Assembly (NCBI GenBank): GCA_934456365.1
Contig: CAKSHC010000002.1
Coordinates: 211,981-275,980 of the forward strand
Direction of reading: 5' to 3'
Source of the DNA: an uncultured Eubacteriales bacterium
Lineage (GTDB): Bacteria > Bacillota > Clostridia > Oscillospirales > UMGS1783
DNA: 64,000 bases
In this document: positions 1 through 64,000 of the stretch, in pieces
Layout: each line of letters starts with the position of its first letter
Position numbering within the stretch: position 1 is the first letter of the stretch
Translations under genes and position numbers: made by a program
Notes under the pieces: model-generated
Databases searched by the model: none
What the model saw: the letters and a program-made list of their open reading frames with translations, nothing else
Told to the model about the DNA's origin: nothing

Positions 1-150
1 CTGCCCGATGAAAAGCTCTTTTCCTTCTCGGCCTCCGGCGCGGCGCTGCGGGAGCTCTATTTCGCGGCCGAGCGCTATCTGCTTGATCAGACGGACCTTC
101 ACCCCCGATCCCTGAAATTTTTCCGATCCCTCCAAGGAGAAACTCCATGA
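1..150 (+). CDS. 3' end of an unidentified gene (partial, continues upstream of window)
   Basis: Frame 1 is open from the window edge to TGA 148-150. GC3-rich codons. The stop overlaps the mutS2 ATG (ATGA coupling). Confidence 0.4.
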   Translation: MPDEKLFSFSASGAALRELYFAAERYLLDQTDLHPRSLKFFRSLQGETP

Positions 151-2513
151 CCGATGAAAAATGCTTGAGGCTGCTCGAATTCGATAAGATCCTCGAGCGC
201 CTTTCCCAGGAGGCGCAAACGGCCGCCGGCCGTCAAAAATGCCTCGCTCTTTCGCCCGAGTCCGACCGGATCGTCGCGCAGGAGCAGCTCGACCAGACCC
301 GCGCCGCCCTCTGGCTCTACGACCATAAGGGCAGCTTCTCAATGCCCGCCCTCGGCGATCTGAGCGAGCTTCTGCGCCGCACCGGCGCGGGCGGGCTTTT
401 GTCGCCCGCCGAGCTGTGCGATGTGGCCCGCGTCCTCGAGGCCTCCCGCCGCCTTGCAGCCTACCGCGGCGAGGAGGAAATTCCCGAGCCGGCGCTCGAC
501 GATTATTTCGTCCGCCTGCAGGGCAATAAATTTTTTGAAGACCGCGTTTTCCGCTCCTTCACCCCCGAGGGTGAGCTGTGCGACGCCGCATCCCCCGCCC
601 TCGGCGACATTCGTCGTAAAATGCAGCAGGCCCGCTCCCGCGTGCGCGAGGCGCTGCAGAAGCTCATCCGCTCGGCCCAGTATCAGAAGGCCCTGCAGGA
701 CCCCGTCGTCACCCAGCGCGGCGGGCGCTTCGTCGTGCCGGTCAAGGTCGAGCATAAGGGCGAGATCCAGGGTCTTGTCCACGACGTGTCCCCCTCGGGG
801 ATGACGCTTTTCGTCGAACCGGCCTCGGTCGTCGAGGCCAACAACGAGATCCGCATTCTGGAGGGCAGGGAAAAGCAGGAGGAGGAGCGCATCCTCGCCG
901 AGCTCTCGGCCGCCGCCTGCGACGAGGCCGAGCGGCTGGAGGAGGATTATGCGCTGCTCGCCTTTTTCGACCTCTGCTTTGCCAAGGCGCGCCTCGCCGC
1001 CGCCTGGAAAGCCACCGAGCCCCGGCTCAACGAGCAGGGCAGGGTGGTGCTCAAGCGCGCCCGCCATCCGCTGATCGACCGGGAAAAGGTGGTGCCCATC
1101 GACCTCTCGCTCGGCAAAACGGCCGATACCCTCATCATCACCGGCCCCAACACCGGCGGCAAAACCGTCACTCTGAAAACCACCGGCCTTCTCTGCGCCC
1201 TCGCCGCCTCCGGCCTCTTTATCCCCTGCGACGACGGCTCGGAAATCGCCCTGTTTGACCGCATCCTGGTCGACATCGGCGACGAGCAGTCCATCGAGCA
1301 GTCGCTCTCCACCTTCTCCGGCCACATGACCAATCTGGTCGCCATTCTGAAAAAGGTCACCGGCCGCTCCCTCTGCCTCTTCGACGAGCTGGGAGCCGGC
1401 ACCGATCCCATCGAGGGCGCCGCATTGAGCCAGGCCATTTTGGAGGAGATCCGCGAAAAGGGCGCCAGGATCCTCTGTACCACCCATTATCCCGAGCTGA
1501 AGATCTATGCCCTCCAAACCGAAGGGGTGCAGAATGCCTCCTGCGAGTTTGATGTGGCCACCCTTCGCCCCACCTATCGGCTCATCCTCGGCACCCCCGG
1601 CCGCTCCAATGCCTTTGCCATTTCCGAGCGCCTTGGGCTGCCGCGCCCGATCCTGGAGCGCGCCGCCAACCATCTCGACCAGAGTGACGTCGACTTCGAA
1701 AAGCTTCTCCAGCGCATCGAGGAAAACCGACTGGAAACCGAAAAAATGCGCCGCGAAGCGGAGGACGCCGAGCGTCGCGCCCGGGAAACTGAAAACCGCG
1801 CCAAAACCATGGCGCGCGACTACGAGAAAAAGCTCAATCAGGAGCTCGACCGGTCCCGCGCCGAGGGCAAGCGCGTCGTTGCTTCGGCCCGCGCCCGTAT
1901 CGATTCGGTGCTCGACGAGCTCGATTCCCTCATCAAAGAAAAGGAACGCGCCGACTTCAAGGAGCGCGTCGGCGCCTTCCGCAGCAAAACGAAAGCCACC
2001 CTCAAGGAGCTTGACAACGAGATCGACCCCGTCCGCGAAGAAAAAACGGTCTATGTCCTGCCCCGTCCTCTCAAAATCGGCGATACGGTGGAGGTCCCCG
2101 GCATCGCCCGCGCCGCCCGTGTCCTCTCCCTGCCCGACGGGAAGGGCAAGCTGCGTGTTTCCTCCGGCTCGATGAGCTTTGAGGTCGCCGCCTCTTCGGT
2201 GCGCCTGATCAGGCCGCCCCGCGAAAAGAAGGCCTATGTACCATCATCCACCGGCAAAGCGCAGGGTGCCGGCACCTCGCTCAATATCATCGGCAAGCGC
2301 GCCGCCGAGGCCGAGCCCGAGGTCGAGCAGTTTATCGACCGCGCGGTGCTCTGCAACCTTTCGGAGGTCACCATCGTCCACGGAAAAGGCACCGGTGCGC
2401 TGCGCCAGGCTGTTTGGGATCTGCTGCGCGCCCATCCCTCGGTCGAATCCATGCGTCTGGGCGCCTACGGCGAGGGCGACGCCGGGGTCACAGTAGTCAA
2501 GTTAAAGCAGTGA
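147..2513 (+). CDS. mutS2: Endonuclease MutS2 (MutS ATPase core plus C-terminal Smr domain)
   Basis: 788 aa. Walker A ITGPNTGGKT, DELGAGTDP motif, coiled-coil region, C-terminal Smr-like VTIVHGKGTGALR. Confidence 0.95.
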   Translation: MTDEKCLRLLEFDKILERLSQEAQTAAGRQKCLALSPESDRIVAQEQLDQTRAALWLYDHKGSFSMPALGDLSELLRRTGAGGLLSPAELCDVARVLEASRRLAAYRGEEEIPEPALDDYFVRLQGNKFFEDRVFRSFTPEGELCDAASPALGDIRRKMQQARSRVREALQKLIRSAQYQKALQDPVVTQRGGRFVVPVKVEHKGEIQGLVHDVSPSGMTLFVEPASVVEANNEIRILEGREKQEEERILAELSAAACDEAERLEEDYALLAFFDLCFAKARLAAAWKATEPRLNEQGRVVLKRARHPLIDREKVVPIDLSLGKTADTLIITGPNTGGKTVTLKTTGLLCALAASGLFIPCDDGSEIALFDRILVDIGDEQSIEQSLSTFSGHMTNLVAILKKVTGRSLCLFDELGAGTDPIEGAALSQAILEEIREKGARILCTTHYPELKIYALQTEGVQNASCEFDVATLRPTYRLILGTPGRSNAFAISERLGLPRPILERAANHLDQSDVDFEKLLQRIEENRLETEKMRREAEDAERRARETENRAKTMARDYEKKLNQELDRSRAEGKRVVASARARIDSVLDELDSLIKEKERADFKERVGAFRSKTKATLKELDNEIDPVREEKTVYVLPRPLKIGDTVEVPGIARAARVLSLPDGKGKLRVSSGSMSFEVAASSVRLIRPPREKKAYVPSSTGKAQGAGTSLNIIGKRAAEAEPEVEQFIDRAVLCNLSEVTIVHGKGTGALRQAVWDLLRAHPSVESMRLGAYGEGDAGVTVVKLKQ

Positions 2514-2514
2514 T

Positions 2515-2850
2515 GAACGAGGAATGAGAAATGAGAAATTAAGGTAGGCGCGGGGCGCGCCATCCGATAGAATGCCCTTGTCCTTTAACGCGCCGCAGGC
2601 GCGGCACCGATGAGCAAAAAGAAACGCCCCACACGCAAAAAGAACGAAGTTCTCTGCGTGGGGGCGGAGCGTTTGCGAGTCGAAAGGAGGGGAGCGAGCC
2701 GACCGCCGCCGGTGGCGGAGGAAGGAAGGCGAGCGAGTGGCCGCGGTCGAATTTTTCAAGCGAGCGCTGCGAGCGCCGAAAAAGGCGGGCACCGCAACAG
2801 GAGCAAGGAAGCGGGCGACGACATTTTTTTGTTTTTCAAACAAAAAAATC
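2515..2850 (-). repeat. tRNA-downstream repeat family A, copy 1 (inverted relative to copy at 60487-60775)
   Basis: The 123-nt core (2679-2801) differs from the reverse complement of 60508-60630 only at one base and one short 6-8 nt patch. Shared terminal module: GGCGCGC hairpin plus CTCATTY heptads (2515-2580). Begins right after the tRNA-Thr terminator. Confidence 0.75.
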
Positions 2851-2878
2851 GTCGGAGCAAAGCGAACTTTGCTCCGAC
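2842..2878 (-). terminator. Rho-independent terminator of tRNA-Thr(CGT)
   Basis: 12-bp stem GTCGGAGCAAAG/CTTTGCTCCGAC with a 4-nt loop, followed on the minus strand by a T7 run. Confidence 0.8.
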
Positions 2879-2879
2879 G

Positions 2880-2954
2880 TGGAGCTGGTGAAAGGAATCG
2901 AACCTTCAACCTGCTCATTACGAATGAGCTGCTCTACCATTGAGCCACACCAGC
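2880..2954 (-). tRNA. tRNA-Thr (anticodon CGT), 3' CCA encoded
   Basis: Hand-folded cloverleaf. Acceptor GCTGGTG/CACCAGC, anticodon stem GCTCA/TGAGC, loop TTCGTAA, T-loop GGTTCGATTCC. Confidence 0.92.
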
Positions 2955-2967
2955 GATTGCAAAAGAT

Positions 2968-2997
2968 ATTGTACCAAATCCGTTTAGGTTTTGTCAA
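2968..2997 (-). promoter_or_regulatory. Sigma-A type promoter for tRNA-Thr(CGT)
   Basis: Minus strand TTGACA (2997-2992), 18 nt, TACAAT (2973-2968), about 13 nt upstream of the tRNA 5' end. Confidence 0.55.
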
Positions 2998-3026
2998 TCA
3001 TTTTTCAAGGATTAGGAGGAAAAATC

Positions 3027-3230
3027 ATGAAAATCCAGCTTTCCGTGTCCGGAATGGCCTGCGCCCACTGCGCCGCGCGCCTGAAAGCCGCTTTGGAGGC
3101 GCAGGCGGGCGTACTTTCCGCCGAGACTTCCCATGAGGCGGGTCAGGCCGTCGTCACCTACGACGAAGCGAAGACCGATGAAAAGGCCATCCGCCAAACG
3201 GTGGAAGACGCCGGCTTCGATCTCAACTGA
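3027..3230 (+). CDS. copZ: Heavy-metal-associated (HMA) domain metallochaperone, CopZ-like
   Basis: 67 aa with GMACAHC (MxCxxC) motif. Start moved to ATG 3027, which lies behind AGGAGGA. Confidence 0.85.
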   Translation: MKIQLSVSGMACAHCAARLKAALEAQAGVLSAETSHEAGQAVVTYDEAKTDEKAIRQTVEDAGFDLN

Positions 3231-3266
3231 AAAAAGCGGGAGCATGATTCATGCTCCCGCTTTTTT
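3231..3266. terminator. Bidirectional terminator (copZ / LacI-family gene)
   Basis: A5-GCGGGAGCATG-att-CATGCTCCCGC-T6, between two convergent genes. Confidence 0.8.
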
Positions 3267-3271
3267 GCCGG

Positions 3272-4324
3272 TTATTCCTCGTCCTTTAGTCGGCCGCGGG
3301 TGATCAGATAGGGATTGATGGAGATCAGCCCGGCCGAGCCGCCGTCGAGGCAGCTGAGCAGCGCGCGAAACGCCCGCCGCGCCTGCTCCTCCTGTCGCTG
3401 ATCGATGATGGCCGCCAGGCTCCCGCTGCGCAGACAGGCGCAGTTTTCCCGGGTGGCGTCCACACCCACCAGGCGCACCTCCCGGCTTTTTCCCAGCTCT
3501 TCCAGCGCTTTGCAGACCATCCAGGCGCTGTAGGTGGAAACAAAGGCCGCGCGGGGCGCGTCGGGCGAGGAAAAGCGGGCCAGCGCCTTTTCGTAGGCTA
3601 CCTCCGGATAATCGCAGCTGGCATGCACCTGCCCGAGGGAAAGCCCGTAAAAGCCGAGCTCCTGCTCAAAATTGTCGATATAGCGCTTATACATGTCCTG
3701 CGGCGGCACCACCGCGGCAAACACATCGGCCCGCTCGCCCGGAGAAAGCACCGCGCCGAAGAAATCGGCGGCAATGCGCCCGCCCACTGCGCCGTCGAGC
3801 ATCACATGCCCGCAGGTTTTGGTCAGCGTCAGCCGGTCGCCCAGCGAAACCACGGGGATCCCCTGCGCATGAATGCGCTCGATCGGGGCCCGCCGCCGGT
3901 CCTCGTAGATATCCGGATGGGAGAGGATCAGCCCATCGTAGCCGCCTTCGGCCATCTCTTCGAAAACGGATTCCGCGTCTTCGCTGATTGTGGAATAGGT
4001 CAGAAGATGCAGCTCCAGCTTCCCGCCTTCGTATTCGGCCGTGGCCTGCGCAAAGCCCCGGCGGAACTTCTCAAAAATGGAGGGCGGGGTGTTCGGCATA
4101 CCCACGGCGATGCGGATCAGGCTCTTATGAAAATTGCGGGCCACGGTGTTGGGTTCGTAGCCCATCTGCTCGGCCAGCTCGCAGATCTGCGCCCGTTTGG
4201 CCGCGCTGATATTGCTCTTTCCGGCCAGCGCGTTGCTCACCGCCGCCGTCGAAACGCCCGTCATGCGGGCCAGGTCCTTGATCGTCACCTTATGAGAGGT
4301 CAGAACCTCTTTCTGATACAGCAT
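3272..4324 (-). CDS. LacI family transcriptional regulator
   Basis: N-terminal HTH VTIKDLARMTGVSTAAVSNALAG...YEPNTVARNF and a periplasmic-binding-protein-like C-terminal fold. Confidence 0.9.
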   Translation of the reverse strand: MLYQKEVLTSHKVTIKDLARMTGVSTAAVSNALAGKSNISAAKRAQICELAEQMGYEPNTVARNFHKSLIRIAVGMPNTPPSIFEKFRRGFAQATAEYEGGKLELHLLTYSTISEDAESVFEEMAEGGYDGLILSHPDIYEDRRRAPIERIHAQGIPVVSLGDRLTLTKTCGHVMLDGAVGGRIAADFFGAVLSPGERADVFAAVVPPQDMYKRYIDNFEQELGFYGLSLGQVHASCDYPEVAYEKALARFSSPDAPRAAFVSTYSAWMVCKALEELGKSREVRLVGVDATRENCACLRSGSLAAIIDQRQEEQARRAFRALLSCLDGGSAGLISINPYLITRGRLKDEE

Positions 4325-4397
4325 CGCTTCTCTTCCTTTGTTTTAATCCTTTTTATTATAGCATTCGTTTTCCGGGCAAGTCAACCATGCCTTTTGG

Positions 4398-4439
4398 GGG
4401 TAAAACGTTTACCCTCCCCGATCCGTAAAATGTTTTACG
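4398..4439. promoter_or_regulatory. Two LacI-type palindromic operators upstream of the LacI-family gene
   Basis: GGGTAAA-ACG-TTTACCC (4398-4414) and CGTAAAA-TG-TTTTACG (4424-4439). Both share the GTAAA..TTTAC arms. Confidence 0.5.
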
Positions 4440-4461
4440 TTTTTCCATAGGCAAGCAAAAC

Positions 4462-4483
4462 GGGCGCATCCATCGATGCGCCC
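4462..4483 (-). terminator. Hairpin terminator after the membrane XRE regulator gene
   Basis: GGGCGCATC-catc-GATGCGCCC, with a short T run on the minus strand (GTTTTGC). Confidence 0.5.
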
Positions 4484-4494
4484 GCATTTTTCGC

Positions 4495-5070
4495 TTACCG
4501 AGCCTTGATGCGCGACCAGAGCAGGATGATCGCCTGCCCGGGGATCCCCAGCGTGAAGATCAGCCAGAAATTCACCTTGGCGAAAACCAGCAGGGAAAGA
4601 TACACCGAGCCCAGAACCGTCCACATCAGAAGCGAAACGATCAGGAAATTTTTGCGCGGATTGAACCAGACCGAATTGAAAACCAGCCAAAGGATCATCG
4701 AGGCCGGCACGGCGTAAACAAAAGGCATCCAGGGAAACGAGGAGAGCGGCAGGATGAAAAATAAAGTGGCGATCATCCAGACGAGCAGAATGCACATCCC
4801 CGTGATAAAAGCCCGGTTGTGCTTTTCCCGGCGGCTCATCTCGGCGGCCGGCTGATCGTGCTCCGACTCCAAAAGATAATCCACCGAAACCGAAAACAGC
4901 GAGGCGATTTCTTTCAGAACCGACACGTCGGGAATCGATTCGCCCCGCTCCCATTTGGAAACGGCCTTGTCCGAATAGCTCAGGGCCTGCGCCAGCTCGA
5001 TCTGCGTCATCCCGCTTTCCCGCCGCAGCGCCGCGATGTTGCGCGCCACCGTTTGCTTCAGATCTTCCAT
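4495..5070 (-). CDS. Membrane-anchored XRE-family HTH regulator
   Basis: N-terminal Cro/C1 HTH (MTQIELAQALSYSDKAVSKWERGESIPD) followed by about 4 predicted TM helices. Confidence 0.85.
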   Translation of the reverse strand: MEDLKQTVARNIAALRRESGMTQIELAQALSYSDKAVSKWERGESIPDVSVLKEIASLFSVSVDYLLESEHDQPAAEMSRREKHNRAFITGMCILLVWMIATLFFILPLSSFPWMPFVYAVPASMILWLVFNSVWFNPRKNFLIVSLLMWTVLGSVYLSLLVFAKVNFWLIFTLGIPGQAIILLWSRIKAR

Positions 5071-5233
5071 CTTCGTCTCCTTTCCCGAAAGGTTTCTTTT
5101 ATTATAGCATAAAAGCCTCCCGGTGACAACCCGGAAAAATTCGCCCCCGTTCGACGGGATTTTTCATCCTCTTCCTGGTGCGGCCGATCGGTGCGGCGGC
5201 CCCGAATTTTTTGCAGCTTTTTTCGGGCCGTTC

Positions 5234-5284
5234 TTGAATTTGCCGATAGGCTATGGTATAGTATAATTAACTAATCGATCAGTT
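5234..5284 (+). promoter_or_regulatory. Promoter plus TetR-type operator of the surface-protein operon
   Basis: TTGAAT (5234-5239), 17 nt, TGgTATAGT (5254-5262). The 16-bp palindrome AACTAATCGATCAGTT (5269-5284) is symmetric at 14 of 16 positions and sits just downstream of the -10. Confidence 0.55.
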
Positions 5285-5307
5285 GCCAAAAGAAGGAAGG
5301 AACGGAT

Positions 5308-5913
5308 ATGAGAACGACAGAACAGCAGCACAACGAGCGCAAACGCGAGATCATGGAAAAGTGCTTTGCCTGCTATGCGGAAAACGGGCTGACGGGCACG
5401 GGCATCAAGGCTTTGGCAGCGGCCTGCGGCTGTACCACGGGAAATCTGTATTCCTATTTCAATAGCGTGGATGAGCTGATTTTGGAATCGACCGCCTACT
5501 GCATGGCAAAGGTGGAGGACGATTTCATGAAAAAAGCCCCGACCGATCCCCGGGACGCCATGCGCTTTATCGAGGAGATCCCCTATTGGACGGCACGGGA
5601 GCACGGCAAGAAATACCGGCTGATGTATCAGATTTACACCCATCCGAAATATATTGAATATGGCAAGAGGTTTTTCGAGGGCGTGAACGAGCGCTATACC
5701 GAGTATGCCAGGCAGCTGGAACCGAAGATCGGCATTCCCTATACGACGATCACGCCGCTGATCTTCATCTTTGTGCGCGCCTGCGTGCACTACGCCATGT
5801 TCGAGGACGAATACTATCTGAAAGCCCAGATGGAGGTTCTGAAGCAGGGCGTTGCCCTGTTTGCTGATAAATACCGCTCACAATATCTGAATCACGGAGG
5901 GGATGCGAAATGA
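5308..5913 (+). CDS. TetR/AcrR family transcriptional regulator
   Basis: N-terminal TetR HTH (GLTGTGIKALAAACGCTTGNLYSYF). Its stop overlaps the next ATG (ATGA at 5910-5913). Confidence 0.9.
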   Translation: MRTTEQQHNERKREIMEKCFACYAENGLTGTGIKALAAACGCTTGNLYSYFNSVDELILESTAYCMAKVEDDFMKKAPTDPRDAMRFIEEIPYWTAREHGKKYRLMYQIYTHPKYIEYGKRFFEGVNERYTEYARQLEPKIGIPYTTITPLIFIFVRACVHYAMFEDEYYLKAQMEVLKQGVALFADKYRSQYLNHGGDAK

Positions 5914-6992
5914 GAAGATGGCTGCGAGGGATCGTTTGTCTGCTTGTGATGTCGGTCGTGCTTTTCGCCGGGTGCAGCAGCACTCAGCAAACAAGCACGG
6001 CACAGGACCGGCCGGAGGTGCGCAACAACGGCACGGCGATCCAGTGGAAGTATGGCAGTGAGAGCGAGTGGCGCGACCTTGTGGCGCTTGCGGATCTTAT
6101 GGGCGCCTCGGGAGAAAAGGGCGCGGCCGGGATCGCCGGTAAAGACGGCATTGATGGCAGAAACGGCGTCGATGGCAAAAACGGCGCCGACGGCAAAACC
6201 GTTGAGGTGAGAAAAACCGATTCCAGCATTCAGTGGCGGGTTGAAGGCGGCGAGTGGCAGGATCTTGTGGCGCTCTCCGATCTTTCCGGCCCCTCCGGGA
6301 AAAGCGGCGCGGACGGAGCAAACGGCGCAAACGGCAAAACGCCGGAATTCCGGGTGAACGAAAACACCCTGCAATGGCGCTACATCGGCGATGAGATCTG
6401 GCTGAACCTGTATGATCTTTCCGCCTTGAAAGGGCTCGACGGCAAAGACGGCGCAGCCGGGAAAGACGGCGTAAACGGCAAAGACGGCACTGACGGCAAG
6501 GATGGAATCGACGGGCAAAATGGCAAGGACGGCAGCTGCCCAGGCTATTTTTACGCAGAGGGAAGCGTTTCGGCCTGGCCTCTTCAATACGGATCCCAAA
6601 AAATTTCTCTTTCGGAAGTCATCAACAAGGGCGGCCTGATCGCAGCCACACAGGACGGCGGCCTTACCCTGAAAAAGGGGCATACCTACCGCGTTATCAT
6701 AAGCGGCTCGCTCGGGGTGTGCTCGGGCGCTTCCGATGGCAGCGGCTATTATGGCATTCAGCTGACAGACAGCAGCGCCACCCCCGACTTCTGCCGGGAG
6801 ATCACCCGCATAAAACGGGACGGAGTGAGCGCAGCCATTCCCTACAGCACCGACTACCATTCCTTCCATTTCACCAGGCTGTACGACGCGTCCGCGCAGG
6901 ATATAACCCTGAAATTCCTGTTTGAGCAATCCGAATACGATACCTATATCGAACGCTTCAGAGGCACGATCACCATAACCGCCCTGGACTGA
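5910..6992 (+). CDS. Collagen-like repeat lipoprotein with C-terminal globular domain (surface protein P1)
   Basis: Lipobox LFAGC. Three IQW(K/R)Y..W.DL..L.DL modules each followed by Pro-poor GXY tracts (GKDGIDGRNGVDGKNGADG). About 150-aa beta-rich C-terminal domain. Confidence 0.85.
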   Translation: MRRWLRGIVCLLVMSVVLFAGCSSTQQTSTAQDRPEVRNNGTAIQWKYGSESEWRDLVALADLMGASGEKGAAGIAGKDGIDGRNGVDGKNGADGKTVEVRKTDSSIQWRVEGGEWQDLVALSDLSGPSGKSGADGANGANGKTPEFRVNENTLQWRYIGDEIWLNLYDLSALKGLDGKDGAAGKDGVNGKDGTDGKDGIDGQNGKDGSCPGYFYAEGSVSAWPLQYGSQKISLSEVINKGGLIAATQDGGLTLKKGHTYRVIISGSLGVCSGASDGSGYYGIQLTDSSATPDFCREITRIKRDGVSAAIPYSTDYHSFHFTRLYDASAQDITLKFLFEQSEYDTYIERFRGTITITALD

Positions 6993-7022
6993 GCCGATCC
7001 ACAGAAAACGGAGGTGCGGAAC

Positions 7023-8808
7023 ATGAAAAAACGAATCCTCGGCGTCCTGCTCGCCCTTTGTCTGGTGCTTGGAATGATGCCGACGGCCGTCTTTGCCGAA
7101 GGCGGCGCAAAGAAAAAGCATTACCCTCGGCACAACCGCTTTTGAGGGCGTTCAGAAAAGCAGCGTCCGGTTCGGCAGCTACAAGCAGTCGAGCGACGGC
7201 AGCGGCGGCTTTCAGACGGAGCCTGTCAGATGGCGCGTTCTGCGCCGCTCGGAGGGGCTGGTATGGCTCCTTTCGGATAAAATCCTGGATACCTATTATT
7301 ACCACAGCGAAGACGGATGGTATCATGATGTGTACTGGCAGGACACCCTGATGAAGCAATGGCTGAACAGCGAGCTTGAGGAGGGCGGATTTTCCGACGA
7401 GGCATTCAGCCCCGAGGAGTTTAAAGCCATTGCACTGAAAGAAGAACGGCTTGGCCGGGTGCTGCTCCTTTCCCGTGACGAAACGGAAGACCCCGAATGG
7501 TACGCAAACGGGCGCACCGCTCTTTTGGCAAAAGACAGCGATTACACCGCCTCCGGCGGAACGGTCGGGGCCCGCAACTTCGGGAAAAACGGCGCCTGGG
7601 TCCTTCGGGAAGACAAGGCCACGGCATACGTCTATTACGTGGATTCCGACGGGCAATACACCGACATTATGTACGGCGATTATTTTATCTTTGCCGTCCG
7701 CCCGTTTGTTTATATAGACGAAGCAAAGGTCCTCTTCACCTCTCCGGCCGTCGGCGGGAAAACGGCAATGGGGCTGACCGCTGTTTTCGGCTATGACGGA
7801 GAGGATTATAAGCTGACGGTGAAGGACGATGAGAGAAACGGATTTCTTGCAAAGCTGAGGTCTTATGCGGGAAACATCGTTCAGTTTGATTACGAGGGCG
7901 CCAAAACGGGCGGCAATGAGTATCTTTCCGCAATGGTGCTCAACGGCGAAACCGTGAAATACTACGGCAGGCTCAAAAACGTCGGCGCCGCGGGCGAGGA
8001 AAGCGGAACGCTGACGCTCACTCTTCCCGTAAGCGTGGATGCGGAAAGCGGCGATCGGCTGTTTGTTTTCAACGAGCAGTGCAACGGCGACGGCAAAACT
8101 GACTATGCAAGCAGTTTGTGCGAGCTTGCGCTGAAATCGGCCGGCGCCGCGGCGCCCCGACTTCGCATCCATCCCGAAACCGACGAGTGGGAGGTTTCCT
8201 ACGACGAGGGAACCACCTGGACCTCCCTCGGCGTGAAAGCGACCGGGATGAAAGGGGATAAGGGCGACGCCGGAGCGGACGGCGCGACCCCTCAGCTGAA
8301 AATCGGAAGCGACGCCCTCTGGTATGTTTCCCATGACGGCGGAACCACCTGGACCTCTCTCGGTGTGAAAGCCACGGGAGCGGACGGGAAAGACGGTCAG
8401 CCCGGCGCAGAGGGCAAGGACGGCACGACCCCGCAGCTGAAAATCGGAAGCGACGCCCTCTGGTACGTTTCCCACGACGGCGGAGAAACCTGGATCTCTC
8501 TTGGCGTGAAAGCCTTTGGGGATAAAGGCGAAAAGGGAGATCGCGGAGAAAAAGGCGACGAAGGCGACAAAGGAGATAACGGCGCAGACGGCCGGATCCC
8601 CTTCATCGGCGAAAACGGCAACTGGTGGGTCGGGGAAAAGGATACCGGCGTAAAAGCGTCGGCGGCCGCGGCTGCCGCAGGGGATTTGGCGGGCGCTGAA
8701 AAAAGCCCGCTGGCGATCCTCGCGATCGCCGTCGCAGGGGTTTCGCTTTTGATCAACATCGTTTTGATTTCGTATACTGTGCTGAAAAAGAAAAAGAGCC
8801 CTGCTTGA
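7023..8808 (+). pseudogene. Frameshifted DUF6273-like / collagen-like membrane-anchored surface protein (P2)
   Basis: Signal peptide MKKRILGVLLALCLVLGMMPTAVFA is in the frame of 7023 (stop at 7143-7145). The mature part is in the frame of 7093. The frames switch at AAAGAAAAAG (7109-7118). Confidence 0.8.
8155..8520 (+). repeat. Intragenic tandem repeat (about 141-nt period, 3 units) inside P2
   Basis: Units start near 8155, 8287 and 8428. The last two are near-identical and encode TPQLKIGSDALWYVSHDGG.TW.SLGVKA plus a GXY tract. Confidence 0.7.
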
Positions 8809-8919
8809 GTGCCTCACAAGCTTTTTTCCCGCTTATAGGGCATCGATCGGGCGCAAGGCGGAAAACGGCACAAGTTCAAGAACCGCTCTGAATTCCGTTT
8901 ATAAATGGAGGTATGGAAC

Positions 8920-11900
8920 ATGAAAGTACGAGTCCTCGGTATCCTGCTCACGCTTTGCCTGGCGGCGAGCGCCGTGGCGCCCGTGGTGAGCCATTTTGCC
9001 CCGGGCGCAGCAGCCTCGGGCGCATACGGCGCCCTGCTCGCGCCCGACACCACACCCCCTGCCGGATGGGAAGAAGATGCAAGCAACCCATACGGCACAA
9101 AGCAGGGGCAGCCCTTTGCCATCACCCCGTGGTATGAGCCGATTCTCTACGGCACCCGCAACGCGGAAAACGAAGCCGCAAAGGATCACACCAAGGTGTA
9201 CGACAAGCTGACCCTCGGAAAAAATATCATCGAGTCCCCGAGCGGTTCCTACAGCCTATCCTCGGTCGACAATGTCGCCTTCGCGGTCGGGACGGCTTAC
9301 GACCCGCTCGGCACGGGCCGAAACGACCACGCCATCTTTGTCGGCCTTTGCGATCTGGATAATACCAGGAACACGGCGAAGGTCTGCTTCTGGGTGCAGA
9401 ATCTTGTAACCGATCAGCGCTCCGATCTTCAGAAAATCGCCGACGCGCCGAAGTGGGCGTGCAAAACCGACTACGGCGAGCTGGAATATCAGGAATTCCG
9501 CCACTATTTCAATGTCACGGCGGGCGACTACGACGGCGACGGCAAGATGACCGCCGTGATCACCTATGCCGGCAGCGACGACCTCTGGGGGATCGCGGGC
9601 ACGGGGATCGCCGGTGAACCGAAGTTTTACATAAGATCCTTCGCGGGCGCGGATACCTACTTCGGCGGTTGGGAAACAACCGAATACGAAAGAGATCAGA
9701 TCACGAAATCCCTCGTTTCGCTTGACATCGACCGCGACGGCTGCGACGAGCTTGCGGTTGTCGCCGGCGCCGCCGAGCCGCTTCCTTACAGCACCGGTAT
9801 GGCGCCCGGGCTCCCCGGGGTTTCGGCGGATGCTTATGCCCTTTTTGTTTCAAAGCTGACGGTGTATAAAAACAACAGCGGAACCTTTAAGAAAATCTCG
9901 CAGAAAAAGCTGATGACCTTAAACCGCGAGGATGAGAAGGAAGACGGCAACCGATACTACGACCATATCCGCTTCCCGAACATCGCAGCGGCGGATATCA
10001 ACTGCGACGGATACGAAGAGATCGTCGTCGCGGGATACCACAACGAAGTAAAGGAAGAAAAGCTCTACGGTTTTCTCGCCAATTCGGATGCCGACGCTTC
10101 GAATATGGGCTACGCCGTATACTACAGCGAAACCGACGCGATCACAAACGTCCAGAAGATCGCGATGAGCCGCTACACCGCAGGCGGAACGGACAATAAC
10201 GGCGTGAAGCCCAAGCCCGCCATGACCGGCGTTGCCATCAACGGAAGGGGCACGCCCGAGCAGGTCTTCATCGCCGGCGGCCTTTATGAAGTGCAGGAAA
10301 ACGGCGCGCTCAATCTTCTGTGCGATACCGCGCGCGATAAAAACAAGAGCGCAAGATGGTGGTGGTATTATCAGGACGCCATCGCGGGCAACTTCGATCA
10401 TAACACAGAGGGGCGCGAGCAGGTGATCGCGCTTGCCGCCGAACGGCAGGACGGCACCAAAAATGCGCGCAAATTCGACCTCTTTACCGATGTATACTAT
10501 GGCGAGAACTTCGGCAGCGGGGCTTTATCGACCGCCGGCAAATATACGGTGACAGCCGAAAATGATGAATATTCCAAGCTGTGCCACGACGTCGACCTCG
10601 CCTGGGATATGCCGTATAACTGCATCCTGCTTGCGGGGGATGTGAACAAGGACGGTCTGTTTGCCCGCTATGAGGGCAAGGGCTACGGCTATTCCGACGC
10701 CCAGGTGCAGGCGGTGCTTCAGGCGGCTCCCTATTTTTCGGAGATCGGCGACTATGACCTCGACTTCTCCGACGGCTCCACCACCTATACCTTCTCCTCC
10801 GGCTATTCGGACACGAAATCCTCCTCGCACAATACCTCCTTCGGCGCGTCCATCGTTGTGCAGGGCGATCTGAAGGTGTGGCGATACGAGGCGACGCTCG
10901 GATATACCATGGACTTCACAAAAAGCACCGAGGACACCCTTTCAAAGGAATACAGCGCTTCCTTCAATGCCGGCGGCAACGATTCCGTGGTGCTCTACCG
11001 CGTGCCGGCAACAACCTATTACTACTCCGTCTATGACCCCCAAAAGGGCGATTTCGACCTGAGCGAGAAAAACACCATCGCCCTCATGATCCCCGGCCAG
11101 CCGGTCTATACCATGCTCGACCGCGAGTATTACGACGAGTTTGCAAAGCTGTATAACGAAACCTATAAAGAGGATATCGCGGCGGGGAAAGCAAAGGCTT
11201 TGCCGCTGCTGACCCGTCATGTCCTGCCGGAAAACGCCGAGGGTGATCCGTTTGCCTATTGGTCAAATCCCGGCTCTTCCGACGAATCGGTCACGCAATT
11301 TGAGTCGCTGAGCAAGCAGAAATACGAGCTCGGCTTCGGCGCGAGCAGCATCACAAACGACTGGACGATAACCTCCGAGCACGCCGAAGGCATTGAAATG
11401 GCGCACGGGTTCTCCGCCTCGATGAAAAGCACCTGGGGCACGGATGCCTTCAATATGGGATTTGCGATCGATTTCAGCTACAGCCATGCCAAAGGAACGG
11501 TCTATACCACAACCGAGAGCAGCGGCGCCAGCGGCACGGTCAATAATATCGACCGCCGCTCGCTTCTGTCCTCCTACGGAATCGGGTATGACGTTTCCGG
11601 CCAGTACGGCTTTACCTGGGATTTCGGTATGCGCACCTGGACGGCGGGCGATCAGAAGATCCCCGTGTTCGGCTATGTGCTGACCAATCTTCGCGCCGCC
11701 CCGCCCGTGCCGGAGCTGACCGGCGTGTCCGTAACGGATCGTCAAAGCGCCAAAATCACCTGGGAAGCGCCCGCGGCAGACAGCCGCCGCCCCTTTGCCG
11801 GGTATCATATCTGGATGCGCCTGGACGACGGCGAGTTTGAGCGCGTGACCGAAACGCCGCTTTCTCCGGAAATTCTTTCCTACACCTACCCCTCGCTTCA

Positions 11901-12729
11901 GGAGAACACCACCTATACCTTTGCGGTCACTTCCGTGAGCGGCAGCGGCATGGTGTCGGCGTTTTCCAACAGCAAAACCTTCTCAACCTTCTCGGGCGCC
12001 GACGGCCGGGAAATCGAATTCCGAAACAACGGCAGCACCATCCAGTGGCGCTATGCGGGTGAGGGAGACGACGCTTACCGCGATCTCGTTTCGCTCGCCG
12101 ATCTGACAGGCTCCGACGGCGCAGACGGAAAACAGATCGAGCTGCGGGTCTATAACGGGTTTGTGCAGTGGAAGTACAGCGGGGATTCCGCCTGGCGCGA
12201 TCTGATCGCCCTGTCGGATCTGAAGGGCGAAAAGGGCGACCCCGGACAGGACGGGAAAGACGGCATAACGCCGCGGCTGAAAATAGACGACGACAACTTC
12301 TGGTATGTTTCGTATGACGGCGGCCAAAGCTGGATTTCCCTTGGCGTAAAAGCCACCGGAGAAACCGGCGCGCCGGGGCAGGAGGGGAAAGACGGCAAGG
12401 ATGGGCGCGGAATCGCCAAAGCGGAGATCAACGCAAACGGCGAGCTTACCCTCACCTATACGGACGGCACAACGGTCAACCTCGGTAAGGTCGTCGGCGC
12501 GGACGGGAAAGACGGTCAGATCCCCTTTATCGGGGAAAACGGAAACTGGTGGATCGGGGAAAGGGATACCGGTGTGAAAGCCGCGATGGCTGCATCCGCA
12601 GGTTCCGGGGCCTTATCCGCCGCATCTCCCGCTCTGTGGATCATCGGTATCATCGCCGGACTGGCGCTGCTCGGCAATTTCGGCCTGATCCTGTATATCA
12701 TATTGAAAAAGAAAAAGGATATTGTCTAA
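8920..12729 (+). CDS. Giant surface protein P3: FG-GAP/VCBS repeats, unknown beta-rich domain, FN3, collagen-like modules, C-terminal TM anchor
   Basis: Signal peptide MKVRVLGILLTLCLAASA. DxDxDG motifs (DYDGDGKM, DIDRDGCDE, DINCDGYEE, DVNKDG). FN3-like segment at 11.70-11.99 kb. GXY tracts. IPFIGENGNWWIGERDTGVKA followed by TM and KKKK. Start moved to ATG 8920 (GGAGGT RBS). Confidence 0.85.
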   Translation: MKVRVLGILLTLCLAASAVAPVVSHFAPGAAASGAYGALLAPDTTPPAGWEEDASNPYGTKQGQPFAITPWYEPILYGTRNAENEAAKDHTKVYDKLTLGKNIIESPSGSYSLSSVDNVAFAVGTAYDPLGTGRNDHAIFVGLCDLDNTRNTAKVCFWVQNLVTDQRSDLQKIADAPKWACKTDYGELEYQEFRHYFNVTAGDYDGDGKMTAVITYAGSDDLWGIAGTGIAGEPKFYIRSFAGADTYFGGWETTEYERDQITKSLVSLDIDRDGCDELAVVAGAAEPLPYSTGMAPGLPGVSADAYALFVSKLTVYKNNSGTFKKISQKKLMTLNREDEKEDGNRYYDHIRFPNIAAADINCDGYEEIVVAGYHNEVKEEKLYGFLANSDADASNMGYAVYYSETDAITNVQKIAMSRYTAGGTDNNGVKPKPAMTGVAINGRGTPEQVFIAGGLYEVQENGALNLLCDTARDKNKSARWWWYYQDAIAGNFDHNTEGREQVIALAAERQDGTKNARKFDLFTDVYYGENFGSGALSTAGKYTVTAENDEYSKLCHDVDLAWDMPYNCILLAGDVNKDGLFARYEGKGYGYSDAQVQAVLQAAPYFSEIGDYDLDFSDGSTTYTFSSGYSDTKSSSHNTSFGASIVVQGDLKVWRYEATLGYTMDFTKSTEDTLSKEYSASFNAGGNDSVVLYRVPATTYYYSVYDPQKGDFDLSEKNTIALMIPGQPVYTMLDREYYDEFAKLYNETYKEDIAAGKAKALPLLTRHVLPENAEGDPFAYWSNPGSSDESVTQFESLSKQKYELGFGASSITNDWTITSEHAEGIEMAHGFSASMKSTWGTDAFNMGFAIDFSYSHAKGTVYTTTESSGASGTVNNIDRRSLLSSYGIGYDVSGQYGFTWDFGMRTWTAGDQKIPVFGYVLTNLRAAPPVPELTGVSVTDRQSAKITWEAPAADSRRPFAGYHIWMRLDDGEFERVTETPLSPEILSYTYPSLQENTTYTFAVTSVSGSGMVSAFSNSKTFSTFSGADGREIEFRNNGSTIQWRYAGEGDDAYRDLVSLADLTGSDGADGKQIELRVYNGFVQWKYSGDSAWRDLIALSDLKGEKGDPGQDGKDGITPRLKIDDDNFWYVSYDGGQSWISLGVKATGETGAPGQEGKDGKDGRGIAKAEINANGELTLTYTDGTTVNLGKVVGADGKDGQIPFIGENGNWWIGERDTGVKAAMAASAGSGALSAASPALWIIGIIAGLALLGNFGLILYIILKKKKDIV

Positions 12730-12750
12730 ATGCGAAAGGGAGAAAACGAG

Positions 12751-15700
12751 ATGAAGAAACGAACCATCAGTATCCTGCTCACCCTGTGTCTGGCGCTCGG
12801 CCTTGCGCCGATGGTCGTGTTTGCCGCCGGCAGCACGAAAGCCATCCAGCCCGGTGCGAGCGCTCAAAGCACATTGAAGGTCAGCCAAAGCAAGCTGTCC
12901 TTCGCGGGCCACGAATGGTGGGTGTTCAGCAAAAAGGACGGCGGGATCCTCACCCTGCTTGCGGCAAACCACGATTTCGGAGAGGTCGCGTTCCGCACGG
13001 GGGAGGCTGGCCCGTTTGAAAACGCAAGCCGCTACAGCGAGGACAACGGGTATTACGCCAACAACCCGTCGGGCATGGCGCATTGGCAAAAGCCCAACGA
13101 GTATGCGGGGAGCACCCTGCAGCAGAAAATGGTTTCCCTTGCAGGCGAAATCCCCGAAAAGGAGCAGGCGCTCATCCGCGAAAGGGATATCACCACCGGA
13201 ATCACCGGGCAGGCGGTCAGCGCACAGAAGCTCTGGGCCCTGTCGCACGACGACAGCATGTTCTTATCGAATAACGAGGGTCTATTCGCCGCGCAGTGGT
13301 GGACGCGTTCTTCCAATGAGGTCTATGGATACGGATCGTGGACGCTTCATCCCGACGGCAGAAGCGGCAGCGCCCTCAACGTGGACTACACGGCGGCCGT
13401 GCGGCCCGCTTTGGATCTGGATCTCTCCTCCGTTCTCTTCCTTTCCGCCGCCGACGGGAAATCCGGGAATCTGGCAGATCCCGTTCCCGAATACACCGGA
13501 GATGAATGGAAGCTGACGATCGAAGACAGCGAGCGCAGCGGCTTCATGGCAAAAACCGCCGCGGTCAGCGGCAGCGTTGTGACGGTCGGCTATACACAAG
13601 CCAAGGTCGGGAAAAACGAATATCTGTCCGCCATCATCTGCGATGCGGACGGAAGCATTTCCAACTACGGCCGCCTTTTGCAGCTGGACGGCATGCTCAA
13701 CCTGGCAATGGGCTGCGTAACGATCGATCTGTCCGGCATCGATATGACCGGAAAAACTCTGTATGTGTTCAACGAGCAGGATAACGGCAAGGGTATGACC
13801 GACTACGCCAGCTCGCTTCGGGAAGTGAAGCTGACGACCGAGATCGACGAGCAGTTCACCCTTACCCCCGGCGGCAGATACTATTTCGACCTCTCGGCAA
13901 TGGATCTTCCCGGCACGCTCAACGGCAACCTCCCGGACGGCACGCTGCACTACGTTCCTTTCACCTATGCGGGAACGGTCAATGCCTACGTGCTCAACAA
14001 AAATGCCGCCGGAGATAAAAAGGGTTCCGAAGCTGCGGGAGGCACGACCGACAGCAGCGCGCCTTTCGGCTACACCTACGACCATAGCCTCTTTATCGCG
14101 GATTATACCCTGACCCATACCGTGAGATGGGAAATCCTGCATGAAAACGACCTGATTTTCGGAAAAAGCTATACCGGCGGAAAGATCGACTACACGCTGC
14201 GCGCCCCCTCCGTCGGAAGCACCTACACCGGTTCCGGCGCCAGCGAGCGCGGCGTTCCGGCGAACAACGAATGGGATGCGATCCTGGATAAATTCCAGCA
14301 GGACTATATGGATAATGCAGGGTGCATCAAAAACTGGAAAGGCATGTATACCACAGGCCAGGATACCGTTTCCGGATATACCACCTACCGCATGATCCGC
14401 GGTGAAACCTCGGCCCGGTTCCTTTTCTACAACAATGGAGCGCCCTCCTCTCCCAAGCTCGGTTTCCGCCCGGTCCTTGAGCTGCCGGCCGATCTTCCTG
14501 CCGACAGCCTGAAGGCGGTGGAGCTGCAGCTGATGGCCGCCCTGCCCGGCGAGGATGGCACGGAGATCCGCATGGTCGTGAAAAAGGGCGAAAGCTTCTC
14601 CGCCCCCTCGGTCGAGGGGCTGCCCCGGCCGGACGGCGTTTCGGCGGATGCGCCTCTGTGGTGGGTCGACGAAAGCGGAAACTTCTATGAGCCCGGCGAT
14701 TCCGTGCCGGCAAGCGTTGCAAAGCTTTCCCTTACCGACGGCTATGACGTCATCTATCTTCCCGGCGCAGCCGGCACGGGGGAGGCCGTGACCGATACCA
14801 AGCCCTATGACGGTTTCCTCACCCTGCGCGGCACCCTCTTCACCCGCGAAGGGTACAGCCAGACCGGCTGGACGACGATCGACGGCGGCGAAAAGGACTA
14901 CAATTTCGAAGATATCTATCAGGCAAACGCGGCGCTGACCCTCTATCCCGTGTGGACCCCGAATCAATACACCGTCACCTTCGAAGCCAACGGCGGCACG
15001 GTGGATCAGAAAACCATGACCGCCACCTACGGAGAGGCATTGGGGCAGATGCCCATCCCGGAATATCCCGGTTATGTTTTCGACGGCTGGTCTGACAGTG
15101 TGTGGGGCGGCAGGCTATATAGCGACAAAGACGGCCGCGGCACCGTTGCATACGACAAAGCCGGGGACTGCACCCTGTATGCAATGTGGGTAGAGCCCCC
15201 TAGACGAACGGCCACATTTGATCCGAACGGCGGTACGCTGACCGACGAGGCAACCTTTGAACAGAAGCAGGGCGGGCAGATCCGGGAGCCCAGAGATCCC
15301 GTAAGAAAGGGCTATATTTTCTTCCGCTGGTTTCAGGATGCCGCCTGCACAAAGGCGTGGTACTTCGGCGATCCGATCATGGAGGATATAACGCTGTACG
15401 CCGGATGGGTGAGCAAAGAGTACACGGTCTCCTTTGATACCGTCGGCGGCTCCGCTGTCGCCGATAAAACAAACGCGAAGTGGGACGAACCGGTGCTTGA
15501 CGGCGTGGAAGCCCCTGTTCGAAACACCTATGAATTCATCGGATGGACCTGCCAGGGCAAGCCCGTAACGGCCGAAACGGTTTACGCCGATCTCGTGGAC
15601 GACGACAGCATAGAAGGCATTACCCTGACGGCTCAGTGGCGGGATATCGAGAAGCCGACCGGCGAAATCTCCGTCGGCACAAACCGCTGGAACGAGTTTC

Positions 15701-16641
15701 TCAACGACATCACCTTCGGCCTCTTCTTCAAGGAAACCCAGACCGTTACCATCCAGGCAGCCGACAACAGCGGCGAGCCGATCAGGATCAAATACCTGCT
15801 CGCCGACAGAAAAATGACCGAAACCGAGCTTGCGGATGCGAGCTTCACCGAGTATCAAGGCTCCTTTACCATCGATCCCGACCGCGAGTATGTGGTATAT
15901 GCGCTGCTGGTCGACGCGGCGGGAAACAGCCGGTATATCTGCTCGGCGGGTATGGTGCTGGACGGCACCGCCCCCGTGATCCTCGGCGTTGAAAACGGTG
16001 GAGTCTATTGCGAAGCGCAGACCGTTACCATCGACGAGCGGTATGGGTATACCGTCACCGTAAACGGCGCGCCCGTCACACTCGACGAAAACAACAGCTT
16101 TGTCCTCTCTCCGGCAGCCGACAAGCAGGAAATCGTGGTTATCGACGAAGCGGGCAACTCCGCCCAAAAGACCGTAACGGTCAACGACGGGCACACCTTC
16201 GGCGAATGGGAGCCGGGCGACGGCACGCATACCCGCCGCTGCACGGTGGAGGGCTGCGGCGCGTCGGAAACCGATGCCTGCTCGGTCGGAAAAGCCACCT
16301 GCGTCGAAGAAGCGGCGTGCGAAGTCTGCGGAAAGGTTTACGGCGAGCTCGACGCAAACAACCACTCCAGCCTCAGGCACATCGAGGCCAAGGCGGCGAC
16401 CAAGGACACCGAGGGCAATATCGAGTATTGGATCTGCGAAGGCTGCGGTAAGATTTATCGCGATGCCGCCGCAAAGAAAGAGATCCAAAAGTCCGACACC
16501 GTAACGCCCAAACTGCCGGACGGCTCGGGATCTCCCCAGACCGGCGACCATAGCCCCGCGCTGTGGATCGCGCTGCTCTTCCTCAGCAGCGGCGCTGCGA
16601 TCGCGGCGGCTGTCCGCAAAAAGAAAAAGCACAATAAATAA
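12751..16641 (+). CDS. Sortase-anchored surface protein P4: DUF6273-like N-terminus, Listeria-Bacteroides repeats, Ig-like and Cys-rich modules
   Basis: Signal peptide MKKRTISILLTLCLALGLAPMVVFA. Segment homologous to P2 (WKLTIEDSERSGF...YVFNEQDNGKGMTDYASSL). Four G(Y/T)xFxGW repeats. C-terminal SPQTG signal. Start moved to ATG 12751. Confidence 0.85.
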   Translation: MKKRTISILLTLCLALGLAPMVVFAAGSTKAIQPGASAQSTLKVSQSKLSFAGHEWWVFSKKDGGILTLLAANHDFGEVAFRTGEAGPFENASRYSEDNGYYANNPSGMAHWQKPNEYAGSTLQQKMVSLAGEIPEKEQALIRERDITTGITGQAVSAQKLWALSHDDSMFLSNNEGLFAAQWWTRSSNEVYGYGSWTLHPDGRSGSALNVDYTAAVRPALDLDLSSVLFLSAADGKSGNLADPVPEYTGDEWKLTIEDSERSGFMAKTAAVSGSVVTVGYTQAKVGKNEYLSAIICDADGSISNYGRLLQLDGMLNLAMGCVTIDLSGIDMTGKTLYVFNEQDNGKGMTDYASSLREVKLTTEIDEQFTLTPGGRYYFDLSAMDLPGTLNGNLPDGTLHYVPFTYAGTVNAYVLNKNAAGDKKGSEAAGGTTDSSAPFGYTYDHSLFIADYTLTHTVRWEILHENDLIFGKSYTGGKIDYTLRAPSVGSTYTGSGASERGVPANNEWDAILDKFQQDYMDNAGCIKNWKGMYTTGQDTVSGYTTYRMIRGETSARFLFYNNGAPSSPKLGFRPVLELPADLPADSLKAVELQLMAALPGEDGTEIRMVVKKGESFSAPSVEGLPRPDGVSADAPLWWVDESGNFYEPGDSVPASVAKLSLTDGYDVIYLPGAAGTGEAVTDTKPYDGFLTLRGTLFTREGYSQTGWTTIDGGEKDYNFEDIYQANAALTLYPVWTPNQYTVTFEANGGTVDQKTMTATYGEALGQMPIPEYPGYVFDGWSDSVWGGRLYSDKDGRGTVAYDKAGDCTLYAMWVEPPRRTATFDPNGGTLTDEATFEQKQGGQIREPRDPVRKGYIFFRWFQDAACTKAWYFGDPIMEDITLYAGWVSKEYTVSFDTVGGSAVADKTNAKWDEPVLDGVEAPVRNTYEFIGWTCQGKPVTAETVYADLVDDDSIEGITLTAQWRDIEKPTGEISVGTNRWNEFLNDITFGLFFKETQTVTIQAADNSGEPIRIKYLLADRKMTETELADASFTEYQGSFTIDPDREYVVYALLVDAAGNSRYICSAGMVLDGTAPVILGVENGGVYCEAQTVTIDERYGYTVTVNGAPVTLDENNSFVLSPAADKQEIVVIDEAGNSAQKTVTVNDGHTFGEWEPGDGTHTRRCTVEGCGASETDACSVGKATCVEEAACEVCGKVYGELDANNHSSLRHIEAKAATKDTEGNIEYWICEGCGKIYRDAAAKKEIQKSDTVTPKLPDGSGSPQTGDHSPALWIALLFLSSGAAIAAAVRKKKKHNK
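16531..16641 (+). other. Cell-wall sorting signal (SPQTG + hydrophobic helix + RKKKKHNK)
   Basis: TCT CCC CAG ACC GGC at 16531-16545, then ALWIALLFLSSGAAIAAAV and a basic tail. Matches the (S/P)PxTG sortase motif class known from clostridia. Confidence 0.7.
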
Positions 16642-16661
16642 CAAAGCGATTTGACCCGCAC

Positions 16662-16694
16662 GGCGGCTATCGGAAACGGTAGCCGCCTTTTTTA
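16662..16694 (+). terminator. Terminator of the surface-protein operon
   Basis: GGCGGCTA...TAGCCGCC stem followed by T6. Confidence 0.8.
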
Positions 16695-16701
16695 AAAATA
16701 T

Positions 16702-16743
16702 AAAAAGGCATCGACAACGTTAAATTCGTTGTCGATGCCTTTC
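16702..16743 (-). terminator. Terminator of the mrp/apbC-like gene
   Basis: 13-bp stem GGCATCGACAACG/CGTTGTCGATGCC, with a T run on the minus strand. Confidence 0.8.
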
Positions 16744-16753
16744 CTGTAACGAA

Positions 16754-17569
16754 TCAAAGGGAGAGCGCGAGGGGATCGAGGGCGGGAAGATCGATCTCTT
16801 CGATCTTTCCGGCGTCGGCGGCCTGCGCCAGCGCGGGATCGATGGGGAGGCGCGCGCTGTGGGAAATGCCGTGGGCGGCGGTGATCTCATCGAGGCGGCT
16901 TTCGCCGAAGATGGCGTGCTGCTTGCCGCAGTCGGGGCAGGTGTAGGTGCTGAAGTTTTCCACAATGCCCAGAATGGGGATATTCATCAGCTCGGCCATG
17001 CCGATCGCCTTTTCCACGATCATGCCCACCAGCGCCTGCGGCGAGGTGACCAGCACGATCCCGTCGACCGGCAAAGACTGGAACACCGTGAGCGGCACGT
17101 CGCCGGTGCCCGGCGGCATGTCCACCAGCAGAACATCCAGATCGCCCCAGACCACATCGGTCCAGAACTGCTTGACCGCCGAGGCGATCACCGGCCCGCG
17201 CCAGACCACGGGGTCGGTTTCGTTGGCCATCAGCAGGTTGAGGGACATAACCTTGATCCCGCCGCGGCTCTGCGCCGGGAGGATGCCCGATTCGTCGCCG
17301 GTGGCCCGGTCGTGGATGCCGAAGGCCTTGGGAATGGAGGGGCCGGTGATGTCGGCGTCGAGGATGCCGACCTTTTTCCCGGCGCGCATCAGGCGCACGG
17401 CCAAAAGGGAGGTCACCATCGACTTGCCCACGCCGCCTTTGCCGCTGACCACACCGATCACCCTGCCGATGTGGGATCCGGCGTGCGGCGCTTCGCGAAG
17501 ATCCTGCGCGCCCTGGCGCGAGCCGCACTCGGCCGAGCAGGAAGAACAATCATGCGTGCATTCAGACAC
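16754..17569 (-). CDS. Mrp/NBP35 (ApbC) family Fe-S cluster carrier ATPase
   Basis: Deviant Walker A GKGGVGKS, N-terminal CSSCSAEC, conserved CPDCG motif. Confidence 0.9.
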   Translation of the reverse strand: MSECTHDCSSCSAECGSRQGAQDLREAPHAGSHIGRVIGVVSGKGGVGKSMVTSLLAVRLMRAGKKVGILDADITGPSIPKAFGIHDRATGDESGILPAQSRGGIKVMSLNLLMANETDPVVWRGPVIASAVKQFWTDVVWGDLDVLLVDMPPGTGDVPLTVFQSLPVDGIVLVTSPQALVGMIVEKAIGMAELMNIPILGIVENFSTYTCPDCGKQHAIFGESRLDEITAAHGISHSARLPIDPALAQAADAGKIEEIDLPALDPLALSL

Positions 17570-17655
17570 AGATAAGACTCCTTTCGTCTTTGCATTCTGC
17601 TCGTATCATACCACGCTTTCCCGGCCGGGTCAACCGCCGCCCGGCGAAAAAAAAC

Positions 17656-17684
17656 TTGAACAGAATATGAAGGTGTGGTATAAT
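17656..17684 (+). promoter_or_regulatory. Sigma-A promoter for the flippase-like/GT4/TtcA-like genes
   Basis: TTGAAC (17656-17661), 17 nt, TGgTATAAT (17676-17684). Confidence 0.6.
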
Positions 17685-17726
17685 CATACAATCAATAAGA
17701 AGAAACAACTCCCGATAGGAGAGAGT

Positions 17727-18884
17727 ATGGGCGATCAGCTGGAACAACTGAAAAAGGATCGCGAATATGTGGAAGAGCAGAACGAGAAGCTTCTGCCGCG
17801 GGACCTGCGCAAAAAACGGATCAACAAAATTTTGCTGACCGTTGTTTTCATCCTGTTCAACATCGGTGCGATCGTCGTTACGGGGATCCTGGATATCACC
17901 CGCGACTCTTCGTCCGCTTCGGACATTCAGATGCAGGATGTGAACCTTTTTTTCCTGTTTGCCGCCTTTGGCTGCCTGGCGCTGGCTCTGTTTTTGGAAT
18001 CCTTCAAATACCACGTGATGATGCGCGGCATGCTCGGCCGCTCCAACTTCAAGCATGCCTTTGAGGTGGCCGCTCTGGGGAAATACTACGACAGCGTGAC
18101 CCCCTCCGGCGCGGGCGGCCAGCCCTTCCAGATCTATTATCTGCGCAAGGCCGGCTATTCCGCCGGGGTGGCCGGGTCGCTTCCGGTGATGGGCTTTCTG
18201 TCCATGCAGGTCGGGTTTGTGATCCTGGCGGTGATCGCCATGATTTTCGGCGGCAGCTATCTTGCCGAAACTTTGGGTGACTACGCCTCCACCCTCAAGG
18301 CCGCCGCTTCGGTGGGCATTCTGTTTTACCTCTTCGTGCCGCTTGCCATCATCCTCTTCACCATCGCCCCGGGGCAGGTGACCCGCTTTCTGCGCTGGGG
18401 GCTGCGGCTTCTGGGAAAAATGCACCTCGTGAAAAACCCGGATGCCAAGGAAGCCAAAATGGTGGAATCGCTCAGCTCCTACCGCAGCAGCGTCATCGAA
18501 ATGGTCAAAATCCGCTTTCTGATCCCCAAGGTGCTTTTGATCGGGATCCTGTATCAGATCGCGCTCTGCTCCATCCCGTTTTTCGTGCTGCGCGCCTTCG
18601 GCAGCACCCACGGTTATTTTGCTTCCTTCTTTATCACGGTATACATCTACAGCTCCATCACCTTCATCCCCACCCCCGGCAACGCCGGCGCCGCCGAGGG
18701 CATCTTCTATGCCTGCTTCTCGCGGATGCTGAGCAAATACCTCTTCTGGGCGCAGATGATCTGGCGCTTCCTGAGCTATTATATCTTCCTTCTTCTGGGC
18801 GTTGGCATCTACGGCTTCAACGCCATCCAGTCCCGCCGCCGGGCCGCACAGGCCGGCCGGCTGCCCAAATCCCGCGATGAATAG
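17727..18884 (+). CDS. Flippase-like (LPG-synthase TM region / UPF0104) membrane protein
   Basis: Polytopic protein with the TPSGAGGQPFQIYYL motif typical of this family. Start set at ATG 17727 behind GGAGAGAG. The longer track ORF (from 16947) is a shadow of the antisense mrp gene. Confidence 0.8.
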   Translation: MGDQLEQLKKDREYVEEQNEKLLPRDLRKKRINKILLTVVFILFNIGAIVVTGILDITRDSSSASDIQMQDVNLFFLFAAFGCLALALFLESFKYHVMMRGMLGRSNFKHAFEVAALGKYYDSVTPSGAGGQPFQIYYLRKAGYSAGVAGSLPVMGFLSMQVGFVILAVIAMIFGGSYLAETLGDYASTLKAAASVGILFYLFVPLAIILFTIAPGQVTRFLRWGLRLLGKMHLVKNPDAKEAKMVESLSSYRSSVIEMVKIRFLIPKVLLIGILYQIALCSIPFFVLRAFGSTHGYFASFFITVYIYSSITFIPTPGNAGAAEGIFYACFSRMLSKYLFWAQMIWRFLSYYIFLLLGVGIYGFNAIQSRRRAAQAGRLPKSRDE

Positions 18885-20058
18885 CCTACGTACCGCTCAG
18901 TTTATCGACACCTTTTATCCCCACATCGATGGGGTCGTGCGCACCGTGGACCAGTATGCCTCCCGCCTGGCGGGAGAGGGGTGCACGGTTTTTGCCCCGC
19001 GCGCCCGCGCCTATCGTGCCCAGGCGGAAGACGATTTTCCCTATGAGGTGGTGCGCACCCAGGAGCTGCGCCTGCCCTTTGTGGACTACGGCTACCCGCT
19101 CCCCGAGCTTTCGGCGGGGCTGAAGGCGAAGATCGAAACCGGCGGATATGCGCTCTTTCATGCCCATTCGCCCTTTATGCTGGGACGCTATGCCGTGCGC
19201 CTGGGGCGTGAGCTGGGCGTGCCGGTGGTCGCCACCTTCCACAGCAAGTATTACGACGATTTTCAGCGCGTGACCGGCTCGAAGAAGCTGGCCGCCACCG
19301 TGACCCGCGGCATCGTGCGCTTCTATGAGAGCGCCGATGCGGTCTGGACCGTTTCCCCCGGCGCGGCCGCCACGCTGCGCGGCTACGGCTACCGCGGCGA
19401 GATCACGGTCATCCCCAACGGCACCGACCGCTCCCCGCTTCCCGATCGGGAAGAGCGGGTGCGCGCGGCGCGCGAAAAATTTCAGCTCCCGGCGGACAAG
19501 CACCTGCTTTTATACGTCGGGCAGATGGTTTGGCAGAAAAACCTCCGCCAGGTGCTCGATTCCTTTCGCCTGCTCTGCCGAGAAAGCGACGAGTACCGGC
19601 TGGTGATGGTCGGCTCCGGCTTTTATGAAAAGCAGATCCGCGAGTATGCCGGCGAGCTTCTGGAAACGGGGCGTGTTCTCTTTACCGGCAGCATCGCCGA
19701 CCCGACGGAGCTCAAAGCCGTTTACAGCGCCTGCGACCTCTTCTTCTTCCCCTCGCTGTACGACACCTTTTCGCTCGTGGTGCGCGAAGCCGCCGCCATG
19801 GAGCTGCCCTCGCTTCTGGTGCGGGGCGCCGACGCGGCCGACGGGGTGGCCGACGGGGAAAACGGCTATCTTGAAGAAAACGACGCGGCGCGCCTTGCCG
19901 CCAAAATCCGCCGCATCTTTGCCGACGAAGCCGCCCTTCGCGCGGCGGGGGTGCGCGCCGCCCAAACCCTCCCCGTTTCGTGGGACGAGGTGCTGGAGCG
20001 GGTGAAAGCGCAGTATGCCCGGGTGATCGAGGACTATGGACGAAATCAGACGCATTGA
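18877..20058 (+). CDS. Glycosyltransferase family 4
   Basis: GT-B fold signatures (IDGVVRTV..., FFFPSLYDTFSLVVREAAAMELP). ATG 18877 overlaps the upstream stop. Confidence 0.85.
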   Translation: MNSLRTAQFIDTFYPHIDGVVRTVDQYASRLAGEGCTVFAPRARAYRAQAEDDFPYEVVRTQELRLPFVDYGYPLPELSAGLKAKIETGGYALFHAHSPFMLGRYAVRLGRELGVPVVATFHSKYYDDFQRVTGSKKLAATVTRGIVRFYESADAVWTVSPGAAATLRGYGYRGEITVIPNGTDRSPLPDREERVRAAREKFQLPADKHLLLYVGQMVWQKNLRQVLDSFRLLCRESDEYRLVMVGSGFYEKQIREYAGELLETGRVLFTGSIADPTELKAVYSACDLFFFPSLYDTFSLVVREAAAMELPSLLVRGADAADGVADGENGYLEENDAARLAAKIRRIFADEAALRAAGVRAAQTLPVSWDEVLERVKAQYARVIEDYGRNQTH

Positions 20059-20857
20059 GCGCAGCATCATCACAACCTACCGCAAGGATATCTGGAATCG
20101 CTTCATTGAGGGGGTGAAAACCTACCGCCTCGTGCAGGAGGGCGACCGGATCGCCGTTTGCCTGTCCGGCGGAAAGGATTCGGCGCTGCTGGCCAAATGC
20201 ATGCAGGAGCTTCAGCGCCACGGTGAAGCAAAATTCGATCTCGAATATCTCGTGATGGATCCGGGCTACAGCCCCGAAAACCGCCGCCGCATCGAGGAAA
20301 ACTGCGCCCGCCTCGGCCTTTCGCCGCATATTTTTGAAACCGATATTTTTGAAAGCGTGGCCAGCGCCGGGGGCAGCCCCTGCTACCTCTGCGCCCGCAT
20401 GCGCCGGGGCTATCTCTATTCCTTCGCCAAGGAGCTCGGCTGCACCAAGATCGCCCTCGGGCATCATTTCGACGATGTGATCGAAACCACGCTTCTCGGC
20501 CTTCTCTACGGCGCGCAGGTGCAAACCATGCTTCCGCGCGTCAAATCCACCAATTTCTCCGGCATGGAGCTGATCCGCCCGCTTTACTGCGTGCGCGAGA
20601 GGGATATCGTCCGCTTCGCCAACCACAACGATCTCCATTTTCTCCGCTGCGCCTGCCGCCGCACCGAGCTCGACTCTGGCTGCGACGCGGCCGGGGTGAG
20701 CCGCCGCCGCGCCGTCAAGGAAATGATCGCCGCGCTGGAAAAGGAGAATCCGCAGGTCCCGATCAACATCTTCCGCGCCATGGAGCGGGTCAAGCTCTCC
20801 GAGGTGATCGGATATCGCGACCAAAGCGGCCTCCATCGGTTCGACGATTTCTATTAA
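20036..20857 (+). CDS. TtcA-family PP-loop ATPase (tRNA 2-thiocytidine synthase-like)
   Basis: PP-loop SGGKDS, CYLCARMRRG and C-terminal Cys pair. Confidence 0.85.
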   Translation: MDEIRRIERSIITTYRKDIWNRFIEGVKTYRLVQEGDRIAVCLSGGKDSALLAKCMQELQRHGEAKFDLEYLVMDPGYSPENRRRIEENCARLGLSPHIFETDIFESVASAGGSPCYLCARMRRGYLYSFAKELGCTKIALGHHFDDVIETTLLGLLYGAQVQTMLPRVKSTNFSGMELIRPLYCVRERDIVRFANHNDLHFLRCACRRTELDSGCDAAGVSRRRAVKEMIAALEKENPQVPINIFRAMERVKLSEVIGYRDQSGLHRFDDFY

Positions 20858-20863
20858 AACCGT

Positions 20864-20890
20864 AAAACCGCGCATTTTGCGCGGTTTTTT
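20864..20890 (+). terminator. Rho-independent terminator
   Basis: AAAACCGCGC-atttt-GCGCGGTTTT followed by TT. Confidence 0.8.
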
Positions 20891-20950
20891 CGTTGTGTTT
20901 TGCGATGGAGAATGCTATAATAAAGCCAACAAAGAAAGGATGGGGCATTT

Positions 20951-23068
20951 ATGAAAAAACGCTTCGTGGCCTTCCTCGCGCTGATCGCGCTTTTGCTGCC
21001 CGTCGGCTGCTCCGGCGCGCAGAGCTCGTCTTTGCCGCTGAGCGACGGCTGGATCGTCCGCGCCGAGCGCGGCGAAACCGACGGCTGGCAAAACGGGTTT
21101 TCCGAAAAGGATGAGAATCTGGACGGCGCCGAATGGGTTTGGTATTCGCGCCGCTTTTCTGCCTCTCTGAAAAGCGGCGGGCGGGTTTCGCTCGATCTGT
21201 GCGACCTCGGCCGCGAAGCCACCGTGTGGCTCGGCGGCGAGGAGATCGCCTCGCTGCCCGAGGGCGGCTCGGCCTGTCTGGATGTGACCGAGAAGATCCA
21301 CCGCAGCGGCGAGGGCGTGCTGGTCATCCGCGCCCGCGAGGCCTGCCGGGTCGACGCCACCGTGCTCTCGGTGCGCCCCGAGGTCTACCTCACCGCCCTT
21401 TCGGCCACAGGCCAGGACGGCGCTCTTTCGGTTACTGCCGGGGTGCGCCATACCGGCAAAAAGGAGGAAACCGTGCGCGCCGAATGGTCGCTGACTGATG
21501 ACCGCTCGGGTCAGATCCTCGCCTCCGGCTCGGAGGAATGGCTCCTTTCCCCCGGCGAGAGCGAGCAAACCTTCTCCCTTTCGCCGCAGGGCGCGCTCGA
21601 ATGGAAGCCGGAGGACCCGGCCTGTTCCACCCTGCTCCTTTCGATCACCGCCGCCCGGGAAACCGATTCCAAGGCCCTCGGCGCCGCCTTTGCCAAGCCC
21701 TCCTTTGATGGGGCGGCCTTCTGCCTCGGCGGGGAAAAGCTCTTTCTGCGCTCGGCGGTGATCCCGCGCGATGTGCTTTGCGAAACCGAAAAAATGCGCG
21801 CCTTTGTGGATTATGTGCAGATCCTCGGCTTCAATGCCGTTTACCCCGCCTCGGGCGCGCCCACGAGCGCCCTTTGCGACTACGCCCGCCTCAAGGGCCT
21901 GCTGGTGGATGACGGATCCGGCCTGACCGCCGGGCTCACCCGCGTCCCGCTCCCGGCCGGCGCGTCGCTGACCGGCACGGGCAGCGAATTTTCTCTCCCG
22001 GCGCAGATGCAGGTCGAGCGCGTCAATGAATGGTTTGCCAAGTGCTCGCTGGATCGGCTCTACACCACCCCCGAGGAGGCCTACCGCGCCGCGCAGAGAT
22101 CGGTCGTTTCCCGCGCCGCGGACACCCTTTCCGCCATCCTGCTGGAGGAACCCGAAACCGGGATCCGCTATGCCGGGCCGATCGCCATGCAGCCCGAGGG
22201 GATGGAGGAGATCTTCCCCGAAGCGCTCTCCGATCTGCGCTATGTGATTTCTCTTCCCGATTGTCTGGTGGCCGGCGAGGCCTTCCATCTTTCGCTTTCG
22301 CTGCTCAACCGCGGCGTCCTTTGGGACGGTGATTTTTCGGCCACGCTGAAGATCACCGGCGAGCGGGGCGTGCTCTTTGAGCGCACGGTGGCGGTGGAAA
22401 ATGTGGAGGGCGCCCAGCTTCTGATGGATCAGACCGCCCTTCCGGCGCTGGCCGCGGCCGGAGAATATACCGTTTCCATCGAAACCACCGGCGGCATCTA
22501 CCCGACCTGCCGCACCAAAACTCTTACCGTTTTGCCGCAGAGCTCCCTGGAAGCCACGCTCTACCAGCAGGGCCTCTCGGTGGGAGCGCGCACAGCCCTT
22601 GCCTCGGCCGGAGCCCGTCTGCTCCCGCTCGACGCCGCCTCCCTCTCCGAGGGCGAAACGGCGGTCGTGGCCGGAAAGGTGAGCGATTCGCTTTTGCTGG
22701 CGGTGCAGAAGGGCGCGTCGCTGGTGCTGATCGATCCGGACGGGGAAAATAAGCTTCCCTTCGACGGGCAGCTGATCGGCGGGATGAGCGAGGCGGCTTT
22801 GCTTCCCGGCCTCTCCTGCGGTCTTCCCGAAGGGGTGATTTCCGGATCCTTCGGCGGGCTGAGCCTGCGCGCCGGATGGCGCGGCGAGGGAGATTGCCTC
22901 TGCACCGGGCTCGGCTTCGACGCCGACGGGTTCCACTACGGCTCGGTCGTCACCGAATTTTCGTATGGCTCCGGTAAGCTGATTCTGATCACGGCGGATC
23001 TCCGCCGCTCCACCACCGAGGTCGGCAGCGCTTTGCTGACCGCCGCGATTGCGAGGGCTTTGGCATGA
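20951..23068 (+). CDS. Lipoprotein with GH2-like N-terminal sugar-binding domain (possibly non-catalytic)
   Basis: Lipobox LLPVGC. Jelly-roll-like segment WVWYSRRFSASL...ATVWLGGEEI. I do not see a clear NE acid/base motif. Confidence 0.7.
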   Translation: MKKRFVAFLALIALLLPVGCSGAQSSSLPLSDGWIVRAERGETDGWQNGFSEKDENLDGAEWVWYSRRFSASLKSGGRVSLDLCDLGREATVWLGGEEIASLPEGGSACLDVTEKIHRSGEGVLVIRAREACRVDATVLSVRPEVYLTALSATGQDGALSVTAGVRHTGKKEETVRAEWSLTDDRSGQILASGSEEWLLSPGESEQTFSLSPQGALEWKPEDPACSTLLLSITAARETDSKALGAAFAKPSFDGAAFCLGGEKLFLRSAVIPRDVLCETEKMRAFVDYVQILGFNAVYPASGAPTSALCDYARLKGLLVDDGSGLTAGLTRVPLPAGASLTGTGSEFSLPAQMQVERVNEWFAKCSLDRLYTTPEEAYRAAQRSVVSRAADTLSAILLEEPETGIRYAGPIAMQPEGMEEIFPEALSDLRYVISLPDCLVAGEAFHLSLSLLNRGVLWDGDFSATLKITGERGVLFERTVAVENVEGAQLLMDQTALPALAAAGEYTVSIETTGGIYPTCRTKTLTVLPQSSLEATLYQQGLSVGARTALASAGARLLPLDAASLSEGETAVVAGKVSDSLLLAVQKGASLVLIDPDGENKLPFDGQLIGGMSEAALLPGLSCGLPEGVISGSFGGLSLRAGWRGEGDCLCTGLGFDADGFHYGSVVTEFSYGSGKLILITADLRRSTTEVGSALLTAAIARALA

Positions 23069-25965
23069 AACGAAGCATTGGTTTGATCCTGGCGATCCTT
23101 CTTCTGCTGCCGCTTTTCCCGATCCGGGCGCAAGCCAAGGAGGAAACGCCCGCCGCGCTCTGCGGTGCCGCCCAGATCCTGCGCGAGGATTGGGCGATCT
23201 ATCCCGATCCCGACGATCGGGGCGAAAATGAGGAATGGTTCTGCGGTCTGCCCGGCGAGGGCGTTTCGGTCGACCTGCCGGCGACCAGCGCCAATGTGCA
23301 CCCCTATGCCATCAGCTGGTTTGCCCGCCGCTTTGTACCGGGGCAGAGTGTCGGGCCCGGCCAGCGCGCCATCCTCCATTTTGAGGCCTGCCAGTATATC
23401 GCCAAGGTTTGGCTCAACGGCTGCTACCTCGGCGACCACGAGGGCTCCTACGGAAAATTCTCCTTCGATGTGACCGCGCTTCTGCTCCCCGAGGAGGAGA
23501 ATCTGCTCGTGGTGCGGCTCTATTCCGCCGTGGAGGGAGCCACCGTGCGCGGCAAGGAGCATAATCAGCTGCCCCAGTGGGGCACGCGCGCGCAGTACAT
23601 CGGCGTGGCCCCCAGCCTCACCGTGACCCCCGAGGTCGCCATTGTCGACCTCTCGGTTTCCCCGCAGATCGCCACAGGCGAGCTCGAGCTGCAAATGGTT
23701 CTGAGCAACCCCACGGAGGAAACCTTCACCGTCCGCGCCGAAGGCACGGTCTATGCCCCCGAAGGGGCGCAGGTCGCGCAGGTGAGCGAGAGCTTCCGCG
23801 CCGTGCCCGGCCTGTCGCGCCATACCGTGACCGCCAAAATCTCCAACCCGCGCCTGTGGAGCCCCGACCATCCGGATTGCTACACCGTTTCGCTCACCAC
23901 CCGTGCCGAAGACAGCCCCTATGCCGACCGGGCCACCCGCCTTGTCGGCTTCTCGGAATGCAAGCTCGACAACGAGGGCTTTTTCCGCCTCAACGGCGAG
24001 CGCTTCTATCTGAAATCCTGCCACGTCACCACCTGGTCGGACGGGGTGGAAAATTCCGCCAACCTCTGGCGCGACACCGCCCGCTTCAAGCGTCAGATGG
24101 ACGCCTATAAAGCCGCCGGCTTCAATGCGGTGCGCTTCCTCGGCGGCCCGGCCATGCCCGAGCTGCTCGACTACTGCGATAAGATCGGCCTTCTGGTCTA
24201 TGAAGAAACGGCCATGTCCTGGAAAAAGGAAAGCACCGACGCCGAAGCCCTGATGCAGCGCGAGATCCGCCAGCTCCTCGAGCGCGACCGCAACCATCCC
24301 AGCTTCCTCATCCTCGGCCTGCTCAACGAAACCAAGCAGCCCAAAACCACCGAGGGCGATTCCAAGAGCCTCTACCGCAGCGCCGTGGATTCGCTCGACC
24401 TCATCCGCCGCTACGACGAGAGCGTGCTGGTTCTGCTCTCCTCCGGCCGCTGGGATGAAGACACGGCTACCGGCTCGGCCTCCAACCCCGGCAGCCGCAC
24501 CTGGGACGGGCTGCTCGGCGACGAGCGCCAGCGCGGGGCGACCGAGGGCGGCGATGTGCACTACTATCCCAACCTGCCCTATGCCTCCGAAGCCGCCGCC
24601 CGGATCGGCTCGCTCGGCGGCCGCCGCGCCGCCTTCCTGTCCGAAGCGGGAGCCGGCAGCGCCTCCAATATCATCCGCGCCTTCACCCTCTATCAGCAAA
24701 CCACCCGGGGCTCCTACGACCGGCTCAAAACCAATGCCGGCCAGCAGCAGGCCGCGCTGGAAGCCCTTTGGCCGGATTCCGGCCTGTCGGCGCTCTATCC
24801 GCTGCCCGAGGATCTGATCTTTGCCTCCGAGCGGCTCTCCTCCGCCGGGCGCGGCCTTTTGTTTGACTACATCCGCGCCAACCCGCAGATCAACGGCTAT
24901 TCCCTCACCATGGGGCTCGACGCCGCCTACCGCGGCGAGGGCGTGCTGGAGCCGACCGGCGAGTATAAGGCCGGGATGTTCTCCGCCCTGATCGACGGCT
25001 GGAACGACACCCGCCTGTGCCTGACCGTTTCCCGGCCGCTGCTGTATCGCTCCGAAAAGCTTTCGGTGCGCCTGTCGCTGTCCGACCTCGGCGCGCTGCC
25101 CGCCGGCAGCTATCCCGTCACGCTGCGCCTGTGCGGCGAGCAGGGAACCGTGTGGGAGCAGAGCCTGTCGGCCGACGTGCGCCGCAGCGGCTCGGGCGAT
25201 CCGATCTTCGCCACCAGCGTGTTCCATGGGGAGATCGACCTCTCCGAGCTGCCCGCCGGGAAATATCGGCTGGGCGCCTACCTCACCGGCCTCGGGCGCG
25301 GCGCCGTCAAAACCGTGACCGTCATGGCCCGGGAAGACCTTCCCGCTCTCTCGGGCACCGTTTACCAGAAATCCATGCCGGAGGAGGCCATCGCCCTGCT
25401 CGAAGGGCAGGGGCTCACGGTGCTTCCCTTCGACGGGAAGAATATCGTGCCCGGCAGCCTGGTGCTGCTCGGCGGCAAAAACCTCAACGATACCGACCGC
25501 GAGGCTCTTTGGGAAAGCGTGCGCGAAAGCGGCACCCGCGTCGCCGTGGTCAACCTCAAGGCCCTCGGCGACTGGGGCTATCTCAAGCTTCCCACCGAAG
25601 ACGCTGTGGCTGAAAAGAAGATGGAAAACTGGCTCTACCACTACGATACCGCGATCCTGCCCTGCGTTTTGACCGAGGGGCTGGAGTCCGGTCTGATGGA
25701 TCCCAATGTGTGGGGCGACCTGTGGCCGACCACCGGCCTCCCGCTTACGACCGCCGTGCAAACGCCCGCTTTGCAGTCCTTCTTCATCGGCGTGACCGGC
25801 GGTAAGGGCGACGGAACGCTCGACCACCTCTATCCCATGGCCGCCGTGCGCTACGGAGAGGGCGAGATTCTGGTCCACACCCTGCCCCTGCTCGACCACC
25901 TCGGCAATCCCATCGCCGACCGGCTTTTGTGCAATCTGATTCTGTGGGGAGGAAACGCCGCATGA
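23065..25965 (+). CDS. Secreted glycoside hydrolase family 2-like protein
   Basis: Signal peptide. GH2 hallmarks WFARRF...LHFEACQYIAKVWLNGCYLGDHEGSYGKFSFDVT and RDRNHPSFLILGLLNE. ATGA overlap with the upstream gene. Confidence 0.85.
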   Translation: MKRSIGLILAILLLLPLFPIRAQAKEETPAALCGAAQILREDWAIYPDPDDRGENEEWFCGLPGEGVSVDLPATSANVHPYAISWFARRFVPGQSVGPGQRAILHFEACQYIAKVWLNGCYLGDHEGSYGKFSFDVTALLLPEEENLLVVRLYSAVEGATVRGKEHNQLPQWGTRAQYIGVAPSLTVTPEVAIVDLSVSPQIATGELELQMVLSNPTEETFTVRAEGTVYAPEGAQVAQVSESFRAVPGLSRHTVTAKISNPRLWSPDHPDCYTVSLTTRAEDSPYADRATRLVGFSECKLDNEGFFRLNGERFYLKSCHVTTWSDGVENSANLWRDTARFKRQMDAYKAAGFNAVRFLGGPAMPELLDYCDKIGLLVYEETAMSWKKESTDAEALMQREIRQLLERDRNHPSFLILGLLNETKQPKTTEGDSKSLYRSAVDSLDLIRRYDESVLVLLSSGRWDEDTATGSASNPGSRTWDGLLGDERQRGATEGGDVHYYPNLPYASEAAARIGSLGGRRAAFLSEAGAGSASNIIRAFTLYQQTTRGSYDRLKTNAGQQQAALEALWPDSGLSALYPLPEDLIFASERLSSAGRGLLFDYIRANPQINGYSLTMGLDAAYRGEGVLEPTGEYKAGMFSALIDGWNDTRLCLTVSRPLLYRSEKLSVRLSLSDLGALPAGSYPVTLRLCGEQGTVWEQSLSADVRRSGSGDPIFATSVFHGEIDLSELPAGKYRLGAYLTGLGRGAVKTVTVMAREDLPALSGTVYQKSMPEEAIALLEGQGLTVLPFDGKNIVPGSLVLLGGKNLNDTDREALWESVRESGTRVAVVNLKALGDWGYLKLPTEDAVAEKKMENWLYHYDTAILPCVLTEGLESGLMDPNVWGDLWPTTGLPLTTAVQTPALQSFFIGVTGGKGDGTLDHLYPMAAVRYGEGEILVHTLPLLDHLGNPIADRLLCNLILWGGNAA

Positions 25966-26207
25966 AAAAGCTTCTGTCTTTGGCCGCCGCCGCGGCGGCA
26001 GTCGTTTTCCCGGTGTGCGCGCTCGACGAATCGATCCCCATCGAAAAAGCCCCGGAGATCCGCCTTGTCACAAGCGATCCCTCGGTTTCCATTCCCGCGG
26101 TGGTCATCGCCGGGGCGCTGGCCGTGATCTTTCTTTCGGCTGTGATCCTGACCGTCACGCTGCGCCGCTCATCTTCGCGAAAGGAGGAAGATTCCGATGA
26201 AGAATAA
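25962..26207 (+). CDS. Small secreted/membrane-anchored protein
   Basis: 81 aa with a signal-like N-terminus, one TM helix and an acidic tail. ATG 25962 overlaps the GH2 stop (ATGA). Confidence 0.55.
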   Translation: MKKLLSLAAAAAAVVFPVCALDESIPIEKAPEIRLVTSDPSVSIPAVVIAGALAVIFLSAVILTVTLRRSSSRKEEDSDEE

Positions 26208-26847
26208 GGCCTGGCTCTGCCTGCTCGCCGCCCTCCTTCTCCTCTCCCTCCCCGTCTGGGCCGCCCTGCCCGCCTCCACCCCCGCGATCAACGGGTCGCT
26301 CGACGGCGAGGCCTGGGTCGAGGCCGCGGCGCTGCCCGAGGGCACGCTCTACCTCTGCGCCGATTCGCATTCGCTCTATTTCGCTCTGACCCCCGCCGGA
26401 GAAAGCTTTTCCTTCTCGGTGCGCGCCGAGGGAAAGGAATCCCCCGTGTATACGGTTTCGAAAAAAGGCTCCGCGCTTTCCTTCGCCTGCTCGGGCTCCC
26501 TTTCCGAGCGCAGCCTTCCCGCCAGGGAAGACGGCGCGGCAGGGGATTGCTGGGAGTGGCGCATGCCCTTTTCGGCGCTGGGTCTTCTCCCCGGCGGCGA
26601 GGGCGAGCTCGTGGTCGGCGAACAAACCGTTGCCTTCTCGCTGCCCCAAACGGCCGAGATGGCCCGCCCCCATTTCGAAAACCGCACGCAGGAGCATGTG
26701 TCCGACGGCGTGATCGCCCTCGATTCGGTGGCCGATACCGATAAAAGCGCCGCCTTTCTGCTCACCACCGCCCTCATCATCACCCCCATCGCCCTCTTTT
26801 CGGCGCTGATCGCCGGGGTGGTCTGGGTGCGCAGCAAAAAAAGATAA
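26197..26847 (+). CDS. Secreted protein with C-terminal TM anchor (unknown function)
   Basis: Signal peptide LLLLSLPVWA. C-terminal helix followed by SKKR. Overlaps the upstream gene by 11 nt. Confidence 0.6.
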   Translation: MKNKAWLCLLAALLLLSLPVWAALPASTPAINGSLDGEAWVEAAALPEGTLYLCADSHSLYFALTPAGESFSFSVRAEGKESPVYTVSKKGSALSFACSGSLSERSLPAREDGAAGDCWEWRMPFSALGLLPGGEGELVVGEQTVAFSLPQTAEMARPHFENRTQEHVSDGVIALDSVADTDKSAAFLLTTALIITPIALFSALIAGVVWVRSKKR

Positions 26848-26865
26848 AAAATCCTCCTCCCGCTC

Positions 26866-26894
26866 TTGACAAAAGCCGCCCCCGGTGGTAGACT
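26866..26894 (+). promoter_or_regulatory. Sigma-A promoter of the ylxM-ffh operon
   Basis: TTGACA (26866-26871), 17 nt, TAGACT (26889-26894). Confidence 0.6.
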
Positions 26895-26931
26895 GTCATG
26901 AGTAAAGCGATCTACTTTACAGTTAAAGGAT

Positions 26932-27315
26932 GTGAGAGAAGTGCACGAAAAGGATCTGCGCATCGGGCTTCTGTGCGATTTCTACGGCAGATTGCTCACC
27001 CCGAAGCAGTACGAGGCGCTTTCTTACTACTATGACGACGACCTGAGCCTGTCCGAAATCGCCGATCAGGAGGGGATCACCCGCCAGGGCGTGCGCGACA
27101 GCATCAAGAAAGGCGAAGCGCTGCTGCTCGAGATGGAAGAGAAGCTGGGGCTTTGCGAAAAATTTTCGAAGATGGAAAGCGGCCTGCGGGAGATCCGCGA
27201 GGCAGCCGAAGCGATCCGCGAGCAAAACGGGCGGGGCGTGGTCAACGGCGTGATTGAAAATCAGGTGCGCCGCATCCTCGAAGCAGCCGAACGGATGAAT
27301 CAAGATGGCATTTGA
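26932..27315 (+). CDS. ylxM: YlxM/UPF0122 putative DNA-binding protein (SRP operon)
   Basis: LLCDFYGRLLTPKQYEALSYYYDDDLSLSEIA is typical of YlxM, and the gene sits directly upstream of ffh. The GTG start is uncertain: 26932, or 26941 with better RBS spacing. Confidence 0.85.
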   Translation: MREVHEKDLRIGLLCDFYGRLLTPKQYEALSYYYDDDLSLSEIADQEGITRQGVRDSIKKGEALLLEMEEKLGLCEKFSKMESGLREIREAAEAIREQNGRGVVNGVIENQVRRILEAAERMNQDGI

Positions 27316-28639
27316 CAGTCTTTCCGAAAAATTATCCGATATCTTTCGCCGCCTCAAGGGCCGCGGCAAGCTGTCCGAGGCCGATGTCAACGAGGTTCTG
27401 CGCGAAATCAAGCTCGCCCTCCTGGGGGCCGACGTCAACTTCAAGGTCGTCAAGGCCTTTGTGGAAAGCGTGCGCGCCCGTGCCGTGGGCGAGGAAGTCA
27501 CCGCGAGCCTGACCCCGGCTCAGCAGGTCATCAAGATCGTGCATGAGGAGCTCTGCCGTCTGATGGGCGAGGGCGAGGTCAAGCTCAATCTGGCCTCCAA
27601 GCCGCCGACCGTGATCCTGCTGTGCGGCCTTCAGGGCGCCGGGAAAACCACCCATGCCGCCAAGCTCGGCTATTACTGCAAAACCACCCTGGGGCGCCGT
27701 CCCCTTCTCGTCGCGTGCGACGTCTACCGTCCCGCCGCCGTCGATCAGCTCAAGATCGTCGGAGAAACGGCCGGGGTGCCCGTGTATTCCCATGAGGGAG
27801 CCGATCCCGTCGCCATTGCCCGCGAGGGAGTGGAGCATGCGAAAAAGTTCGGCAACGATATCGTCATTCTCGATACCGCCGGCCGCCTGCATGTCGATGC
27901 CGCGCTGATGGAGGAGCTCTCCCGCATCAAGGAAGCCACCCACCCGCAGGAGATCCTGCTGGTGGTCGACGCCATGACCGGCCAGGACGCCGTCCATGTC
28001 GCCCAGTCCTTCCATGAGCAGCTCGGCGTGACCGGCGTGATTTTGACCAAGTTCGACGGCGACACCCGCGGCGGCGCCGCCATGTCTGTGCGGTATATCA
28101 CCGGCGCGCCCGTCAAGTTCGTCGGCGTGGGCGAAACGGTGAAGGATCTGGAGCTCTTCTATCCCGACCGGATGGCCAGCCGCATCCTCGGCATGGGCGA
28201 TATGCTTTCGCTGATCGAAAAGGCGGAGGCCGCCTACGAGGAGGAAGAGGCCAAAAAGCTCGAGGAAAAGCTTCGGAAAAATGCCTTCGATCTGGAGGAT
28301 TACTACGGCCAGCTCGCCCAGATGAAAAAGATGGGCGGCGTCGGCGCCATTTTGGGCAATATGGGCGTCAAGCAGAAGGATATCGAAAAGGCGCAGATCG
28401 ACGAGAAAATGTTTGAGCGTCAGAAAGCGATCATTCTGTCCATGACCCCTCAGGAAAGAAGAAAGCCCGATCTGTTGGCCGCCTCGCGCAAAAGAAGGAT
28501 CGCCGCGGGGGCGGGAGTGGAAGTCAGCGAAGTCAACCGGCTGCTCAAGAATTACGAGCAAACTCGGATGATGATAAAAAAGCTCAATAAGAATCCAAAG
28601 GCCTTCGGCAATCTCGGCGGCTTTGGAAATCTGGGCTGA
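27305..28639 (+). CDS. ffh: Signal recognition particle protein Ffh
   Basis: NG domain GLQGAGKTT, DTAGR, TKFDGDTRGG; Met-rich M domain. Confidence 0.97.
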   Translation: MAFDSLSEKLSDIFRRLKGRGKLSEADVNEVLREIKLALLGADVNFKVVKAFVESVRARAVGEEVTASLTPAQQVIKIVHEELCRLMGEGEVKLNLASKPPTVILLCGLQGAGKTTHAAKLGYYCKTTLGRRPLLVACDVYRPAAVDQLKIVGETAGVPVYSHEGADPVAIAREGVEHAKKFGNDIVILDTAGRLHVDAALMEELSRIKEATHPQEILLVVDAMTGQDAVHVAQSFHEQLGVTGVILTKFDGDTRGGAAMSVRYITGAPVKFVGVGETVKDLELFYPDRMASRILGMGDMLSLIEKAEAAYEEEEAKKLEEKLRKNAFDLEDYYGQLAQMKKMGGVGAILGNMGVKQKDIEKAQIDEKMFERQKAIILSMTPQERRKPDLLAASRKRRIAAGAGVEVSEVNRLLKNYEQTRMMIKKLNKNPKAFGNLGGFGNLG

Positions 28640-28664
28640 TCAATTTGTTTGGAGGTGAATGAAA

Positions 28665-28907
28665 ATGGCAGTAAAAATCAGACTGAGAAGAATGGGCGCG
28701 AAGAAGAATCCCTTCTATCGTATCGTGGTGGCGGATTCCCGCAGCCCGCGCGACGGCCGCTTCATCGAGGAGATCGGTACCTACGATCCCACCAAGGAGC
28801 CCGCAGCGATTCAGATCGACGCCGATAAGGCCAAGCAGTGGATTCTCAACGGCGCTCAGCCGACCGACACCGTGAAAGCGATGCTCAAGAAAAACGGCGT
28901 CCTTTGA
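28665..28907 (+). CDS. rpsP: 30S ribosomal protein S16
   Basis: [38 protein letters not shown] 28665 lies 9 nt from GGAGG; the track start at 28659 is too close to the RBS. Confidence 0.95.
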
Positions 28908-29152
28908 TGGGTGAAACCATGGAAGAATTGCTCACGTATCTGGCCCGCGCCCTCGTGGAAAACCCCGATGGCGTGCGGGTCGCAAAATCGGCCGAAACCG
29001 ACGACACCGTGACCTACCAGGTCCTGGTCGATCCGGCGGATATGGGCCGGGTCATCGGCCGCCAGGGCCGCATTGCCAAGGCCATCCGCACCGTCGTCAA
29101 ATCGGTGGCCGCGAAGGAAAAGAAGAAGGTCGTCGTCAACATCGGCGACTGA
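28907..29152 (+). CDS. KH domain RNA-binding protein (YlqC-like)
   Basis: VIGRQGRIAKAIRTVV KH motif. TGATG overlap with rpsP. Confidence 0.9.
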   Translation: MGETMEELLTYLARALVENPDGVRVAKSAETDDTVTYQVLVDPADMGRVIGRQGRIAKAIRTVVKSVAAKEKKKVVVNIGD

Positions 29153-29204
29153 TCGGAAAGAGGATATGCAAATATCCTCTTTCTTCGTAAAAAGGGAGAA
29201 TGCA

Positions 29205-29705
29205 ATGGATCGTATTTCGGTCGGAAAAATCGTCAACACCCATGGCATCCGCGGCGAGGTCAAGATCGACGTCTGGATGAACGACGCCCGGGATTTCTGC
29301 ACGCTCGAGCGTGTTTATCGGGCCGACGGAAGTTTGCTGGAGATCGAAAGAAGCCGCGCCGCCCGCGCGCTGGCCATCGTCAAATTCAAAGGGATCGATT
29401 CCATCGAACAGGCCGAGGGCCTGCGCGGCAGCGAGCTGTCGGCCGACCGCAGCGCCATCCCGCTGGAGGAGGGCGAGCATTTCGTGGCCGATATCATCGG
29501 TCTTTCGGTGGTCGACGCCGATACCGGCGAGGCCTATGGGAAAATTACCGACGTCTACCTCGGCGTCGCAAACGATGCCTATGAAATCGAGCTCAAGGAG
29601 GGGAAGCGCGTCCTTTTCCCGGCCATTCCCTCCGTTTTGATCGAAACCGATCTGGAAAAGGGGATTCTCCGAATCCGCCCGATTGCGGGGATGTTTGACC
29701 TATGA
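29205..29705 (+). CDS. rimM: 16S rRNA processing protein RimM
   Basis: ISVGKIVNTHGIRGEVKI and a PRC-barrel C-terminus. Start at ATG 29205 behind AAGGGAGA. Confidence 0.92.
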   Translation: MDRISVGKIVNTHGIRGEVKIDVWMNDARDFCTLERVYRADGSLLEIERSRAARALAIVKFKGIDSIEQAEGLRGSELSADRSAIPLEEGEHFVADIIGLSVVDADTGEAYGKITDVYLGVANDAYEIELKEGKRVLFPAIPSVLIETDLEKGILRIRPIAGMFDL

Positions 29706-30430
29706 GAATCGATATCCTCACCCTCTTCGACGAGTATATGACCTACCTCTTCTCGCAGAGCATCCTGGGCCGCGCCCAAAGGGCCGGCTACCTCGAGATC
29801 CATGCCCATAATTTCCGCGCCTTCGCCCTCGATAAGCACCATACCGTCGACGATACCCCCTACGGCGGCGGAAAAGGAATGCTCTTAAAGCCCGAGCCCA
29901 TCTGCGCCTGCTACGATTCCGTCATCGCCGACGCCCCCCAAAAGCCGCATACCGTTTACCTCTCCCCCAAGGGGAAGGTGCTCAATCAGGAGATCGCCCG
30001 CCGCCTTTCGCAGGAGCCGCGGCTGGTCTTTCTCTGCGGCCACTACGAGGGGGTCGACCAGCGCGCGCTCGACCGGATCGTCGATGAGGAAATTTCCATC
30101 GGCGATTACGTGCTGACCGGCGGGGAGCTCGCCTGCGCCGTGGTGGTCGATTGCCTGTGCCGCATGGTGCCCGGCGTGCTCGACAGCGAGGAATGCTACG
30201 AGGAGGAAAGCCATTACAACGGCCTCCTCGAGTATCCCCAGTATACCCGCCCCGAATCCTTCGAGGGCCGGCAGGTGCCGCAGGTTCTGCTCGAAGGCAA
30301 GCACGCCGAGATCGAAGCCTGGCGCCGCCGTGAATCTTTGAAAATCACAAAAGAACGCCGCCCCGACCTTCTGCCCCGGGCGGCGCTGACCCCCGCGGAT
30401 CTGGATTTTCTCGAAAAAGAGAGGAACTGA
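29702..30430 (+). CDS. trmD: tRNA (guanine37-N1)-methyltransferase TrmD
   Basis: DDTPYGGGKGMLLKPEP, GHYEGVDQR, SIGDYVLTGGE. Confidence 0.95.
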   Translation: MRIDILTLFDEYMTYLFSQSILGRAQRAGYLEIHAHNFRAFALDKHHTVDDTPYGGGKGMLLKPEPICACYDSVIADAPQKPHTVYLSPKGKVLNQEIARRLSQEPRLVFLCGHYEGVDQRALDRIVDEEISIGDYVLTGGELACAVVVDCLCRMVPGVLDSEECYEEESHYNGLLEYPQYTRPESFEGRQVPQVLLEGKHAEIEAWRRRESLKITKERRPDLLPRAALTPADLDFLEKERN

Positions 30431-30431
30431 C

Positions 30432-31502
30432 ATGAAAAAACCGCTGTCCTATTGGCTCAACCGCTATTTCATTCAGGCCATGGGCGCCATGGCGCAGGGG
30501 CTCTTCGCCTCGCTTTTGATCGGCACGATCTTCAAGGCTCTCGGCATGATCCCGCATCTGGAGATCCTGTCGGAGATCGGCGGCTATGCCCAGGCCATGG
30601 CCGGGCCCGTGATGGCCGCCGCCATCGCCTATTCCTTAAAGGCCGACCCGCTGGTCATCTTCGCGAGCGCCGCGGTCGGCTATGCCGCCAACTCCCTCGG
30701 CGGCGCAGGCGGGCCGATCGCCGTGTTCTTCATCGCCATTGCCGCTTCGGAGATCGGCATGCTGGTTTCCAAGAAAACCCGCGTGGATATTCTCGTTACC
30801 CCGTTTGTCACGGTTCTGGTCGGCGGGCTTTTATCGATCTTTTTGGCGCCGCTGATCGGGAAGGCTGTCGGCGCCGTCAGCTCGTTTATCGGCTGGGCCG
30901 CATTGCAGACCCCGTTTGTCACCGGGCTGATCGTTTCGGTCGTCATCGGGATCTGCCTCACCCTTCCCATCTCCTCCGCCGCCATCTGCGCCGGGCTGTG
31001 CCTGACCGGCTCGGCCGCCGCGCAGGGGAGCAGCGAGGGCCTCGCCATCGCCGGAGCCGCCGCGGTGGCCGGCTGCTGCGCGCAGATGATCGGCTTTGCC
31101 GTGACCAGCTATCGGGATAACGGATTCGGCGGCTTTGTCGCCCAGGGGCTGGGCACCAGCATGCTTCAGATGCCCAATATCCTCCGCCGCCCCGCCGTCT
31201 GGCTGGCGCCCACACTGGCTTCGGCCGTCACCGGGCCGCTCGCCGTCTGCGTTTTCGGGCTGCGGATGTATGGCGTCGCCATCGATTCGGGCATGGGCAC
31301 CTGCGGGATGCTCGGCCCGATCGGCATGATCCTCGGCTGGATCGACCCGGCAAACGGCTACCCCGGCTCGGTCGGCGCGCTGGAGATCGTCGGGCTGATC
31401 CTGATCTGCTTCGTTTTGCCCGCCCTCCTCTCGCTCGCGTTTGACGCGCTTTTCCGCCGCCTCGGGCTCGTGCGGGACGGCGACCTGAAACTACCGGAAT
31501 AA
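30432..31502 (+). CDS. PTS EIIC-like integral membrane protein (EIIC_2 type)
   Basis: 356 aa, about 10 TM helices, Gly/Ala-rich. The resemblance to the stand-alone EIIC family is from memory and was not searched. Confidence 0.65.
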   Translation: MKKPLSYWLNRYFIQAMGAMAQGLFASLLIGTIFKALGMIPHLEILSEIGGYAQAMAGPVMAAAIAYSLKADPLVIFASAAVGYAANSLGGAGGPIAVFFIAIAASEIGMLVSKKTRVDILVTPFVTVLVGGLLSIFLAPLIGKAVGAVSSFIGWAALQTPFVTGLIVSVVIGICLTLPISSAAICAGLCLTGSAAAQGSSEGLAIAGAAAVAGCCAQMIGFAVTSYRDNGFGGFVAQGLGTSMLQMPNILRRPAVWLAPTLASAVTGPLAVCVFGLRMYGVAIDSGMGTCGMLGPIGMILGWIDPANGYPGSVGALEIVGLILICFVLPALLSLAFDALFRRLGLVRDGDLKLPE

Positions 31503-31520
31503 AAAACAGGGAGAAACGGA

Positions 31521-32879
31521 ATGAAAAAGAAACTGACGGCACGGGAATATATCACCGTGGCCAGTATGCTCTTCGGAATGTTCTTCGGCGCGGGAAACCT
31601 CATCTTCCCGGTGCTCATGGGTCAAATGGCCGGGCGCAACGTCTGGCCCGCCATCCTCGGCTTCCTCATCACCGGCGTCGGCCTGCCTCTTCTGAGCGTC
31701 GCCGCTCTCGGCATCAGCCGCAGCGACGGGCTCTATAGTCTGAGCAGCAAGGTCAACAAGCCCTATGCCATGTTCTTCACCTGCCTGCTCTATCTCACCA
31801 TCGGCCCCTTCTTCGCCATTCCCCGCTGCGCCACCACCTCGTTTACCGTCGGCCTCGAGCAGGTGCTCCCGCAGGACGGCAATATGGGCCTGTTTCTGCT
31901 GCTGTTTTCCGCCCTGTTCTTTGTGGCGGCCCTCCTCTTTTCGCTCTTCCCCGGCAAGATCCTCACCTGGGTCGGCAAGATCCTTAACCCCATCTTTCTG
32001 GCCTTCCTCGCCGTGCTGGTCGTTGTGGCTCTCGTGCAGCCCACCACCGGCATTTCGCAGGTCGACCCCACCGGCAACTACGCCGCCCAGCCCTTCTTCA
32101 CCGGCTTCCTCGAGGGCTATAACACCATGGACGCTCTCGCCGGCCTTGCGTTCGGTATCGTCGTCGTCCAGGTCATCCGCGGCCTCGGCGTGAAGGAGCC
32201 CGGCGCCGTCGCCGGAAACACAGTCAAATCCGGCGTCTTCAGCTGCCTGCTGATGGCCGTGATCTATATCGCCGTCACGATCGTCGGCGTCCAGAGCCGC
32301 GGCGCCCTCGGCGTCGCCGAAAACGGCGGCTCGGCCTTCGCCCAGATCGCCCAGCACTACCTCGGCTTCCCCGGCCTGCTCGTTTTGGCCGGCACCGTCA
32401 CCTTCGCCTGCCTGAAAACGGCCGTCGGCCTCATCACCAGCTGCTCGGAAACCTTCGCCGGCATCTTCCCCAAGGGGCCCTCGTATAAGCTTTGGGCCGT
32501 GATCTTCACCGCGGTTTCCTTCCTCATCGCCAACCTCGGCCTCAGCGCCATCATCGAATATTCCATCCCGGTGCTTATGTTCCTCTATCCGCTGGTCATT
32601 GCGCTCATCCTGCTGGCCCTTTTCGGCAAGTTTTTCCGCCACGATAAAGCCGTATATAACTGGGTCATCGGCTGCACGCTCATCGCCTCGGTCTACGACC
32701 TGCTGGCCGCCCTGCCGTCCTCCCTTCTGGAGGCGCTCCATCTGGATTCCGTCCTTCCGCACATCGGAAAGCTCCTGCCGCTTTCCAACCTCGGCCTCGG
32801 CTGGGTCTGCCCTGCCGCCGTCGGATTGGTCATCGGCCTGATCTTCCACCTGGTGCGCCGTAAAAAGAAACTTGTCTGA
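31521..32879 (+). CDS. brnQ: Branched-chain amino acid transport system II carrier BrnQ
   Basis: N-terminal MLFGMFFGAGNLIFPVLMGQ signature; 12-TM protein. Confidence 0.9.
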   Translation: MKKKLTAREYITVASMLFGMFFGAGNLIFPVLMGQMAGRNVWPAILGFLITGVGLPLLSVAALGISRSDGLYSLSSKVNKPYAMFFTCLLYLTIGPFFAIPRCATTSFTVGLEQVLPQDGNMGLFLLLFSALFFVAALLFSLFPGKILTWVGKILNPIFLAFLAVLVVVALVQPTTGISQVDPTGNYAAQPFFTGFLEGYNTMDALAGLAFGIVVVQVIRGLGVKEPGAVAGNTVKSGVFSCLLMAVIYIAVTIVGVQSRGALGVAENGGSAFAQIAQHYLGFPGLLVLAGTVTFACLKTAVGLITSCSETFAGIFPKGPSYKLWAVIFTAVSFLIANLGLSAIIEYSIPVLMFLYPLVIALILLALFGKFFRHDKAVYNWVIGCTLIASVYDLLAALPSSLLEALHLDSVLPHIGKLLPLSNLGLGWVCPAAVGLVIGLIFHLVRRKKKLV

Positions 32880-32880
32880 G

Positions 32881-32910
32881 AAAAAAGAGAGCCGCAAGGC
32901 TCTCTTTTTT
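32881..32910 (+). terminator. Rho-independent terminator after brnQ
   Basis: AAAAAAGAGAGCC-gcaa-GGCTCTCTTTTTT. Confidence 0.85.
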
Positions 32911-32970
32911 GATGCGACAGTTTTGGTGCCTCCGATCCGCTACAATAAAGGGGAAAGGAAGGGATATGGA

Positions 32971-33630
32971 ATGGGAAAAGATTTGTTTGCTCTGGAAACC
33001 GTCCGCAAAGAAATTGAGGATCTTTGCGAAAGCGCTGAGAGCGGCGTCCTGCGCTTGGAGGATTATTTCACGCCCGATCTCGATGTAGAAACGAGCATCG
33101 ATCTTGTGGCGTTAATCCCCACCGTCGGGAAAAATCATCTGGAAGACCTGGTCCAAACCTGCGCCGACCACCTTGCCGCAATGAAGAGGCTTCTTGAAAT
33201 TCCCGAGGAGAAACGGGAGGAAGCGATCTCCGAGGCCCTCGCAGGGGAAGGCCGGATCGCCGCATTTTGCAAAATCTATTTGGAGCCGATTCGGATCAAA
33301 GAGCTCCGCGAGGAAGATCAGGAAATTTTGGAACGGGTGCAAAACAGCGATATGACCGGCGAAGAAACGACCCCCGAGGAACGGGATTTCTACGATCGCG
33401 TCTATTCGCTGTATCTGGCCGCCCGCGAATCGGCTGCGCAGAAACGGCTGCTCCTGCCGGACAGCGACGGGCTCGTCGCTCTTCGCTGCATCATCCATGC
33501 TCGCCGGCTCCTGCGCCTTTGGGAGCTGGAAGCCCCCGAAATCGTTGTGGAGCATGAATGGAGAAGGTGGCTCCAGTCGGAATTTGTCGCCCGCTGGGGG
33601 AAGGACATCAGAAGAGACCCGCGGCCGTAA
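32971..33630 (+). CDS. Hypothetical acidic helical protein
   Basis: 219 aa from ATG 32971 behind a purine-rich RBS. GC3-rich. No family recognised. Confidence 0.55.
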   Translation: MGKDLFALETVRKEIEDLCESAESGVLRLEDYFTPDLDVETSIDLVALIPTVGKNHLEDLVQTCADHLAAMKRLLEIPEEKREEAISEALAGEGRIAAFCKIYLEPIRIKELREEDQEILERVQNSDMTGEETTPEERDFYDRVYSLYLAARESAAQKRLLLPDSDGLVALRCIIHARRLLRLWELEAPEIVVEHEWRRWLQSEFVARWGKDIRRDPRP

Positions 33631-33647
33631 GGCTGCGGGTCTTTCCT

Positions 33648-34475
33648 TCAAAGCCGGGCCATCAGCGGCCCCAGCGCCTCTTCGAAATTCACGCCGTAGG
33701 TGCGCGCCTGCGGATCGGCCATCGTTTTGGCAATGGCGTTCACCGTGAAGTCCACCGCGATCGTCACCGCATCATACAGATTCTTGTCCCGCGCCAAAGC
33801 TCCTGTCACCGCCGAGGCAAAGAGATCCCCCGTGCCGTGGAAGGAAACCGGCAAATGCTCCCGCTCGACCACAAAAAATTCCCCGGTGTCCGAGTCCAGC
33901 CCCGCCGCGCCCAGCTTGCCCGGCGTGCGGGAAATGCCCGTCAGAACCGCCTGCCGGCAGCCCAGTCCGCAGAGCCCTTCGCAGAGCTCCTTCACCCGCT
34001 CCGGCCCGGGATTCGGCTCGTAGGGGAGCCCCAGCAGGAAAGCAGCCTCGGAAAGGTTGGGCAGGATCACATCCGCCGCCCCGCAAAGCTGCGCCATCCG
34101 CCCGGCAAACTCTGGCGAAAACCCGGCATAGAGCTTGCCGCCGTCGGCCATTACCGGATCCACAACCTTCAGGGCTCCCTGCCCGAATTCGGCAAACAGC
34201 CGCTCCATCCAGGCGATCTGCTCGAGGGAGCCGAGATAGCCCGTGTAGATCGCGGAAAAGTCGATTCCCTCTTTTTTCCAGTGCGCCATGATCGGCTCCA
34301 GATCCCCGGTCAGATCCCGGAAGGTGTAGCCCGAAAAGCCGCCGGTGTGGGTGGACAGGATCGCCGTCGGCAGCACAGCCGTTTCCAGCCCCATTGCGCT
34401 CAAAACCGGCAGCGCCACCGTCAGCGAGCATTTGCCCACGCAGGAAATATCCTGCACCGTTAAAATCCGTTTCAT
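33648..34475 (-). CDS. pdxK: Pyridoxamine/pyridoxal kinase
   Basis: MKRILTVQDISCVGKCSLTVALPVLSAMG N-terminus and a ribokinase-fold GTGDLFAS motif. Confidence 0.88.
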   Translation of the reverse strand: MKRILTVQDISCVGKCSLTVALPVLSAMGLETAVLPTAILSTHTGGFSGYTFRDLTGDLEPIMAHWKKEGIDFSAIYTGYLGSLEQIAWMERLFAEFGQGALKVVDPVMADGGKLYAGFSPEFAGRMAQLCGAADVILPNLSEAAFLLGLPYEPNPGPERVKELCEGLCGLGCRQAVLTGISRTPGKLGAAGLDSDTGEFFVVEREHLPVSFHGTGDLFASAVTGALARDKNLYDAVTIAVDFTVNAIAKTMADPQARTYGVNFEEALGPLMARL

Positions 34476-34561
34476 CCCGATCCCCTCTTTCTTTTTTCCA
34501 TAGCATATCAGCTTTCTGGTTATCTGAAAAGCGCCAATTCAAAACAAAAGTATCAGGCCAG

Positions 34562-34590
34562 AAAAAGAGCCTCCGGAAGCACCCGGAGGC
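34562..34590 (-). terminator. Terminator of the metQNI operon
   Basis: GCCTCCGG-6 nt-CCGGAGGC, with a T run on the minus strand. Confidence 0.8.
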
Positions 34591-34605
34591 ATTTTTTCGA
34601 TTCGA

Positions 34606-35325
34606 TTAGTCCTGCCCCTTCTTGTCGCGAATGCGCTTGTCGCAGCGGGTCGCCAGATGCGTCCCCACCGCCTGGAAAAGCTGCACCAGCAAAACAAGCA
34701 AAATCACCGCCAAAACCATCACCAGGTATTTATAGCGGTAGTAGCCGTAGTTGATGGCGATCTTGCCCAATCCGCCGCCGCCGATCACCCCCGCCATCGC
34801 CGAGTAGCCCAGAATGGTCGTCACGGCAATGGTCGCGTTGGAGATCAGGGAGGGCACCGCCTCGGGGATCATCACCCGGCAGATGATCTGCAGGGGAGAG
34901 GCGCCCATGCTCTGCGCCGCCTCGATCACATTCGGATCCACCTCGCGCAGGCTGCTCTCGCACAGCCGCGCCACAAAGGGGAAGGCCGCGATCACCAAAG
35001 GTACGATCGAGGCCACCGTCCCCACCGAGGTCCCCATCAGAAAGCGCGTCAGCGGGATCACCAGGATCATCAGGATCAAAAAGGGAACCGAGCGCAGGAT
35101 GTTGATGACCACATCGATCAGCTTCAGAAGCGGCTTGGGCAAAGGCATCACCCCGCCCTTTTCTCCCGCCACCAGAAGCACACCCAAAGGCAGCCCGAGA
35201 AGAATAGCAAAAGCCGTGGCCAGAATGGTCACATAAAAGGTTTCCCCCAAAGCCGTGAGGAATTCCGATTCCACAATCCGCCAGGTTTCCTGAAAAACCT
35301 CACTGGAAAAAAGAGCGTCAGCCAC
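34606..35325 (-). CDS. metI: Methionine ABC transporter permease
   Basis: MetI-type EAA loop (IEAAQSMGASPLQII); 5 TM helices. Confidence 0.92.
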   Translation of the reverse strand: MADALFSSEVFQETWRIVESEFLTALGETFYVTILATAFAILLGLPLGVLLVAGEKGGVMPLPKPLLKLIDVVINILRSVPFLILMILVIPLTRFLMGTSVGTVASIVPLVIAAFPFVARLCESSLREVDPNVIEAAQSMGASPLQIICRVMIPEAVPSLISNATIAVTTILGYSAMAGVIGGGGLGKIAINYGYYRYKYLVMVLAVILLVLLVQLFQAVGTHLATRCDKRIRDKKGQD

Positions 35326-36328
35326 GGTCGCTCACCTCCTCGATCACAATATCGGGCACGCTCTGCAAATAGGCAATGGCCTCGCGCGTCTTTTCCGGGC
35401 CTCCCGGAATGGAGAGGATCATGTGCCCGAAGGTCTTGTCGCCGATCGCCTTGGCCGAGGCCGCTAAGATGTTGACCGGGATCTGCTTTTCCATCGCCAT
35501 GCGCGCGATTAGGGGAGTGTGGGTCGATTCCGCCCCGTTGAACACCACCCGGATCACATCCTCCCCGGCCACCGCCGTGAAGGATTCGTTCACCCCTTCC
35601 GGGAAAACCAGCCGCTTGGCCGCGTCGCTTTTGGGCGAGGAGAAAACGGCGCTCACTTCGCCAACCTCCGCCACCGCGCCGCCGTCCAGAATCGCCACAT
35701 GCCGGCAGATCTCCTCCACCACGCTCATCTGATGGGTGATCAGGATCGCCGTGATCCCCAATTTGCGGTTGATATCCCGGATCAGCTCCAGAATGGAATG
35801 GGTCGTCGTCGGGTCAAGCGCCGAGGTCGCCTCGTCGCATAAAAGCACCTTCGGATCGCTCGCCAAAGCCCGCGCAATGGCGATGCGCTGCTTCTGCCCG
35901 CCCGAAAGCTGCGCCGGATAGGCAAGGGCCTTGTCCGGCAGCCCCACAAGCTCCAGAAGCTCGGCCGCCCTTGCGCGCGCCGCCTTTTTCGAGGCGCCCG
36001 AAAGGGTCAGCGGAAAGGCGATGTTGTCCAGGCAGGTTCGCTGCATCAGAAGATTGAAGCTTTGGAAAATCATCGAAATGCTGCGGCGCTTGGCGCGAAG
36101 CTCCTTGGGCGAAAGCCCGGCCAGATCCACTCCGTCGATCCGCACCGTTCCCGCCGTCGGCCGCTCCAGCATGTTGATGCAGCGCACCAGCGTGCTCTTG
36201 CCCGCGCCGCTCATGCCGATGATCCCGTAGATGTCGCCGTCTTCAATGGTCAGCGAAACATCCTTGAGCGCCTCCAGCGTGCCGCTGTCGGTGGAAAAGG
36301 TTTTGCTCAGATGCGATATCTCAATCAT
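35318..36328 (-). CDS. metN: Methionine ABC transporter ATP-binding protein
   Basis: Walker A GMSGAGKST, LSGGQKQR, C-terminal NIL/ACT-like domain. Start at ATG 36328 behind GGGAGGCA; the track ORF is over-extended. Confidence 0.95.
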   Translation of the reverse strand: MIEISHLSKTFSTDSGTLEALKDVSLTIEDGDIYGIIGMSGAGKSTLVRCINMLERPTAGTVRIDGVDLAGLSPKELRAKRRSISMIFQSFNLLMQRTCLDNIAFPLTLSGASKKAARARAAELLELVGLPDKALAYPAQLSGGQKQRIAIARALASDPKVLLCDEATSALDPTTTHSILELIRDINRKLGITAILITHQMSVVEEICRHVAILDGGAVAEVGEVSAVFSSPKSDAAKRLVFPEGVNESFTAVAGEDVIRVVFNGAESTHTPLIARMAMEKQIPVNILAASAKAIGDKTFGHMILSIPGGPEKTREAIAYLQSVPDIVIEEVSDRG

Positions 36329-36386
36329 AGTGCCTCCCGAGGCAAATTGCCTGCACCCCGAAGGGGGGCGCAGGCAAAGAGGTTTT

Positions 36387-37238
36387 TTATTTCTTGATGG
36401 CGTCGAGGCTGGTCTGCTTGCCACCGTAGATGCCCATCGGCTCCACATGAATATCGGCGATCGAAACCAGATGCGTGCCCTTTTCCTTGTTGAAGTTGTC
36501 CAGATAGGGAACATGCTGGAAGAAGTTGGCGTCGAGCTCGCCCGATTCCACCACATCGTTGGGAATCACATAATCGGTGTATTCCACGATCTTCAGAGTG
36601 ATTTCCTTTTCGGCCAGAATCTCCTGCGCCACCTTCAGAATTTCCGCGTGCGGGTTGGGCGAGCAGGCCACAGACACCGTCTGTCCCTTGAGAGCTTCGT
36701 AGTCCACCGAGGCGTCCGTCCCGTTGCCCGAGTCCTTCACGGCCGAAACCACCGAGCCGCCGTAGGTGCTGCCGATATAATCAGCCACCTTCTGGCTCTC
36801 CAGAGCCGCCTTGAGAGCTTTGATGATGTCCTTTTCCTCGTTGCCGGACTTCACAACCAAAACATTGTTATAGGCCGAGAAGGAATCCTCCAGCGCCAGC
36901 GCGTCGGTCTTGGGCTTGAGGCCTGCGTCGATCGCGTAGTTGGAGTTGATCACGGCATAGTCGGAATCCACCAAAACATTCGGCAGCTGCGCGGCCTCCA
37001 CCTCGTTGAACTGCAGATTGTACGGGTTTTCCACAATGTCGAGCGGGGTCGCCGTCAGACCGGCGGATTCGGAAAGCTTGATGTAGCCCAGGTGCTCAAG
37101 CAAAAGCAGCGCGCGCCCTTCGTTGGTCGCGTCGTTCGGGATGGCGATGGTCATGCCCTTTTTCGCGCCGCCGGCGCATCCGGCGGCCAGAAGAACAGTC
37201 AGGGTCAGAGCGAGGACGAGCGAGAGAATCTTTTTCAT
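36387..37238 (-). CDS. metQ: MetQ/NlpA family methionine-binding lipoprotein
   Basis: Lipobox LLAAGC and NlpA-family body. Start at ATG 37238. Confidence 0.9.
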   Translation of the reverse strand: MKKILSLVLALTLTVLLAAGCAGGAKKGMTIAIPNDATNEGRALLLLEHLGYIKLSESAGLTATPLDIVENPYNLQFNEVEAAQLPNVLVDSDYAVINSNYAIDAGLKPKTDALALEDSFSAYNNVLVVKSGNEEKDIIKALKAALESQKVADYIGSTYGGSVVSAVKDSGNGTDASVDYEALKGQTVSVACSPNPHAEILKVAQEILAEKEITLKIVEYTDYVIPNDVVESGELDANFFQHVPYLDNFNKEKGTHLVSIADIHVEPMGIYGGKQTSLDAIKK

Positions 37239-37270
37239 GGCTTTTGTTTCCTTTCGAATTTTTTTGCATA

Positions 37271-37301
37271 AGAAAAAGCGGGAAGCCCGGAGCTTCCCGC
37301 T
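37271..37301 (-). terminator. Leader (attenuator) terminator upstream of metQ
   Basis: 10-bp stem AGCGGGAAGC/GCTTCCCGCT followed by TTTTTCTT on the minus strand. Sits between the leader ORF stop and the metQ start. Confidence 0.75.
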
Positions 37302-37314
37302 GATGCACAACCCA

Positions 37315-37413
37315 TCAGTCCGCGAAGGCAACCCCGGCACAATCGGCGCAGCAAAACATGCGCATGTCCATCATGCACATCATCGCCATATCCATCGCCG
37401 TAAAACGAACCAT
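37315..37413 (-). CDS. Met/Cys-rich leader peptide (32 aa) of metQNI
   Basis: AGGAGG, 9 nt, ATG, then MVRFTAMDMAMMCMMDMRMFCCADCAGVAFAD and a stop codon. It is the C-terminal end of track ORF 37315..37818. Confidence 0.6.
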   Translation of the reverse strand: MVRFTAMDMAMMCMMDMRMFCCADCAGVAFAD

Positions 37414-37441
37414 GCCGGTTTTCCTCCTCGATTTTTGCCCT

Positions 37442-37470
37442 ATTATATACGAACCCCTCCCGCTTGTCAA
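37442..37470 (-). promoter_or_regulatory. Consensus sigma-A promoter of the met leader/metQNI
   Basis: Minus strand TTGACA (37470-37465), 17 nt, TATAAT (37447-37442). Confidence 0.7.
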
Positions 37471-37531
37471 CCCCCTAATTTGTTTTTTTTTGTCAAATCC
37501 GCGCCCCTTTTGGGGAAAAGGGGCGCTTCCG

Positions 37532-37636
37532 TTACCGCTCGCTCTCGTGCCATTCGCAGCCGTAAAAAATGTAATCGTCCAGATCACCGACCGGCTCGCG
37601 CGCCGTTTCCGTTCCGGCAAAAAGCTCCTGTTCCAT
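37532..37636 (-). CDS. Possible small acidic protein (34 aa)
   Basis: GAGGAGGA RBS, then ATG 37636: MEQELFAGTETAREPVGDLDDYIFYGCEWHESER. Followed by the hairpin GCGCCCCTTTT/AAAAGGGGCGC. Below the track's size cut-off. Confidence 0.25.
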   Translation of the reverse strand: MEQELFAGTETAREPVGDLDDYIFYGCEWHESER

Positions 37637-37720
37637 GGCGTCCTCCTCGTTTTTCTCAGATAATCCAGTATATGATCCGACGCCAAAAAAATACCGGGAA
37701 AAACTTTCATTCCAAACATC

Positions 37721-37752
37721 AAAAGCGGCAAGGCATCGCCTTGCCGCTTTTT
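37721..37752. terminator. Hairpin terminator after the four-helix-bundle gene
   Basis: AGCGGCAAGGC-atc-GCCTTGCCGCT flanked by A4 and T5. Confidence 0.7.
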
Positions 37753-37818
37753 GGAGAGGAATTCAATTTCGAAAAGAAGCCGACTGGAACAAATGAGAAA
37801 ATAGGTGTAACCGATCAC

Positions 37819-38175
37819 TCATTTTTCTGTTCCTTTCGCTGTGTTGATGGAAGCGATCAGCATCCTGCGAATGGTGCCGCATGAATTGTGCAGGGGCTTT
37901 GCTTTCTCACTGTTGATCAGATTGGATTTTTCAAATAGCGCAATCCAGTATTCGGTTTCAAAGCATTCCTTCAAAGCGATCTGAAGCTTTGCAATGAAAT
38001 CCGCTTTTCCATGGGCATAATTGGCTTCATGGATATTTGCGCCAATGCTCGTGGCCGCTCGTTCAAATTGATTGACAAGAGAATAATGTCCCTTAATATT
38101 TTCACAAAGTCGGATTGCTTCTACGGAAAAATCCATGGAAAAATCAACGAGCTTATTTTCCTTCAATCCATTCAC
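37819..38175 (-). CDS. Four-helix-bundle protein (23S rRNA intervening-sequence protein family)
   Basis: 118 aa with family-typical ERAATSIGANIHEANYAHGKADFIAKLQIALKECFETEYW. Visibly AT-richer than all neighbouring genes. Confidence 0.85.
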   Translation of the reverse strand: MNGLKENKLVDFSMDFSVEAIRLCENIKGHYSLVNQFERAATSIGANIHEANYAHGKADFIAKLQIALKECFETEYWIALFEKSNLINSEKAKPLHNSCGTIRRMLIASINTAKGTEK

Positions 38176-38190
38176 CTCTGCAAAAAGTTG

Positions 38191-38377
38191 TTCATGAAAT
38201 ATCGCTGCGCGATATGAAATAATTTGCTGCGTAAATTATGAAATTTTCCGCTTCGCGGAAAGTGAAATAAAATTCGCCTTTTCATATTTGGCAAAGCCAA
38301 ATATTTCATACGCTTTAGCGTATTTCATAGCGAAGCTATTTCACTCGCCGGTAGGCGAATTTCATTGAAAAATGGAC
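38191..38377. repeat. Repeat family B, unit 1 (187-nt hairpin array)
   Basis: Differs from unit 2 at only 3 positions. Seven short GC-cored hairpins separated by TGAAAT (left half) or ATTTCA (right half). Confidence 0.85.
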
Positions 38378-38436
38378 GATAAAAAGGTTTTGTCCGATTC
38401 GGGATTTTTGCGCAGACAAAAAGCGTATTGTTTTTC

Positions 38437-38623
38437 TTCATGAAATATCGCTGTGCGATATGAAATAATTTACTGCGTAAATTATGAAATTTTCCGCTTC
38501 GCGGAAAGTGAAATAAAATTCGCCTTTTCATATTTGGCAAAGCCAAATATTTCACACGCTTTAGCGTATTTCATAGCGAAGCTATTTCACTCGCCGGTAG
38601 GCGAATTTCATTGAAAAATGGAC
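38437..38623. repeat. Repeat family B, unit 2 (187-nt hairpin array)
   Basis: Direct repeat of 38191-38377 at a 246-nt period. Abuts the tRNA-Tyr terminator. Confidence 0.85.
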
Positions 38624-38646
38624 TTGCTTTTAGCAAGTCCATTTTT
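38614..38646. terminator. Bidirectional terminator downstream of tRNA-Tyr
   Basis: A5-TGGACTTGCT-ttt-AGCAAGTCCA-T5. Confidence 0.8.
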
Positions 38647-38647
38647 C

Positions 38648-38732
<85 letters not shown>

Positions 38733-38735
38733 ATC

Positions 38736-38811
38736 TGGAGCTGGTGAACGGAATCGAACCATCAACCTGCTGATTACAAATCAGCTGCTCTGCCAATTGA
38801 GCTACACCAGC
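38736..38811 (-). tRNA. tRNA-Thr (anticodon TGT), CCA encoded
   Basis: Acceptor GCTGGTG/CACCAGC, anticodon stem GCTGA/TCAGC, loop TTTGTAA. Confidence 0.92.
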
Positions 38812-38845
38812 AAGAGGCTCGTTCTTTTCATCAGGGGCATGATGT

Positions 38846-38874
38846 ATTATAGCAAACGCGCGCCGGGTTGTCAA
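38846..38874 (-). promoter_or_regulatory. Consensus sigma-A promoter of the tRNA-Thr/tRNA-Tyr operon
   Basis: Minus strand TTGACA (38874-38869), 17 nt, TATAAT (38851-38846). Confidence 0.7.
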
Positions 38875-38957
38875 TAAGATTTTCGCAGTTTTTTCCCCTT
38901 CCTCTTGCCGAAGCAGGTGCGCTATGATAAAATCTTCTCAAAAAGGAGGCGCTTTTT

Positions 38958-40001
38958 ATGAAAATCAAAACGCTTGCCATCGTGAGCCTGTCCGGCGGAG
39001 TGCTCGGCGAAAGCTTTTTGGCCCACGAGCGCCGGCTCGGTCTGAGCCGGCTGGAAAAGCTTGGTGTGACCGTCCGCTTTATGCCCCATGCCCTCGACGG
39101 GCTCGACTTTCTGAAAAATCATCCCGAGGCCCGCGCGCAGGACCTTTTGGATGCCTTCCGGGATCCCTCGATCGACGGGATCCTCTGCGCCATCGGCGGC
39201 GACGATACCTATCGCCTCCTGCCCGCCCTCTTCGAGGAAAACCAGCTCGCCCGCGCCCTGTCCCCCAAGCCCTTCCTCGGCTTTTCCGACACCACGGTCA
39301 ACCACCTCATGCTCCATAAGCTCGGCCTCCCCACCTTCTATGGCCAGGCCTTTCTGCCGGATGTCTGCGAGCTGGATCGGGAGATGCTCCCCTATACCCG
39401 CTCCTTCTTCGAGGAATGGCTCCAAACCGGAACCGTCCGCGAGGTGCGCCCCAGCCCCGTCTGGTATGAATCCCGCGAAGAAAACGGCGGCTTCGGCCCC
39501 GACCGCCTCGGCACCGCCACCCCCTCCCATCCGGATTCCGGCTTTGTCCTTCTGCAGGGGGCTCCCGTCTTTTCCGGCGAGATCCTCGGCGGCTGCGTCG
39601 ACACGCTTTTCGACCTCTTCAGCCCCGAGCGCTACGCCGATCAGCCCGCCCTCTGCCAAAAATATGAGCTCTTCCCCCGTGCGCAGGAGTGGAAGGGAAA
39701 GATTCTGCTGCTGGAGTCCTCGGAGGAAAAAATGCCCCCGGAAAAATACCGCCGCGCCATCCGCTTCCTCAAGGAAGCCGGCGTGTTCGAGGCTGTGTCC
39801 GGCGTGCTCGTCGGCAAGCCGATGGACCGCGCCTTTGAGAAAGACTACCACCAGGCCCTTCTGGAGGAAATCGCCCGTCCCTCGCTTCCCGTGCTGGCCA
39901 ACCTGAACGTCGGCCACGCCCTCCCGCACTGCATTCTGCCCCTCGGCGTTCCCGCCCGGGTCGATGCAAACGCGCAGAAAATCACCTTTTCTGCCCTGTA
40001 A
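38958..40001 (+). CDS. S66 family LD-carboxypeptidase (MccF-like)
   Basis: IVSLSGGV..., DPSIDGILCAIGGDD, C-terminal NLNVGHALPHCILPLG. Confidence 0.88.
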   Translation: MKIKTLAIVSLSGGVLGESFLAHERRLGLSRLEKLGVTVRFMPHALDGLDFLKNHPEARAQDLLDAFRDPSIDGILCAIGGDDTYRLLPALFEENQLARALSPKPFLGFSDTTVNHLMLHKLGLPTFYGQAFLPDVCELDREMLPYTRSFFEEWLQTGTVREVRPSPVWYESREENGGFGPDRLGTATPSHPDSGFVLLQGAPVFSGEILGGCVDTLFDLFSPERYADQPALCQKYELFPRAQEWKGKILLLESSEEKMPPEKYRRAIRFLKEAGVFEAVSGVLVGKPMDRAFEKDYHQALLEEIARPSLPVLANLNVGHALPHCILPLGVPARVDANAQKITFSAL

Positions 40002-40161
40002 TTCTCTTTTTGCCGGTCGGTTGGCAAAAAATTTAGGCTGTTTTTGAAATCGGTGCGCAAAATCGGTTGCATTTTCAGAAAAAGAGTGCTACAATGTGAT
40101 TGATTAAGACTTCCTCAAGAAGTCGATTACAAAAGCCATCAACCAAACGGAGGGATTCTTT

Positions 40162-40755
40162 ATGGCAACGGCAGCAGATCATGAAAGAATGAGACACGAT
40201 TTGATGGACGGCGCGATCGTCGCCGTGGCGCAGCGCGGCATGGAGGGGCTGACCACTCGGGCCATCTCGGCGCAGAGCAAGCTCAACGAAGCCTATATTT
40301 ACCGCTATTTTCTGGATCGGGACGATCTTTTGCGCAAGGCCTTCCTGCGCTGGGATGCCCGTATGTTCGACACCTTCTGCCAGTACCACGACGAGCTGAG
40401 GGAGGAAGATGGAGACTACGAAACCCGTGTGCGCCGCTTCTTCGATAAGTGCTGGAGCTTCATGCTCAGCGACTTCGATTCCTGCAAGTTTTATCTCCGC
40501 TTCTACAGCTCCACTCTCTTCAACGCCGACGTGCTGGCGGACCACTACCGCGTGTGCGACCGGCTCTTCTCCCGCGTGCGCGACCGGTTTTTGGAGGGTG
40601 TGGATTCCGAAATGCTGATGCAGCATATCTTCTCCACCACCATCGGCTATGTCATGAGCGTGGCCACCGGCCTGATTCAGGACAGCGAGGAAATGCGCGC
40701 CAAGATCTTCTCCATCCTCTTCAAAACGCTCAACCAGTTCGTCGCCAAAATCTGA
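40162..40755 (+). CDS. TetR/AcrR family transcriptional regulator
   Basis: HTH GLTTRAISAQSKLNEAYIYRYF. Upstream promoter TTGCAT, 17 nt, TACAAT at 40065-40093. Confidence 0.88.
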   Translation: MATAADHERMRHDLMDGAIVAVAQRGMEGLTTRAISAQSKLNEAYIYRYFLDRDDLLRKAFLRWDARMFDTFCQYHDELREEDGDYETRVRRFFDKCWSFMLSDFDSCKFYLRFYSSTLFNADVLADHYRVCDRLFSRVRDRFLEGVDSEMLMQHIFSTTIGYVMSVATGLIQDSEEMRAKIFSILFKTLNQFVAKI

Positions 40756-40765
40756 AGCTTCAAAA

Positions 40766-40801
40766 GAAAACAGGCAGATCATCGGATCTGCCTGTTTTTT
40801 A
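40766..40801. terminator. Bidirectional terminator (TetR gene / acyltransferase gene)
   Basis: ACAGGCAGATC-atcg-GATCTGCCTGT flanked by A and T runs. Confidence 0.8.
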
Positions 40802-41603
40802 TTTCCCAGCGCACCTTTTCGGGCGAATCCACCCGAATGTAGGCATATCGCGCGTCCGGCGAGGATTGATATTGCTCGCACCGCTCCCTCATCCGTTCCT
40901 TGACCCGCCGGCACAGATCCGCCTTGGCCTGCGCCGCGGGAAGCTCGGGATCGGGATAGAAGGGCCCGTCGTAAACCACCATCCGCCGGGTCCGCCCCGA
41001 GCGGGTTTTCCGATAAATCGTCGTGCGCGCAAAGCAGGGCGCGTTCAGACGCACGGGATAGGCGAAGGAAACGGCCGGGAAATCCCGGATGGCGGAATAT
41101 TTCGGCCAGATGTGCGCCTCGGGGAAAATCGAGATCGCCCCGCCGCGCTCGTAAATGCGCCGGATCTCCGCCTCAAAGGGGCGGAAGGAGGCAAGAGCCT
41201 GCGGCGTGGGAATCGCCCCTAAAAAGCGCAGCAGAAGCTTCATCCCCGGTATGCTCAGCGCGTCCGGCCCCACCACCACCGAGCACGGCCGCGGAAAAGC
41301 GGCCGCCGGCGGGGAAATGGCGTCGGTCAGATAAGAGGTGTGGTTGCTGTAGAGAAAATATCCCTTTTTCCGATCGCGCCGCCGCAGCAGCACCCGCCGG
41401 TTCTTCACCGGCACAAAAAGCAAAAGCCGCACCTCCACAACCACCAGAAGCAAAACCAGATAGTAAACGATCGGCTTGAAGAAACGGTAGAATATGTTTT
41501 TCGGCTGATAATCGTAGTCCGCAGGGGTGGGCTTGGTGTGGATATCCGTCGCCGCAAAATCGTCGCTTCTCTCGTCGAAATAGTAGTAACGGCGCTCTTT
41601 CAT
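40779..41603 (-). CDS. Putative lysophospholipid acyltransferase (PlsC/LPLAT-like)
   Basis: N-terminal TM helix, NHTSYLTD (non-canonical HX5D) and an IFPEAHIW block. Confidence 0.6.
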   Translation of the reverse strand: MKERRYYYFDERSDDFAATDIHTKPTPADYDYQPKNIFYRFFKPIVYYLVLLLVVVEVRLLLFVPVKNRRVLLRRRDRKKGYFLYSNHTSYLTDAISPPAAAFPRPCSVVVGPDALSIPGMKLLLRFLGAIPTPQALASFRPFEAEIRRIYERGGAISIFPEAHIWPKYSAIRDFPAVSFAYPVRLNAPCFARTTIYRKTRSGRTRRMVVYDGPFYPDPELPAAQAKADLCRRVKERMRERCEQYQSSPDARYAYIRVDSPEKVRWEIKNRQIR

Positions 41604-42733
41604 CGATCGCCGCCGATCTGATCCAGAAGCATTTGCTCCATCCGATCCATGCAGGCTTCCTGATCAAAGGCCCGCCCTTCCCGGAGATAGAGAGCGCGCA
41701 GCTTTTCCGTTTCCTCGGGATGCTCAATAAAATAATCGAGCTTTCGGGCCAGATCGCGGCTGTCCCCCACCCGGAAAAGGCACCGGGGATCGAGCGCAAA
41801 GGCCTTGGTTGCGCAGCGCGGCGAATCGGCGATTAGGGGCACCAGTCCGCATCGGATGGCCTCCAGGCAGGCGATCGCCTCGATCTCCACCTCGGCCGGA
41901 TGGCAATAAAGATCGCAGGAGCGGATCAGCTCCACCAGCTCGTCGCGCGAGTAAAACCCGATGATCGGCGGATGCGGCAGGCGCGCCCCCATCCGGCGGA
42001 TCTGCTTTTCGCGCGGCCCCTGCCCGGCAAAATGCAGCTGAATGCGGTCGCGGTAGCGCGAGCGGTTCACCGCCCGCAAAAGCACCTTGTGCGATTTCTC
42101 GTTGGAAATCCGCCCGGTGAAAAGCACATGATAAAGCCCGTCCCCGAAGGGCTTGCCCTCGCCGGGGGTGAACCGGTCGTTGACCCCGTTGGAGATCACA
42201 TATCCGTTGGTCCTGCGCCCCACCTCTTTTTCAAACACATCCCGGATAAACTGGGTTGGGTAGTGGATCGCGTCGGCTCGGCAGAAAAGATTCCTGTCGT
42301 ACCAGCGGTAGATGATGTGGTTGATCGGGTTCCAGTGCAGAAGCCCGAGATGCACGGTGAAATTCTCGGCCTGCGCGTGGAAGCCCGCCGTGAGCGGCTT
42401 GCCCAGGCGCTTGCAGAGCTTCGAGGCCCGCCGCGCAATGAAAAGCGGAACCATAATGTGCACCACATCCGCCCCCCGGATCGCCTCGGTCAGCAGAGCC
42501 TCGTCGTAGCGCGGCAGCACCACATTGTTTTTGCGGAAAAACCAGTCCACCACCGGCCCCATGTTGCTGCGCGGCAGCACCACATACCCCGGCTCGCCCC
42601 GGCGGTTCTCGTCCGGGCAGACAACCGTCACCTCATGCCCCTTTTTGCGCAGATGATGAATCAGATTGTATGCCGCCACCGAGGTCCCGTTGTTGGGCTC
42701 GCCGAGCACCTCGCAAAGAATGGTAACCTTCAT
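41600..42733 (-). CDS. Glycosyltransferase family 4 (glycolipid synthase-like)
   Basis: GT-B/GT4 pattern (NGTSVAAYNL..., HPAEVEIEAIACLEAIRCGLVP). 4-nt overlap with the acyltransferase gene. Confidence 0.85.
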   Translation of the reverse strand: MKVTILCEVLGEPNNGTSVAAYNLIHHLRKKGHEVTVVCPDENRRGEPGYVVLPRSNMGPVVDWFFRKNNVVLPRYDEALLTEAIRGADVVHIMVPLFIARRASKLCKRLGKPLTAGFHAQAENFTVHLGLLHWNPINHIIYRWYDRNLFCRADAIHYPTQFIRDVFEKEVGRRTNGYVISNGVNDRFTPGEGKPFGDGLYHVLFTGRISNEKSHKVLLRAVNRSRYRDRIQLHFAGQGPREKQIRRMGARLPHPPIIGFYSRDELVELIRSCDLYCHPAEVEIEAIACLEAIRCGLVPLIADSPRCATKAFALDPRCLFRVGDSRDLARKLDYFIEHPEETEKLRALYLREGRAFDQEACMDRMEQMLLDQIGGDR

Positions 42734-42742
42734 AATTCTCCT

Positions 42743-43006
42743 TTATCCGGCCGATCCGACCGAGGCCTTTTTCGGCAAAATATCCACCAGATCGCTCAGC
42801 CCGCACCGCAAAACCATGCAGATCTTGGCCAGCGTCTCCAAATTCACAGCCTCCTGTCGCCCCATCTTGGCGATCACCGAGGGGCTCAGGTGGGCCTGAC
42901 GGCTCAGATCCTTCTTTTTCATCCGCCGCGTTTTCAAAAGCCGCCACAGCTTGTCGTAGCAATATTCGCAGGGCGCTTCCTCCAAAACCGTGTTTTTTGT
43001 GCGCAT
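42743..43006 (-). CDS. Small XRE-family HTH regulator
   Basis: KKKDLSRQAHLSPSVIAKMGRQEAVNLETLAKICMVLRC. Start at ATG 43006 behind AAAGGAG. Confidence 0.8.
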   Translation of the reverse strand: MRTKNTVLEEAPCEYCYDKLWRLLKTRRMKKKDLSRQAHLSPSVIAKMGRQEAVNLETLAKICMVLRCGLSDLVDILPKKASVGSAG

Positions 43007-43156
43007 ATTCGACTCCTTTCGACCAACCGGCCAAATAGGAGCATACCACACCCTGTTCATATTTTCAACATAATTTTCACGAAACAGAAATTTTCTTTTT
43101 TCCTTGCCAAGCGCGCCCGCCTTGCAGTAAAATGGAAAAGGAAAGGGGAGAGGGGT

Positions 43157-44497
43157 TTGCGCAATCTGACCGAAGGGAGCCCGCTGCGGCTGATCCTTTC
43201 GTTTTCGCTTCCGCTTCTGCTGGGCAATTTTCTGCAGCAGCTCTATAATGTGACCGACGCCGTCTTAGTCGGCCGCGCCCTCGGCGCGCAGGCGCTGGCA
43301 GGGGTGGGCGCCGCCTCGAGCGTTATGCTCTTGGTTATCGGCTTCTGCACGGGGGCCACAGCCGGTTTTTCTGTTCCGGTCGCGCGGTTTTTCGGAGCGG
43401 GCGATGAGGGGAAAATGCGCGAGCGCATCTTTCAGGGGGCTCTGCTCTCGCTGGCGCTGGCCGCCCTCCTTACGGCGCTCACAACCGTTTTCTGCTCGGA
43501 TATCCTGCGCCTTCTGCAAACCCCGGCCGCCATCTTTCCGGAAGCCTATGCCTACCTCTTTCTGATTTTTCTCGGCATTCCCTTCACCGTCCTCTATAAT
43601 TTTCTCGCCGGGATCCTGCGCGCCGTGGGCGACAGCCGCACCCCGCTTTTCATGCTGCTGGCCTCCACGCTGCTCAATGTCGTGCTGGATCTGCTTCTGA
43701 TCCTCGTGATCCCCCTCGGCGTCACCGGTGCCGCATTGGCTACCGTTTTGGCGCAGACCGTCAGTGCGGGGCTCTGTCTCCTCGTGATTGGAAAGCGGTT
43801 TCGGGCTTTGATCCCCGGGCGGGAGGATCGGCGGCTGAACGGAGCGGGCGTGGGCGAGCTGTTGGGCATGGGGCTGCCGATGGGGCTTCAGTATTCCATC
43901 ACCGCCATCGGCAGCATGCTGATGCAGGCGGCCAACAACGCCCTCGGCGGCGTTTATGTTGTCGCCTTTACCATGGGGATGCGCGTCAAGCAGCTCGTTT
44001 TGGCTCCCTTCGACGCGCTGGCTACCGGCCTTTCGAATTTTTGCAGCCAGAATCGCGGCGCCCGCCGTCCCGATCGCATCATCGGAGGAGTACGCCGCTG
44101 CTTTTGGGTTGGGTTGGGCTATGCCGCCGGCATGGGACTTTTGCTGATTTTTGCCGGAGGTGCGCTTTCGCAGATGTTTCTCGATGCCTCGGAAACCGGA
44201 GCCATCGCCGCCTCCGCCCAATATCTGCGTACCATCGGATGCTTTTTGTGGTGCGTCTGGATCCTGATCCTCTGCCGCATGACGGTTCAGGGGCTTGGCT
44301 TCGGCGGCCGCTCGATGCTCTCCGGTATGATGGAGATGCTCGCCCGCGGCGCCATGAGCCTGTTTGTTATCCCTGTTTTCGGCTTTTCCGCCGTCTGCTT
44401 CACCGACCCCGTTTCCTGGGCCGCCGGAAGCCTGCTGATCGGCCCGATCTGCCTGTGGTGTCTGCATAGAGTCAAAAAAAGCTGCCGTCCCGATTGA
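43157..44497 (+). CDS. MATE family efflux transporter
   Basis: LTEGSPLRLILSFSLPLLLGNFLQQLYNVTDAVLVGR; 12 TM helices. Proposed TTG start at 43157 behind GGGGAGAGGGG. The upstream part of track ORF 41900..44497 is a shadow of antisense genes. Confidence 0.85.
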   Translation: MRNLTEGSPLRLILSFSLPLLLGNFLQQLYNVTDAVLVGRALGAQALAGVGAASSVMLLVIGFCTGATAGFSVPVARFFGAGDEGKMRERIFQGALLSLALAALLTALTTVFCSDILRLLQTPAAIFPEAYAYLFLIFLGIPFTVLYNFLAGILRAVGDSRTPLFMLLASTLLNVVLDLLLILVIPLGVTGAALATVLAQTVSAGLCLLVIGKRFRALIPGREDRRLNGAGVGELLGMGLPMGLQYSITAIGSMLMQAANNALGGVYVVAFTMGMRVKQLVLAPFDALATGLSNFCSQNRGARRPDRIIGGVRRCFWVGLGYAAGMGLLLIFAGGALSQMFLDASETGAIAASAQYLRTIGCFLWCVWILILCRMTVQGLGFGGRSMLSGMMEMLARGAMSLFVIPVFGFSAVCFTDPVSWAAGSLLIGPICLWCLHRVKKSCRPD

Positions 44498-44511
44498 GAC
44501 GGCAGCTTTTT
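44474..44511. terminator. Bidirectional terminator (MATE / aldo-keto reductase)
   Basis: A7-GCTGCCGTC-8 nt-GACGGCAGC-T5. Confidence 0.8.
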
Positions 44512-44512
44512 C

Positions 44513-45628
44513 TCAAGCATTTTTTTTCGTTTCAAAGGTCTCGGCCACGGTTCGCAAAAGCTCCCGGATGGGCAGGTGCTGCGGACAGGCCTTCTCACAC
44601 CTGCCGCACCCCAGACAGTCCGAAGCGCGTCGGCCCGGCGCGGTGTGAACCGAGTGGTAATAGAAGTCGGCGTTCCAGTCGTTGTAGAGCTTTTTGTTGT
44701 TGAGGGTGGCAAACAGGCTGGGAATGTTGATATGCCTCGGGCATCCGGCCGTGCAGTAGCGGCAGGCCGTGCAGGGGATCAGGTTTTTGCCGCGGAAAAT
44801 TTTCTGCACCCGCTCCACCGCCGTCCGCTCCCGCTCGTTGAGCGGCCGGAACTCCTTCATATAGGAAATGTTGTCCTGCATCTGCGCAAGACTGCTCATC
44901 CCGGACAGCACCATGCGCACCCCCTCAAAGCCTGCGGCAAAGCGAATGGCGTAGCTTGCATAGGAGCCGCCCAGCTCGTCGAAAACCGCCCGGGCCTCCT
45001 CGGGAAGATTGACCAAATTGCCTCCCTTGACCGGCTCCATCACCAAAACCGGCTTGCCGTGCTTGCGGCAGACCTCGTAGCAAAGCCGGCTCTGCACGGA
45101 AGGGTCGTCGTAGTCCACATAGTTGAACTGAATCTGCACCATCTCGATCTGCGGATAATCGGTCAGAATCCGGTCCAGAACCTCGGCCTTGTCGTGGAAG
45201 GAAATGCCCATGTGCCGGATCTTCCCTTCCTCCTTGAGAGCAAAAACAGTTTCATAAGCGCGGCAGGAGCGGAAATAGAGGTATCTTTCCTCGTTTTGCG
45301 CGTGCATCAGGTAGTTGTCAAAATATTCTACTCCGCAGGCCTCCAGCTGGCTCTCGAAGAAGGGGCGGATGTCTGCCTCGGACTTTATATAGGAATCGGT
45401 CAGCTTGTCGGTCAGTATGTAACGGTCGCGCGGATAGCGGGAGGTCAGGCAGTCCCGTAAGGCCGCCTCGCTTTTGCCGCCCAGATAGCCGTGAGCCGTG
45501 TCAAAATAGTTGAACCCGGCCTCCAGAAAAGCGTCCACCATCCGGCAGGTTTCCTCCCGGTCCACCTCGTCGCCCTTCATGGGAAGGCGCATACAGCCAA
45601 ATCCGAAATTCTTTTTCCAAAGATCCAT
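44513..45628 (-). CDS. Aldo/keto reductase with C-terminal 4Fe-4S ferredoxin domain
   Basis: AKR N-terminus FGFGCMRLP...FDTAHGY. C-terminal CTACRYCTAGCP and CLGCGRCEKACP. Confidence 0.88.
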   Translation of the reverse strand: MDLWKKNFGFGCMRLPMKGDEVDREETCRMVDAFLEAGFNYFDTAHGYLGGKSEAALRDCLTSRYPRDRYILTDKLTDSYIKSEADIRPFFESQLEACGVEYFDNYLMHAQNEERYLYFRSCRAYETVFALKEEGKIRHMGISFHDKAEVLDRILTDYPQIEMVQIQFNYVDYDDPSVQSRLCYEVCRKHGKPVLVMEPVKGGNLVNLPEEARAVFDELGGSYASYAIRFAAGFEGVRMVLSGMSSLAQMQDNISYMKEFRPLNERERTAVERVQKIFRGKNLIPCTACRYCTAGCPRHINIPSLFATLNNKKLYNDWNADFYYHSVHTAPGRRASDCLGCGRCEKACPQHLPIRELLRTVAETFETKKNA

Positions 45629-45768
45629 GTTCGTTTCCTCCGTTTCCGGTTGAATGTAAAACTATTTTATCATGCTTTCCCACCCTTCGCTATCCCTAAA
45701 ATTGCACAAATTTCGCCGTCATGCCCGCGCCCGCCCCGCCATATAAATAAAGGGAAAGGGGTGAGGAA

Positions 45769-46041
45769 ATGAGCCTGCTGCGAATCAGCGAGCTGGGCGA
45801 AAAGGAGGTCATCAACCTCTGCGACGGAGCCCGCCTCGGCTGCGTGTCCGACGTTCTGATCGATTCCTCCACCGGGCGGCTGTGCGCCCTGCTCATTCCC
45901 GCCAAAAAGGAGGGGCTCTTCGCCCCCAACTGCGAATACGAGGTCCCCTGGTGCGACATTGAGCGCATCGGCAGCGACTATATCTTCCTGCGCACCCTCG
46001 CCCCGCCCCGGCCGGTACCCAAAAAAGGCCTCTTCGGCTGA
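45769..46041 (+). CDS. YlmC/YmxH family sporulation protein (PRC barrel)
   Basis: ISELGEKEVINLCDGARLGCVSDVLIDSSTGRLCALLIP. Confidence 0.85.
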   Translation: MSLLRISELGEKEVINLCDGARLGCVSDVLIDSSTGRLCALLIPAKKEGLFAPNCEYEVPWCDIERIGSDYIFLRTLAPPRPVPKKGLFG

Positions 46042-46129
46042 TGAAAAAAGGCCTCCCCGCGTCCTTTTTTTCTTCCCCTGCAAAGAATTTTGTGGTAAAA
46101 TGAAGAAAAAAGAAGGGATTTGTGAGAAA

Positions 46130-47263
46130 ATGGCCAATCTTTTCGATTATCTGGACTGGCGCGGCGACCTCCGCCTGGAAGACAGCCCCTTCTGCGAGGT
46201 TGACGCCATGATCCTCGCCCGCCTGTCCTACCTCCCCTTCGAGCGCACCTCGCTCGCCGGCGGAAGCGAGCTTACCGTCAAGGCCGCAGCCGCCGAGATC
46301 CTGGCGCTGCCGGAAATCGAAACCTCCCTCCTTCTGCGTGACGATCTGCGCTTTCTGCGCACCCTCTCGGCATCCCGGCGCTTTCGCTCACTGGCACTGT
46401 TCGGCCAGGAAAACGAAACCTGCGCCGAAACGCAAACCCAGTTTTCCGCTATCGGCGTCCGCCTCTCGCCCAAGCGGATCCACCTCTCCTTTCGCGGCAC
46501 CGACAACACCCTCATTGGCTGGAAGGAGGATCTGGATATGGGCTTTGTCTGCCCCGTGCCCGCCCAGTCCCAGGCCGTGCGCTACCTCGAAAAAATGGCC
46601 TCCGCCCACCCCGGCGAGATCACACTCGGCGGCCACTCCAAAGGCGGCAACCTCGCCGTCTATGCCGCCGCCTTCTGCCGGGAAGAGATCCAGAGCCGTA
46701 TCCGCACCGTCTATAATTACGACGGCCCCGGCTTCGACGACTGCGTCCTCCAAACCGAGGGCTACCAAAAAGTCTGCGCCCGGGTGAAAACCTATGTGCC
46801 CCAGTCGTCGGTCGTGGGAATGCTGCTGGGCCACCGCGAAAAAACCATCACCGTCCACAGCGACAACCAGGGACTCACCCAGCACGATCTCTATTCCTGG
46901 GAGGTCGCGCGCAACCGCTTCGTCACCCTCCGCTCGGTCACCCAGTCCAGCCGCTTTGTCGACCAAACGCTCAAGCATTGGCTCGGCGAGCTCTCACACG
47001 ACCAGCGCGAGCTGTTTGTCGACGCCGTCTATACCGTGCTGCGCGATACCAACGCTTCCACCCTCCGGGAAATGGGCGAGCGCCGCTGGGAAAGCGCCAT
47101 GCGGATGCTGCGCTCCTTTTCCAATCTCGATCCCCTCACCCGCCGCGCCGCCATGACCGCAGTGGGCATGCTCCTCAAAAGCACCAAAGCCGGGTTCGAC
47201 GGGCTGCGCGCTGCCGGGGAGGAAGGCGAAAAAGAGAAAAGCGCGCGCAAAAAAACCATTTGA
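46130..47263 (+). CDS. DUF2974 (Mbeg1-like) alpha/beta-hydrolase family protein
   Basis: MANLFDYLDWRGDL N-terminus, lipase-like GHSKGGNLA. Start at ATG 46130. Confidence 0.8.
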   Translation: MANLFDYLDWRGDLRLEDSPFCEVDAMILARLSYLPFERTSLAGGSELTVKAAAAEILALPEIETSLLLRDDLRFLRTLSASRRFRSLALFGQENETCAETQTQFSAIGVRLSPKRIHLSFRGTDNTLIGWKEDLDMGFVCPVPAQSQAVRYLEKMASAHPGEITLGGHSKGGNLAVYAAAFCREEIQSRIRTVYNYDGPGFDDCVLQTEGYQKVCARVKTYVPQSSVVGMLLGHREKTITVHSDNQGLTQHDLYSWEVARNRFVTLRSVTQSSRFVDQTLKHWLGELSHDQRELFVDAVYTVLRDTNASTLREMGERRWESAMRMLRSFSNLDPLTRRAAMTAVGMLLKSTKAGFDGLRAAGEEGEKEKSARKKTI

Positions 47264-47309
47264 GATTTTTTTGCCGGTGTGCTATGCTAAGGGCAACGAG
47301 CAGCAGAAT

Positions 47310-47346
47310 GCGTAAGTCCAGTTTGGACTTGCGCATTTATTTTTTT
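47310..47346 (+). terminator. Rho-independent terminator
   Basis: GCGTAAGTCC-agttt-GGACTTGCGC (one G-U pair), then ATTTATTTTTTT. Confidence 0.8.
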
Positions 47347-47606
47347 GCTCTTTTGGAGGTCAAAATGGAAAACAGTCCAACAAACCCTGCCTCCGAAAAT
47401 CCGGAAAGCGGATGGGGCGCTGTGCTGCCCCCGCGCACCTCTCTTCTGGTCGGCGCACTGTGCTGCTCGCCCAAACCTATCGCCGCCTCCGGGAGGGCGC
47501 GGCTTCTCCCACCCGGCTCTGATCTTTCGGAAGAAAGGCTTGTGTTGCGCGGCAAATTGTGCTACAGTATAAGGGTCATTTCGGAATCGGAAAGGAAGCT
47601 TGATTC

Positions 47607-48188
47607 ATGCGGATTCTTTCGATTTTTCTAACAGCCCTCGCCCTGAGTATGGACGCGTTTGCCGTTTCCATCTGCAAGGGGCTCTCCATCGGCAAGATCC
47701 GCGGCCGGGACATGCTCGTCGCGGGCGCCTGGTTCGGCGGCTTTCAGGCCATTATGCCGGCCATCGGCTATTTCCTGGGCGGCGCCCTTGAGGAGGCCAT
47801 CCGCGCCTTCGACCATTGGGTCGCCTTCGGGCTTCTGGCTCTGATCGGAGCCGGCATGATCCGCGAAGCCTTCTCCAAGGAGGAGGAAAAGCAGGATAGC
47901 TCGCTGAGCGTGCGCGTCATGCTCCCCATGGCCATCGCCACCAGCATCGACGCTCTCGTCGTCGGCATCACCTTCCGCTCCGCCTTCGCCATCGAAACGG
48001 TCGGCGCCATGCTGGGCGCCGTGGCCCTCATCGGCGCTACCACCTTCCTCTGCTCTGCCGCCGGGATGAAGGTCGGGAGCCTGTTCGGTACAAAATACAA
48101 AGCCCGCGCCGAGCTCGTGGGCGGAATCCTCCTGATCCTCATCGGGATCAAGGTTCTGCTCGAGCATCTGGGCGTGATTTCTTTCTGA
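47607..48188 (+). CDS. mntP: Manganese efflux pump MntP
   Basis: LSMDAFAVSICKG and SIDALVVGITF (DUF204 repeats); 6 TM helices. Confidence 0.92.
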   Translation: MRILSIFLTALALSMDAFAVSICKGLSIGKIRGRDMLVAGAWFGGFQAIMPAIGYFLGGALEEAIRAFDHWVAFGLLALIGAGMIREAFSKEEEKQDSSLSVRVMLPMAIATSIDALVVGITFRSAFAIETVGAMLGAVALIGATTFLCSAAGMKVGSLFGTKYKARAELVGGILLILIGIKVLLEHLGVISF

Positions 48189-48199
48189 GGAGAAACAAA

Positions 48200-48859
48200 A
48201 TGAAACTGGAAAACCTCCGTGTCGCCGTCCTGGGCGACAGCATCACCCAAGGCGTCGGCGTGGCCGACCCGAAAAGCTGCTACCATGCCCTCCTTGCCGA
48301 AAAATACCACTGGAACGCCACGGTAGACGGCATCTCCGGCACCCGCATCGCCCCGCAGGAAAAGGTGTGGGATTGGGAGGAGCCCCGCATGAAGGAGGAT
48401 TTCTGCGGCCGTGTGAAAAACCTCCCGCAGGACGCCGACCTGCTGATCTTCTTCGGCGGCACCAACGACTTCGGCCATGGCGATACCCCCTTCGGCGCCT
48501 GGGGCGACCATAAGCCCACCACCTTCTGCGGCGCCGTCTTCTCCATGATGCGCGAAATGGTCGAGCGCCTGCCCGGCGCGGTGAAGGTCATCTGCACCCC
48601 GCTCCACCGCCTCAACGAAGGCAACCCCTGCGGCGACGTCAAGCCCCAGCCGGTGGCCACCCTCGAGGAATATGTGGAGATCATCCGCAAAACGGCTGCC
48701 TATTTCGCCCTGCCCGTGATGGATTTCTATGCCCTCTCCGGCCTCCAGCCGCGCGTGCCCATCATCCAGCAAACCTATGTGCCCGACGGGCTCCATCCCA
48801 ACGAGGAAGGCCATAAGCTCCTTGCCGCCCGCCTCGAGGGCTTCCTGCTCTCCCTCTGA
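48200..48859 (+). CDS. SGNH/GDSL hydrolase family protein
   Basis: Block I VAVLGDSITQG; C-terminal DGLHPN. Confidence 0.85.
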   Translation: MKLENLRVAVLGDSITQGVGVADPKSCYHALLAEKYHWNATVDGISGTRIAPQEKVWDWEEPRMKEDFCGRVKNLPQDADLLIFFGGTNDFGHGDTPFGAWGDHKPTTFCGAVFSMMREMVERLPGAVKVICTPLHRLNEGNPCGDVKPQPVATLEEYVEIIRKTAAYFALPVMDFYALSGLQPRVPIIQQTYVPDGLHPNEEGHKLLAARLEGFLLSL

Positions 48860-49712
48860 TGCGCCTCGAGCAGATCGCCCGGCGCGAAGGCACTCTTCAA
48901 AGCCTCCTGCGCTTTCAGCTCGGCCTCTCCTGCGGCCTCATCCAGCGCATCAAGCGGCAAAACGCCCTCCTGGTCAACGGCCGGGCGCGCCATACCAACG
49001 AAAGAGTCGCCGCCGGGGATCAAATCACCGTCCTGCTCGACGAGCACCCCTCCGGCTACCCGCCTGAGGAGAGGGAGCTTTCCCTTCTGTATGAAGACGA
49101 GGCCGTCCTCGCCCTCGATAAGCCCCCCGGAGTGCTTGTCCACCCCTCCTCTTCCCGCAACACCGGTACCCTCGCCAATTTCCTGCTCGCCTATTATCGG
49201 AAAACCGGGCAGGCCTGCGGCGTCCACCCCCTCACCCGCCTCGACCGCGATACCTTCGGCGTCGTCCTCTTTGCGAAAAACGCCTTTGTGCAGGATGTCC
49301 TCATGCAAAAAGGCGAGCTGAAAAAGATTTATCGCGCCCGGGTGTTCGGCGCCCCGGAAAAGGAAACGGGCGAGATCTGCGCCCCCATCGCGCGCCGCCC
49401 CTATCCCAGCCTGCTGCGCGAAATCCGCCCGGACGGGAAAAAGCGCTCACCCGCTATCGCGTGCTGGAGCGCGGCGAGGATTGCTCGCTGCTTTCTCTCG
49501 AGCCGGTCACCGGGCGCACCCACCAGCTTCGGCTCCATTGCCAAAGCGCCGGGTTTCCCATCCTGGGCGATCCCCAGTATGCCACCCCCGCCTCGGCCGC
49601 CCTCTCGCAAAAAATGGGCCTTACCTCGCAGGCCCTCTGCGCCGCCGCGCTCTCCTGGTCCGACCCGATCACAGGTGAAAGGCGCGCGGTAAGCTCCAGG
49701 CAGTCCGTCTGA
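48859..49712 (+). pseudogene. RluA-family pseudouridine synthase, frameshifted
   Basis: The N-terminal part (ALDKPPGVLVHP, HPLTRLDRDTFGVVLFAK) is in the frame of 48859. The C-terminal part (YRVLERGEDCSLLSLEPVTGRTHQLRLH) is in the frame of 49461. The switch is at GGGAAAAAG (49435-49443). Confidence 0.8.
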
Positions 49713-49715
49713 ACG

Positions 49716-49754
49716 AAAAACCGGCAAGGAAATCCCTTGCCGGTTCTTTTTTTT
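49716..49754. terminator. Bidirectional terminator
   Basis: AACCGGCAAGG-aaatc-CCTTGCCGGTT followed by CT8. Confidence 0.85.
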
Positions 49755-49768
49755 GCGGTCGAGGCGTT

Positions 49769-50242
49769 TCAGAGAATTTCCTCCAGCCCGATCTTCTGCG
49801 TTTTCAGCCCAAGGCTTTGGTAAAAGCCGAGCGCCGCGTCGTTGCCCGCCCAAACGTTCAGCGTCAGATTGTAACAGCCCAGCGCCCGGGCCTGCTCGCG
49901 CACATGGTTTAGAAGCGCTCGCCCCAGCCCCTTGCCGCGCGCCGCTTCGTCCACACAAAGATCGTCCACATAAAGCGTCCGGATGTCCGTGCGCCCGGAA
50001 AGCCCCCGCGTCTCCTCCAGCTGGCAGAAGGCATAGCCCTCCACCGCCCCCTCGCATTCGGCCACATAAATCGGCCGCCGCTCGTCTTTCAGAATGCCGA
50101 GAAGCTCGCCGTCGTCGTATTTGCGCCCGCCCGGCGTGAAAAGATCGGGGCGCGCGTCGGAATGCACCCGATGCACCTGCAAAAGCAGCCGCCCCAAGGC
50201 CGGCAGATCGGAATCCTTTGCCCGGCGAAGAATCGGTTCCAT
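49769..50242 (-). CDS. GNAT family N-acetyltransferase
   Basis: Acetyl-CoA motif ARGKGLGRALLNHV. Start at ATG 50242 behind AAAGGAGG. Confidence 0.88.
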   Translation of the reverse strand: MEPILRRAKDSDLPALGRLLLQVHRVHSDARPDLFTPGGRKYDDGELLGILKDERRPIYVAECEGAVEGYAFCQLEETRGLSGRTDIRTLYVDDLCVDEAARGKGLGRALLNHVREQARALGCYNLTLNVWAGNDAALGFYQSLGLKTQKIGLEEIL

Positions 50243-50292
50243 AAAAAGCCTCCTTTGGAAAAGCCCGGAAGGCCAAAGCCTTCCGGGAAATT

Positions 50293-50781
50293 TTATAAAT
50301 CGATCAAACAGGGCTCGTGCCCGCTCTCGGTCAAAAGCCGCACCAGATCGTCGGGATCGAGCCAAACGGTCGCCGTGTTGTCGCAGGGGTGAACGCCGAT
50401 CTTCCGGGGCTCCTTCCAGAAATCCCGATCCAGATAAAGGCGCACAAGCCCGTCCCCATCGCAAAGCGCCCCCAAAGGCGTCACCGACCCGGGCCTTAGC
50501 TCAAGATAGCGCTCCAGCTCCTCGGGCGAGGCAAAGCTCAGCGGCCGCAGCCCCTGCGCGCGCCGGAAAGCCTTGAGATCCACCCGCTTGTCGCCCCGCA
50601 CCGTAATCAGGCAAAAGACCTGCCGCTTGTCGTCGTGCACAAAAAGATTCTTGGCGTCGGCCTCCGGGTAGGGGAGAGGCGCCGAGGAAAGCTGTGCCAT
50701 GTGAAACACGGCTTCATGCTCCGTCGCCTCATAGGGGATCCCTTTTTGATCCAAAAGCGCATAAACCTCCTGCTTGGTCAT
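50293..50781 (-). CDS. YbaK/prolyl-tRNA synthetase-associated editing domain protein
   Basis: AKNLFVHDDKRQVFCLITVRGDKRVDLK...GSVTPLG. Confidence 0.85.
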   Translation of the reverse strand: MTKQEVYALLDQKGIPYEATEHEAVFHMAQLSSAPLPYPEADAKNLFVHDDKRQVFCLITVRGDKRVDLKAFRRAQGLRPLSFASPEELERYLELRPGSVTPLGALCDGDGLVRLYLDRDFWKEPRKIGVHPCDNTATVWLDPDDLVRLLTESGHEPCLIDL

Positions 50782-51164
50782 GCCTGATTTCCCATCTTGG
50801 CCTTCACATGCCGCTTGATGGCCGCAAAGGATTCGTCGCTGATGTCATGCTCCATTTTGCAGGCGTCCTCCGCCGCGCGCGCGGGATCCACCCCCAGCCG
50901 GGTGAGAAAATCGGTGAGAAGGGTGTGGCGCTCGTAGATCTTCTCGGCCACCTCCCGCCCCGCGTCGGTCAGCGAAAGAGAGCCGTCCTTGAGCATCTCC
51001 ACATAGCCCCCCTCGCGTAAAAGCCCGATCGCCCGGCTCACGCTCGGCTTGGAAAACCCCATATATTCGGCCACATCCAAAGACCGGACGTAGCCCTGCT
51101 TTTTCGAAAGAACCAAAATCGTTTCCAGATACATTTCTCCGGATTCCATCAGGTGCATATCCAT
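50778..51164 (-). CDS. DtxR/MntR family metal-dependent transcriptional regulator
   Basis: EMYLETILVLSKKQGYVRSLDVAEYMGFSKPSVSRAI and a metal-site region HTLLTDFL...ACKMEH. Confidence 0.88.
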   Translation of the reverse strand: MDMHLMESGEMYLETILVLSKKQGYVRSLDVAEYMGFSKPSVSRAIGLLREGGYVEMLKDGSLSLTDAGREVAEKIYERHTLLTDFLTRLGVDPARAAEDACKMEHDISDESFAAIKRHVKAKMGNQA

Positions 51165-51302
51165 GCCTCCTTTTTCTTTATTATACCCCCTCTCGCCCCC
51201 AATTTCAAGAAGCCCGCCTCCGGCAAAGCCTCCAAATTTCAGTTAGCAAACGCGAACTACTTTGTGCGACTCGCCAAAACGGCATTTTTTGACGAAAAAA
51301 TC

Positions 51303-51354
51303 TTGACTTTATCCGGCCATTAGGGTATGCTAACTATGGTTAGCGAGAGCTAAC
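51303..51354 (+). promoter_or_regulatory. feo promoter with DtxR-type operator candidates
   Basis: TTGACT (51303-51308), 17 nt, TATGCT (51326-51331). TTAGGGTATGCTAAC overlaps the -10. Perfect GTTAGC-gaga-GCTAAC at 51339-51354. Confidence 0.5.
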
Positions 51355-51411
51355 TTTCAAAACGTTTCAAAGCCCCGGCGCCTCGGGCGCCCTGCCAAAG
51401 GAGGAAGAAAC

Positions 51412-51621
51412 ATGCCGCTTTGTTATGCCGAGATCGGCGAAGAGAATATCATCAAGCGGATCGGCGGAAGCAATGAGGTCCGCCGCCACCTGGAGAATCT
51501 TGGATTCGTGGTCGGCGGCACCGTCACCGTCGTCACCACTCTGGCGGGCAATGTGATCGTAAACGTCAAGGACACCCGCGTGGCCATCAGCGAAGAGATG
51601 GCGCGCAAGATCCTTGTGTAA
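51412..51621 (+). CDS. feoA: FeoA family protein
   Basis: 69 aa SH3-like FeoA (GFVVGGTVTVV...). Confidence 0.88.
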   Translation: MPLCYAEIGEENIIKRIGGSNEVRRHLENLGFVVGGTVTVVTTLAGNVIVNVKDTRVAISEEMARKILV

Positions 51622-51636
51622 TAAAGGAGGAGAGAG

Positions 51637-51858
51637 ATGAAAACGCTCAAATCGGTAAAGATCGGCGAGACCGTCAAGGTGGTTCGCCTGCACGGTGAAG
51701 GCGCCGTCAAGCGCCGGATCATGGACATGGGCCTTACCCGCGGCACGGAAGTCACTGTGCGCAAGGTGGCGCCCCTGGGAGATCCGATCGAAATGACGGT
51801 TCGCGGCTACGAGCTTTCGCTTCGCAAGGCCGATGCCGAAATGGTCGAAGTCGAATAA
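51637..51858 (+). CDS. feoA: FeoA family protein (second copy)
   Basis: 73 aa, RRIMDMGLTRGTEVTVRKVAPLGDPIE. Confidence 0.88.
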   Translation: MKTLKSVKIGETVKVVRLHGEGAVKRRIMDMGLTRGTEVTVRKVAPLGDPIEMTVRGYELSLRKADAEMVEVE

Positions 51859-51873
51859 GAGAGGAGAATGGGA

Positions 51874-54336
51874 ATGGATCTGAGGATCGCATTGGCGGGC
51901 AACCCGAACAGCGGTAAAACCACTCTGTTCAATGCCCTGACGGGTCAGAACCAGTTCGTCGGCAACTGGCCCGGCGTAACGGTTGAAAAAAAAGAAGGCA
52001 AGCTGAAAAAGCATGACGGCGTGGTCATCACCGACCTGCCCGGTATCTATTCGCTGTCGCCGTACACTCTGGAAGAGGTCGTCGCAAGAAACTACCTCAT
52101 CGGCGAGCGTCCGGACGCAATTCTGAACATCATCGACGGTACCAACCTCGAACGCAACCTCTACCTGACCACCCAGCTCACCGAACTGGGCATCCCGGTT
52201 GTGGTGGCGGTCAACATGATGGATATCGTGCGCAAGAGCGGCGATAAGATCGACACCGCCGAGCTCTCCCGCGCGTTGGGCTGCCCCGTGGTGGAAATTT
52301 CCGCCCTCAAGGGCACGGGCGTGATGGAAGCGGCCGAAGCCGCCATCCAGGCCGCCAAAACCGGCAAAACCATCCCGATGCACGCCTTCTCCGGCCCGGT
52401 GGAGCATGCGCTGGCTCATATCGAAGAAGCCGCCGTGCATAACCTGCCCGAGGAACAGCAGCGCTGGTATGCCGTCAAGATCTTCGAGCGCGACAGCAAG
52501 GTCCTCGAAGGCCTGAAGATCGCCCCCGAGGTCAGCCGGCATATCGAAGCGGATATCGCCGCCGTGGAAAAGGAGCTCGACGACGACGCCGAGTCCATCA
52601 TCACCGGCGAGCGCTATGTCTACATCGCTTCCATCATCAAGAGCTGCTATCATAAGAAAAACGCCAAGAAGCTCAGTTATTCCGATAAGATCGATAAGAT
52701 CGTCACCAACCGCTGGCTCGGCCTGCCGATCTTCGCGGTGATCATGTTCTTAGTCTACTTCATCTCGATGGTCACCGTCGGCTCCGCCGCGACCGACTGG
52801 GTCAACGACGGTGTCTTCGGCGATGGCTTCCATCTCTTCGGCATCGGCGCCGGCGCCTACGAAAAAGCCGTGGAAGACTACGGCGATACCAACGAAATCC
52901 TGGCCGCCGTCAACGAAGCCTACGGCAGCGAGAAGATCGCCGCCGCCCTCGAGGGCGACGACGAAGAGGCCGCTTCCGCGGCGCTCGAAGAGCTCAAGGC
53001 CGCCGTCCCCGCCGGGGCTTCGGTCGAGTATGAGCTCGAAGACGAAGAAACTCTCGAAACCACCACCGAAACAGCCGATTATGCCGCCATCTCGGAGGCG
53101 CTGGGAAAATACGGCACCGAGCCCGACCCCGCCGATTATCCCGTCTGGGTCCCGGGGCTCCCGGTTTTGGCTGAGCGGGGTCTCGACGCTTTGGGCGCTG
53201 CCGATTGGGTCAAGGGCCTCCTGCTCGACGGCATCCTCGCCGGCGTGGGCGCGGTTCTGGGCTTCGTGCCCCAGATGCTGGTTCTGTTTTTGCTGCTCGC
53301 CTTCCTCGAGGGCTGCGGCTACATGGCAAGAATCGCCTTCGTGCTCGACCGCGTCTTCCGCAAGTTCGGTCTGTCCGGCAAATCCTTCATCCCCATGCTC
53401 ATCGGCACCGGCTGCGGCGTGCCGGGCATCATGGCCTCGCGTACCATTGAAAACGAGCGCGACCGCCGGATGACCATTATGACCACCACCTTCATTCCCT
53501 GCGGAGCCAAGATTCCCTTCATCGCCATGATCGCAGGCGCTATCTTCGGCGGCAGTCCCTGGATCGCCACCTCGGCCTACTTCGTGGGCATGGCGGCCAT
53601 CATCGTGTCGGGCATCATGCTGAAGAAAACCCGTCCCTTCGCCGGCGACCCCGCTCCCTTCGTCATGGAGCTTCCGTCCTACCATCTGCCCACCGTCCCC
53701 AACCTCCTGCGTTCGATGTGGGAGCGCGGCTGGTCCTTCATTAAGAAGGCGGGCACCATCATCCTGCTGTCCACCATCCTCGTGTGGTTCACCAGCTACT
53801 TCGGCTTTGTCGACGGCACCTTCCGTATGCTCGAAGAAGCCGAGCTCAACTACTCGCTGCTGGCCACGGTCGGCTCGGCCATCTCCTGGATCTTCGCTCC
53901 TCTCGGCTGGGGCACCTGGCAGGCTGCCGTCGCTTCCATCACGGGCCTCGTCGCCAAGGAAAACATCGTGGGCACCATGGGCATCCTCTACGGCGCGTCC
54001 GGCAATGTCTATGCCGCTCTGAGAGAAGCCTTCACCCCGATCAGCGGCTATTCCTTCCTGGTGTTCAACCTCCTGTGCGCTCCCTGCTTCGCCGCCATCG
54101 GCGCCATCAAGCGGGAGATGAACAGCGCCAAGTGGACTTGGTTCGCCATCGCCTATCAGTGCCTGTTTGCCTATGCCATCGCCTTGATGGTCAACCAGTT
54201 CGGCCTGCTCTTCACGGGCGGCGTCCAGCCGGTGGGCCTTGTGTTCGCCATCCTGATTCTGGCCGGTATGCTCTATATGCTCTTCCGTCCGTATAAGGAA
54301 GCAACCAAGCTGACCGAAAAGGTTCGCGTAAAGTAA
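51874..54336 (+). CDS. feoB: Ferrous iron transporter FeoB
   Basis: G-domain GNPNSGKTTLFNALTG, DLPG, NMMD; polytopic C-terminus. ATG 51874 has better RBS spacing than 51868. Confidence 0.95.
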   Translation: MDLRIALAGNPNSGKTTLFNALTGQNQFVGNWPGVTVEKKEGKLKKHDGVVITDLPGIYSLSPYTLEEVVARNYLIGERPDAILNIIDGTNLERNLYLTTQLTELGIPVVVAVNMMDIVRKSGDKIDTAELSRALGCPVVEISALKGTGVMEAAEAAIQAAKTGKTIPMHAFSGPVEHALAHIEEAAVHNLPEEQQRWYAVKIFERDSKVLEGLKIAPEVSRHIEADIAAVEKELDDDAESIITGERYVYIASIIKSCYHKKNAKKLSYSDKIDKIVTNRWLGLPIFAVIMFLVYFISMVTVGSAATDWVNDGVFGDGFHLFGIGAGAYEKAVEDYGDTNEILAAVNEAYGSEKIAAALEGDDEEAASAALEELKAAVPAGASVEYELEDEETLETTTETADYAAISEALGKYGTEPDPADYPVWVPGLPVLAERGLDALGAADWVKGLLLDGILAGVGAVLGFVPQMLVLFLLLAFLEGCGYMARIAFVLDRVFRKFGLSGKSFIPMLIGTGCGVPGIMASRTIENERDRRMTIMTTTFIPCGAKIPFIAMIAGAIFGGSPWIATSAYFVGMAAIIVSGIMLKKTRPFAGDPAPFVMELPSYHLPTVPNLLRSMWERGWSFIKKAGTIILLSTILVWFTSYFGFVDGTFRMLEEAELNYSLLATVGSAISWIFAPLGWGTWQAAVASITGLVAKENIVGTMGILYGASGNVYAALREAFTPISGYSFLVFNLLCAPCFAAIGAIKREMNSAKWTWFAIAYQCLFAYAIALMVNQFGLLFTGGVQPVGLVFAILILAGMLYMLFRPYKEATKLTEKVRVK

Positions 54337-54373
54337 GAAAGACCGGAGAAAATACTTAAGGGAGGTTCGGACA

Positions 54374-54544
54374 ATGTTGGAATGGCTTTCTCAGAATATC
54401 GGTACGATTGTGGCCTGTCTGGTGCTGGCGCTGATAGTCGCCGGGGTGATCGTCCACCTCGTCCGGCAGCATAAAAAGGGCAAGAAAAGCTGCGGCTGCG
54501 ACTGCGCGCATTGCGCCTTGTCCGGCACCTGCCACAAAGAGTAA
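54374..54544 (+). CDS. FeoB-associated Cys-rich membrane protein
   Basis: 56 aa MLEWLSQNIGTIVACLVLALIVAGVIVHLVRQHKKGKKSCGCDCAHCALSGTCHKE. RBS AAGGGAGG. Absent from the ORF track because it is under 60 aa. Confidence 0.75.
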   Translation: MLEWLSQNIGTIVACLVLALIVAGVIVHLVRQHKKGKKSCGCDCAHCALSGTCHKE

Positions 54545-54580
54545 GAAAAAGGAGGAGCTCTGCGGAGCCCCTCCTTTTTC
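54545..54580. terminator. Bidirectional terminator
   Basis: A6-GGAGGAGCTC-tgcg-GAGCCCCTCC-T5 (one mismatch). Confidence 0.75.
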
Positions 54581-54583
54581 CGT

Positions 54584-55312
54584 TCAGTTCGATTTCTTCT
54601 TTTTCCAAAGGAAATAGCCGCCAAAGCCCAGCCCCGCGCAGAGCACAAGCGCGGCCGGGAAGATCCACCAAAGGAAAGCGTTCTGTTTTTTCTCAGCCTC
54701 CGGCGATTCTGCGATGGGCTCGGGGAGGCTCGGATCTTCGCTCGGCATGGGCTCCGCCTCGCTCGGCCCCGGATCGGAGCTTGCCGGCGGCGCGGGCGTC
54801 CCGGGCTGTTCGGAAACGGCCGGCGGCTCTGGATTTGAGGGCGGCGTGATCGCCGTCTGCGTCTTTTCGATCCGATAGGTGTCGGTCTTGGAGTAGATCT
54901 GATATTCGTGCACATCCAAATATTTGGAGCCGGATTCGCCTTCTTCCGTGGCGTCCCCATCCAAAATGTTGCTGCTCTCAAAATGGTCAAACTTCATGGA
55001 GGAGCTGGTCTGATGATCCAGAATCTTCGCGTCGCCGATCGCCGCGGCCACCCTCGCTTCATAAACAGCCAGCTCGGCTGCCGGCCCGTCTTCGCCCATC
55101 CCGCCTTCCACGAATTCCGATTCGTATTTCACCGTCTTCGTCTCTTCCGAAAGCAGCTCGCCCGCCTCGCTGCGCACCTGCAGCGTGATCTCGGCGCGCC
55201 CCACGATCTGCGTGTGGTAGGTGTGCTTGTAGCCGGAAACGGCCCGGGCCGGCAAAACGAGAGCCCCGGCCGCCAGAAGCCCGGCCAGCAGCCGGGTCAA
55301 ATGCTTTTTCAT
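54584..55312 (-). CDS. Secreted protein with Pro-rich linker and C-terminal TM-KKKK anchor
   Basis: Signal peptide LLAAGALVLPARA. PPSNPEPPAVSEQPGTPAPP linker. FLWWIFPAALVLCAGLGFGGYFLWKKKKSN. Confidence 0.65.
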   Translation of the reverse strand: MKKHLTRLLAGLLAAGALVLPARAVSGYKHTYHTQIVGRAEITLQVRSEAGELLSEETKTVKYESEFVEGGMGEDGPAAELAVYEARVAAAIGDAKILDHQTSSSMKFDHFESSNILDGDATEEGESGSKYLDVHEYQIYSKTDTYRIEKTQTAITPPSNPEPPAVSEQPGTPAPPASSDPGPSEAEPMPSEDPSLPEPIAESPEAEKKQNAFLWWIFPAALVLCAGLGFGGYFLWKKKKSN

Positions 55313-55462
55313 AAAATCCCTCCCGTAAAAATTTTTTTCAGTCTATCGGAAAACGAGAAAAGAAGCAAGAGAAATTTCCGAACTGGCACGGGCCAATTCG
55401 GAAATCAAAAAAGTATTGCACCGCAAAAGGGAAAGGCGTATACTGTCGCTGAGGTGAGAAAA

Positions 55463-55876
55463 ATGTGGTTTGTCTGCGCGCTTCTTTCTTCTGTTTTCGC
55501 AGCCCTGACCTCGATTTTGGCCAAGGTAGGCCTCGGCGGCATCCCTTCGCATCTGGCCACCGCGCTGCGCACCGGCGTGGTGCTCCTGATGGCCTGGGGC
55601 ATGGTTTTGCTGACAGGGCAGGGCGCTTCGATCGGCGCCATCGATAAAAAAAGCTGGATCTTCCTGATCGCTTCGGGCTTGGCCACCGGCGCCTCCTGGC
55701 TCTTCTATTATCGCGCCCTCCAGCTCGGCAAGGTCAGCCAGGTCGCCCCGGTCGATAAGCTCAGCGTGGTGCTCACGCTGATTTTAGCCGTCGTCTTCCT
55801 GCATGAAAAGTTCGACTGGAAATCGCTCGTCGGCTGTATCCTCATCGGCGGCGGCACCGTTCTGATGGTTCTGTAA
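55463..55876 (+). CDS. EamA-like (DMT superfamily) half-size transporter
   Basis: 137 aa, 4-5 TM helices, VSQVAPVDKLSVVLTLILAVVFLHEK. Promoter TTGCAC, 17 nt, TATACT upstream. Confidence 0.8.
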   Translation: MWFVCALLSSVFAALTSILAKVGLGGIPSHLATALRTGVVLLMAWGMVLLTGQGASIGAIDKKSWIFLIASGLATGASWLFYYRALQLGKVSQVAPVDKLSVVLTLILAVVFLHEKFDWKSLVGCILIGGGTVLMVL

Positions 55877-55877
55877 A

Positions 55878-55912
55878 AGAAAAAAGGAGCTCCCGCGGGA
55901 ACTCCTTTTTTT
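55878..55912. terminator. Bidirectional terminator
   Basis: A-run, GGAGCTCCC-gcg-GGAACTCC, T7 (one mismatch). Confidence 0.7.
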
Positions 55913-55916
55913 ATGG

Positions 55917-56651
55917 TCAGATCGTGGTGGTCGAGGGTTCCACATACTGATTTTCGGCAATGGAAAGCAGCAGCGCGCCCTCCTGCTCGGTCGCCGGATA
56001 CAGGGGCGCCTCGTCCGCGAAAGCCGATTCCCCCTCAATGCTCAGGTAAACGATCCCCGTGTCCAGATCCCGGAGGATCTGCACCTTGTAGTCCACCGCC
56101 ACCAAAGGCCCGATCAGGCAGCTGACATCCTCGATCGGCGCAATGAATTCCCGGCGATCGTCCACCGAGGCCGCCCTCCGCCGCAAAACAGCCAGAAGCG
56201 CCTGCTTCTGCTCCTCCTGAATGGGAACCTGCACCGTAATGCCGCTCTCCCCGGTCGGGCGCAGCTTGGTCGTCGCATACACCCGCCGCTCAGGCTCGCG
56301 CAGCATCTGCACATACTCCTCGTAACAGCTCTCCTCCACATAAACCGCAAAATCCATGTGGGTAAACAGAATGGCCGTCCGATCGTCGGAAATCATGATC
56401 TGATTCCCCGCAACCCCCGACAGCAGAACCGGAATCTCCGGATCGTTCACACAGTTCCCCGTCGTGGCAGGGTTGTAAAAATAAGTGTTTTCCAGGCCGA
56501 TCGGCCGGTAAACCTTCCCGCCCAGAATCAGATTTCCATCCTTCTGATAGGCCATATTGCGCTTCATTTCATCCAGCTGATGGCACCCCGCCAAAGAAAA
56601 GCATACAATGCCCAGAAGCAAAGCAGCGGCCCAACGTTTCCATGTTTTCAT
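55917..56651 (-). CDS. Lipoprotein of unknown function
   Basis: Lipobox FSLAGC. Last gene of the GntR-ABC operon. Confidence 0.7.
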   Translation of the reverse strand: MKTWKRWAAALLLGIVCFSLAGCHQLDEMKRNMAYQKDGNLILGGKVYRPIGLENTYFYNPATTGNCVNDPEIPVLLSGVAGNQIMISDDRTAILFTHMDFAVYVEESCYEEYVQMLREPERRVYATTKLRPTGESGITVQVPIQEEQKQALLAVLRRRAASVDDRREFIAPIEDVSCLIGPLVAVDYKVQILRDLDTGIVYLSIEGESAFADEAPLYPATEQEGALLLSIAENQYVEPSTTTI

Positions 56652-56663
56652 GCTCGCGCCTCC

Positions 56664-57476
56664 TTATTCGAGGTTCAGGTGCTTCCGCAGGGTCTGCACC
56701 GTGATCAGATAGTAAATTCCGCCCAGGATCGCATTCCAAACCATCCCGCCGATCAGCAGAAGATGCACAAACAGCCGCGGAGACGTCGCGGCAAACCGCG
56801 AAAGCTCATCCAAAAGAGGCGGCTGCTCGGTCGAGAGCGTGAGGAAGATTAGCAGGATCGTCCCCAAAAGCTGACGCACGAAGTAGTAGCCCATGAAAAT
56901 GCCCACCGCCGCCAGAAACCGGGCCCGCCGCGCCCGCTGTCCCAAGGCCAGGCAGGCGTAAAAGAGCAGATAAAGAGAGCAGGAAGCAAAGAAAAGAATC
57001 CCCAAAGCCTCCAAAACATAGCCCGCAAAATTCCAGCCAACCCCGCGCCAGGCCAGCTTGCAGAGATAGCCGCCCGCCGCCAGAAGCTCGTAAAACACAT
57101 CGCCCGCCGTCGCGATCGCCACGGCTAAAATCAGGGTCGCAAAGGTGCAGAGCGTCGCCAGAATCGCCGCGAAAAGCTTGGCCCGCACATGCTGCTCGGT
57201 CGTGGCCGGCAGCGTGAAGGAAAGATAGCCCTCGCCCGAGAAAAGATTGCGATAAAAATGGCTGATGGAAATCACCACCGTCATCACGCATAAAACCACT
57301 CCCGCCACCACCAGCGCCGTGATCGAGGAATTCGAAAGAATGGAGAAAACGGTCGTCTCCGTTTCAAAGAAGAAGAGCACCCTTGTCAGCGCCGCCAAAG
57401 CAAGCACCACAATCTGCGCCGGCAGAAGCGTGCGGAAAAAGGCGATCATCTCGTATTTCATCAATTTCCTTACCAT
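56664..57476 (-). CDS. ABC-2 type transporter permease (unknown substrate)
   Basis: 270 aa, about 6 TM helices. Overlaps the ATPase gene by 7 nt. Confidence 0.7.
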   Translation of the reverse strand: MVRKLMKYEMIAFFRTLLPAQIVVLALAALTRVLFFFETETTVFSILSNSSITALVVAGVVLCVMTVVISISHFYRNLFSGEGYLSFTLPATTEQHVRAKLFAAILATLCTFATLILAVAIATAGDVFYELLAAGGYLCKLAWRGVGWNFAGYVLEALGILFFASCSLYLLFYACLALGQRARRARFLAAVGIFMGYYFVRQLLGTILLIFLTLSTEQPPLLDELSRFAATSPRLFVHLLLIGGMVWNAILGGIYYLITVQTLRKHLNLE

Positions 57477-58168
57477 CGGAACACCTCCCGGAACACTTCG
57501 TCCACACTCTTGCCCCGCTCGGCGCGCAGCGCGTCAACCTCCGCCTGCAAAACAATCCGCCCGCGGTCAATGAAAATCACCTCATCCAGAACCGATTCGA
57601 TGTCGGCGATCAGATGCGTCGAGATCAAAACGGTCGAGGAAGGGTCGTAGTTTGATAAGATCGTGGAGATCACATAATCGCGCGTCGCCGGGTCCACCCC
57701 CGCGATCGGCTCGTCCAAAACATAAAGCGAGGCCTTGCGCGCCATCGTCAGGATCAGGCAAACCTTCTCCTTATTCCCCTTGGAAAGAGTCTTGAGTGCG
57801 CGGTTTTCGTCGATCCCGAGCCGCGCCAGCATCTCACAGGCCGCCTCCCGCCGGAAATCCGGATAAAAATCGCAGAAATAGTCCAGAAGTCGCCGCACCG
57901 TCATCCAGCTGTTGAGATAAACCTGATCCGGCAGATACGCCACAACCCGCTTGCTTTCCACTCCCGGCGCATGGCCGCACACCGTGATCGTGCCCGCCGT
58001 GGGCGTGATCAGCCCGTTGATCAGCTTGATCAGCGTCGTCTTGCCCGAGCCGTTGGGCCCCAAAAGCCCCACGATCCGCCCCGCCTGCAGGCGAATGTCC
58101 ACTCCGTCCAATGCCGTGATCGCCCCGAAGGTCTTTGTCAGCCCTTCGGCTTTCAAGCATTCACTCAT
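57470..58168 (-). CDS. ABC transporter ATP-binding protein
   Basis: Walker A GPNGSGKTT, signature LSKGNKEK, Walker B LYVLDEP. Confidence 0.93.
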   Translation of the reverse strand: MSECLKAEGLTKTFGAITALDGVDIRLQAGRIVGLLGPNGSGKTTLIKLINGLITPTAGTITVCGHAPGVESKRVVAYLPDQVYLNSWMTVRRLLDYFCDFYPDFRREAACEMLARLGIDENRALKTLSKGNKEKVCLILTMARKASLYVLDEPIAGVDPATRDYVISTILSNYDPSSTVLISTHLIADIESVLDEVIFIDRGRIVLQAEVDALRAERGKSVDEVFREVFRW

Positions 58169-58523
58169 GTTTCCACTCCTTTACCAGTTGTTTGGTTTCT
58201 TCTTCGCTCAATCCAAGGCGCGCCATGTCGGAAAAGTAGCGGCGGGTCGTTTCCTCCCGGCGCTCGGCCACCGCCGTCCGGGCCACATCCGTCCGGTCGC
58301 TCACATACCACCCCGAGCCCCGCACCGAATAAATCAGCCCCTTCTCCTGCATCCCTTCAAAGGTCTTCTGCACCGTGTTCGGGTTTACCCCCGCCAGAAG
58401 CGCCACCTCGCGCACCGAATAGAGCCGGTCTCCCGCCCGAAGCTCGCCCGAGGCGATCTTCACACTCAGCTCCTGCGCGATCTGCTCGCCCAGCGGCCGG
58501 CTTTTGTCCAGCGTCCAGCTCAT
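58161..58523 (-). CDS. GntR family (YtrA-like) transcriptional regulator
   Basis: LYSVREVALLAGVNPNTVQKTFEGMQEKGLIYSVRGSGWYV. Confidence 0.9.
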   Translation of the reverse strand: MSWTLDKSRPLGEQIAQELSVKIASGELRAGDRLYSVREVALLAGVNPNTVQKTFEGMQEKGLIYSVRGSGWYVSDRTDVARTAVAERREETTRRYFSDMARLGLSEEETKQLVKEWKHE

Positions 58524-58590
58524 GCCCTTCCTCCTTTCTGAATTGTACTACTTTACTATTACAGTAATACAGTTTTCCCCGTTTGTCAAG

Positions 58591-58628
58591 AAAAAATTTC
58601 CCGAAGAAGGAAATTTCCTTCTTCGGGA
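58591..58628 (-). terminator. Terminator after the ArsR-family gene
   Basis: Perfect 15-bp palindrome TCCCGAAGAAGGAAA/TTTCCTTCTTCGGGA, followed on the minus strand by ATTTTTT. Confidence 0.8.
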
Positions 58629-58644
58629 GAAATTGCGGCAAATA

Positions 58645-59013
58645 TCAAAGCCAGGGCACGAAATCGTCTTTTTTGCGGGGCTTGGGAGCCGGCTTTTCCG
58701 GCGCGGGCTCGGCAGCGGGAGCCGCCGGAGCAGGGGAGGGAGCGGGCGGCGCGATGGCGGCCAGCGCCTCGTAAACCCGGTCGAGCCCCGAAGGGGAGAG
58801 GCGGTAGAAGGTCCACTTCCCGTTTTTGCGGGTCGAGCAAAGCCCGGCCTCGGTGAGGGTTTTCATATGGTGGGAGAGGGTGGATTGGCCAACGCTCACA
58901 CAGTCCAGCAGCTCGGCGGCCGTCTTTTCGCCGTCGCGCAAAGCGGCGAGGATCTGCAGACGGTTGTGATCGGCCAGCGCGCGCAGCGTTTCGGCGCAAA
59001 GAGTCCATTCCAT
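58645..59013 (-). CDS. ArsR/SmtB family transcriptional regulator with Pro/Ala-rich tail
   Basis: LADHNRLQILAALRDGEKTAAELLDCVSVGQSTLSHHMKTLTEAGL. Start at ATG 59013. Confidence 0.88.
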   Translation of the reverse strand: MEWTLCAETLRALADHNRLQILAALRDGEKTAAELLDCVSVGQSTLSHHMKTLTEAGLCSTRKNGKWTFYRLSPSGLDRVYEALAAIAPPAPSPAPAAPAAEPAPEKPAPKPRKKDDFVPWL

Positions 59014-59075
59014 AAAGAGCACCCCTTTCTTTTCTCCAGTATAGCGTAGGGCGCCGGAAAAGTCAAACGGAAAAG

Positions 59076-59107
59076 AAAAAAGGCAGGGCATAAAGCCCCG
59101 CCTTTTT
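59076..59107 (-). terminator. Terminator after the csp gene
   Basis: GGCAGGGC-ataaa-GCCCCGCC (one mismatch) flanked by A6 and T5. Confidence 0.7.
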
Positions 59108-59117
59108 GCCGGTTCTC

Positions 59118-59327
59118 TTACTCAGGAATGACGTTGACCGCGCGCAGCTTGCTCGCGTTCTTGGGATCCTGCTCGGTTTCGAAGGAAACCTTCTGGCCCT
59201 CGTTGAGGGTCTTGAAGCCGTCGACCTGGATCGCGGAGAAATGCACAAAAACATCCTCGCCGCCTTCATCGTTGGCGATGAAGCCATAGCCCTTTTCTGC
59301 ATTGAACCATTTGACAGTACCGGTCAT
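59118..59327 (-). CDS. cspA: Cold-shock protein (CspA family)
   Basis: [17 protein letters not shown]...DVFVHFSAI (RNP1 and RNP2 motifs). Confidence 0.95.
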
Positions 59328-59370
59328 GTTACCGTACCTCCAATAAAATGTTATTCCGATCGAAGGCTAT

Positions 59371-59428
59371 AAAAAACTCACATTTTGTGTAAATCATCAA
59401 CGAACGAATGACTTACATAAAATGTGAG
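59371..59428 (-). promoter_or_regulatory. Terminator-like hairpin inside the csp 5' leader
   Basis: 16-bp arms CTCACATTTTATGTAA / TTACACAAAATGTGAG (one mismatch) with a 20-nt loop, followed by U6. About 45 nt upstream of the csp ATG. Confidence 0.5.
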
Positions 59429-59457
59429 TCGTACAGCGCTGTTCAGAACACGCGTTT

Positions 59458-59487
59458 AGTGTATCACGCCCTTTCCCGTTTTGTCAA
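59458..59487 (-). promoter_or_regulatory. Sigma-A promoter of csp
   Basis: Minus strand TTGACA (59487-59482), 18 nt, TACACT (59463-59458). Confidence 0.6.
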
Positions 59488-59505
59488 GCGGAAAAAGAGA
59501 AAAAT

Positions 59506-59961
59506 TCAGCCCGGATAGGAAAAACCATGCAGGAATCCGTTGAGCGCCACCGAGCAGATATCCCCCGCAATCACCCGGTCGCGGTAAAGGAAAAGATGCG
59601 CGAAAACCTCGCCGTCAAACCCCGGATAATTGACCACCCGATAGGTGTAGCGGCGCACAGTCATCCCCCGGTAGGGAGTCAGATCCAGCCCCTGAGCCGT
59701 CTGAATGTCGTTGTAGGATTGGTAGGTCGCGTCAAATTCGGCCGGGATGATGACCTGCAGAATTTCGGTCGGCTCTTCCTGCGCCTCCCAGCCGTAACCG
59801 GCCAAAAATTGCAGCCGCCCGGCGTTGTCCGAAAGGGGAGCGGATGCCGGAAGAGCCGCCTTGGGCGAAAAAAGAGCCGCCGCCGTGGCTAAAAGCGCCA
59901 GGCAGATCGCCCCCGCCGCCGAAAGAAACTGCTTTTTCAGATGAACGGTGCGCACAAACAT
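59506..59961 (-). CDS. DUF4830 domain protein
   Basis: N-terminal TM helix, then NAGRLQFLAGYGWEAQEEPTEILQVIIPAEFDATYQSYNDIQTAQGLDL. Start at ATG 59961 behind GGAGGGA. Confidence 0.8.
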   Translation of the reverse strand: MFVRTVHLKKQFLSAAGAICLALLATAAALFSPKAALPASAPLSDNAGRLQFLAGYGWEAQEEPTEILQVIIPAEFDATYQSYNDIQTAQGLDLTPYRGMTVRRYTYRVVNYPGFDGEVFAHLFLYRDRVIAGDICSVALNGFLHGFSYPG

Positions 59962-60052
59962 CAAAAATCCCTCCGTTTCCCTTTCAATATATCGCCCCCG
60001 GCGGGATATTATGACCGGGACGGGCATAGGATGGACAGGGGGTGAGAAGAAA

Positions 60053-60304
60053 ATGAAGGAAATTCTTCCGGTCATCGGAGTGGTCGTCGGCGCCGTCTTG
60101 CTGCTGGGCGGCCTGATCTGGCTCGCGTTTCGGCAGCGTGCCGTCTTTTTCGCCGCCCTTTTGGGCGTCGGCGGCCTGCTTTTGCTCAACGCCACTGCCG
60201 CCTGGACCGGCGTTTCGGGCGGAAATTCGCTCTTTTCCGGCCTCATCGGAGCCGTTTTGGGGCTTCCCGGCCTGGCTGTTTTGCTTTTTTTGCGCCTTCT
60301 TTGA
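60053..60304 (+). CDS. bofA: BofA-like pro-sigma-K processing inhibitor
   Basis: 83 aa, 2-3 TM helices. C-terminal GLIGAVLGLPGLAVLLFL resembles the BofA GxPG motif. Start at ATG 60053. Confidence 0.65.
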   Translation: MKEILPVIGVVVGAVLLLGGLIWLAFRQRAVFFAALLGVGGLLLLNATAAWTGVSGGNSLFSGLIGAVLGLPGLAVLLFLRLL

Positions 60305-60323
60305 AATTTTTTTCGAAAAAAGG

Positions 60324-60352
60324 TTGATTTTTCTTTCCGTGTGTGGTATTCT
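60324..60352 (+). promoter_or_regulatory. Promoter of tRNA-Arg
   Basis: TTGATT (60324-60329), 17 nt, TGgTATTCT (60344-60352). Confidence 0.55.
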
Positions 60353-60369
60353 TTTTGAGCACGGAAAAT

Positions 60370-60446
60370 GCGCTATTAGCTCAGCTGGATAGAGTGACTG
60401 GCTACGGACCAGTAGGTCAGGGGTTCGAATCCCTTATAGCGCGCCA
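60370..60446 (+). tRNA. tRNA-Arg (anticodon ACG), CCA encoded
   Basis: Acceptor GCGCTAT/ATAGCGC, anticodon stem ACTGG/CCAGT, loop CTACGGA, T-loop GGTTCGAATCC. Confidence 0.92.
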
Positions 60447-60486
60447 CGTCGTCGCGGACTTCACTTGTTCGCGACGACGTTTTTTG
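60447..60486 (+). terminator. Terminator of tRNA-Arg
   Basis: 11-bp stem ACGTCGTCGCG/CGCGACGACGT followed by TTTTTG. Confidence 0.85.
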
Positions 60487-60775
60487 TTTCTCAAAAAACA
60501 CGCCATCCCTGTTGCGGTGCCCGTCTTTTTCGGCGCTCGCAGCGCTCGCTTGAAAAATTCGACCGCGGCCACTCGCTCGCCTCCCTTTTTCCGCCACCGG
60601 CGGCGGTCGGCTCGCTCCCCTCCTTTCGACGCGTAAAATGCTTAGTCTATTCTATCGAATGGCGCGCCTCGCGCGCCTACCTCAATTCCTCATTTCTCAT
60701 TCCTCATTGCCCTTCCTGCGCGCCTACCTCAATTCCTCATTTCTCATTTCTCATTCCTCATTGCCCTTTTCTCGC
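60487..60775 (+). repeat. tRNA-downstream repeat family A, copy 2, with tandemly duplicated terminal module
   Basis: Core 60508-60630 matches the reverse complement of 2679-2801. The terminal module GCGCGCCTACCTCAATTCCTCATTTCTCATT... is present twice (60671-60717 and 60718-60771), with 3 versus 4 CTCATTY heptads. Confidence 0.75.
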
Positions 60776-60800
60776 ACCAAGGCCCCCTTGTTAATGGGGG

Positions 60801-60832
60801 AGCGAACCGGCCCCGCCCGGTTCGCTTTTTCT
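60801..60832 (+). terminator. Second terminator closing the repeat-A region
   Basis: AGCGAACCGG-ccccgc-CCGGTTCGCT followed by TTTTCTT. Confidence 0.7.
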
Positions 60833-60853
60833 TGTCAAAAGGAATCTCCTGTT

Positions 60854-60926
60854 TTGACATTTAGTGCTTGTCATTTCGGAAAGAATGTGCTATACTTTGC
60901 CTATGAATGACATTCAGTAAATGTCA
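60854..60926 (+). promoter_or_regulatory. Promoter/operator cassette copy 1 (TGACA-N9-TGTCA x2)
   Basis: TTGTCA (60868-60873), 17 nt, TGcTATACT (60888-60896). Operators at 60855-60873 and 60908-60926. About 85% identical to 61574-61646. Confidence 0.6.
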
Positions 60927-60959
60927 TTCAACTTTCAAAAGAGAAAAGGAGAGCAAAAA

Positions 60960-61280
60960 ATGAGGTATTCGATCGGGGATAAAATCAAGGTGTGCGCCCA
61001 TGTGATCCTGGGCGTGGGGCTGGCGGTGCTTCTCTTTGCCGCGCTGAAATACAATGCCTTTATGATCCTCTATTTCGGAGGCTTTTCCATGGTGGCCGTT
61101 TGGCTTTCCATGTATGGCTTCGGCGAAACGCTGGACGCCAACACCCAGCTGAGAGACGATCTGCAGGAGATCCGCCGGGAGCTGGCGGCCCGCAGGGAAA
61201 TTCCCGGCGCCGATCCCCGGCGGGAGTTTGTCTTTGATCCGGGAAGGGATCTGCCGTCCGATCCTCCCGCACAGGAGTAA
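60960..61280 (+). CDS. Small membrane protein (2 TM) with charged C-terminal tail
   Basis: 106 aa from ATG 60960 behind AAAGGAGAG. No family recognised. Confidence 0.6.
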   Translation: MRYSIGDKIKVCAHVILGVGLAVLLFAALKYNAFMILYFGGFSMVAVWLSMYGFGETLDANTQLRDDLQEIRRELAARREIPGADPRREFVFDPGRDLPSDPPAQE

Positions 61281-61287
61281 AGAAGCG

Positions 61288-61317
61288 AAAAGAAGCCGCC
61301 CGGATCGGGCGGCTTCT
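61288..61317. terminator. Hairpin terminator between convergent genes
   Basis: 12-bp stem AGAAGCCGCCCG/CGGGCGGCTTCT with a 3-nt loop and a T run on the minus strand. Confidence 0.65.
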
Positions 61318-61559
61318 CAGGCTTTCAGCAATTCTTCGAAGGAGCGGTTCAGCGCCTTTGTCAACGCCACCAGCTCAATATCCGTCACAAACCGCTGCCC
61401 CGATTCCATGCGCTGAATGGCATTTTTATCCACATCCAGCCCGATCAGCTGCAGGCGGTCGGCCAGCGCCCGCTGCGAAAGCCCCAGCTCCTTGCGAAAG
61501 GCCGCCACATTCTTCCCGCAGAGGTTATTCTTGTGGTCGCTCGTCTTGTTGATAAACAT
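61317..61559 (-). CDS. XRE-family HTH transcriptional regulator
   Basis: GKNVAAFRKELGLSQRALADRLQLIGLDVDKNAIQRMESGQR. Start at ATG 61559 behind GGAGGTGG; the track start at 61580 lacks an RBS. Confidence 0.85.
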   Translation of the reverse strand: MFINKTSDHKNNLCGKNVAAFRKELGLSQRALADRLQLIGLDVDKNAIQRMESGQRFVTDIELVALTKALNRSFEELLKA

Positions 61560-61573
61560 CTTCCACCTCCGAT

Positions 61574-61646
61574 TTGACATTTAGTGCTTGTCAATATCGA
61601 AAGTATATGCTATAATGCCTGTTGATATGACATTCACTGAATGTTA
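61574..61646 (+). promoter_or_regulatory. Promoter/operator cassette copy 2 (TGACA-N9-TGTCA / TGACA-N9-TGTTA)
   Basis: TTGTCA (61588-61593), 17 nt, TGcTATAAT (61608-61616). Operators at 61575-61593 and 61628-61646. Divergent from the XRE gene. Confidence 0.6.
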
Positions 61647-61668
61647 AAAACGTTGTGTGAGGTGGATT

Positions 61669-62490
61669 ATGAAATACTGTGTGCATTGCGGAAAAGAGCT
61701 TTTGGATGAAGCCGTGATCTGTCCGGGGTGCGGCTGCGAAACCGGATACCGAAGACTGGCTCCGGCTCGAAAAGCCGATTATCGGGTAGAGGAGCTTTCC
61801 CGAAAGATCCGGACCTATGGGATCTTCTGGATCATCCTTGCCTCCTTTCAGATTCTCTTTTTTCTGATCCAGTTTGCGCTGTCGCAGCTCAGCCCGGTGC
61901 TTTTTCGGCTCAGGCAGTCTTCGCAGTCCTTTTGGTTTGTCGGGATCATCGGCGTTCTGAATCTGATTTCCGCCATCAAGGATGTGCGCTACAGCGGGAA
62001 GATCCAAAGAGATCCGTCCGGCATCGTCCGGAAATTTGAGCCGCTCGCGGGAGCGATCCTCGAATTGATCTGGAATGCGGGGGTCGCCCTGGGCGGCCTG
62101 ATCGACGGCGGCCTTCTCGGCGGGCTGATCTGCGGGGTCGGCGCGGGCCTGTCGATCTATTATCTGGCTGGGATCCGCGGCTTTGTCATGCGCAATCGGA
62201 AAGTCTATGAGGAATACGACCGCAAAAAAGCGATCGCCCGCGCGGCTCGCGATCCCCATGCCGGCGATATCCTGCCCCACAGCAAGTGGCTCGAGGTCCT
62301 CCTGGCAGACGGCCTGATCACCCAGGAGGAATACGATCAGATAAAAGCAAACCCCGCCCCGCAGTACGCCGGGACAGACACCATAAACTACCGGGAAACG
62401 CTCCAGTCCCTCAAGGAAATGTACCAGGCCGCCGAGATCACCGAAAGCTACTATTGCCAGAAGCGCGCCGCTATTTTGCGCCAGCTCTGA
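61669..62490 (+). CDS. Zinc-ribbon membrane protein with C-terminal SHOCT-like repeats
   Basis: MKYCVHCGKELLDEAVICPGCG, about 4 TM helices, LLADGLITQEEYDQIK and EITESYYCQKRAAIL. Start at ATG 61669 behind GAGGTGG. Confidence 0.75.
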   Translation: MKYCVHCGKELLDEAVICPGCGCETGYRRLAPARKADYRVEELSRKIRTYGIFWIILASFQILFFLIQFALSQLSPVLFRLRQSSQSFWFVGIIGVLNLISAIKDVRYSGKIQRDPSGIVRKFEPLAGAILELIWNAGVALGGLIDGGLLGGLICGVGAGLSIYYLAGIRGFVMRNRKVYEEYDRKKAIARAARDPHAGDILPHSKWLEVLLADGLITQEEYDQIKANPAPQYAGTDTINYRETLQSLKEMYQAAEITESYYCQKRAAILRQL

Positions 62491-62619
62491 CCCAACCCTC
62501 CGCACCCCCGGGCGCGGAGGGCTTTCTTTCTCTTGCATTTCCCGCGCGCTCCTTTTATAATGAAAGAAAGAGAAGCCTCCACCCGGCGGCTTTCCATTTC
62601 TTGCAAAGGAGAATGTGTC

Positions 62620-63180
62620 ATGCGTAAAAACTTCGGCCCCAAATCCGCCGCCTATCCCATGCCCGTCTTTATCCTTGCCGCCTACGACGAATCGGGAACC
62701 CCCAACGCCATGAACGCCGCCTGGGGCGGCATCAGCGAGGAAAACGAAATCTCCATCTGCGTCAGCGCCACCTATAAAACCACCGAGAATATCCTCCTCA
62801 AAAAGGCCTTCACCGTCAGCATGGGCACCGCCGACCAAACCACCGCCTGCGACTACGTCGGCCTCGCCTCCGGCAAGCAAACGCCGGATAAATTCGAAAA
62901 AGCCGGCTTCCATGCCCTTCCCGCCGAGAAGGTCGACGCGCCCCTCATCGCCGAGCTTCCCGTCGCTCTCGAGTGCCGGCTGCGCGCCTATGATCCCGAA
63001 ACCTGCCGCCTCGTCGGCGAGATCGTCAACGTCAGCGTCGACGAAGCCGTCCTCGACGAGCAGGGCCTCCCGGATGTCCGGAAAATCCGCCCCATCACCT
63101 ACGATTCCTTCACCCACAACTATATCGCCCTTGGCGAGATCGTCGGAAAAGCCTTCCACGACGGCAACTCCCTCCGCTGA
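62620..63180 (+). CDS. Flavin reductase-like (FMN-binding split-barrel) protein
   Basis: PMPVFILAAYDESGTPNAMNAAWGG... Start at ATG 62620 behind AAAGGAGAA. Confidence 0.85.
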   Translation: MRKNFGPKSAAYPMPVFILAAYDESGTPNAMNAAWGGISEENEISICVSATYKTTENILLKKAFTVSMGTADQTTACDYVGLASGKQTPDKFEKAGFHALPAEKVDAPLIAELPVALECRLRAYDPETCRLVGEIVNVSVDEAVLDEQGLPDVRKIRPITYDSFTHNYIALGEIVGKAFHDGNSLR

Positions 63181-63189
63181 TTTCCAAAG

Positions 63190-63218
63190 AGCCGCCGCCT
63201 CGCGCCGCGGCTTTTTTT
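63190..63218 (+). terminator. Rho-independent terminator
   Basis: AGCCGCCGC-5 nt-GCCGCGGCT (one mismatch) followed by T7. Confidence 0.6.
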
Positions 63219-63280
63219 GCGCCCGGTGTTTGCCTTTGTCGATGGATGATGATATAATAAAAGAAAAAAGGAGTGCCGCC

Positions 63281-64000
63281 ATGTTAAAACCTCTCCGGAT
63301 TTCCCTCCGCGTCATAGCCGGCCTGCTCGCTCTCGTGCTGCTCGCCGCGCTGGCGTATGTCGGCTATGTTGTCTTCTCCTATTCCCGCATCCCCGATCAT
63401 CAGGCCCTCGCCCCCGAGGGCGAGGCCTCCGCGCTCGCGCAGACCGGCCGGGCCTATACCGTCGTCACCCAAAACCTCGGCTTCGGCGCCTATACCCCGG
63501 ACTTCACCTTCTTCATGGACGGCGGCGTCGGCTCGCGCGCCGTGAGCCCGGAAAGCGTCCGGGCCTGCATCGGGGAGGGCGCCCGCACCGTCGCCGCCCT
63601 CTCGCCCGACTTCGTCTTCTTCCAGGAAGTCGATATCGATTCCGACCGCAGCTACCACATCGACGAGCGCACCCTCCTTTCCCCCTTCTTCGAGAGCTGC
63701 ACCTCCGTCTTCGCCCAAAACTACCATTCCGCCTACCTCTTCTATCCCTTCTATGAGCCCCACGGCGCCTCCCAAAGCGGTCTGCTCACCGTCAGCCGCC
63801 TCGCCGTGTCGCAGGCCTCCCGCCGCAGCCTCCCCATCTCGGAGGGCTTCTCCAAATTTCTCGACCTCGACCGCTGCTATTCCGTGTCCCGCGTCCCCTG
63901 CGAAAACGGAAAGGAGCTCGTCCTTTTCAATGTCCACCTCTCGGCCTACGGCGGCAGCGACGAGATCCGCACCGCCCAGATGACCCAGCTCCTCTCGGAG
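63281..64000 (+). CDS. Endonuclease/exonuclease/phosphatase (EEP) family protein, N-terminal TM, partial (runs off window)
   Basis: ATG 63281 behind AAAGGAG. Promoter TTGCCT, 17 nt, TATAAT. YTVVTQNLGFG...VFFQEVD...LFNVHLSAYG. Open to the window end, which is why it is absent from the ORF track. Confidence 0.8.
   Translation, partial: MLKPLRISLRVIAGLLALVLLAALAYVGYVVFSYSRIPDHQALAPEGEASALAQTGRAYTVVTQNLGFGAYTPDFTFFMDGGVGSRAVSPESVRACIGEGARTVAALSPDFVFFQEVDIDSDRSYHIDERTLLSPFFESCTSVFAQNYHSAYLFYPFYEPHGASQSGLLTVSRLAVSQASRRSLPISEGFSKFLDLDRCYSVSRVPCENGKELVLFNVHLSAYGGSDEIRTAQMTQLLSE

Follow-up and report, generated by a model that had tools for sequence, protein, structure and literature searches.

What are two near-identical arrays of mini-hairpins doing between a tRNA operon and an AT-rich gene, and do they act as RNA or as DNA? 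The question arises in the window (the whole stretch of DNA analysed here, 64,000 nt), where a repeat search recovered two 190-nt copies at 38188-38377 and 38434-38623, with a period of 246 nt and 98% identity. A first-pass annotation, made from the letters alone, had described 187-nt units differing at three positions; base-by-base comparison gave four copy-to-copy mismatches (38190/38436, 38208/38454, 38226/38472, and 38309/38555), three of which lie inside those 187-nt units. Its account of the conserved words was confirmed in both copies: the first has TGAAAT on the + strand at 38195, 38215, 38239, and 38263 (spacing 20, 24, and 24 nt) and on the - strand, read as ATTTCA on the +, at 38303, 38322, 38338, and 38359, and the pattern of four TGAAAT and four ATTTCA recurs in the second. 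Sixteen of the 43 word matches in the window fall within these 433 nt, where about 0.2 would be predicted by chance. All seven short hairpins described for each unit were located (38199-38215, 38221-38237, 38245-38261, a central one at 38284-38304, 38310-38321, 38327-38339, and 38344-38358), and the folds are much more stable than those of shuffled sequence for both strands, whether computed as RNA or as DNA (z = -8.4 to -10.2). The spacer between the units (38378-38433) has a degenerate GGAC...GTCC hairpin as its sole feature, and no convincing promoter or terminator was found in it. The arrays had also been said to lack coding potential. The mechanical ORF list does hold ORFs of 30-76 aa spanning the repeats; these are by-products of the repeat and not genes.

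The repeats are tandem copies of the Gut-1 motif (Rfam RF01706), the tRNA-proximal half of each lying above threshold. On the - strand the covariance model scores 61.1 bits at 38544-38613 and 60.3 bits at 38298-38367, against a curated gathering score of 50 bits, and the earlier view that the arrays fit no known repeat class must be given up. The mirror halves match weakly on the + strand, at 42.4 and 41.9 bits (the latter in unit 2), which is below the gathering score. Alignment to the model recovers three hairpins (H1, hp2, and hp3) parted by (G)UGAAAU, with covariation, and in 20 of 20 related loci the same domain reaches at least the RF01706 gathering score in the same orientation. Gut-1 was described from human-gut metagenomes, its function not known (Weinberg et al., 2010, Genome Biol 11:R31; PMC2864571). 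The published motif, of 77 positions, corresponds to the domain called D1 below and to nothing else of the unit; it was rated an RNA by Weinberg et al. and by Rfam, and the original alignment already shows tandem copies about 240 nt apart (PMC2864571). The arrays in the window share with it the three short hairpins with GUGAAAU words between them and a human or animal gut origin, whereas Rfam files the motif as "Gene; sRNA" without context. A literature search on Gut-1 and TIGR02436, a family of the neighbouring gene, found nothing past the 2010 paper. The first-pass annotation had also kept in view a meaningless local duplication of junk DNA, confined to this locus. The decay of unit 1 in some strains could be read in that way, but hundreds of related units with conserved architecture and compensatory changes, together with the match to a curated Rfam family, make such an origin barely conceivable.

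A fuller anatomy was drawn from about 90 related units. On the tRNA strand the order runs from the CCA of the tRNA through a hairpin, HP0, to D1, a central hairpin, and D2. D1 is Gut-1 proper, with four to five (R)UGAAAU words between its hairpins, while D2 mirrors this array and has AUUUCA(Y) words together with GNA/GNRA loops; the earlier description of the unit as a palindrome of motifs is thus borne out. In the window, both units read on the - strand. Unit 2 (38434-38623), proximal to the tRNA and invariant among strains of this locus, has D1 at 38544-38613, the central hairpin at 38530-38550, and D2 at 38438-38519. Unit 1 (38188-38377), distal and mutated or truncated in other strains, has D1 at 38298-38367, the central hairpin at 38284-38304, and D2 at 38192-38273. 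The unit ends are inverted (TTTTCAAYGAAAT ... ATTTCRTTGAAAA), with terminal motifs CAAYGAAAT / ATTTCRTTG. Word order in related units is invariably TGAAAT then ATTTCA, and the seven hairpins within one unit all differ in sequence. Loop type goes with word orientation, D1 having C-UUC-G and C-UGC-G and D2 having C-GAA-G, C-GCA-G, and GNRA.

D1 is closed by P1, a long-range, covarying helix of 11-14 bp that shares its 5′ arm with H1. In unit 2, P1 spans 38512-38612 on the - strand with arms at 38599-38612 and 38512-38525 (AAUGAAAUUCGCCU / AGGCGAAUUUUAUU, with one G.U) and competes with H1 (38590-38604); in unit 1 the arms lie at 38353-38366 and 38266-38279. Standard pairs fill 93.9% of P1 cells and seven pairs change on both sides, values that were reached by none of 500 shuffles and that collapse once the partner columns are slid. 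RNAalifold selects P1 independently and also recovers hp2 and hp3. H1 is 97.7% paired, with five compensatory pairs. H1 and P1 are predicted to be alternative, mutually exclusive, and equally covarying helices, a switch-like arrangement. Two alternative covarying helices are the classic signature of an RNA switch. On the tRNA strand, P1 pair 5-114 varies between GC, GU, and UA.

Four other models of the fold were tried and set aside. In a rod model, each D1 word would pair with a D2 word to give stacked four-way junctions; mutated words are uncompensated in their nested partners (TGATAT in locus L311, ATATCA in L245 and L250, and CGAAAT in L288). Minimum-free-energy folds do hold word-word pairs, but only the outermost of these, itself a component of P1, shows covariation. 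A kissing interaction of D1 (UNC) with D2 (GNA) loops was rejected on mismatches between the middle bases of partner hairpins, and helical phasing or DNA curvature on a spacing that is broad and set by hairpin length. A tRNA-like cloverleaf fits the topology of the P1 domain, yet its loops are just 3-4 nt.

The variable stems are about 99% Watson-Crick, and the sole systematic wobble is at pair 2. Counted on the tRNA strand, pair 2 is G.T in 165 cases and A.C in 4 in D1, and G.T in 6 and A.C in 103 in D2, so that each half folds best on its own TGAAAT strand. This bears on the first-pass argument that a G-T to A-T change in hairpin 2 is compatible with an RNA read from the + strand. The change is as described; the argument fails to generalise because the wobbles favour the TGAAAT strand of each half, and these strands are opposite between halves.

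The first-pass annotation had the arrays adjoining the terminator of tRNA-Thr/tRNA-Tyr, as they do. This operon, on the - strand, has a promoter at 38846-38874 (TTGACA-17-TATAAT with TG), tRNA-Thr(tgt) at 38736-38811, and tRNA-Tyr(gta) at 38648-38732. Directly after the CCA of tRNA-Tyr starts a cassette, by which we mean HP0 plus one or more units, usually joined by an outward promoter and a gene for an Avd-like four-helix bundle, 0.6-0.9 kb in all. HP0 (38613-38647) is a perfect 16-bp hairpin (GAAAAATGGACTTGC-tttt-AGCAAGTCCATTTTTC) with an A-run on one side and a T-run on the other; it is the first cassette element and a predicted bidirectional terminator, and nearly all loci have the A-run facing the unit. 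Of 81 related units, 72 have an HP0-type hairpin, with a median of 18 bp and -23.5 kcal/mol, and 58 read CCA, A-run, hairpin, and T-run. A same-strand tRNA of one of at least 14 specificities ends 24-44 nt upstream of 43 of 87 units, and at one locus tmRNA takes the position of the tRNA. Throughout these gut Clostridia, the orientation of the cassette relative to the tRNA is fixed, whatever the specificity. Of 87 units, 13 are followed by a strong outward promoter (14 when an extended -10 is the criterion) and none by an inward one. The tRNA promoter at 38846-38874 is the only predicted strong promoter able to transcribe the arrays, and solely through read-through. The predicted layout of promoters and terminators argues against a dedicated Gut-1 transcript.

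That layout weighs directly on an independent + strand sRNA, antisense to the tRNA and the gene, that would comprise D2 and the P1 domain and have its Rho-independent end at HP0. Such an RNA would account for a perfect bidirectional terminator whose A-run faces the unit, for U.G at pair 2 of the D2 hairpins on the + strand, and for the continuity of the outer P1 on that strand in about two thirds of units. It would have to be made without an inward promoter, of which there are 0 in 87 loci. The sole candidate, a seemingly conserved antisense promoter inside the 5′ coding region of the gene, is explained by conserved LVNQ codons, and its -10 is not conserved. On the + strand, moreover, pair 2 would be C.A in more than half of the D1 hairpins, and 28 of 75 units would have C.A at P1 pair 5-114. 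We consider this sRNA very improbable.

The AT-rich neighbour is, as had been noted, a real gene. It lies at 37819-38175 on the - strand and encodes an Avd-like four-helix-bundle protein of PF05635 (23S_rRNA_IVP; TIGR02436; match 2e-25) related to PDB 2RLD (3.5e-20). The probable start is a TTG at 38166 after the RBS AGAGGTGA, giving a product of 115 aa that is near neutral (K+R 15, D+E 14). A terminator hairpin 3′ of the gene (37721-37751, AAAAGCGGCAAGGC-atc-GCCTTGCCGCTTTT) marks the end of the AT-rich island, whose GC content is 0.37-0.43 against about 0.6 in the flanks. The other neighbours of the arrays in the window are metQ/N/I, the tRNAs, and an LD-carboxypeptidase gene. Across related loci the gene is 20-76 nt downstream on the same strand in 27 of 87 units, and all four homologues chosen by starting from the protein have the series tRNA, HP0, unit, extended -10, and gene. 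PF05635 is very large, at least 8000 clusters at 90% identity matching the window's query. Inspection of the protein sequence showed that a HEPN-type RNase motif (Rx4-6H) is absent, and membership of a defence system was dismissed for lack of a PADLOC match. The gene in the window, unlike its homologues, has no -10 box or promoter of its own; its expression would have to depend on transcription that starts at the tRNA promoter and crosses the arrays.

This last feature is one of several that speak for a structured RNA on the sense strand. Transcription starting at the very strong tRNA promoter and running past HP0 would give a tRNA-HP0-D1-D2 transcript, possibly continuing into the four-helix-bundle mRNA, in which D1 toggles between H1 and P1 and the single-stranded (G)UGAAAU linkers form a multivalent platform for a protein; alternatively, the RNA might serve the gene downstream as leader or processing element. 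One candidate binder, by analogy with Avd, would be the co-encoded and putatively pentameric Avd-like protein: the Avd pentamer binds a specific DGR RNA stem-loop through all five protomers, with flipped-out bases (bioRxiv 10.1101/2023.10.23.563531). With this agree the covariation of Gut-1, the mutual exclusion of H1 and P1, the U.G at pair 2 of D1 and the G.U in P1 on the tRNA strand, the GNRA loops of D2 on that same strand, the fixed co-orientation with tRNA and gene, and the four to five words in D1. Yet a strong terminator stands immediately upstream, and in most loci the unit is not on the gene's mRNA because the gene's own promoter is downstream of the unit. On the tRNA strand, pair 2 of D2 is far more often a C.A mismatch than not (103 vs 6), and this model does not account for the mirror symmetry. 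Sibling word families, furthermore, are found with no four-helix-bundle gene nearby, and the protein in the window is near neutral where Avd is basic. A sense-strand RNA is, in our judgement, the main rival to the DNA-level reading set out below, though somewhat unlikely.

An array of binding sites in double-stranded DNA, as had been proposed among the candidate roles, would be an operator, a centromere, or a set of arm-type sites for a regulator or recombination protein, which might for example control the outward promoter abutting the last word. It would fit the contrast between invariant words and varying intervening sequence, the fact that D1 and D2 words are always reverse complements across the word families GTGAAAT, GUGAUAU, and GTGATGT, and the position of the outward promoter, whose -35 or extended -10 begins 6-25 nt past the last word. 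A double-stranded array is nevertheless disfavoured because the word spacing of 16-27 nt follows hairpin length, not helical phase, and because a long-range helix covaries; duplex binding explains neither P1, with its 83-nt range, nor the palindromic spacers with compensatory changes and oriented loops. We regard it as very improbable.

How the cassette is distributed gives a further line of evidence. Copies 82-95% identical sit behind different tRNAs in unrelated flanks, and tandem and decaying copies are found too, which argues that the cassette is dispersed and probably mobile. Loci L024 and L290 share 718 nt at 95% identity between unrelated flanks, and the same pattern is seen in L257/L253/L270, L111/L241, and L039/L336. 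In L311, identical HP0 plus two units lie behind both tRNA-Met and tRNA-Arg. In L038, a decayed 26-nt repeat of the 3′ end of tRNA-Trp (81% identity) lies past the cassette, and after it comes another cassette, built on a different word. Such tRNA 3′-end repeats occur in two to four of about 50 loci (L038, L316, and L094) and are absent from about 45 others. The conserved block extends as far as the gene's stop codon. In the compared loci no consistent direct repeats flank the block as a target-site duplication, and the right end of the copied block (HP0, unit, and gene) has no matching inverted repeat. No recombinase, transposase, reverse transcriptase, or integrase was found linked to the cassette; a plasmid collection gave no match and a phage collection one partial match. 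In some loci the HP0 loop and the right end of the block share a direct repeat (ATCTTGATA in L024/L290 and TTGTCTGC in L111), but this proved not to be general. A viral origin was likewise discarded, a single one of 120 pattern matches in viral contigs being a true unit (L164). From its distribution alone, the cassette would appear to spread as a selfish, probably mobile module.

The reading that we favour, tentatively and at somewhat less than even confidence, is that the Gut-1 units belong to a selfish and probably mobile tRNA-CCA cassette in which the arrays are a cis-acting folded site at the DNA level. The hairpin arrays would be the cassette's folded nucleic-acid site, their GC-clamped mini-hairpins would present the invariant words to a putative word-specific trans-acting factor, and they may work as single-stranded or extruded DNA in replication or recombination, as in REP/BIME elements or attC. 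A DNA-level role is favoured over a free-standing sRNA because the unit is insulated from transcription (a strong terminator, an outward promoter, and no inward promoter), because the halves mirror each other and each folds best on the strand running 5′ to 3′ inward, and because the variable stems are nearly pure Watson-Crick. C(GNA)G is said to be the classic extra-stable DNA mini-hairpin, described by Hirao and colleagues. The loop argument, which points to the GNA strand, and the wobble argument, which points to the TGAAAT strand, favour opposite strands within each half. Counting against the DNA reading are the H1/P1 alternative helices, the GC, GU, and UA variants of P1 pair 5-114, the promoterless gene in the window, and the rating of the motif as RNA by Rfam and by Weinberg et al. 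Short stems would disfavour G.U pairs in RNA as well.

A bolder version, which we hold to be doubtful, is that Gut-1 units are the cis-acting site of unrecognised miniature mobile cassettes that insert without regard to gene identity at mature 3′ CCA ends, of tRNA and tmRNA genes alike, each bringing a replacement terminator (HP0), an outward promoter, and often an Avd-like gene, in which case the family would not be an sRNA. The route could even be RNA-mediated, which is conceivable because the junction coincides with the mature tRNA 3′-OH and the post-CCA sequence complements the U-tail of the terminated transcript; tRNA-primed cDNA synthesis might then involve the Avd-like protein as cofactor and a reverse transcriptase in trans.

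Gut-1 has been an Rfam orphan with a one-line description since 2010, and PF05635 is equally enigmatic. The two families travel together, turning two annotation orphans into one testable system. P1, D2, HP0, the tRNA-CCA junction, the link to PF05635, and the behaviour as a dispersed cassette are not in the published description of Gut-1; the full unit is twice the size of the published motif, has alternative helices that look switch-like, and is anchored at the CCA of tRNAs of any specificity. If the cassette is mobile, it would show selfish DNA exploiting the stable-RNA genes of abundant gut Clostridia in a new manner, and should the arrays work as DNA, the label of a curated "sRNA" family would have to change.

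Several known systems invite comparison. CRISPR, which the first-pass annotation had excluded, can indeed be set aside: CRISPR arrays have identical direct repeats of 24-48 nt with unique spacers between them, whereas the only constant element here is a word of 6-8 nt, the "spacers" are palindromic, and the orientation flips mid-unit. Type III toxin-antitoxin systems of the ToxI kind combine tandem identical repeats of about 36 nt with an endoribonuclease toxin downstream of them, unlike the non-identical hairpin modules beside a PF05635 gene with no PADLOC match. The earlier suggestion of a MITE-like element that targets tRNA terminators came closest, inasmuch as the cassette stands right after the CCA of many tRNAs in unrelated flanks; no target-site duplication and no transposase were found. 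MITEs with structured transcripts (Correia/NEMIS, BOX, RUP, and ERIC) are similarly small, non-coding, and modular, with inverted terminal motifs, and lie in intergenic regions beside terminators, where they may carry outward promoters. In the Gut-1 cassette the inverted motifs lie at the unit ends, with no matching repeat at the right end of the copied block; neither a target-site duplication nor a parent IS nor a transposase was found, and between genomes its structure is kept by compensatory change, not by sequence identity. Elements that target tRNAs by a tyrosine integrase carry an integrase gene and a direct repeat of the tRNA 3′ end at the far junction, and here the comparison is mixed: repeats of the tRNA 3′ end are seen in L038, L316, and L094 but not at about 45 other loci, and there is no integrase inside the cassette.

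To our knowledge, Clostridia are not known for integrons. Integron attC sites and gene cassettes resemble the present system in having a recombination-type site defined by structure, inverted outer motifs, an ORF with tight cassette boundaries, and tandem arrays. The Gut-1 cassette differs in lacking the GTTRRRY core (R''/R' RYYYAAC / GTTRRRY), its site lies upstream of the ORF instead of downstream, and its target is a tRNA 3′ end, not attI; no integron integrase was found in the window neighbourhood. REP elements are thought to act as single-stranded DNA hairpins. REP, BIME, and REPIN sequences are extragenic palindromes with a short conserved head beside each hairpin. They cluster in inverted orientation at transcription-unit 3′ ends, and their dispersed copies include decaying ones; all of this holds for the Gut-1 arrays. 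Whereas REPs are many near-identical copies of one or two palindrome types per genome, the seven hairpins of a Gut-1 unit differ and the whole 190-nt unit is copied; the cassette is positioned at the tRNA CCA end, P1 has no REP counterpart, and no gene for a RAYT (Y1 HUH) transposase is known to be linked.

On the protein side, the likeness is to Avd of diversity-generating retroelements (DGR) and to the ORFs inside 23S rRNA intervening sequences, since the neighbouring gene shares PF05635 with both. The cassette is not a DGR because a reverse transcriptase and template/variable repeats are missing, the Avd-like gene being the only such component at this locus. Its product is near neutral where Avd is strongly basic, and, unlike the intervening-sequence ORFs, the gene follows a tRNA gene and is not inside an rRNA helix. 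In all three settings, a PF05635 gene is found beside or inside a highly structured nucleic acid on a stable-RNA or retroelement transcript.

The window holds two 190-nt repeat copies, unit 1 at 38188-38377 and the tRNA-proximal unit 2 at 38434-38623, which a repeat search places 246 nt apart with 98% identity. Base-by-base comparison gives four mismatched positions, three of them inside the 187-nt limits within which the first-pass annotation had counted three differences. Each copy carries four TGAAAT words on the plus strand (spacing 20, 24, and 24) followed by four ATTTCA words, and together the copies account for 16 of the window's 43 word matches in 433 nt. The seven mini-hairpins of that annotation were found where it had placed them, and both strands fold much more stably than shuffled sequence (z between -8 and -10). 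Also as annotated, the arrays are wedged between a tRNA terminator and an AT-rich gene: one border is the terminator hairpin of the minus-strand tRNA-Thr/tRNA-Tyr operon, which has a perfect sigma-70 promoter (38874-38846, minus strand), and the other is the gene at 37819-38175 (minus strand). GC content is 0.37-0.43 in this AT-rich island, against about 0.6 in its surroundings.

The first-pass annotation could fit the arrays to no known repeat class, a view that an Rfam scan overturns. The tRNA-proximal halves match RF01706 (Gut-1 RNA) on the minus strand with 61.1 and 60.3 bits (gathering score 50), and the opposite halves match it on the plus strand at 42 bits. Gut-1 was defined from 43 human-gut metagenome sequences, and all that its description says is that it occurs in gut environmental sequence only (Weinberg et al., 2010; PMC2864571). 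The alignment in that work already includes a word variant, GUGAUAU, accompanied by AUAUCAC in the half after it, as well as copies 240 nt apart (PMC2864571). Our literature search for Gut-1 found no paper later than the 2010 description. The window feature has the defining features tested and is a Gut-1 member, a further example of an orphan motif already on record.

A pattern scan of a species-representative genome collection, together with a more specific scan of metagenome contigs, yielded 87 distinct full units; the source was almost always a Clostridia MAG from a human or animal gut, and of 120 pattern hits in viral sequence only one was a true unit. In the direction of the tRNA strand the unit consists of HP0, D1, a central hairpin, and D2. 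HP0, the terminator hairpin, is long and perfect and lies between an A-run and a T-run (72 of 81 units; median 18 pairs, -23.5 kcal/mol). D1, the Gut-1 half, starts with CAAYGAAAU and has (R)UGAAAU between its hairpins, while D2 is a mirror array with the words AUUUCA(Y). The order is fixed, ATTTCA never preceding TGAAAT, and truncated or mutated units are common.

A same-strand tRNA ends 24-44 nt upstream of 43 of the 87 units, covering at least 14 specificities, and at one locus a tmRNA takes this position. The exact junction, tRNA...CCA followed by (T)GAAAAA, HP0, and TTTTTCAAYGAAAT, was seen in 58 of 81 units, and several units that lack a whole tRNA keep part of a tRNA 3′ end, or just ...CCA, ahead of HP0. 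Downstream, a same-strand homologue of the window's gene lies 20-76 nt past 27 of the 87 units; that gene encodes a four-helix-bundle protein (PF05635/TIGR02436) related to PDB 2RLD, a relationship that ties the PF05635 protein to the DGR protein Avd (PMC10053308). All four homologues picked via the protein, independently of the DNA pattern, show promoter, tRNA, HP0, unit, extended -10, RBS, and gene. Strong outward promoters, beginning 6-25 nt past the last word, occur in 13-14 of the 87 loci and inward promoters in none of the 87; an antisense promoter-like site within the PF05635 gene is accounted for by conserved codons. With a strong terminator on one side of the unit, an outward promoter on the other, and no promoter that reads into it, the layout argues for a DNA-level cis-acting role of the arrays, as does the occurrence of units without the gene. 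The window's own gene has lost its -10 box and can therefore be reached only from the tRNA promoter, via both units; a promoter-less gene speaks instead for a sense RNA or RNP read through from the tRNA strand, for which the pentameric Avd that grips a specific RNA stem-loop offers a precedent (bioRxiv 10.1101/2023.10.23.563531).

Other repeats and RNA elements were also noted. Past the terminator of tRNA-Arg (60370-60446), window positions 60650-60780 hold two similar blocks of 7-nt repeat runs, CCTCATT/TCTCATT (TRF: period 7, 11 copies), without a PF05635 gene there. They resemble the CTCATTTCTAATTT/GAAATGAGCAATGT repeats flanking a distant PF05635-like gene in locus L048 (880-1500; 124 aa, 34% identity to the window's), where tandem repeats of 14-15 nt form inverted arrays on both sides, an arrangement that recalls the inverted repeats around PF05635 ORFs of 23S rRNA intervening sequences. 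In the FLSHclust CRISPR survey, "23S rRNA IVP" stands among the proteins newly associated with CRISPR features (PMC10910872); repeat finders could mistake Gut-1-like arrays of words and hairpins beside PF05635 genes for CRISPR arrays. Positions 2780-2885 (minus strand) and 60447-60560 (plus strand), downstream of tRNA-Thr(cgt) and of tRNA-Arg(acg) respectively, share a layout, a CCA-CGTCG...CGACG-TTTTTTGTTT terminator and then CTGTTGCGGTGCCCGYCTTT about 40 nt on, perhaps a further family of tRNA-flank repeats with no relation to Gut-1. Rfam also gives a match to the cspA thermoregulator (RF01766) at 59075-59456 (minus strand), with 80.7 bits barely over the gathering score of 78. A riboswitch search of the metQ-metN-metI leader (37340-37720, minus strand) gave no Rfam match even at E ≤ 10; a related locus, L276, has a SAM riboswitch close to its Gut-1 locus.

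Blocks of HP0, unit, and gene are 82-95% identical between loci with unrelated flanks (L024/L290, 718 nt at 95%; L257/L253/L270; L111/L241; L039/L336). Their left edge is CCA and their right edge the gene's stop codon or just past it, or the gene's terminator. Identical HP0 sequences recur behind different tRNAs, and L311 carries the identical HP0 plus two units behind both of two distinct tRNA genes, 1.2 kb from one another. Past the cassette of L038 comes a 26-nt repeat of the tRNA-Trp 3′ end, now decayed, and after it another cassette, whose word differs (CATCATTTG/CAAATGATG). Sibling families that use GTGATG(T)/CATCAC or AATGAT/ATCATT as their words keep the HP0-P1-D1/D2 layout (P1 being a long-range helix) without an adjacent four-helix-bundle gene, and frequently share a tRNA flank with a TGAAAT-type unit (L257 1600-1900; L292 1543-1691; L267 3306-3459; L343 868-998; L038 986-1122). 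Among strains of the window's species unit 2 is invariant, and unit 1 is mutated in L362 and truncated with a different left flank in L361. PF05635 homologues lie mostly on very short contigs, as expected of repeated DNA. The blocks compared showed no consistent target-site duplication or right-end inverted repeat, and no recombinase was found with the cassettes examined. These comparisons show that the cassette is dispersed, and we infer that it is mobile; as a whole it behaves like selfish DNA, a further point for a DNA-level role.

Further arrangements were also seen. On the 1034-nt contig L316, an unidentified stretch of about 200 nt with a Gut-1 cassette behind it occurs in three tandem copies, the first cassette differing in type from the other two; the stretch closes with a T-arm, an acceptor strand, and CCA that look like those of a tRNA, although ARAGORN calls no tRNA or tmRNA. 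In L094 (2990-3300) and L019 (past the unit), the roughly 25-nt AATCCGTTRTYRWCRYTCRTACCA, which has CCA at its end yet belongs to no recognisable tRNA, recurs directly before successive HP0 hairpins.

The 5′ arm of D1's first hairpin (H1) has a perfect complement also about 83 nt downstream, just beyond the central hairpin, forming P1 (arms 38599-38612/38512-38525 in unit 2 and 38353-38366/38266-38279 in unit 1). With 75 distinct D1 domains aligned by MAFFT, a covariation test gave P1 standard pairs in 93.9% of cells with seven pairs changed on both sides, and the local H1 97.7% with five, each unmatched in 500 shuffles. The P1 signal was lost on sliding the partner columns, and RNAalifold picked P1 independently. 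Since both helices score, a single arm covaries with two mutually exclusive partners, which favors the read-through RNA. Double-stranded binding sites fit poorly, given P1, the compensatory stems, and a word spacing (16-27 nt) that tracks hairpin length without helical phasing.

Pairing in the variable stem portions is Watson-Crick in about 99% of cases, and systematic wobble is limited to the second pair, derived from GUGAAAU. On the tRNA strand D1 has 165 G.T and 4 A.C, and D2 has 6 G.T and 103 A.C; each half therefore folds best on its TGAAAT-reading strand, the one going 5′ to 3′ inward from that half's end. Loops are equally strictly oriented, with C-UUC-G (71) and C-UGC-G (39) in D1 and C-GAA-G, C-GCA-G, GUAA, and GCAA in D2. 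The strand evidence is symmetric and favors no single strand. C(GNA)G loops are classic extra-stable DNA mini-hairpins, and their presence, the near-total avoidance of G.U in stems, and mirror-image halves that no single transcript satisfies all point to DNA. The D1 G.U pairs and D2 GNRA loops, both on the tRNA strand, point to RNA.

The evidence on the function of the arrays, which we infer, is thus split between DNA and RNA. Weighing the DNA points against the RNA points, we tentatively give a DNA-level cis-acting role, like that of REP/BIME or attC, somewhat less than an even chance; the read-through sense RNA or RNP seems somewhat less likely still, and other readings rate lower. The interest rests in the context found here, through which Gut-1 and the PF05635 family alike become accessible to experiment.

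Among known systems, ToxI-type antitoxins and DGRs were rejected for the window feature, and the first-pass judgement that it is no CRISPR array stands. Compared with REP/BIME, the hairpins of the Gut-1 unit are not identical and have no known linked RAYT; compared with attC, the unit is without the GTTRRRY core and a known linked IntI. It therefore belongs to neither class, yet REP/BIME and attC are the systems that the Gut-1 unit works most like.
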